A stretch of 45,081 nucleotides of DNA from Octopus sinensis (lineage: Eukaryota). The notes under the pieces were generated by a model. It saw only the letters and a program-made list of their open reading frames with translations, was not told where the DNA came from and ran no database searches. A program made the translations under genes and the position numbers. The stretch covers positions 1 to 45,081 of the forward strand of contig NW_021834830.1 in NCBI RefSeq assembly GCF_006345805.1, in the 5' to 3' direction. This document shows positions 1 to 45,081 of this stretch, piece by piece; the stretch's first letter is position 1, and the number at the start of each line of letters is the position of its first letter.

Positions 1-11161: not shown

Positions 11162-11696
11162 CTAAGTTTGACATTCTCTGTATTTGAGTTACTGGTTACT
11201 TGTGATGGGGTTTGCACATGTAGATTAGCTTCCCTGAAGTGATGTTATGAAGTGTTCTCTCATTCTATATCCCTTACATCAACACAACTGACCATTTCAT
11301 ATTCCCTTACTCATTTATCAGTGCTCGACATCTCTGTTTATCGTAAGAAGAGACACAGTTTCATATTCAAACTGAGAAACGCACCGATGGGTATAACTGA
11401 ATGATTCACTTTCTGTTCTTTCACTCCCTCTTAGTTCAGTTATCACATTTTTATGCTGCAACTCCTTACATTTCGCCTTAAGTTTCCTTCTGCGTATCCT
11501 CAAACGCTTTCTGTTTCCTTTTTTTTTTTCCTTTTGTTTTTGCTCCTGTTTATATCTAGTTTCTCTTTCCAACCGTTTCCTATCTGCGTATCCAAGCTCA
11601 CTTCCACTTGTGCTTCCCTTTAATTTCAGCCAAGGGCGGCAAACATAGATCTATATATCTGCGCGCTTTCCTTCTTGCCGTCTTGTCATCGTAAAC
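11162..11696 (-). other. Putative exon of a minus-strand host gene (mostly 5' UTR, possible start MSNL)
   Basis: Repeat-free island; acceptor cttcttcag|G at 11697/11696; consensus donor AG|GTGAGT at 11162/11161; ATG at 11174. Confidence 0.35.
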
Positions 11697-11799
11697 CTGA
11701 AGAAGTGTTTTTTCCGAAACGTTTCGCAAATGAGACACAAAAAGAATAGAAATAACAGAAGCATATTTCCACATTCCATATATATTTTATAGATTTACT

Positions 11800-13700
11800 C
11801 TACACAAAACGCAACTCAGAATGAAGCCTAAATGCTTTAAATATTTGTAAAATATTAAAAAAGAACTGAAATGTTTAATGGAGATATTCAAAAACTTGTC
11901 ACTAAAATATTTCACAAGCAAGGATAAAGTGTTAGCAAATATCATGAATAATATATTCAAAGAACACGAAATAAGACTGGTTGGTTCATTATGAGTGAAC
12001 TAAAGTAATTCTTAAAATTCAAGAAATATAAACCTTAAAACCCAGATACCCGAGATCCCCTTTACTAGTTTCCTAAGTTTTAATTATAGTTTCACAGAAG
12101 ATAAGTAAATTACGTGGGAAACATTTATGTTCATAAGACCAAAAGAGATGTAGGAGGGGATTATGTATATGGTAATAAATATCAGTCATTGATCAACAAA
12201 GCCAGAACGGAAGGTTGTAGAAGGAGAAAGAAGGTTGCGATTACGACAAGGATTTACTTCCAAATGGTTTTTGACAGTGTTCTCCGTATGTGAGTCTTGG
12301 AAATATTAGTCAAATTAAAATAGTACCAATGATAACTAGATATATTAAAAATGTATATTAGTAGACGGCTAACAATTATGTAGATATAGGCAATAATGAT
12401 TCAAAGAAACTTACCTTATTGTTGTTAGGCTACGAATATTCCAAGAGGGCCCCACTGTCCACTTCGCTTCTTTATGTTCTCATTAACACCTTTAACCAGA
12501 ATGTTAAAACAAGCTGGACTGCGATGTTAATGCTATGACAGAACCAATCAACCTGCCATAACATGTACATTATATGATATGTCATGTATATGGATGACAT
12601 GAAGTTGTACGCTGTAGATGATAAACATCTAGAAACACGAGAGGAATTGATATGCGATTCAGGTTAGAAAAATGTGCCAAGGCAACACTGAAGAGAGGAA
12701 ATTTAATTAAGTACATTAATGTCATGTTTGATGAAGAAACAATGACAAGAGAATTAGATCAAAAACAAGCTAACATATACTTAGGAAATAATGAACTAGA
12801 CAGAGTACAACATACATAAATGTGAGAAAAGGTTAAGAACGAATATCATAGACGCATTAGATGAATATTCAAAACAGCGTTAAATGCCAAACATAAAGTA
12901 ATAAGCATCAATACTCTAACTGCGCCAATAATAAGTCATAGTTATATTTTCAACCCAAAATCTCACAAAGATTATATTAGCAACAGAGACAGGGAAGTAT
13001 TCGATGACTAGAAAACTATTATAAAATATCCACTGTACAACTACAAATATATCTTGCAAACTATAGCAGAAAGCTAATATAAATAGCTATAAAAGACGAA
13101 TAAAACAAAAACAATTTCTGTCTTCAAAGAAAGTAATAAATTTAAAACGGAGGCTGAACAGACAGTTATGATGATAAAAGAGAAGCAGTACCATACATTG
13201 CGAAAAAAAAAAAGAAAAAGAAAAAGAAAAAGATGAAAAACTCAGTTAAAACGTTGCTAAAGCGACGGAAAGAAAAGCCCCTATATGGCCAATATTTGAG
13301 AAAAGTTAACATGGAGGAAAGAGATAAAACAATTGCATCACTGGTTCAGAATGATTTCTTTTTTTTTTTTTTGCGTAGTAGGTCAGATCAAAACCTTCCT
13401 ACAAGAAGCCATTATAAGCATATAATGAAAACGGTTGCAATAAGAAACTGAAGAAAATGTGGAATTGAAGAAGAGACGATGAACCATATTGCGTATGGCA
13501 GCACAGTTTTAAATAAGAAATTGCAAGTCTTCACGTATGGCAAAATTGGTGCGTTCATACACTAGGAATTATGCCAACATTATGGAATACTAAAAGAGAG
13601 AGAGTATTAATGTAGACCTGAAAAGGTATGAGAAGGAGGAAACAGCCATACTCTGGGTTATGCAGAACCACACAGATACGGTGAGCAATGTTAATCAGTT
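11800..13700 (+). mobile_element. Decayed RLE-type (R4/Dong-like) LINE: RT, zinc knuckle and start of endonuclease
   Basis: FDSV, IFQEG, YMDDMKLYA (12587-12613), DMRFRLEKCAKATLKRG, KTALNAKHKVISINTL, KPLYGQYL, KCGIEEETMNHI, IH*ELCQHYG. Confidence 0.88.
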
Positions 13701-13852
13701 ATATATTGTATATATTCCTCCTTCTCATCCTTTTTCTGGTCTACATTAATACTCTCTCTTTTAGTATTCCATAATGTTGGCATAATTCCTAGTATATGAA
13801 AGCACCAATTCTGCCATACGTGAAGATGTGCAATTTCTTATTTAAAACTGTG
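13502..13852. repeat. Inverted duplication, ~140 bp arms (13502-13641 / 13715-13852), 73 bp spacer
   Basis: cacagttttaaataagaaattgca...gaaggaggaa is reverse-complemented as ttcctccttctc...tgcaatttcttatttaaaactgtg. Confidence 0.95.
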
Positions 13853-13930
13853 TCGACTAATAAAAAAGGATTCACCCCAACTGAGGAAAATATAGCAAGA
13901 ATAGAAATGGTAAAATTATACAAATATAAA

Positions 13931-14189
13931 TATTTCGTTTTGGGATTTGGTTTGCAAGATTCTTTATATAAGTTCGTGTGTTGAAGCATATTCTGTTGAG
14001 TCTAGGGAGAGTCATTTTCTTTTTGTGCCTTATAATGTAACACACTCACCGGTAAAAATTCCACTTATTTCTTACTTTTATTTTCCTAAAATTTTCGTTG
14101 CGTCTTGCAACCTTTTCAATAGTCTTACCGGTGAGTGTGTTACATTATAAGCCACAAAAAGAAAATAACTCTCCCCTGACACAACAGAA
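13931..14189 (-). mobile_element. ~260 bp Penelope-type mini-element: pLTR plus inverted partial pLTR, 14 bp TSD
   Basis: Direct repeat tatacaaatataaa at 13917-13930 and 14190-14203; inverted arms 13988-14055 / 14125-14192; hammerhead motif in the spacer. Confidence 0.75.
14086..14122 (-). ncRNA. Minimal type I hammerhead ribozyme motif, U3:A8 variant
   Basis: Minus strand reads CUA-UUGAAAA-G-GUUGC(AAGAC)GCAAC-GAA-AAUU-U-UAG: stem I 3 bp, stem II 5 bp, palindromic stem III. Confidence 0.7.
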
Positions 14190-14559
14190 TATACAAATAT
14201 AAAAATTTGGAAATAGAAATGACAAGAATACACAAACAATGTAGTATGTAACATTCACATTAAGTAGAATACTTGAGACACAACAGAAAGTACAAAACAT
14301 TTCACATACACAAGGTTCGCAGAGCTGCACTCGATTGTGTCGAGGTACATTACTCACAGATAATACTTATATTTTATCTTTTTATTCGACCAAGATGATG
14401 CTCATAGATATTACAATATTGTTTCTACAAAATGATTATATTTACAATCAAATCAAACTTCACTGACTTAGAACAGAAAAGAAAAAGAAAATCACATTAG
14501 ATAATGTATCAGTGATACATAAAATACGAATTCGTCATGACCAGGATAACCTTTCTTAG

Positions 14560-14870
14560 ACGTTTCCAGACAGGAGTGTCATGCTACCAAAGAGGCAACA
14601 ATGAGAACAAAAACTATGGCAAGTCAACGAAGAAGCTTCTACGAGCCATTAGGTGTTCGCTCGATCAGCTGTATTTAATAGTCAAATTTCCTTCATGTCC
14701 TACACTAACGAAACCATTATGTGTCTACTCGATCAGCTAGAAATAATAACCAAATCCTCCCCCACATTACGCATTACTGTCAACAAAAGATTAAGGACAA
14801 ATCTGAATAAAATGATGCGGTAGTTAGAAACCGGAAAGTGTTTCTTTACAAGCCTATACATCTCAGCCAA
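14560..14870 (+). repeat. Old interspersed repeat (family D) with internal partial duplication
   Basis: ctcgatcagct occurs twice; the motif gctagaaatarcarccaaat recurs in reverse at ~19690-19715, ~24985-25005 and ~33575-33608. Confidence 0.5.
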
Positions 14871-14919
14871 TCTAGAGCTAAACAAGAGCACCAGCAATTA
14901 CTACTACTACTGCTGCTGA

Positions 14920-14951
<32 letters not shown>

Positions 14952-15094
14952 AAAATAATAATAATAATATTTCTCTTTCTCTCTCTATCTATATATCAAT
15001 TTATCTATCTGTCTGTCTAACTGTCAGTCTCTTTCTCTCTCTTACTATCTATCTATCTGCCTGTCTATCCACCTATTTATTTCACTATATATCA

Positions 15095-15305
15095 TTCAAA
15101 ATGTTACCGCGTGTGTACGTTGGCGATTTTTTTTCCTCTGTCTTCCCTTCTCTGGATCTTTCTTTCTCCTATGTTTCCGATGAAGAGCGCCGCTCGAAAC
15201 GTTAAACCTTCCTTCTTTCCTTCTTTCCTGAGCGTCCAATAATACTATATTTGTTCCACGTCCTCGCGTTGCTTTGTTTTTTGTGCTTTCATGTTTGGAT
15301 TAACT
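15095..15305 (+). mobile_element. ~210 bp non-coding pLTR-like element with hammerhead motif
   Basis: Closely similar to 40931-41135 over its whole length; the 3' end runs into (TA)n. Confidence 0.85.
15173..15207 (+). ncRNA. Minimal type I hammerhead ribozyme motif (C3:G8, U4C variant)
   Basis: GUUU-CCGAUGA-A-GAGC(GCC)GCUC-GAA-ACGU-U-AAAC. Confidence 0.7.
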
Positions 15306-15883
15306 ATATATATATATCTATCTATATATATATATATATATATACATATATACATTTATCAATCTATCTGGCTATTCAGCTGTCTATTTGTCTATCTATC
15401 GATCTATTTATTTATCTATCTACCTATCTATCTATTTATCTGTTTATTTATCTGCCTATCCATCTATCTATTTGTGTACCTCTTTATTTGTCTATCTATC
15501 CATCTATCTATTTATCACTCTATAAAACTCAACAAATGTACGTCTACCATATTATTTGACAACTTATAAATACCAGCTAACGTAAACCACAAATTACCTT
15601 CGGAATATATGATCTGTGGAATATCATATGCGAAAAAAAAAAACCCAAAACAAAACAAAGGCGTTAGAGCAGTTGGAGGTAAATGGCTTCTAAATGATTA
15701 CAATTTCTGTATTAAATAGCAATTAAATTCCCTCAAATTGCATTTAACCTTCAATATAAACTAAACCGCATATGACAATGTAGTCCAAGATAGATAAGAT
15801 TTTGTTAAGAGAATAGTCATGGTTGGAATGTCTTCGTTGATACGCGACATCAAGGAGTACCAAAGCAACAAAACACCTTTTAC

Positions 15884-15931
15884 CTCTTATGAGGACAACA
15901 CACACAGTCAATAATGGAGCTGTACATTGCC
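15884..15931 (-). other. Putative 48-nt exon
   Basis: Acceptor tttctcatttctag|G and donor GAG|GTAAAA; length divisible by 3; two frames open (QCTAPLLTVCVVLIR or AMYSSIIDCVCCPHK). Confidence 0.3.
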
Positions 15932-16259
15932 CTAGAAATGAGAAATAGTGATAACTGAAACGCATTTTTCGATAAGTTATCTCGTAGAAAACCTAAACAA
16001 AATCAACACCAATATCTACACTACAATGGCAGCAACAATATATTATTATAAAACCGCTCTCTGGATTTTTAAAACAAAATAAGTTAAAGGTTAACCATCA
16101 AAGATTTCCTTATCATTCTCGTGAATTAGATATCTTAATTTAGATTTTACTTAATATTTTTTCTTGTCTACGCATAAAACTTGAGCAATATTCAACGTAA
16201 AAAAACCATTTATTACAGAACACAGAAATCATTTCATATGCATTCACAAATTCACAAAC

Positions 16260-16319
16260 TGAATATTTCCACACACATATGTTCACGCATACGCCTATAT
16301 ATATATATACATACATATG

Positions 16320-16411
<92 letters not shown>

Positions 16412-16605
16412 ATGTATATATGTATGGATATATGTATGTATATATATATATATGTGTGTGTGTATATATGTATGTATGCATATATGTATGTATGCATGTG
16501 CGTGTATATGTGTGTGTGTGTGGTATATATTAAATACATTTGTCTATACATTGTACACTGTTGATCTTACTCTCTATTTACGTATATGTGAGTGTGTATG
16601 TATGT

Positions 16606-16667
<62 letters not shown>

Positions 16668-16832
16668 TTGTAAGTATATATACATAGATAGACATATATA
16701 TGTACGTATGTAAAAATAAATATATAAATATATATATATATATAATGATAAAAAATATAGATATATAGATAGATAGATAGACAGACAGATAGATGGATAG
16801 ATAGATACAAGTATACATACATAGATATATGC

Positions 16833-16865
<33 letters not shown>

Positions 16866-17227
16866 ACCCATTTATTCATTGCTATGTCCGTCTTTCTGTC
16901 TCCTTCACTATCTCTACAATATTAATATATAATGCATATGTATATATGTGTGTGTTTATGCGAGCAGGTGCTCTATATGTGTCCTTAAATGTATATTGTT
17001 TTATTTTGTATCCCTGCTTAGTATTTCATTCGTTGTTTCTGTGTGAATATAACATTGCGTTTATGACTTAACTTGCTCCTGGTGTGTACATTCATACAAT
17101 TGTGCGTGTGAGTGTGTGTCTGTATATACTTGTATATATATATATATAGATATATATATATATATATGTGTGTGTGTGTAATTATAAATATATGTATGTA
17201 TGTAGTATATATATATATATATATATA

Positions 17228-17302
<75 letters not shown>

Positions 17303-17500
17303 CATATCTACGTGTATTTGTTTACAAATAGTTATATATACACATACATATATATGTATGTATATGTACGTATAAACATATATTTATTTATACAAGTATA
17401 CGTATATATTTACATCTATTTGTAAATATACATATATGTATACATATGTATATATATTTATATATGTATGTATATGCCTGTGTCTCTCTTTCTGTGTATT

Positions 17501-17531
<31 letters not shown>

Positions 17532-17907
17532 TGTATGTATGTGTGTGTGTGTGAGTGAACAGGTTTTGTGTTTGTGAATATATATATATGGACGTGTGAG
17601 TTTTTATGTTTGTTGATGAAATCTTCATTTAAATCGAAATGCTCTGGAGTGAAAATTCGATCAGAAACCAAATCAAATACTCCAGAAATATATTTAGGTT
17701 AGATTAAATGTTCAGATTTCGTGTAGCAGAAATATGAATCTTGCGAAACGCAAATTCAATCTAGACAAAACAGGAGAGAGAATGTTATAAAACTTAAACA
17801 AATGTAAGATTAGAAAATTTGTAGAAAATGAACAACCTACCGTCATATGTTTGTGAGTATTTGTATGTCTGTATGTATATACATACATATATATATATAT
17901 TATATAT

Positions 17908-17959
<52 letters not shown>

Positions 17960-18231
17960 ATTTATAAATATATATATTTGTACATATATGTGTATATGTA
18001 CATATGTGTGTAGATACATATGATATGTTTATATGCACATACATATACGCATAATTATGTGGGTGTGTCTGTAAGCGTTTATCAATGGATATAAACGGAT
18101 ACAAAAATTGTATTTATTTATCAATATACAAATACATATCTTTAATGTATGTGCACCTGTGTGTATACGTACGTATATATATGTGTGCGTGTGTATATAT
18201 ATACATATATATATATATTATATATATATAC

Positions 18232-18278
<47 letters not shown>

Positions 18279-18400
18279 CATATATATATGCATACATATA
18301 TATATAGGGGTATATAATGTATGCATGTGTGTTTTTATATTAGGTGAGTGTGTATATGTATGTGCTTTTGTTTATCTGTGTGTGTATATGTTTCTAAACT
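16260..18400. repeat. Large compound (TA)/(TG)/(TATG)/(GATA) microsatellite field
   Basis: Direct inspection; source of the IYIY/VCVC pseudo-ORFs. Confidence 0.9.
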
Positions 18401-19086
18401 ACATAAACCTTGGATGCTGTTTCGCAAAAGTGAAATAAGTTGTTTATTCTTTTGTAAAATAACTAAAAAAATAAATTAAAATTAAATAAGAAAAATAAAA
18501 AATACGTACGTAACTTTAAAAAAAACTAAAACAAATATAGAAGAGAAAACCAACAAGTAATGATAAATAAACAAATGATACATATGTAATTTTTGTAAGA
18601 GAATAAATATAAAGAAAGGAAGGAAGAAAAATATTTTTTTTTGGATGAGAAAAATAAAAAAATATAAAAATTCTTAATTTATTTTTATGCAACTTTTACC
18701 TCGAATAAAATTAGATGAAATTTTGTTTAAGGTTTGTTATTCTTCTTCTGTATGTATTTTTTGTTCATTTGTTTCTGTTTTTTTAACTCGTAGAATTTCG
18801 AGTTCATGTTTAGGGAAATATGTTATCAAAACTACGTGTTTCTTTAGTTAAATAAGATGGGATAAACTCTGAATTGTAAATTTCACGTTCGAGTTTGTTC
18901 TGAGAATAGACCTAAAGAACTATACGCATGTTTAATTAAATACCAAGAGGAAATCATTGTTAGCGATTTCTAATGTTTTGAAAATTATGTGTCGCTTTCT
19001 TACGTAAAGTTGTTAAGCAGTGTTTAGTTCATCTTTTGAGAGAATTGTTGAGCGCCTAAGAGTGTCTTTAGTTTAATATAGGGAGA

Positions 19087-19407
19087 TTTTTTTTTATTTA
19101 TGCGCCCTTTTCAAGCCTAGCCAGGCTCATGGGCCCAGTTTCCCGGTTTCTGTGGCGCATGTGTCCCCCCCCCCAGCTGGACGGAACGCCAGTCCATCTC
19201 AGCGTTACTCAAGAAACAGGAAGAAAAAGTGCGAGAAAATTGGGGCAAAAGAGTACAACAGGGGTCACCACCACCCCCTACCGGAGACTCGTGGAGCTTT
19301 AGGTGTTTTCGCTCAATAAACACACACAATGCAAGGTCTGGGAATCGAAACTACGATCCTCCGACCGCGAGTCCGCTGCTCTAACCACTAGGCCATTGCA
19401 CCTCCAC
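19087..19407 (-). mobile_element. SINE family B, tail type 1, full-length
   Basis: Reverse homolog of 8975-9270 with A-rich tail; TSD aatatagggaga / aatataaggaga (19075-19086 / 19408-19419). Confidence 0.92.
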
Positions 19408-20924
19408 AATATAAGGAGAAAAAGACTATAATTTCTTGTCTATGTTTAGTTAATAACTAAGGTGTTTTTTTAGCTGACAATTTGTGGTACACCAATTTCT
19501 AGTGAGAGAGAAATATTTGAAACGTATGCGATTCCTTAGTTAAAGGTTTGGGAATAACACTAAACTTTCTAAAGAGAAATATTTAGAAATTAAGTAAAAG
19601 TGGAGTTATAGGGAGATATTTACAAACTGTGGGCGTCTTTAATTATCCAACGTGTCTTTTCTTAAATCAGCAGACTGTGGCTTGAGGGAAGATTTTGCTA
19701 CTATTTCTGACAGATGAAGTGACTATATTTGGATTTAATTCATGACTTGTCACAGGTACACAATATCGACGTGCTGTCACTTAACCCTGCGTGCATGTCA
19801 TTTCGTCTCTCATCTGAACCATTCAGCCGGCAGAGATTTGAACTCTACTCTATCATTTCAGCTCCATCGCAGAGAGAAATTTCATTAAATTGATCTCAAA
19901 TATTTGATTAGGACCATACTTTTCTTGGAGCTGGAAGGATCAATAGTAAAGTTGACTCAGGCAAGATTTCTGCTCAGTAAACAGTCGAACCAAATATCAC
20001 TCTAGCGATTTCTGCCAGTGTTAATAAGTACTGAAATCGGTATAACCAGAAATTAGGAAAAGAGTACGGTATGAAGAAGAGATTCACTTAAACAGAAGAG
20101 TGGCACATATCTTATTTGTCTCTGAAAAACGAGCCAAACAGGAAGCGTGTTCATGGTCGCTGTACTTGCTTGGAATTACAGATAAATCTGATTCGTATAG
20201 CACCCTAGTAATTTAACAGAGGTAGTCGCATTGAGTAATATTTTGGATGCGTTAATGATAAATCTTTTCATAAAAGGCAAGGGAGAGAACTCTCACATTT
20301 AAATTTGTTAAAATGAAAACAGACGCATGCAATGGGAGAAGTAAGTCTGAGCTTCACTAAGTATCTTTCGTATGGATGTTTGAACAGTTTTCATTATGCA
20401 ATGTTATTGCCAGTTCAAATATGCTCTTATGAAATTCAGTATCATGTGAATTCGAACATTCCAATAAATTTATGACTAGTGGATAACAGTCGCTATCATG
20501 TTAAAGATGAAACAGTCACCTCTTAAGTATCATATACTGAGTGACGTTGAGTGGAGAAAAATAAATCTTTTAGTACTGTACTTCTTACTTCACTATGACT
20601 TTCCATTACTCCTTTTGAAAAATTCATTCATAGATTTTGTTGACTGATTCGCAAAATTATAATAGTATTGTACATATAATTGATATTTTAAAAGTAAATT
20701 AGTAAAAACATTATTAAAAAAATCTTGTGTCTAGTTTCGTTAATGTAATCGTCTTTCATCTATGCCCTTATGACATATAAACAAATCATTATCATTGTTT
20801 TCTCTATTAAAAAATAATGCTTTCACTGTTCCTGTATCTCTTTCTGTCTCTCTGTATTTCTATACTCATAGGCGTGTGTGTATGTGTGTGTGTGCTGCGT
20901 GTGACCGTGTATATGAATAAAGCT

Positions 20925-21110
20925 TTACTACTACAACTACTACTACAACAACTACTACTACTACTACTACCAACACCAACACCACCACCAACACCACTAC
21001 TACTACTACTACTACTGCTACTACTACTGCAACTGCTGCTACTGCTACTGCTGCTACTTTTGCTGCTGCTGATGCTACTATTACTACTACTTCTCTTTCT
21101 CCTACTGCTG

Positions 21111-21141
<31 letters not shown>

Positions 21142-21177
21142 CACCACCACCACCACCACTTCTACTACTACTACTAC

Positions 21178-21213
<36 letters not shown>

Positions 21214-21352
21214 ACCACTACTGCTGGTGCTGATGCTACTGTTGATGCTACTATTACTACTACTTCTCTTTCTCTTACTGCTGCTACTACTGCTACTACT
21301 ACTACTACTACTACTACTACTGCTGCTACTACTACTACTACTACTACTACTA
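20925..21352. repeat. Compound (TAC)/(TGC)/(CAC) trinucleotide tract with a ~50 bp internal duplication
   Basis: tgatgctactattactactacttctctttctc occurs at ~21070 and ~21243. Confidence 0.9.
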
Positions 21353-21359
21353 TAACTGA

Positions 21360-21570
21360 GGATAGTAGTGTGGTAGTATCGTCACAGAGTCGGGCAAAGT
21401 AATTAGCTATATCTCATTTGGCTCTTTAATTTCTGAGTTCAAATCCCGCTCTAGTCAGTTTTGTTTACCATTCTTTCAGAGTCGATAAAATAGTCACAGC
21501 AGGTTGATGTTTTTCACTGAAACTCTTCCTCACAAAATTCTGTCTTTAGCGTTGAAATAAGAAACGACCA
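21360..21570 (+). mobile_element. Degenerate SINE family C copy
   Basis: ttctgagttcaaatcccgc...ccattctttcagagtcgataaaatag. Confidence 0.6.
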
Positions 21571-21662
21571 TTATTTGTATTGTTTATTATTCATGCGTCG
21601 AGGGTTTCCTTTCTTGAAACAAGAATTTAAATACAATGCGGAAAAGATGTATATAAGAATAT

Positions 21663-22038
21663 CGTCTTGGCACTACGACGGTTACGATGACGAGGGTTCC
21701 AGTTGAACCGATTTACGGAACAGCCTGCTCGTGAGATTAAAATGCAAGTGGCTGAGCACTCCACAGACACGTGCACCCTCAACGTGGTTCTCGGGGGAAA
21801 TTCAGCGTGACACAAGGTTGGCCTTTTGAAATACACGTACAACAGAAATAGGAAGAAAGAGTGAGAGAAAGTTGTGGTGAAAGAGTACAGCAAGGTTCGC
21901 CACCACGCCTTGCCAGAGCTTCGTGGAGTTTAGGTAGTTTCACTTAATAAACACTCACAACACCCGGTCTGGGAATCGAAACCGCGATCCTACGACAGCG
22001 AGTCCGCTGCCCTAACCACTAGGCCATTGCACATCCAC
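21663..22038 (-). mobile_element. SINE family B, tail type 2
   Basis: Same tRNA-like head and body as the other B copies (~21850-22038) but an unrelated 3' half; imperfect TSD atataagaatat / atataacagtat (21651-21662 / 22039-22050). Confidence 0.88.
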
Positions 22039-22052
22039 ATATAACAGTATAT

Positions 22053-22273
22053 ATTCTTTTATTTGTTTCAGTCATTTCACTGCGGCCATGCTGGAGCACC
22101 GCCTTGTTAGTCGAACAAATTGACCCCGTGGCTTATTCTTTGTAAGCTTAGTACTTGTCCTATCGGCTCTCTTTTGCCGAACCATTAAGTTACGGGGACG
22201 TAAACACCCCAGCATCAGTTGTCAAGCAATGGTAGTGAGGTACTAACACAGACACACAAATATATGTATGTAT

Positions 22274-22342
<69 letters not shown>

Positions 22343-22703
22343 TATATATATATGCATACATACGTATATGAATGGGTTTCTTTCAGTTTCCATCTACCAA
22401 ATCCGATCACAAGTCTTTGGTCGGCCCGAGGCTATAGTGGAAGACACTTGCCCAAGGTACCATGCAGTGGGACTGAAACTGAAGCCATGTGGTTAGGAAG
22501 CAAGCTTCTTATTTCTTTATTGCCCACAAGGCGCTAAACATAGAGGGGACAAACAAGGACAGACAAAGGGATTAAGTCCATTACATCAACCCCAACCCGT
22601 AACTAGTACTTAATTTATCGACTCCGAAAGGATGAAAGGCAAAGTCGACCTTACCACATAGCTTCTTACAGAAGCTTCTTACCACACAGCCACTTCTGCG
22701 CCT
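22053..22703 (-). mobile_element. SINE family A, full-length, interrupted by a family C copy
   Basis: Family A tail, (TA)n linker and head ending tgcgcct at 22703; split at aagcttctta. Confidence 0.9.
22512..22650 (-). mobile_element. SINE family C, 5'-truncated, nested in the family A head
   Basis: Reverse of ggtcgactttgcctttcatcctttc...ccttgtgggcaataaagaaat; TSD aagcttctta (22502-22511 / 22672-22681). Confidence 0.9.
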
Positions 22704-22829
22704 GTATAAACACCTTAACTATATTTCTAGTAGGCAATGTTCGAACAATTATCCTACTACTCTTTGCTAGATAGTTCGCATGTTTTTAAGTAATCTGTGA
22801 TTGCCATAACAAAAATAGTTGTTTCTCTT

Positions 22830-23237
22830 AAGGCGGAGAGCTGGCAGAAACGTTCTCACGCCGGGCGAAAATGCTTTGCGGTATTTCGTCTGTCGTTACG
22901 TTCTGAGTTCAAAATCCACCGAGGTCGACTTTGCCTTTCATCCTTTCGGGGTCGATAAATTAAGTATCAGTTACGCACTGGGGGCGATATAATCAACTTA
23001 ATCCGTTTGTCTATCCTTGTTTGTCCCCTCTGTGTGAAGCCCCTTGTGTGCAGTAAAGAAATAAGTAACGTCAGCACGCCGGGCGAAATGATTAGCGGTA
23101 TTTCGTTTGCCTTTACGTTCAAATTCCGCCGAGGTCGACTTTGCCTTTCATCCTTTCGGGGTCGGTAAATTAATTGCCAGTTGCATTATGGGATCAATTT
23201 AATCGACTGGCCCCACTCCCCAAAACTTTCGGGCCTA
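22830..23237 (+). mobile_element. SINE family C pair: long-tail copy (22830-23064) followed by a headless short-tail copy (23067-23237)
   Basis: aggcggagagctggcagaaacg...gagttcaaa..gaggtcgactttgcctttcatcctttcggggtcg (Deu/Nin-domain-like core) occurs twice with different tails. Confidence 0.9.
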
Positions 23238-23917
23238 TACGTTACAAGCCTATACGTTTCCCTTTTCTTCATTGTCCAATTTAGTTCTTTGGTAAGAACT
23301 TAGCTGGTGTGGACGTAATTTTCTAACATCTGTAGCCAAAGGCAAAGACATGGAGTATAGCTTCTATAATTATGATTATTATAAAAATTAACTTTCTTAT
23401 TTTTAACATATGTACCATAAAATATACGGTGCCAAAAATATGAGTAACGCACACGATCACACACATTTGTTTTCTTTTTTTTTACCATTAATTGACTTTG
23501 AAACTGTTGCGCTACTCTGTCTAAATATAGTCGGCATGTTGTTTCTTACAAACTATGATTAGGTTCCAGCTTTGTTAAAAGAGTTAGTGGTCCAGAAATT
23601 AATTGGTACATGCGCACAGGTAAATATAAATTTATATACATAAGTAAAAATGCTTGCGCGTGTATACTTGTATAAATATATACATACATAGATACATATA
23701 TATATATATACTTATAAACATATATATATAAACATATATATATATACATCTATATATATATAGATAGATAGATAGATGGATACATACATACATAAAGACA
23801 GACATACATATATATATACATACATATATATATATATATATACATATTTATATATATATACATATGTCAATATATTTATATCTATGCATGTATTTATCTT
23901 TACCTATCTATCTATCT

Positions 23918-23980
<63 letters not shown>

Positions 23981-24016
23981 GTATTTATATATGATTTATC
24001 TCTCTATATCTCTCTC

Positions 24017-24053
<37 letters not shown>

Positions 24054-24692
24054 GTGTGCTTGTATACATGTATATATATATATATATATACATGCATACG
24101 TATATGTATATATATATATATATATAATATATATATATATATCCATATACATACACACATATACATGCATGTACAAACACAGACAGTTGCAATGCACACT
24201 CATGCCATACACAAAAGCACACACAGGTCACACAGCGCACTTAGAAGTAGGGAAGTCTGATACAAACAGCTACATCGATTCAGACACATTCTATTGCAGA
24301 CATTTATTCATTCCCTCATTGAAATGCACACACATGTGCATACACATAAAACGTATATAATATATATGCGCGAGAGTATATGAGTGGAACTATAGATGCG
24401 TGTGTGTATACTACGGGTACGTGCTCTTGTGTAAATGTATGTGTAATCATTTTATACATAATATAATCTTGTGATGCTGCAGTGAACATTTATAATTATT
24501 TACATCATTATATTTCTACCAGCTTTCCATGTGTTATGAAATAACAACCTGGTTTGCAATGTCCCCCTTCACATCAATTATGAGTTATAATGCATTCCAA
24601 AATTCCTGAAATCGCTGCTGTCTGATCAGCTGAAGTGAGTCGCTCCAACCGTCGTGGTCGTCATTGTCATCGTCGTCGCCGTCGTTGTAATC

Positions 24693-24754
<62 letters not shown>

Positions 24755-25277
24755 TATTGTTGTTGTTATTCCTGTTGATGTTTTTTTTATTGTTGTTGTA
24801 GGTAGTTATATTGTTGTGGCTATTTAGCTCCACTTCTACTTATCCCAACAGAATTTGGATCAAAAGAGTTCCATGTGTAACGTATCATTCCTGTTCTGAA
24901 TTTTAATTGTGTCATATTATTTAGTGCCACCATTATACAATGATTCGTTCCTCTTTTAAGAAGACCGGTGTCATGTCATACAAGTTTGGTTGCTATTTCT
25001 AGCAGACGTTTTGGCAACGTTTGGATCATTTATATTTTGTTCCGAATTTATGAGTACAAATCTCGCTTAGGTTAAATTTTACTGTTATTAGTATGGAGTT
25101 GATAAAATAAAGTATCTTAATGGTTTCAATTTATCCCCTTAAAAAAAAAATGCACGCCTTCTTTCAAAATCAGAAATCATTTTATAACGATTTCTCAATG
25201 CATACTTTTTACTATTTTTAAATATTTTTGCCTAGAGTGATATTCATAAGCACTGGCACGCTCACAGATACACGTTC

Positions 25278-25319
<42 letters not shown>

Positions 25320-25399
25320 AAAGATTCATAGATAAATAGAGGGAGAGAGAGGGAGAGATTACTAGATACATATATATACATTCAGACATATGCATATAG

Positions 25400-26441
25400 A
25401 GCCACACTTTCTCTTCCCTCCTGGGGCTATGGTGGATCACCACCTTTCAGTGTTCTGAGGTCTCCTTTCGGTATTGTTTTTTGATGAAGAAACGAGTTGG
25501 ACGAAGCTGCTCTTTTTTTGTCCCTGCCGGCGCGATGTGGACTCACCTGGGATTTCAGACAGAAACTTGTCCAGGTGATTTTTTTAACATTTCCTCATCT
25601 ACACCTTGAAGATTTCTTTGGTTCCTTGGCTGGATGTTAAACAGTTGTGATCCCCTGAAACCCAAGCTGTCGTAATACTGGGTCCTTATCTGAGATGCAG
25701 AAGAAGGTATCTTTGCCAGCGGGAGCTGGCAGAAACGTTAGCACGCCGGGCGAAATGCGTAGCCGTATTTCGTCTGTCTTTACGTTCTGAGTTCAAATTC
25801 CACCGAGGTCGACTTTGACTTTCATCCTTTCGGGGTCGATTAAATAAGTACCAGTTACGCACTGGGGTCGATATAATTGACTTAATTCGTTTGTCTGTCC
25901 TTGTTCGTCCCCTCTGTGTTTAGCCCCTTGTGGGTTGTAAAGAAACTGGTATCTTTGGTTATTATGCGGTGCCGTCCAGTTATGTGGTTGGTCTAACTTT
26001 TAATTCCTAAGCTGGATGAAGCTGCTTTTAATATATATTAATCCCAAAGTTGGGGGCTAGAACTTCCAAAATCTTCCGTATGTTTATCATTGCATACCTT
26101 TTTCGCGTTCTCGTCAGGGAGTAGAGCTTTAATTTTTGTATCCTCTCCCAGTAGCTCATCTGTTTCACCGAGTCAGTCTTATTTGTGTAGAGGCACTGGA
26201 TTGCCTTAAGCTCCGCCACCAATTTGACGCTCTGCGGCGATCACAGTTGGGAGTAGCACTGCAGACGAGTGAGGACAAACATCCTCCATAAGAGCAGCAA
26301 GGTATCCTTATTTCTGGCTTTGAATGTTCTAAGGATCCATCCAGATAGTTGCCTGCACAGTGTTGCACTCCTGGCAACATGCAGGGGGAATCTTGCATCA
26401 CTACTCAAGTGGATTCCTAAGTCATGCACCGATTCTAACAT
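25400..26441 (-). mobile_element. CR1/L2-like LINE, RT C-terminus and 3' end, decayed
   Basis: VHDLGIHLSSD, GWILRTFKARNKDTLLLLW, YSQL-WSP, ELKAIQ, SYWERIQKLKLYSL, LFNI, LDKFLSEIP. Confidence 0.88.
25716..25947 (+). mobile_element. SINE family C nested in the CR1/L2-like LINE
   Basis: Family C sequence with perfect TSD ggtatctttg (25706-25715 / 25948-25957). Confidence 0.93.
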
Positions 26442-26507
26442 ATGTGTGTGTGTGCGTGTCTGTGTATGTATAAATATACATATATATAAGCATATATATA
26501 TATGAAG

Positions 26508-26737
26508 GGCGGCGAGCTGGCAGAAACGTTAGCACGCCGGATGAAATGCGTAGCCGTATTTCGTCTGCCGTTACGTTCTGGGTTCAAATTCCGCCGAGGT
26601 TGACTTAGCCTTTCATCCTTTCGGGGTCGATTAAATTAAGTACTAGTTACGCACTGGGGTCGATGTAATAGACTTAATCCGTTTGTTTGTCCTTGTTTGT
26701 CCCCCTCTGTGTTTAGCCCCTTGTGAGAAGTAAAGAA
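26508..26737 (+). mobile_element. SINE family C, full-length
   Basis: TSD atatatgaag (26498-26507 / 26738-26747). Confidence 0.93.
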
Positions 26738-26871
26738 ATATATGAAGCAGAAGTATTGATGATATTAAATATGCATGAAATATCAGCTTATATGCCGAAA
26801 GGAGATACTTGGAGTCGCTCCGTTGAAGACGGAGATTGGATTGCATGGTAAACGAGCAGCTATATATTATA

Positions 26872-27269
26872 CGAGCAGTGTCGCCCGGCGTTGCTCGTGT
26901 TTGTAAGGGAAATAACTATATAAGCATTTTTAGAGAGTTATAGCCAAAAAATAGCAAAAAAATGCATTAAAAATGGAAAAAAAATGATGGTAAATTTTTT
27001 TTTAAATCGTTGACTCATCGTAGACATTTTTAGAGAGTTACTTCCCTTATATAATAGCGAAAAAATGCATTAAAATGGAAAAAAATGATGGTAAATCTTT
27101 TTTTAAATCATAGACTCATCGTAGACGCGCGCTAATACACAGAAGGGCTCGATATGAATCACGACTATAAGATACCCGGTTTTGGTTAAACTGCACCGCA
27201 AAATGTGGGAGTAGTTAGGAATCTAAATCGTAGAAGGCAGACACACAACCTTACTTTTATATATAAAGA
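26872..27269 (-). mobile_element. Non-autonomous Helitron with internal ~100 bp tandem repeat
   Basis: Minus strand starts A|TCTTTATATATAAAAG; 3' hairpin remnant CACGAGCAACGCCGGG then CTCG|T (mutated CTAG); catttttagagagtta...gactcatcgtagac occurs twice (~26924-27126). Confidence 0.8.
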
Positions 27270-27615
27270 TATATACACATACACATCATACTCACTCATA
27301 CACAAGCACATATCTATGAGTGTATATGCGCCAGTCTATGTTTTTGTCAACGGCCTGCGTTTGATTTATCATTGTACTGTGTTAATAATATTGTCTCCAT
27401 CTTCGACCGGCTATTTTTGTAAGAATTCTCCAAGTATTGTATAGACGTGTTGTCCGAATTTAGTTTTATCTGGTGTTGTGTGTGTGTCGAAAGAATGAAG
27501 TTGCTTCTTGTGAAAATACGGTTTATATACATACATATACATACATACAGATATACTTGTACATATATAAATATATATATACATATATATATATAATATA
27601 TATATATAATATATA

Positions 27616-27657
<42 letters not shown>

Positions 27658-27662
27658 TATAT

Positions 27663-27706
<44 letters not shown>

Positions 27707-28163
27707 ATATATATATATATATATAATATATATATATATAATATATATATATACATATATACATATATATATATATACATATATACATATATACATATAT
27801 ACATATATACATATAAATGCATATATGTACACATACATAGATACATACGAAAATATGCATCTATCTTCTCTCTCTCTCAATGTATACATATATATATATA
27901 TATATACACGCATACACACATATACACACATATACATATATATATATCAAGAGTTTTGGCATGTATGTGAATATGAGTCTACTAGCGTGTCTATGATAAC
28001 GTTAGCAACTATCGTGTGTGTGTCTCTACTCGTATTTGCGTGTGCCCTGTGTATATGTGCGTGCGTGCGTGTGTGGGGTTGTGCGTGTGCGTGTGTGTGT
28101 GAGCTAGTGAACTAGTACCTCTACGTATGTGTATAAACCTTATCCTTACATTTGTCTACATAC

Positions 28164-28310
28164 TTGCTCTGGATTGCATACTTCGTACACGTCTTGACCA
28201 AAAAGTAAAAACGCAATTACGGCGTTCCAGTGTCGGAATACCAATTTTGTATACGTGATATGAAGGCAATGAAAGATTCAACATCGAGATTAGACCAGAA
28301 CAATGCAATT
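28164..28310 (-). other. Putative 147-nt exon or first-exon end (...MQSRA, phase 1 donor)
   Basis: Unique island; acceptor ctttcttgaactag|A and donor CAA|GTATGT; frame is open in ORF 28156-28371; no homology support. Confidence 0.25.
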
Positions 28311-28607
28311 CTAGTTCAAGAAAGATATTATTTGGAAACCAAAAAAAAAAAAAATATCGGAATATCGCCAAGCTGCCAGCCTGGCATCAGTAGGAATCTG
28401 TTACTGACTAACAAAGAGGAAAGTGAGAAATAACATGATCATTCGCAGACTTTTAGCGGTGAAAGTTTTATAACATTTTGGCATAGAACTTTTTCACTGA
28501 TGTGAGGTTTCCTTTTATTTAATATTTTTTTCTAAACTTTTTTGTTTTTTGGTTTTTACTGTATGGCACGGGTAGAGGGTGATTCTGTTTTTTGGGAATC
28601 GACAAAA

Positions 28608-28622
28608 TAGTAGTAGTAGGAC

Positions 28623-28661
<39 letters not shown>

Positions 28662-28980
28662 CGATGGTGGTAGTAACAATAGTAGTAGCGGTGGTAGTGG
28701 TAATGGTAAGAGTAGTTGTAGTAGTAGTAGTACTAGTGTTGTGGTGGTGGTATCCTTATTATTATTATTAATAGTAGTAGTAGAAGTACTAGTGGTGTGG
28801 TGGTTGTGGTGGTATTATTATTATTATTGTTATTCTAATTATTATTATTATTATTATTATAATAATAATAATTATAATAATAATTATAATAATAATAACA
28901 ATAAAAATAATAATAATAGTAATACAAATACTAATACTACAGTAACCACTGCTAAGACTACTGCTACAGAACACTATTGC
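28608..28980. repeat. Compound (TAG)/(TGG)/(TAT)/(TAA) trinucleotide tract
   Basis: Direct inspection. Confidence 0.9.
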
Positions 28981-29521
28981 CTCAACAGCTACAACAACGA
29001 ACAAAAACAATCACAAGAAAAATGACACCAAGAGAAAGAAGAGATAGAGAAGATGTAATATAAAAATTAATAATAAAACGAAACACACAAAAAAAACACA
29101 TAAAAGTTATATGGACAAAGACAATGGAAGTATTAAAAGACCCCAACTTCCAAACACATGGAACTGAAGTTCAGGAGAGCAAAACCACATACAAAGACGA
29201 AGATAAAAATAATAAAAAAACATGAACGAAACGAGAAAAAGAAAAGAAAAGGGAAGAAAAGGAAAAGAAATGTAAGATGGTGGAGAAGTAAAAATAAAAA
29301 AGACACAATTAATTGACTAAGACAAAGACAATATAAAGAAGATGAACGAGAGGAAAGAAAGAAAGAAGAAGAGAAGAAGAAATATGAAGACTGGCTTGGT
29401 TTCATTCTTGATATAATACGTTTGAAACTAAAAATGGTTTTAGCCATATGTACACACACACACACACATAGATATACATATATATATATATATACATATA
29501 TATAGAGGACATATGTATATG

Positions 29522-29565
<44 letters not shown>

Positions 29566-29619
29566 TATATGTGTGTCTAAAATTATCTATTTGTGTATAC
29601 GTATATGCATATATATATA

Positions 29620-29686
<67 letters not shown>

Positions 29687-30365
29687 AGAGAGAGAGAGAG
29701 ATGGATACAGACAGACAAATATATATATATACATATATATATGTATATCTATATAAGTATATTTATATATATATGTATATACATATACATATATATATAT
29801 ATATATATATACATATGTATATATATGTATGTATATATATATAACACTACTGATATGTGTGTATATATATATCACATGTAACTAATACTTGTATATATGC
29901 ATGGATGTGGGAGCATATATATGTATATGGGAATAGGTATATATGTATGCACATGTGTATGCTTGGGAGTATGTGTGAGTGTGTCTGTGTGTGTGTGTTT
30001 GCATGTGTATGTTTGTGTATGTGTGTGTGTGGGAGTCGTTGTGTGGGTGGGTGGGCATGTGTGTGAGAGTGAGTGTGAATGTGTGTTATTTCTATATATA
30101 TAAGACTTCTTTTTGACAGATATCTCCCTCAGGATATACAGTGCGACGGCTTGCGAGGTTCGCAACCGCCGTATACATATGCTTCTCTGTGCGTATGGTT
30201 TACGAATGCTTATGTATATGTGCATACCTGTATATTTCTGTGTGTTATCTACAAAACAGACTAACATAACATATACATGCGTTAAAAGAAATATATACGC
30301 GTATACACCCAAAACATACGTACATGCACCATTATTTTTCGCTCTCTGTTTCACTCTCTGAGTTT

Positions 30366-30402
<37 letters not shown>

Positions 30403-30418
30403 ATGCATGTATATATAT

Positions 30419-30463
<45 letters not shown>

Positions 30464-30567
30464 TATATTATATATATATATATATATATCTATATATATA
30501 TATATATATACATGTAAGTATATGTGTGCATATGCGTCTGTGTGCATATATATAATACATAGAAATA

Positions 30568-30611
<44 letters not shown>

Positions 30612-31288
30612 TCAGAAACATTTATAAAACGTACATATATGTATGTAGATACATTCGTACACACAATTGCACGCACACACACATACGCACATTTATACAT
30701 ATATATACATATATATATACGCACACAGGTATGTGTGTGAATTTGAATCCGTCTGTGTATGTGTTTGTATGTGTATGTCTGTGTGTGCGTGCATGCATGT
30801 GCATATAGGTGTGTGTATGTGTGTGTGAGTTTGTGTATTGGATAACCTTTATACTGGAATGTATTTGGACATTTAAATGTTAGTATTTGTGTGTAGTCTG
30901 TAACGTATTTTCCCTTCCGTGATGGAGATGTATCGATTTATGAAGTTTTTCCAAGAACTAATTTCCTTTTGTGATAATGATATAAAAAGTGAAAACGTAT
31001 ATATATTTCCCTGAAGTTATTATATAACCTTTGCGGTTAAAATCAGCTTGAGATTAGCGCATCACTCGAATGTTAGGTGTTGAGGCTTCCGGCTAAAATA
31101 TCATAGGTTCGAATAATATCATGCGTATATCTCTGAGAAAAACACTTATGTATTCGAGGCAATCTATCAGTGAACAGGTACCAAGTGACCAATGAACCGA
31201 GCTGTTGTTATATGTCATGTAATCTCTCCTTTAATTTGCTTACCACTACGTAAGTCTTCGTCATCTCAATGTCTTTCAATGCCTTTCC

Positions 31289-31783
31289 TAAGGTGGCGAT
31301 CTTGTACAGATGTTGGGGCGCCGGACAAAATGCTAAGCGGCATTTCGTCCGTCATTACATTCTGAGTTTAGATTTCGCCGAGGTCGACTTTGCCTATCAA
31401 CCATTCTGGGTGGATAAAATAAGTATCAGTTGACCATTTGGGTCGATCTAATCGATTTATCTCCTATGAAAATTGCTGTCCTTGCGCTAAAATTTGAAAT
31501 CAATATTACATCTTTATCTAAGCGACGAGATGACAGAATCGTTAGCACGAAGGGCAAAATGCTTCAGATTTTGGGGTGGATAAAATGAGTACCAGTTGAG
31601 CACTGGGGTCGATGTAATCGACTTGTCCCCTCCACCGAAACTGCTGGCCTTGTGCCAAAATTTGAAACCAATATTACATATTTCGTAAAGGCATCGAGCT
31701 CTAACTGGCAGAATCGTTAGCACGCCGGACGATATGCCTAGTAGCATTTCGCCCCTCTGCACATCCTGAGTTCAAATTCCACC
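31289..31783 (+). mobile_element. Three tandem older SINE family C (short-tail) units
   Basis: Heads at ~31289, ~31519 and ~31688 (ggcagaatcgttagcacgccgg); tail ...aaaatttgaaaycaatattacat occurs twice. Confidence 0.8.
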
Positions 31784-32233
31784 TTAGAATTTAATATTGT
31801 ATGTTTCCGTTATTGAAATGTATTAATGCTGTGTACAATAGAAATACTGTTTATCTGAGGTGTATTTCGTTAGCCTTTTATGCATCTTTCAAATGTAATC
31901 GCCTGGTCTTTCGCTTATTACCAACCGAGTCTCACGAGGAATAACTGATTTGGTTAACTGGCGTAATACAAGCTCTTTAGCGATGTTCTATGACCTAACT
32001 TGGCAGTGCCTCCTTAAAGGACTCGCTGTGATAAATAATTTGACGTAGATGAAGTAAGCGATTTGAAATAATAATTTTGAGTGAGGGGAATGAATTATGA
32101 AAACATTCGGAATGAAGATATAACGTATTTAATGTAAACGGCGAAAGAAAACTTTCGTTTCTTTCACCCGCCCTCTATGAAATTGTGTGAATTACTTAAC
32201 TTAATGCTGGATTGCATTAACTCGATAAAGTAG

Positions 32234-32508
32234 AGCGTCCGTTCAACTGGTCCCTGGAGGTCTATGTAAGCAAGATAGTAAATTTGGGACCCACATTAGT
32301 ATTTTAAGGAATATAAAAAAGTATTGCTGCTAGTAGTTTCTTTCTCCATTGTTTTACGCAGTTCAAACTAGACAAATTAATCTGAGAAAAAAATTGGAAT
32401 AATCATGTATAAAACCAGTTTTTAAGCATGGAATAGCTATGGGGACCCACCAGAATAAAACAATAATCAACGGGGACCACAGATGAAGAAACTTGTTAAG
32501 AATCACTG
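32234..32508. mobile_element. Decayed hAT-type MITE
   Basis: The right end gttaagaatcactg matches the Charlie-type TIR; internal ggg(a)cc motifs; the left TIR is badly degenerate. Confidence 0.45.
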
Positions 32509-34370
32509 CTCTTGATGAATCTGAAAGATAATGACCCTTATTGAATCAATACTTCTTTCGTTTTTTCCTGTATAACAAAAAGCACCTCCAGAATTCTCTG
32601 GGACTTCAAATCAGGCACCATACTGGATATCTATTGGTGTTCTATTGATTATTCTTAGCTAAAAATGAGCTTCTGGTCTGAACTATTCAAGAATACTAAG
32701 CAGGTAGGTTATGCAGTCTTCCAGTTACGGTTTGCCAAATACCTTACACGAAAAGAGACCACAAAAACAAGCACCTCTTTTGTAGCTCATCGTTTATTTA
32801 TCACCTGTAGTATTTTTTAAATATATATATTGATTACCTCTTTGCTGTTACTTGACACAAGCGATATTAACATTAATGCTTTCTAAATATTTCAGAAAAT
32901 ATTTTAACTTCGTACAACTAACACACAGCATGTCAGACATGTATAGTCCTCTGCGAATAAACGTCTTCGGAACGTGCATCAAAGGCACAATCAGCATAGT
33001 TATCAAGGCATCAACCAAAGAAAAGGTTTTGTACTCAGAAATACTTGTCTTCGGTTGCACCCCAAGGCGCAACTAAAGACTCATAACACCGAATGCAATC
33101 CACAGTAGAGACTCTTATGCACACGCTATAAACACTGGCTAACAGAAGCTCTGTTCATTCGAAGAGTTGTTATATCACCGCTATAACGCTTTCTGTTCCT
33201 GAAATAATAATCCACGAACTCTCTCACCATAGAACAACCCAATATCTGGTATTTGGTGTTCAAATGATTAGTATGATATTTCTCCGTGCAAAGTAAGTTT
33301 TCATCCTAAAGCTGAGCTGTGACTTGAAACGCTTTGGTTATGGGATATTTTTTTATCAGATTTTCATAATGAATACAAACAAGATACATTATGAAATTAG
33401 ATACATTTTCAGAAGCTTATACTGGCTTTGCTTCGATCCTTGTTAACCATGAACGAGTAAACCTCAGACCAACAGAATTCCACCCAAAACCATCACGCTT
33501 TTTTTTTTGTTGTTTTTCTCAAGAGCATATCTAGAATATATCGTCGTCTTCCTTATTCAAAGTGGTAAGGTGGAATTTGAGAAAAAGTTGCCTCATATTT
33601 CTAGCAGGACAACTTAATACGCAGAAGATCCTTCTTAGAGATCAATGGCACGCTTTTTTTCAATAACGACAGTGTATAGTTTCCCTAAAAATCTATGACA
33701 GCATAAGCACATTCCAGCATTTAGAAAAGGAAATGGGCTTTGTTCACTAACCGTAGTTACCAAAGCGTAAAAATAAACATAATTAACATCTATCTCCACC
33801 CTTCTCTATCCCACACTACTTCACTTTTGCCCCCCTCTCTCTTACATTCCTATGTTTAGATTTTACATATAAAGTTGGCTTTCTGCTACCCTAAGCCGAC
33901 TCCTTGTAGTCTAATATATGATTTTTCAGGCTACATGCATATCATAATAATATGGATTATTAATTCCGGATAACCACACTGTAAACTAGAAACACATATA
34001 TACCAATAAGCTATAGACACAGATACGCATGCGTATCGTGAATATGTGTCGGTACGTACGCATGTGTGTTTGTATAAAGCAACAAATGGAGACTCAAATG
34101 CTGTAGTTTGGACGTTTCATGGATGGCATAACATGGATAAAGTAATAATCGATAATTTGTTATTGATTCTGGATAACCAAACAACATATTACAAACACAC
34201 ACATCCATATCCATTTATTTATCTATTTATCTGAGTCTCTATCTATCTAATCTCTCTTTCTTTCATTCCCTTTCTCTCTCTCCATCTCTCTCCTTTTTCC
34301 CTCACCCCATTCTCTCTCTCACTTCCTCTCTCTGTATATATATATATAATAGTATATATATATATATATA

Positions 34371-34441
<71 letters not shown>

Positions 34442-34634
34442 GTATGTATGATATGTAAATATATTATATATAATTATATATATATATAGAGAGAGAGAGA
34501 GACAGACAGACACAACATAATACACACATGCATATATATATGTCTCAAGAATATACGGAATATGTAGATAGATAAATGATAGATAGATGATAATAGATAG
34601 ATAGATAGAGAGAGAGAGAGAGAAAAAGAGATAG

Positions 34635-34636
<2 letters not shown>

Positions 34637-34733
<97 letters not shown>

Positions 34734-34738
34734 CAGAC

Positions 34739-34769
<31 letters not shown>

Positions 34770-34770
34770 C

Positions 34771-34865
<95 letters not shown>

Positions 34866-34870
34866 CAGAT
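34637..34870. repeat. (GATA)n microsatellite
   Basis: Direct inspection. Confidence 0.97.
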
Positions 34871-35057
34871 CATACATGTGTATAATACTTAACGGTGAAA
34901 GAACGTAACAGGTGTTGGTGATAGTAGGTTACGCTTCAATGTTCAATTTGTGTGAGAACATTCGGAAAATACTTCAGCTAAGATAATTCATTTTCTGTAT
35001 TACAACATAAAGAAATTACGAGAAGCGTATGTATGTATGTATGTGTATATATATATA

Positions 35058-35120
<63 letters not shown>

Positions 35121-35310
35121 CGCATATATTTACATATATATATATACACAAACTCACGCAAGTAAAACATACGATATGTGTATCTGTGCGTATGTGTATA
35201 TGTATACGCAGATGGGTATATATTTATATACATATGCATACACACGCATATATATATTCATACATATATACATATATAAACACTTTTGTGCATATATGAT
35301 TACATATGTA

Positions 35311-36573
35311 TTATGTCGGAAAGAAAATCCTGTCATATTCCAAGACGGGAAAGAATCAAATGTTTCTTTGGTCTTAATTGATATATTCAATCAAGATAAC
35401 ATTTCCCCCATATTATTGATGACATGATCCCCTATATTAGGCAAATTCCTGATCACTCAGGCGTAAAATTCAGGTTTCGAAGTAAAGAAAGGCTAAATCA
35501 TTTTTAACCTGTTCACCGTTAATAAACTGTTTGCCCTCTAAATATTGTTGCAATGATATGAAAAGACGATAGCAAGATAGGGTAAAGTAGATGAGGCAAA
35601 GCATTCGGATTTTGGTGCCATAATCTTTTCTTTGGGGGTTTGGTCACTATGTGGTCTTGTTTTCTTGTGTAAGAGAGACAACCCTTTACGACTGACCGAT
35701 TAATGGTCGACACTTTTTCTGCATATTTTTATGCGATGCTTCCAATTGCCGACAACACTGGGCATTAACTGATTAGTTTTTGCTTAACACTTCCTGATAC
35801 ACAGCTCCTTTCATATCCCACCAAACGCATAGCATAGTTTTTATCGGGTGCAGTCTTGGTTTGGGGGTGGATTCTCCTTTTTCGTTGCATGCTAACCATT
35901 CTGGTTTCCGGTTGATATGATTATAGAGAATTCACTTTTCATCACTTCTGTTGATTCTCCCCGGGTAAGTTCGGTAGTATATCTACATTTCAATAATGAA
36001 CAGAGGGCAACTTATTTATTTATGCTGAGAAGCTGCCAGGCGATGGGGTACACACTGACCTATTTTATAGTTCGTGAAAGGGTTTTATGATCGAAGTGCG
36101 ACTTGTATTTATATGCTTTAACTAATCTTAGTATAGTTTGCCTTGTATTTTCTTCAACTGCGTTTTACATCATTGACAAAAATTGGTAGTCCAGATCCAA
36201 GGGAATCTGCAAAACGATAAATAAATATAAAACTTTCCCGAGGTCAACAGGCCAAGTTACCGTCGGCATGTTCAGGGAGCTAAAGCTTCATTTCCATCGA
36301 GAGAATACATATTTCTTGTCACTTGTATTGGTGAGGAGCGTCTTTTGTATTCGTACAGAATGCAGTGTATGATATTCGATCTGATTTTAAAACAGTATAC
36401 AGTAAACCTAATTTTAAACAGTATACTTGATATGATTTTAGCTATAATGGGATAAAACCATCTGCATAGAGAGAGTAAAATAAGCTAAAATTAATGATGA
36501 TTTCACCGTATTGGTAAAGTAACCTCAGTGATCGTGTCAAATGCAACAGGACGTTCTTTCTAACTTAACCTAA
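35311..36573 (-). mobile_element. Near full-length decayed mariner transposon (~1.26 kb)
   Basis: Minus-strand motifs HCILYEY, KIGQCVPHRL (WVPHEL-like), SDEK*ILYN, TPKPRLHPIKTMLCVWWDMKG, LPHLLYP (YSPDL region), LQQYLEGKQF; degenerate TIRs ttatgtcggaaagaaaatcctgt (35311) and acaggacgttctttctaacttaacctaa (to 36573), each flanked by TA. Confidence 0.88.
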
Positions 36574-36649
36574 TACGTATACACACACACACACACGCAC
36601 GCGCGCACACACACACACACATACACACACACACAAACTGACACGTACA

Positions 36650-37200
36650 GATACAATATACAGTCTGCAATACAGCTGCTCAATCTTGAGCTTGTGGTGT
36701 CCTCCAATTCGCAAAAAAAAATTATGTATGTGTTTGCATATTCTGATAATGTCTGGTCTTGAAGTCTACAGAGCGGTGAGATTCTGAGATCTAAAAAGTA
36801 AATACGATATTTTTGCTCCACGTTAGTTGCATTTCTTAGATCCATTAACATATGGCAAGGACTTTTTACAATTTTCCTTTTGATTCTATGTCATGAGGAG
36901 TTGGTCTTCAAACCGCATACGTGGATAATCAACTAAATGGCTTTACTTTTGTCGATGAGCTGGAAGGAAGATAGGTGGTTTGTATAACGCCTTTCTGAGT
37001 CACCTTCACATAACCCGATCTAATTCTTCTTTAAGTTAGGTTATCCTATACCCTTAATGTTACTGCTGCCTCACAGACGAGGAATTTATCATGCATGGCT
37101 GGTCAAGTGGGCAAGCTCTAAGGTTTCGATAGTTACAAGTGGTTGTGCTCCCACGGTGATGCTTACGAATTTGCTTTGGAGACACAAGGCATGTAATAAA
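36650..37200 (-). mobile_element. Highly decayed RTE-like LINE, AP-endonuclease region
   Basis: Faint collinear remnants (LELAHL..RL.GS, GIG, STYA..PT..ESK, ANTY, WR.P) resembling RTE endonuclease motifs. Confidence 0.4.
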
Positions 37201-37369
37201 AACTTGCCTAGACTGCATCTCCACTGCATGAAATTATTAGTACTTCGTACCTGTATACTGTGTACATTAAATGGAATTTATATCGCATTGAAAGGAGTAC
37301 ATTTTTGTTGATCCTACCTTAACGGAAAAGTAAACAATATGCGTGTGTGAATGTGTGTGTGTATACATC

Positions 37370-37402
<33 letters not shown>

Positions 37403-37814
37403 GTACGTAGATGATTTGTGTGTGTGCATATACCCGACCCTTAAAATGAATATTCTTTTGTCTGAAGAAATATTTTTCATGTCTGTATACTAAAATATGC
37501 ACAATTCTATTGTAAGTTTCTGATGTAATTCTATTTAATGATATATATATGTAACGCTAGAAATTTACATCATTATTTTAAAAAACTATAATGTTATAAA
37601 TGTTATGCTCTCATATGGCCTTGATTGTTATGTTTGAAACAAAAGCAAGAAGCTATTTTAAGCCAACGGCACTTGAGATACTTCAAGTTGACTTAAAATA
37701 CACATTTTCCCCATCAGTGAACACGTAGCGTTTGTTAGAAATATACCAAGGAAGAATTAAGGCGTTGTGAGTGCACGCGCGCTCACACACACACACACAC
37801 ACACACAAATATAT

Positions 37815-37851
<37 letters not shown>

Positions 37852-38442
37852 CATGCATATTTAATAAATGTGTGCGGCGCGTGATTATGTCTTGAGATGA
37901 GCAGAAACAATGAGAAATAGACGAAGAGAAAGAGAGGGGGGATGGAGAGCAAAATGGGGGAGAAGAGAGTAAGCGGAGAATATGAAATTGTACTAAAAAT
38001 AAACGATCTCAAATCTGTAGTGAAATACATAAAATGTCCATTAGTTTCCATTAACGGGACTCATTATAATTATAATCAAGATACTTAACTGTAAAACTTT
38101 TAAATAAATACAGCACTTCGTAATAATTTTCCAAATATCTTCAAAATTATGGCATAATTGCTGTAGAAATTGATAAGAGCTGTAATCTGTCTAGGAGGCA
38201 TAAAGTTATTTGCTGGATATGAGTAATATTTGACGTACGACAAATCCAGTTTTCAAGTAATATAATTGGCAGATCGCTTGACTTATTTATATTTTTATTT
38301 CTATTTTTATATGCATATATAGTGAAAGAAAGCAAGCGCTGGACGCTGTAGGAGAGAGACAAAGAGTGGCGAAAGGCAAGAAATGGGGAAGGCTATGTAG
38401 TACATACACATGTGACTGTGCATATGTATGTATGTGTGATAG

Positions 38443-39167
38443 CTTTCCGGGTTCAGTCACACAGCCTGGAACCTTCGGTTTGTGTCCTCTGCAATAGCTC
38501 TGAGCCGACCAAATCCGTGTGAGTGGATTTTGTAGACGGAAATTGAAAGAAATCCGTCGTATAAACCGTCGTATAAATAAATAAATAAATAAATATATAT
38601 ATATATAGTCGAAACTATGCATAGTCCAAAGATGATTAGGGTAAATGTTTTTAATTTTCCTTTGATTTCTGAATTACTACTATTTAGCGGTTTGAGTTTA
38701 GCTGCTCGTTTTAGTGAGTTGAATGGCCTATTAAGGCCATTCCTTAATATTGTTGTTGAATGTATATTATATGGTCTTTTGACTATTTTTTCTTTCTCAC
38801 TAGACCGCTAGTGGCGAAAAAATTTCTATTGAATTTTTTGCTACCCTTATATTGATATATATATATGCATGTATTTATGTATGTATGTGTGTATGTATGT
38901 ATAGTTATGTGTGTATGTCTTTGGGTCTATAGATGTATGTATAGCTATATGAGTATGTCTCTGTTTGCCTCCCTAAGCCCGATTGACAATTGGTATTCGT
39001 CTGTTTCCGTGCCCCGTAATATAGGGGTTCAGCAACAAAGACTGATAGAATAAGTACTACACTTAAAGAAAGATAGGTCCTGGGGTCTATTTCATTGACT
39101 AAAACCCTTGAAGACAGTGCCCCAGCATGGTCGCAGTCAAATGAGTAATACAAGTAAAAGATAAAAT
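38443..39167 (+). mobile_element. Older SINE family A copy split by an insertion in its microsatellite linker
   Basis: 5' part 38443-38575, 3' part ~38950-39167, foreign sequence 38608-38855 between (TA)n. Confidence 0.8.
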
Positions 39168-39215
39168 ATACATGTATATACATGTATGTATGTGCATATA
39201 TATTTATATATGCAC

Positions 39216-39262
<47 letters not shown>

Positions 39263-39446
39263 TACATACATGCAGTATGTATATGTTTATGTATGTATAG
39301 TCTCACGCACTTTCTTCAAGCTACATTCAATAAACTACATTTACCAGATGTAATTTAAATCTAGCGAGTTGTAACAGCAATATTATAAATATGATCATAC
39401 CACTTGTATAATAAATATTTGAGATTTTCTTCTCTCTCTCCTGCTC

Positions 39447-39489
<43 letters not shown>

Positions 39490-39645
39490 ATCACTTTCTC
39501 GGTCTTTCTCTTCCTTTCCCTCTCTCTCTCTCTTTCTGAAAAGCTAATACTGGTCATTGTACATTGGCACTTTTCATACGGTGAATGAGCATAGCATCAG
39601 AACTCATTAAGATGTAACTTTTCCATCGTAATAAATTGTATGCTA

Positions 39646-40228
39646 AAGGCGGCGAGCTGGCAGAAACGTTAGCACGCCGGGTGAAATGCTTAGCGATTTT
39701 TCGTCTGCCGCTACGTTCTGAGTTCAAATTCCGCCGAGATCGACTTTGCCTTTCATCATTTCGGGGACGATAAATTAAGTACCAGTTACGCACTGGGGTC
39801 GATATAATCGACTTAATCCGTTTGTCTGTCCTTGTTTGTTATCTCTATGTTTAGCCCCTTGTGGGTAGTAAAGAAATAGGTATTTCGTCTGCCGCTGTGT
39901 TCTGAGTTCAAATTCCGCTGAGGTCGACTTTGCCTTTCACCCTTTCGGGGTCGATAAATTAAGTTACGCACTGGGGTCGATGTAATTAACTTAATCCCTT
40001 TGCCTGTCTTTGTTTGTCCCATATATTTTTATCCCCTTCTGGGCAATAAAGAAATAAGAAAAGTTTGCATGCCGTGCTAAAAGCTTAGCAGTATTTCGTC
40101 TGTCTTTACGCTCTGGGTTCAAATTCCGCCGAGGTCGACTTTGCCTTCAGTTGTGTATTGGGATCGATCTAATCGACTGCCCCCTCCCCCAAAATTTCGA
40201 GCCTTGTACTATGAGTAGAACAGAATAA
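39646..40228 (+). mobile_element. SINE family C triple cluster (long-tail, headless long-tail, headless short-tail)
   Basis: Units at 39646-39878, 39879-40058 and ~40068-40228. Confidence 0.9.
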
Positions 40229-40733
40229 AGAATACGTTGTGTGTGATGTATGCAGCTGATGTTTCTGATCCACCTTAGGTCTATCTATTCAATAAACATG
40301 GAAAACTTTCTTTTTTATTTCTTTTGCATTACAATTTCGGATGAATTAGTTGTATATGCTTTGTAAAGTATTGATCCAAGTTAAAAAGTGCATTACGTAA
40401 TATGATGAAATCGTGACTAGTAGATCGCGATTAGTTTTCAAAATTCAACAAGCTTTCGAGTGCTTATAATCCCTCAGATTTCCTCCTATATGAAGAGCAG
40501 ATTCTTTTACTCTTTTATTCTTTTACTTGTTTCAGTCATTTGACTTCAGCCATGCTGAAGCACTGCCTTAAAGGGTTTATTTCGAAGAAATAAGCCCCCG
40601 ACTAATTCTATGTAAGTCTATTACTTATCTATCTCTCTCTCTCTCTTTGCCGAGGCGTTAATTTACGGGGATAGGTGAACCACGGTGTGACGAGGGATTG
40701 TGTATGTCTATATATATATATATATTATAATAT

Positions 40734-40773
<40 letters not shown>

Positions 40774-40930
40774 TATGTGACAATTCGGTAGCCAATATTT
40801 ATATAATATTGAGGTCTCTTTCTTTCTTTGTTTCTTACCGTTTTTGCCATCATATAATATATTATATATATCTATATATATATATATTATATATAGTATA
40901 TATATATATAGATATATATACTATATATAT

Positions 40931-41135
40931 TCAAAATGACCGCCTGTGTACGGTTGGCGATTTTTTTCTCTGTCTTCCCCTTTGATCTTTCCTTCTCTAT
41001 GTTTCCGACGCAAGAGCTCCGCTTGAAACGCTAAACCCTCCTTCTTTCCTTCTTTCCTGAGCGTCCAATAATACTATATTTGTTCCACGTCCTGGCATTG
41101 TTGTGTTTTTTTGTACTTTCTTGTTTGGATTAACG
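40931..41135 (+). mobile_element. Second copy of the ~210 bp hammerhead-bearing pLTR-like element
   Basis: Homologous to 15095-15305; (TA)-rich sequence on both sides. Confidence 0.85.
41001..41036 (+). ncRNA. Degenerate hammerhead motif (probably inactive)
   Basis: GUUU-CCGACG(C)A-A-GAGC(UCC)GCUU-GAA-ACGC-U-AAAC: one inserted base and a U16.1C change relative to the 15173 copy. Confidence 0.5.
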
Positions 41136-42303
41136 AATATATATTATATATAATATATATATTATATTATATATATATATATATGTGTGTATGTGTGCGT
41201 GTGTGTGTGTGTGTGATGTGTGTGTGTGTGTGTGTATTTGCACACATATATTCGCTGGGCTTCTTTCGGTTTCCGTTTACCAAGTTCATTCACAAGTCTT
41301 TGATGGTCCCGAAGCTATAATAGTGGGACTGAACCTCGAACCATGTGGTTTGGGAAGCAGGCTTCTTACCACACAACATCGTCTGCGCCTGTAACTTTTA
41401 AAATTCTTTATTCAGATCTTGTCTTATTAACAACGGGCAGTGAACAGCGCAACATCGTCCAATTTCTCTTTTTTTTTAAAAAAAAAAATATCAAATAGAC
41501 CCAAGAAAAACAACGGAAATTATTTAATGCTTTGCTTGTTATACTTATTTATGTATTTATTTTAATTCTAAGCTGAGAGACACAGTGTGTGGTTTGTGAC
41601 GGAAGTTCTCACTAGTAGCTATTAGGTGCTGATAAAGTCAATTGATTTATCGGTTTCCTCTCGACATAGATATCTATTGCAATTCAACAATATTCTGACC
41701 TTGTTTGGTGCCAAATTTCTATGAAAGGTCACTAACAGCTTGTTTTTACTTTACATTCCTTTATGTATGAGTATGTGCGTGTGTGTGTGTTGTTTGTTCA
41801 TGTGAGTGCATTTGTATTCAAGTATGTATGCATTGTGTATTATTATATGTATGGATGATGTGTCTATTATTATATATATATAATATATATTATATATAAT
41901 ATATATAATATATGTATGTATGTACGTAGAACGTATGTATGTATGTATGTATGTATGTATGCATGTATGTATGTATGTAGGAAAGCAATTGATTTCTTTT
42001 ACTTTTTTCGGTATTACACTTACAGAAGTATGTCAACAGACGTGTGTATGAGAGAAAGAGAGAGAAAGCAGGAGAGAGAGAGAGAGAGAGAGAGAATGAA
42101 GGAGAGAGAGCGTGTGTGTGTGTGTGATTATGTGGGTGTATGTATGTGTGTGTTTATGAAAATACTCATCTGTCTAATGTATATATATATGTATACTGCA
42201 TATATTTCTACATATATACGTGTGTTTAATATATATATATATATATATACATACGCATGCAGACATACAAACACTCACACACAGACACACACTCACATGC
42301 AGA

Positions 42304-42356
42304 CATACATACATACATACATACATACATACATACATACATACATACATACATAC

Positions 42357-42430
<74 letters not shown>
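42304..42430. repeat. (CATA)n followed by (GATA)n microsatellite
   Basis: Direct inspection. Confidence 0.95.
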
Positions 42431-42431
<1 letters not shown>

Positions 42432-42599
42432 CGATAGCTAGAGGGAGATAGAGACTGAAACAAGGCCATATAGAGACAAATATCTCCTACGGAAGCTAAA
42501 TGATGTGATTCAAATGTATGTATTTAGACAAGTGAGTAATGTAAAAAATAAATACAGTATGGGCAGAAAATCTTATTCAAATAATATTTACCGTAAGTC

Positions 42600-42790
42600 T
42601 GGCGGCGAGCTGACACAATTGTCCGCACGCCGTACAAAAGGGTAAGTGACATTTAATCTTTCTGTGTTTGAATTTACATCATACCAAAGGCCAATTTTGC
42701 CTTTTAACCGTCGAGGTCGATAAAGTAAATACCAGCTAATATAATAGATTATCCCTTCAACTTAAAACTGTTGACATGGCGCCAAAGTTT
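42600..42790 (+). mobile_element. Degenerate SINE family C copy
   Basis: ggcggcgagctgac...gcacgccg...ttttgcctttt...ggtcgataaagtaaataccag. Confidence 0.65.
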
Positions 42791-43078
42791 TTCAAACTTT
42801 GGGGCAATGCCAACGATTATAAGGTTTAAGAAGAACAAAATGAAGCATAGTGGCGATGGGTAACGAACTCTCAAGAACAAGAGAAATAATTTCGAATATA
42901 TCAGAATTCATTTCGTAGAAAATTAATTTTCATGGATATGTATGACACCTGTTTATGCTTGTAGGAAGGTTGGCAGTTACATAACGGTTTACACCTTAGA
43001 AAACCTCATCAGCAAAGCATAATTTTCAGAAGGATTTAATATGCAGACAAATTTATTATTATACACGTACGCATATGA

Positions 43079-43172
<94 letters not shown>

Positions 43173-43229
43173 CATTCATACATAAACACGCACACTCAAA
43201 CATACGCCCACATACACACATATGCATAT

Positions 43230-43613
43230 TGTGTGGTAAGTAGCTTGCTTACAAACCACATGGTTCTGGGTTCAGTCCTACTGCGTGGCACCTTGGGCAA
43301 GTGTCTTCTACTATAGCCTAGGGCCGACCAAAGCCTTGTGAGTGGATTTGGTAGACAGAAACTGAAAGAAGCCCGTCATAAATATGTATATATATATATG
43401 TATGTGTGTGTCTATGTCTGCCCCCTTCCCAACATCACTTGACAACCGATGCTGGTGTGTTTAAGTCCACGTAACTTAGCGGTTCGACAAAAGAGAACGA
43501 TAGAATAAGTACTATGCTTACAAAGAATAAATCATGGGTCGATTTGCAAGATTAAAGGCAATGCTCCAGCATGACCACAGTCAAATGACTGAAACAAGTA
43601 AAAGAGTAAAAAG
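43230..43613 (+). mobile_element. SINE family A, nearly full-length
   Basis: tgtggtaagtagcttgcttac...gcgtggcaccttgggcaagtgtc...gactgaaacaagtaaaagagtaaaa. Confidence 0.93.
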
Positions 43614-43726
43614 TATATATATGTATTTATATATATGCGTTCATACATATATATATGTACATATATTTATAGAAATATAAGAGTAAAAATACATATGCTT
43701 ATGGGTGTATACCTAACATATATGTG

Positions 43727-43782
<56 letters not shown>

Positions 43783-43978
43783 AGTATATATATATATATA
43801 CGTTTATGTAGAATATATGTAGTTTTTCACACATGCATATATGTATATTAGTATTGAAATTGCATATAAAGTATATATTACACAGACCCATGTATATTAA
43901 GTATTACAGGACAAAATATACAAACATTTTTTACGTAGAATTGAAAATTTAATAAGCAATTGAATAACAGATAGAAAT

Positions 43979-44100
<122 letters not shown>

Positions 44101-45081
44101 CACACAATAATTGCGTAGTAGGAGATTTAGTGAAATGGGAAGTAACGTTGGACCCAGTTGGTTGGTGTGTTTTTTATTGCATTTGAGTTCTATTTTTTAC
44201 TACATATATATATATATATACACATATCTATATACGTATGTATGTATTCTGTCAGAGTAATCTATGATGCAATTGAAAAGCAATCGTAGCCAACTTCGGT
44301 TATATCCCGCTGGATGTAGACTATATCTGGTTAAAGTAGTTTATTCAGCATTTTAGCTTAAGAAATTGTGTAAACGTTAGTGTATAGTGTGTATGTGAAT
44401 GTGTGTGTTGTGTGGGTGTGTGTGTTTGTATGTGTACGAACTAGCTCGATATGTACCTCATATGGCAACAACATTATGTAAACGAAAACAGCAAGAAGTA
44501 GCTATTACATGACCATAGGCATAAAAAAAAAAAGGAAACTTATAATGGCTGAAAAAATAAAGTTGCATAGGAGTGTTGTGTTTTTATAGTTATGTATGTG
44601 TGCACGAATTTGTCTATCTATCCGTCTATCTATATACACATACGTGGACACACACGCATACCAATATACATATATAGATGCATACATATATAAATCACAC
44701 ATACAATATTATATAGATATATATACATGTGTTTATTTATATATATATTATATATATAATATATACCCACACATATATGTATCTATAATACATATATCAT
44801 AACATGTGTAAATAATTATGTATGCTTTAGCAATACATATAAAGTTTTATTGTCCCATAAATAAACACATATATTTGTAAATAGGTATTTGTATGATATT
44901 ATATAATACGTATAAAATCCATGGAAACCACAACCACAGACTCACAAATACATGTATGTCTGGCTATCGGTTTATCTATCACAATCTATTTATCACCTAT
45001 CTAGATATCTATCTATTTTGCTAGCTATATAGATATATTCTAATATATATATATTAGTATATCTGTTTCAAATATACATAC

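What the first reader, a model, noticed from the sequence alone, without database searches (positions are those of the whole stretch)
13917..14203. Self-contained ~260 bp hairpin mini-element with a U3:A8 hammerhead in its loop and a 14-bp TSD
Seen: 68-nt inverted arms (13988-14055 / 14125-14192, about 5 mismatches by eye) enclose a 69-nt spacer holding the ribozyme motif. The inversion point lies 2 nt from the motif's 5' edge, and tatacaaatataaa flanks both sides. Known: inverted partial pLTRs are a typical product of Penelope insertion. Inference: this is a single insertion of a non-coding, ribozyme-bearing unit, either an extreme truncation or a retrozyme-like non-autonomous family.
Basis: partly seen in the sequence, partly recalled or inferred. 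Interest (0 to 1): 0.7.

Follow-up and report, generated by a model that had tools for sequence, protein, structure and literature searches.

The report
Penelope retrotransposon stump with hammerhead
This 259-base hairpin is one of thousands of stumps of a Penelope-type jumping gene: it holds the start of that gene and a hammerhead-shaped RNA motif of a known kind, it is absent from the matching site in a related organism, and it was likely made when the element's enzyme copied the short front end of its RNA twice, so it is ordinary in kind.

Summary
In detail: 68-nt arms with 5 mismatches, an exact 14-bp flanking repeat, and a minimal U3:A8 hammerhead on the minus strand. An empty site with one repeat copy exists in 3 of 8 runs laid. 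The unit is not non-coding and not a retrozyme. It is the pseudo-LTR of a ~4.5-kb Penelope-like element (RT + C-terminal GIY-YIG) and contains the first 29 codons of its ORF. The 57 nt outside the arms is the Penelope 'tail'. The genome holds at least 2,864 copies. In 90 sampled copies the two outer ends are fixed. Inner ends vary and pile up at a likely transcription start just upstream of the ribozyme (52 of 138 arms), not at its cut site (3 of 138). All of this architecture is published, and the scan reported the same kind of stump repeatedly on other DNA of this genome. One side result may be new: the parent RT carries a ~70-aa insertion between motifs A and B, shared by 65 of 65 measurable relatives.

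The parts
13917..13930 (+). Target-site duplication, left copy (14 bp)
   Evidence: Exact repeat; empty site joins 13916 to 14190 in 3 runs of organism E; the modal family duplication is 12 bp
13931..13987 (-). 57-nt 'tail': pLTR sequence between the two fixed outer ends (likely the two internal RT start sites)
   Evidence: Present on one arm only; family outer ends fixed at unit positions ~138-150 and ~201-204
13931..14126 (-). Sense, tail-bearing pLTR arm (unit positions 7-202), 6 nt short of the family 5' boundary AGAGTC
   Evidence: Alignment with 30 copies; colinear after RT-EN and before the ORF in long copies
13929..14015 (-). First 29 codons of the parent RT-EN ORF (MTLPRLNRICFNTRTYIKNLANQIPKRNI; the last codon overlaps the target repeat)
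   Evidence: Translation; the frame continues in L170, L260, L262 and aligns to the N-terminus of intact 1047-aa relative P0018, E 2e-16
14086..14122 (-). Minimal type I hammerhead motif, U3:A8 core, extra G before stem II; predicted cut between 14089 and 14088; activity untested
   Evidence: Descriptor scan, fold; all core letters equal the family majority
14125..14192 (+). Inverted partial pLTR copy (unit positions 78-145), lacking both ribozyme and tail; 2-nt overlap at the junction
   Evidence: 48 of 90 sampled copies have such an arm
14190..14203 (+). Target-site duplication, right copy (14 bp, 3-nt overlap with the arm)

Best explanation
The hairpin is a single, decaying insertion of the pseudo-LTR end of a protein-coding Penelope-like retrotransposon, likely made when the element's reverse transcriptase started at two fixed internal sites on a short 5' piece of its RNA and the two copies were joined head to head. 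Shown: insertion with target duplication and empty site; the unit is the pLTR at both ends of an RT + GIY-YIG ORF and holds the ORF start; two fixed outer ends 57 nt apart; variable inner junctions; a pile-up of inner ends at unit positions -2 to 15. Inferred: RNA begins at AGAGTC from a promoter in the pLTR. The endonuclease nicks AT-rich DNA on both strands 12-14 nt apart. Each 3' end primes cDNA at one of the two start sites (about +26 and +84 of the ORF), copying towards the RNA 5' end; here one cDNA ran to position 7 and the other stopped at 78. The hammerhead is carried along uncut, and a lone minimal hammerhead would probably not cut without a dimer partner.
For: Empty site: joint 13916->14190 skipping 273 bp in 3 of 8 runs laid, all organism E, three studies. 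2,864 exact matches to a 30-nt tail pattern, control 0. In 90 copies taken in chromosome order: 48 have an adjacent inverted arm, its outer end at 138-150 in 43 of 48; duplication of 12 bp in 18 of 48. Inner ends of 138 arms: 15 extend upstream, 24 at -2..3, 28 at 4..15, 3 at 42..48 around the predicted cut. 16 of 20 endonuclease-selected loci carry the unit downstream in the same orientation. Copies with N-terminal, RT, EN and unit in order, units 85-94% identical to the window; in L170, L172, L185, L260, L262 the tail runs on into the ORF. GIY-YIG Pfam hit above cutoff; RT motifs align to a Pfam-positive RT and a relative's model matches RT folds at Z 10-11. Published parallels: inverted pLTR + tail + TSD + ORF start inside the pLTR (PMC3846280); tail = interval between two internal RT starts, both strands cut and extended, ribozyme cleavage not needed (PMC11167929); U3-A8 minimal hammerheads, mostly single or on opposite strands (PMC4209133). 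The 5 arm mismatches are uncompensated and split 2:3 between the arms relative to the family majority, as expected for neutral decay.
Against: No intact parent ORF was recovered; all long copies seen have stops or frameshifts. The transcription start is inferred from DNA ends only; RT stalling at the ribozyme fold could give part of the 4-15 pile-up. The window's subfamily is skewed to short copies (97C allele: 39 of 63 stopped arms vs 6 of 22 extended, p = 0.0065; 0 of 22 EN-linked arms have its three-site haplotype), which fits some amplification from non-coding sources, though my EN queries came from an older subfamily. Twin priming was not shown for this family, and PMC3846280 proposes self-priming on an antisense template instead. 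The tail (57 nt) is longer than the 30-40 nt described.
Confidence: 0.88

Rival explanations
1. The youngest subfamily spreads mainly from short, non-coding source copies: any solo pLTR with its promoter makes an RNA carrying both RT start sites and is copied in trans, like a Penelope-driven SINE. The insertion chemistry would be the same as in the best explanation; only the source differs.
For: Sharp 5' boundary at AGAGTC. The subfamily with the least divergence (3.3%, against 4.0% and 5.5%) is enriched in short copies and absent from 22 EN-linked arms. pLTR sequences alone suffice for mobilisation in trans (PMC3846280 passages).
Against: Copies with the window's 97C allele run on into the ORF (L260, L261, L262; L262 also has EN upstream), and 10 arms of the window's haplotype extend 30 nt or more upstream (summed over two sets that can overlap). 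RNA from the 5' pLTR of a full element gives the same short product. No tandem short family was found.
Confidence: 0.2
2. A retrozyme: a non-coding element whose hammerheads cut tandem transcripts into circles that are reverse-transcribed and inserted.
For: Type I hammerhead in a 200-260-nt AT-rich repeat. One locus (L261) has a ~325-nt internally deleted unit in tandem. A 2026 preprint derives retrozymes from pLTRs (10.64898/2026.07.22.740005, abstract and first part).
Against: The window copy has one hammerhead and no tandem. Ends do not map to the cut site (3 of 138 arms). The deleted tandem junction occurs at one locus only (2 matches). The unit is coding. The motif is of the minimal PLE type, which PMC7229834 separates from retrozyme hammerheads.
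Confidence: 0.03
3. A MITE or other DNA-transposon foldback with a chance hammerhead-like loop.
For: Short, AT-rich, long inverted arms, very many copies.
Against: Arms are not terminal (57-nt tail on one side) and vary in length from copy to copy; 42 of 90 copies have no adjacent inverted arm; duplication length varies; the unit is colinear with an RT-EN ORF.
Confidence: 0.01

Closest known systems
Insertions of endonuclease-bearing Penelope-like elements with inverted pLTR and tail (Adineta vaga Pen2a, PMC3846280; overview in PMC8557442)
   Same: ~200-bp pLTR containing the ORF start, adjacent shorter inverted pLTR, tail on one end only, target duplication of about 10 bp, AT-rich or (TA)n targets; Asn-rich stretch in the ORF.
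   Different: No ORF body is left between the pLTRs here; tail 57 nt rather than 30-40; modal duplication 12 bp; thousands of copies.
Poseidon element PAc of Anolis carolinensis (PMC11167929)
   Same: Two fixed ends inside the ORF 5' region delimiting the tail, AC-rich sequence there, hammerhead near the ORF start, no sign that ribozyme-cut RNA is the main template.
   Different: PAc has a C3:G8 core overlapping the start codon and RT starts near +111-118; here the core is U3:A8, lies ~70 nt upstream of the ATG, and the ends are at about +26 and +84. PAc was tested in vitro; this family was not.
Minimal type I hammerheads of metazoan PLEs, U3-A8 variant of Schistosoma Cercyon (PMC4209133)
   Same: U3-A8 core, unpaired base between 9 and 10.1, G10.1-C11.1 pair, palindromic 15.2-16.2, mostly single copies scattered in the genome.
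   Different: Stem II 5 bp (7-8 in Schistosoma), stem I 3 bp (4-5); host likely an octopus.
Non-LTR retrozymes (PMC7229834; 10.64898/2026.07.22.740005)
   Same: Short AT-rich repeat with a type I hammerhead, related to pLTRs.
   Different: Retrozymes are head-to-tail tandems with canonical hammerheads and no ORF; this is a head-to-head, ORF-start-bearing stump with a minimal motif.
Neptune / Nematis / Hydra clades of C-terminal EN PLEs (PMC8557442)
   Same: Parent has a C-terminal GIY-YIG, a CX4CxxC linker and CCHH like Neptune/Nematis, and an LRW(K/R) and DKS motif reminiscent of Hydra.
   Different: RT motif A-to-B spacing is 128 aa, against 59 in a Neptune-type element of the same genome and about 60 in Nematis; Hydra lacks CCHH.

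Membership tests
EN+ Penelope-like element insertion | Parent ORF with RT and C-terminal GIY-YIG endonuclease | tested here: met
   (PF01541 22.8 bits, cutoff 22.6; RVT_1 only E 0.089 on the decayed copy)
EN+ Penelope-like element insertion | Unit is a pLTR: found at both ends of the ORF and containing the ORF start | tested here: met
EN+ Penelope-like element insertion | Adjacent inverted 5'-truncated pLTR, with a tail at one end only | tested here: met
   48 of 90 copies; outer end 138-150 in 43 of 48; either arm can carry the tail
EN+ Penelope-like element insertion | Target-site duplication of variable length, with an empty site holding one copy | tested here: met
EN+ Penelope-like element insertion | Internal initiation of reverse transcription at two sites | not testable with these tools
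   Only the genomic footprint (two fixed ends) was seen
Minimal type I hammerhead of PLEs | Core CUGANGA/GAAA/UH or its U3-A8 variant, extra base before stem II, G10.1-C11.1, palindromic 15.2-16.2 | tested here: met
   features as listed in PMC4209133
Minimal type I hammerhead of PLEs | Self-cleavage, as a dimer or with protein help | not testable with these tools
   Needs an in vitro assay; copies are too alike to show covariation
Non-LTR retrozyme | Two or more head-to-tail units, each with a hammerhead | tested here: not met
   One motif at this locus; one tandem derivative at a single other locus; one same-strand pair 295 bp apart among the first 100 matches was not examined
Non-LTR retrozyme | No protein-coding sequence | tested here: not met
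Non-LTR retrozyme | Abundant circular RNA of unit length | not testable with these tools
   No raw-read RNA run was laid
MITE | Terminal inverted repeats at both ends and a fixed structure and TSD | tested here: not met
Neptune/Nematis clades | CX2-5CxxC linker and CCHH in the endonuclease | tested here: met
   CTNDNCMVC and RCIESTC..EH..QH in L083
Neptune/Nematis clades | No insertion in the RT fingers (A-to-B spacing about 60 aa) | tested here: not met
   128 aa in L083 against 59 in L073; 123-159 in 65 of 65 measurable relatives; about 60 in Nematis_Cr, counted by hand from the supplement text of PMC8557442
Neptune/Nematis clades | Placement in an RT phylogeny with named references | not tested
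   No named reference proteins were on hand as session sequences
Hydra clade | CCHH absent, linker CxCX5C | tested here: not met
   against section 11 of PMC8557442

The most novel reading that the evidence does not exclude
Probability: 0.3. Interest if true: 0.5.

Novelty: new member of a known kind. Interest (0 to 1): 0.22.

Why it matters
As a structure it is ordinary and published. Its use is as a clean natural read-out of how Penelope elements insert. Two fixed outer ends, a 12-bp modal duplication, an empty site, and inner ends that stop at a likely transcription start rather than at the ribozyme cut all agree with the one in vitro study of a Penelope protein and argue that the hammerhead does not process the main template. 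It also warns that such stumps can be misfiled as MITEs, microRNA hairpins (Rfam gave sub-threshold MIR hits) or retrozymes. If the parent's long fingers insertion marks an undescribed clade, it would add a data point on how Penelope RTs relate to telomerase.

Tried and rejected
1) Neptune-type endonuclease upstream of copy L031 as the parent: rejected; 0 of 20 other copies of it carry the unit in line (one has a 78% match in another arrangement). It is a separate young family. 2) Rfam: no hammerhead family at E<=10 in 13300-15600 or among the 150 rows shown for the window; my first strict descriptor also missed the motif until the extra base and absent stem III were allowed. 3) Ribozyme cleavage as the source of the ends: 3 of 138 arms end at 42-48. 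4) A tandem short family: the L261 junction occurs at one locus. 5) Neighbouring foldback 13502-13852 as part of the element or a sister element: no such foldback family (best other hits 72-76% over one arm). 6) RNA evidence: no RNA holder listed; all 8 runs laid were DNA-type or unlabelled contigs. 7) PDB sequence search of the RT piece: 0 hits; Foldseek no match at E<=0.001; the VIA search did not show that the insertion resembles telomerase's IFD (model pLDDT 63). 8) Search for longer homologues of the EN piece gave one uninformative hit. 9) Literature: 'hammerhead ribozyme' + 'octopus' gave 5 papers (4 listed), none on this by title and abstract start; searches showed no description of a C-terminal-EN lineage with a long fingers insertion. 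The library lacks most subscription papers, Repbase and Dfam, so this is weak. 10) Scan look-ups by sequence and by words found nothing.

Full report
Observation. The coordinates are right. Arms at 13988-14055 and 14125-14192 are 68 nt with 5 mismatches; the 259-nt unit folds at z = -13.5. The 14-bp repeat is exact at 13917-13930 and 14190-14203. On the minus strand, 14122-14086 reads as a minimal type I hammerhead: stem I CUA/UAG, core UUGAAAA, an extra G, a 5-bp stem II, GAAA, then AUU-U with the predicted cut between 14089 and 14088. The spacer alone folds into this shape, and a matching descriptor finds 0.02 such motifs per shuffled window with a 5-bp stem II. Rfam does not recognise it.

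Single insertion. Contigs from three runs of one related organism (organism E, three studies) join 13916 to 14190, skipping 273 bp with 13 letters fitting either side: the insertion plus one repeat copy is missing. Of the 8 runs laid, X2, X3 and X5 have contigs bridging the right junction of the filled site, and X7 and X8 are undecided by the 31-letter rule. Across 90 loci (L001-L060 and L136-L165; the set includes a few copies fetched twice and some (TA)n targets), 43 had a flanking repeat of 12 bp or more, against 3% of mismatched pairs.

Family. A 30-nt tail pattern has 2,864 exact matches in the 2.7-Gb genome, control 0; allowing for ~4% decay this implies of the order of 10,000 copies (my estimate). 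I analysed 90 of them, the first on contig C1 by position. All end at unit position 201-204 by selection. 48 have an adjacent inverted arm, whose outer end lies at 138-150 in 43. Duplications peak at 12 bp (18 of 48). Inner ends of the 138 arms vary: 15 run upstream of the unit, 24 stop at -2 to 3, 28 at 4 to 15, 3 at 42 to 48 around the predicted cut (44/45), and 68 elsewhere. Only 3 of 90 resemble the window's layout, each with its own junction. The hairpin is therefore rebuilt at each insertion, and its outer ends, not its junction, are fixed. Either arm can carry the tail.

Parent. A first candidate, a Neptune-type endonuclease upstream of L031, failed: 0 of 20 other copies carry the unit in line. 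The inverted arm of L037 instead ran into a decayed GIY-YIG frame. Of 20 loci selected with that piece, 16 have the unit downstream in the same orientation. Longer copies show N-terminal region, RT, endonuclease and unit in order, with units 85-94% identical to the window. In L170, L172, L185, L260 and L262 the tail continues into the ORF, in the frame that starts at window 14015; that frame aligns to the N-terminus of an intact 1047-aa relative (E 2e-16). The endonuclease passes the Pfam cutoff. The RT is weak in Pfam on the decayed copy (E 0.089), but its motifs align to a Pfam-positive RT, relatives hit RVT_1 below cutoff, and a model of one relative matches RT folds at Z 10-11. Close named homologues are from Octopus, so the host is likely an octopus. 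No intact parent ORF was seen.

Mechanism. Shown above: insertion, pLTR identity, two fixed ends, variable junction. Inferred: RNA starts at AGAGTC, 10 nt upstream of stem I; staggered nicks prime cDNA at two internal sites about 26 and 84 nt into the ORF; both cDNAs run towards the RNA 5' end and are joined head to head with a few bases of overlap or filler. PMC11167929 (parts 1-2 of 4 read) shows for an Anolis Penelope protein that both strands are cut and extended, that the tail is the interval between two internal RT starts, and that ribozyme cleavage is not needed. PMC3846280 (passages) describes pLTR + inverted pLTR + tail + duplication with the ORF start inside the pLTR, and prefers self-priming on an antisense template, a rival for the joining step that I could not exclude. 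The junction here is near the ribozyme because this arm nearly reached the RNA 5' end; 853 copies match the intact 5' boundary exactly and 350 match a pattern reaching upstream of it. The arm mismatches are uncompensated, and the sense arm differs from its subfamily majority at 6 positions over about 190, close to the 3.3% mean, so the hairpin is not visibly maintained.

Against this reading. The window's subfamily is the least diverged and is skewed to short copies (p = 0.0065); none of 22 endonuclease-linked arms has its three-site haplotype. My endonuclease queries came from an older subfamily, and a targeted pattern found 4 unit-to-ORF junctions, 3 with the window's 97C allele, so the skew is suggestive only. 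One locus holds an internally deleted tandem unit, but its junction occurs nowhere else.

Known kinds. PMC4209133 (parts 1-2 of 4 read) reports the U3-A8 core, the extra base, the palindromic 15.2-16.2 and scattered single or opposite-strand motifs in Penelope pLTRs, with little cleavage and none as monomer. PMC7229834 (passages) and the 2026 retrozyme preprint (part 1 of 5) define retrozymes as tandem, non-coding units; those tests fail here. PMC8557442 (passages, sections 3, 11, 12, parts of the supplement) gives the clade features. PMC13282606 (passages) lists Penelope-like elements in Octopus vulgaris and has no occurrence of 'hammerhead'. The twin-priming wording is from my own knowledge of LINE-1 inversions. 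The scan's earlier notes on this genome reached the same kind of verdict for other families; they gave me the lead to PMC3846280 and are not counted as support.

Side result. The parent RT has 128 aa between motifs A and B against 59 in a Neptune-type element of the same genome. Among the stored proteins, the 65 in which both motifs could be found have 123-159; the rest were dropped for lacking a motif match. 8 of the 65 also show a C-terminal endonuclease motif and 1 an N-terminal one. PMC8557442 states that canonical C-terminal-EN elements lack such an insertion. My searches found no description of this lineage, but they do not cover Repbase, Dfam or most subscription papers, and no tree was built.

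Verdict. Real, well explained, and a new member of a known kind: interest 0.22. The most novel reading concerns the parent lineage (probability 0.3, interest 0.5 if true).

Noticed in passing
window 13502-13852: A second foldback 64 bp from the insertion. Its right arm (13711-13861) is missing from the same organism E contigs that show the empty site, so it is a lineage-specific inverted duplication of local DNA; arm divergence (5-8%) is similar to that of the Penelope arms. The two events may be linked; not shown.
   Followed up: partly
window 15173-15208 (+): A second minimal hammerhead motif of another family: core CCGAUGA (C3:G8, U4C), extra A, 4-bp stem II, stem I GUUU/AAAC.
   Followed up: no
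L061-L081, e.g. L073:3250-5682 (+): A young, abundant Neptune-type family (copies 97-98% alike, 2,128 candidates) with long open frames, a separate upstream ORF, and frequent head-to-head inverted copies. By eye its 3' end (L031) also carries a UUGAAAA-type hammerhead core.
   Followed up: partly
L083:478-1545 (+); P0002, P0018, P0023, P0028: Parent RT lineage with a ~70-aa insertion between motifs A and B and a C-terminal endonuclease; 200 representatives at E<=1e-30 to P0002, mostly unnamed.
   Followed up: partly
L261 (G000:C2, about 76266800-76267450): An internally deleted ~325-nt unit (pLTR + 100 nt of ORF joined to the last ~20 nt of the 3' UTR) in tandem, with an inverted tail: a retrozyme-like birth event at a single locus.
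   Followed up: yes
L172 and L185, about 450 nt upstream of the conserved N-terminal block: Asn/Thr-rich low-complexity coding stretch inside the parent ORF, as described for Adineta Penelope elements.
   Followed up: no
window 14049-14002 (-): GTGAGT...YAG, a splice-site-like pair 48 nt apart that encloses the ATG; splicing would remove the start codon, so it may be coincidence.
   Followed up: no
L109, L110, L119, L125, L126, L261: Several copies stop about 18 nt upstream of the main 5' boundary, at CAGT: possibly a second transcription start, but the search pattern biases towards this.
   Followed up: no
L072:851-3 (-) and L073:6413-7381 (+): Open frames with RWK, DKT and KDHK motifs or a CCHH-less endonuclease, resembling Hydra-clade elements.
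   Followed up: no
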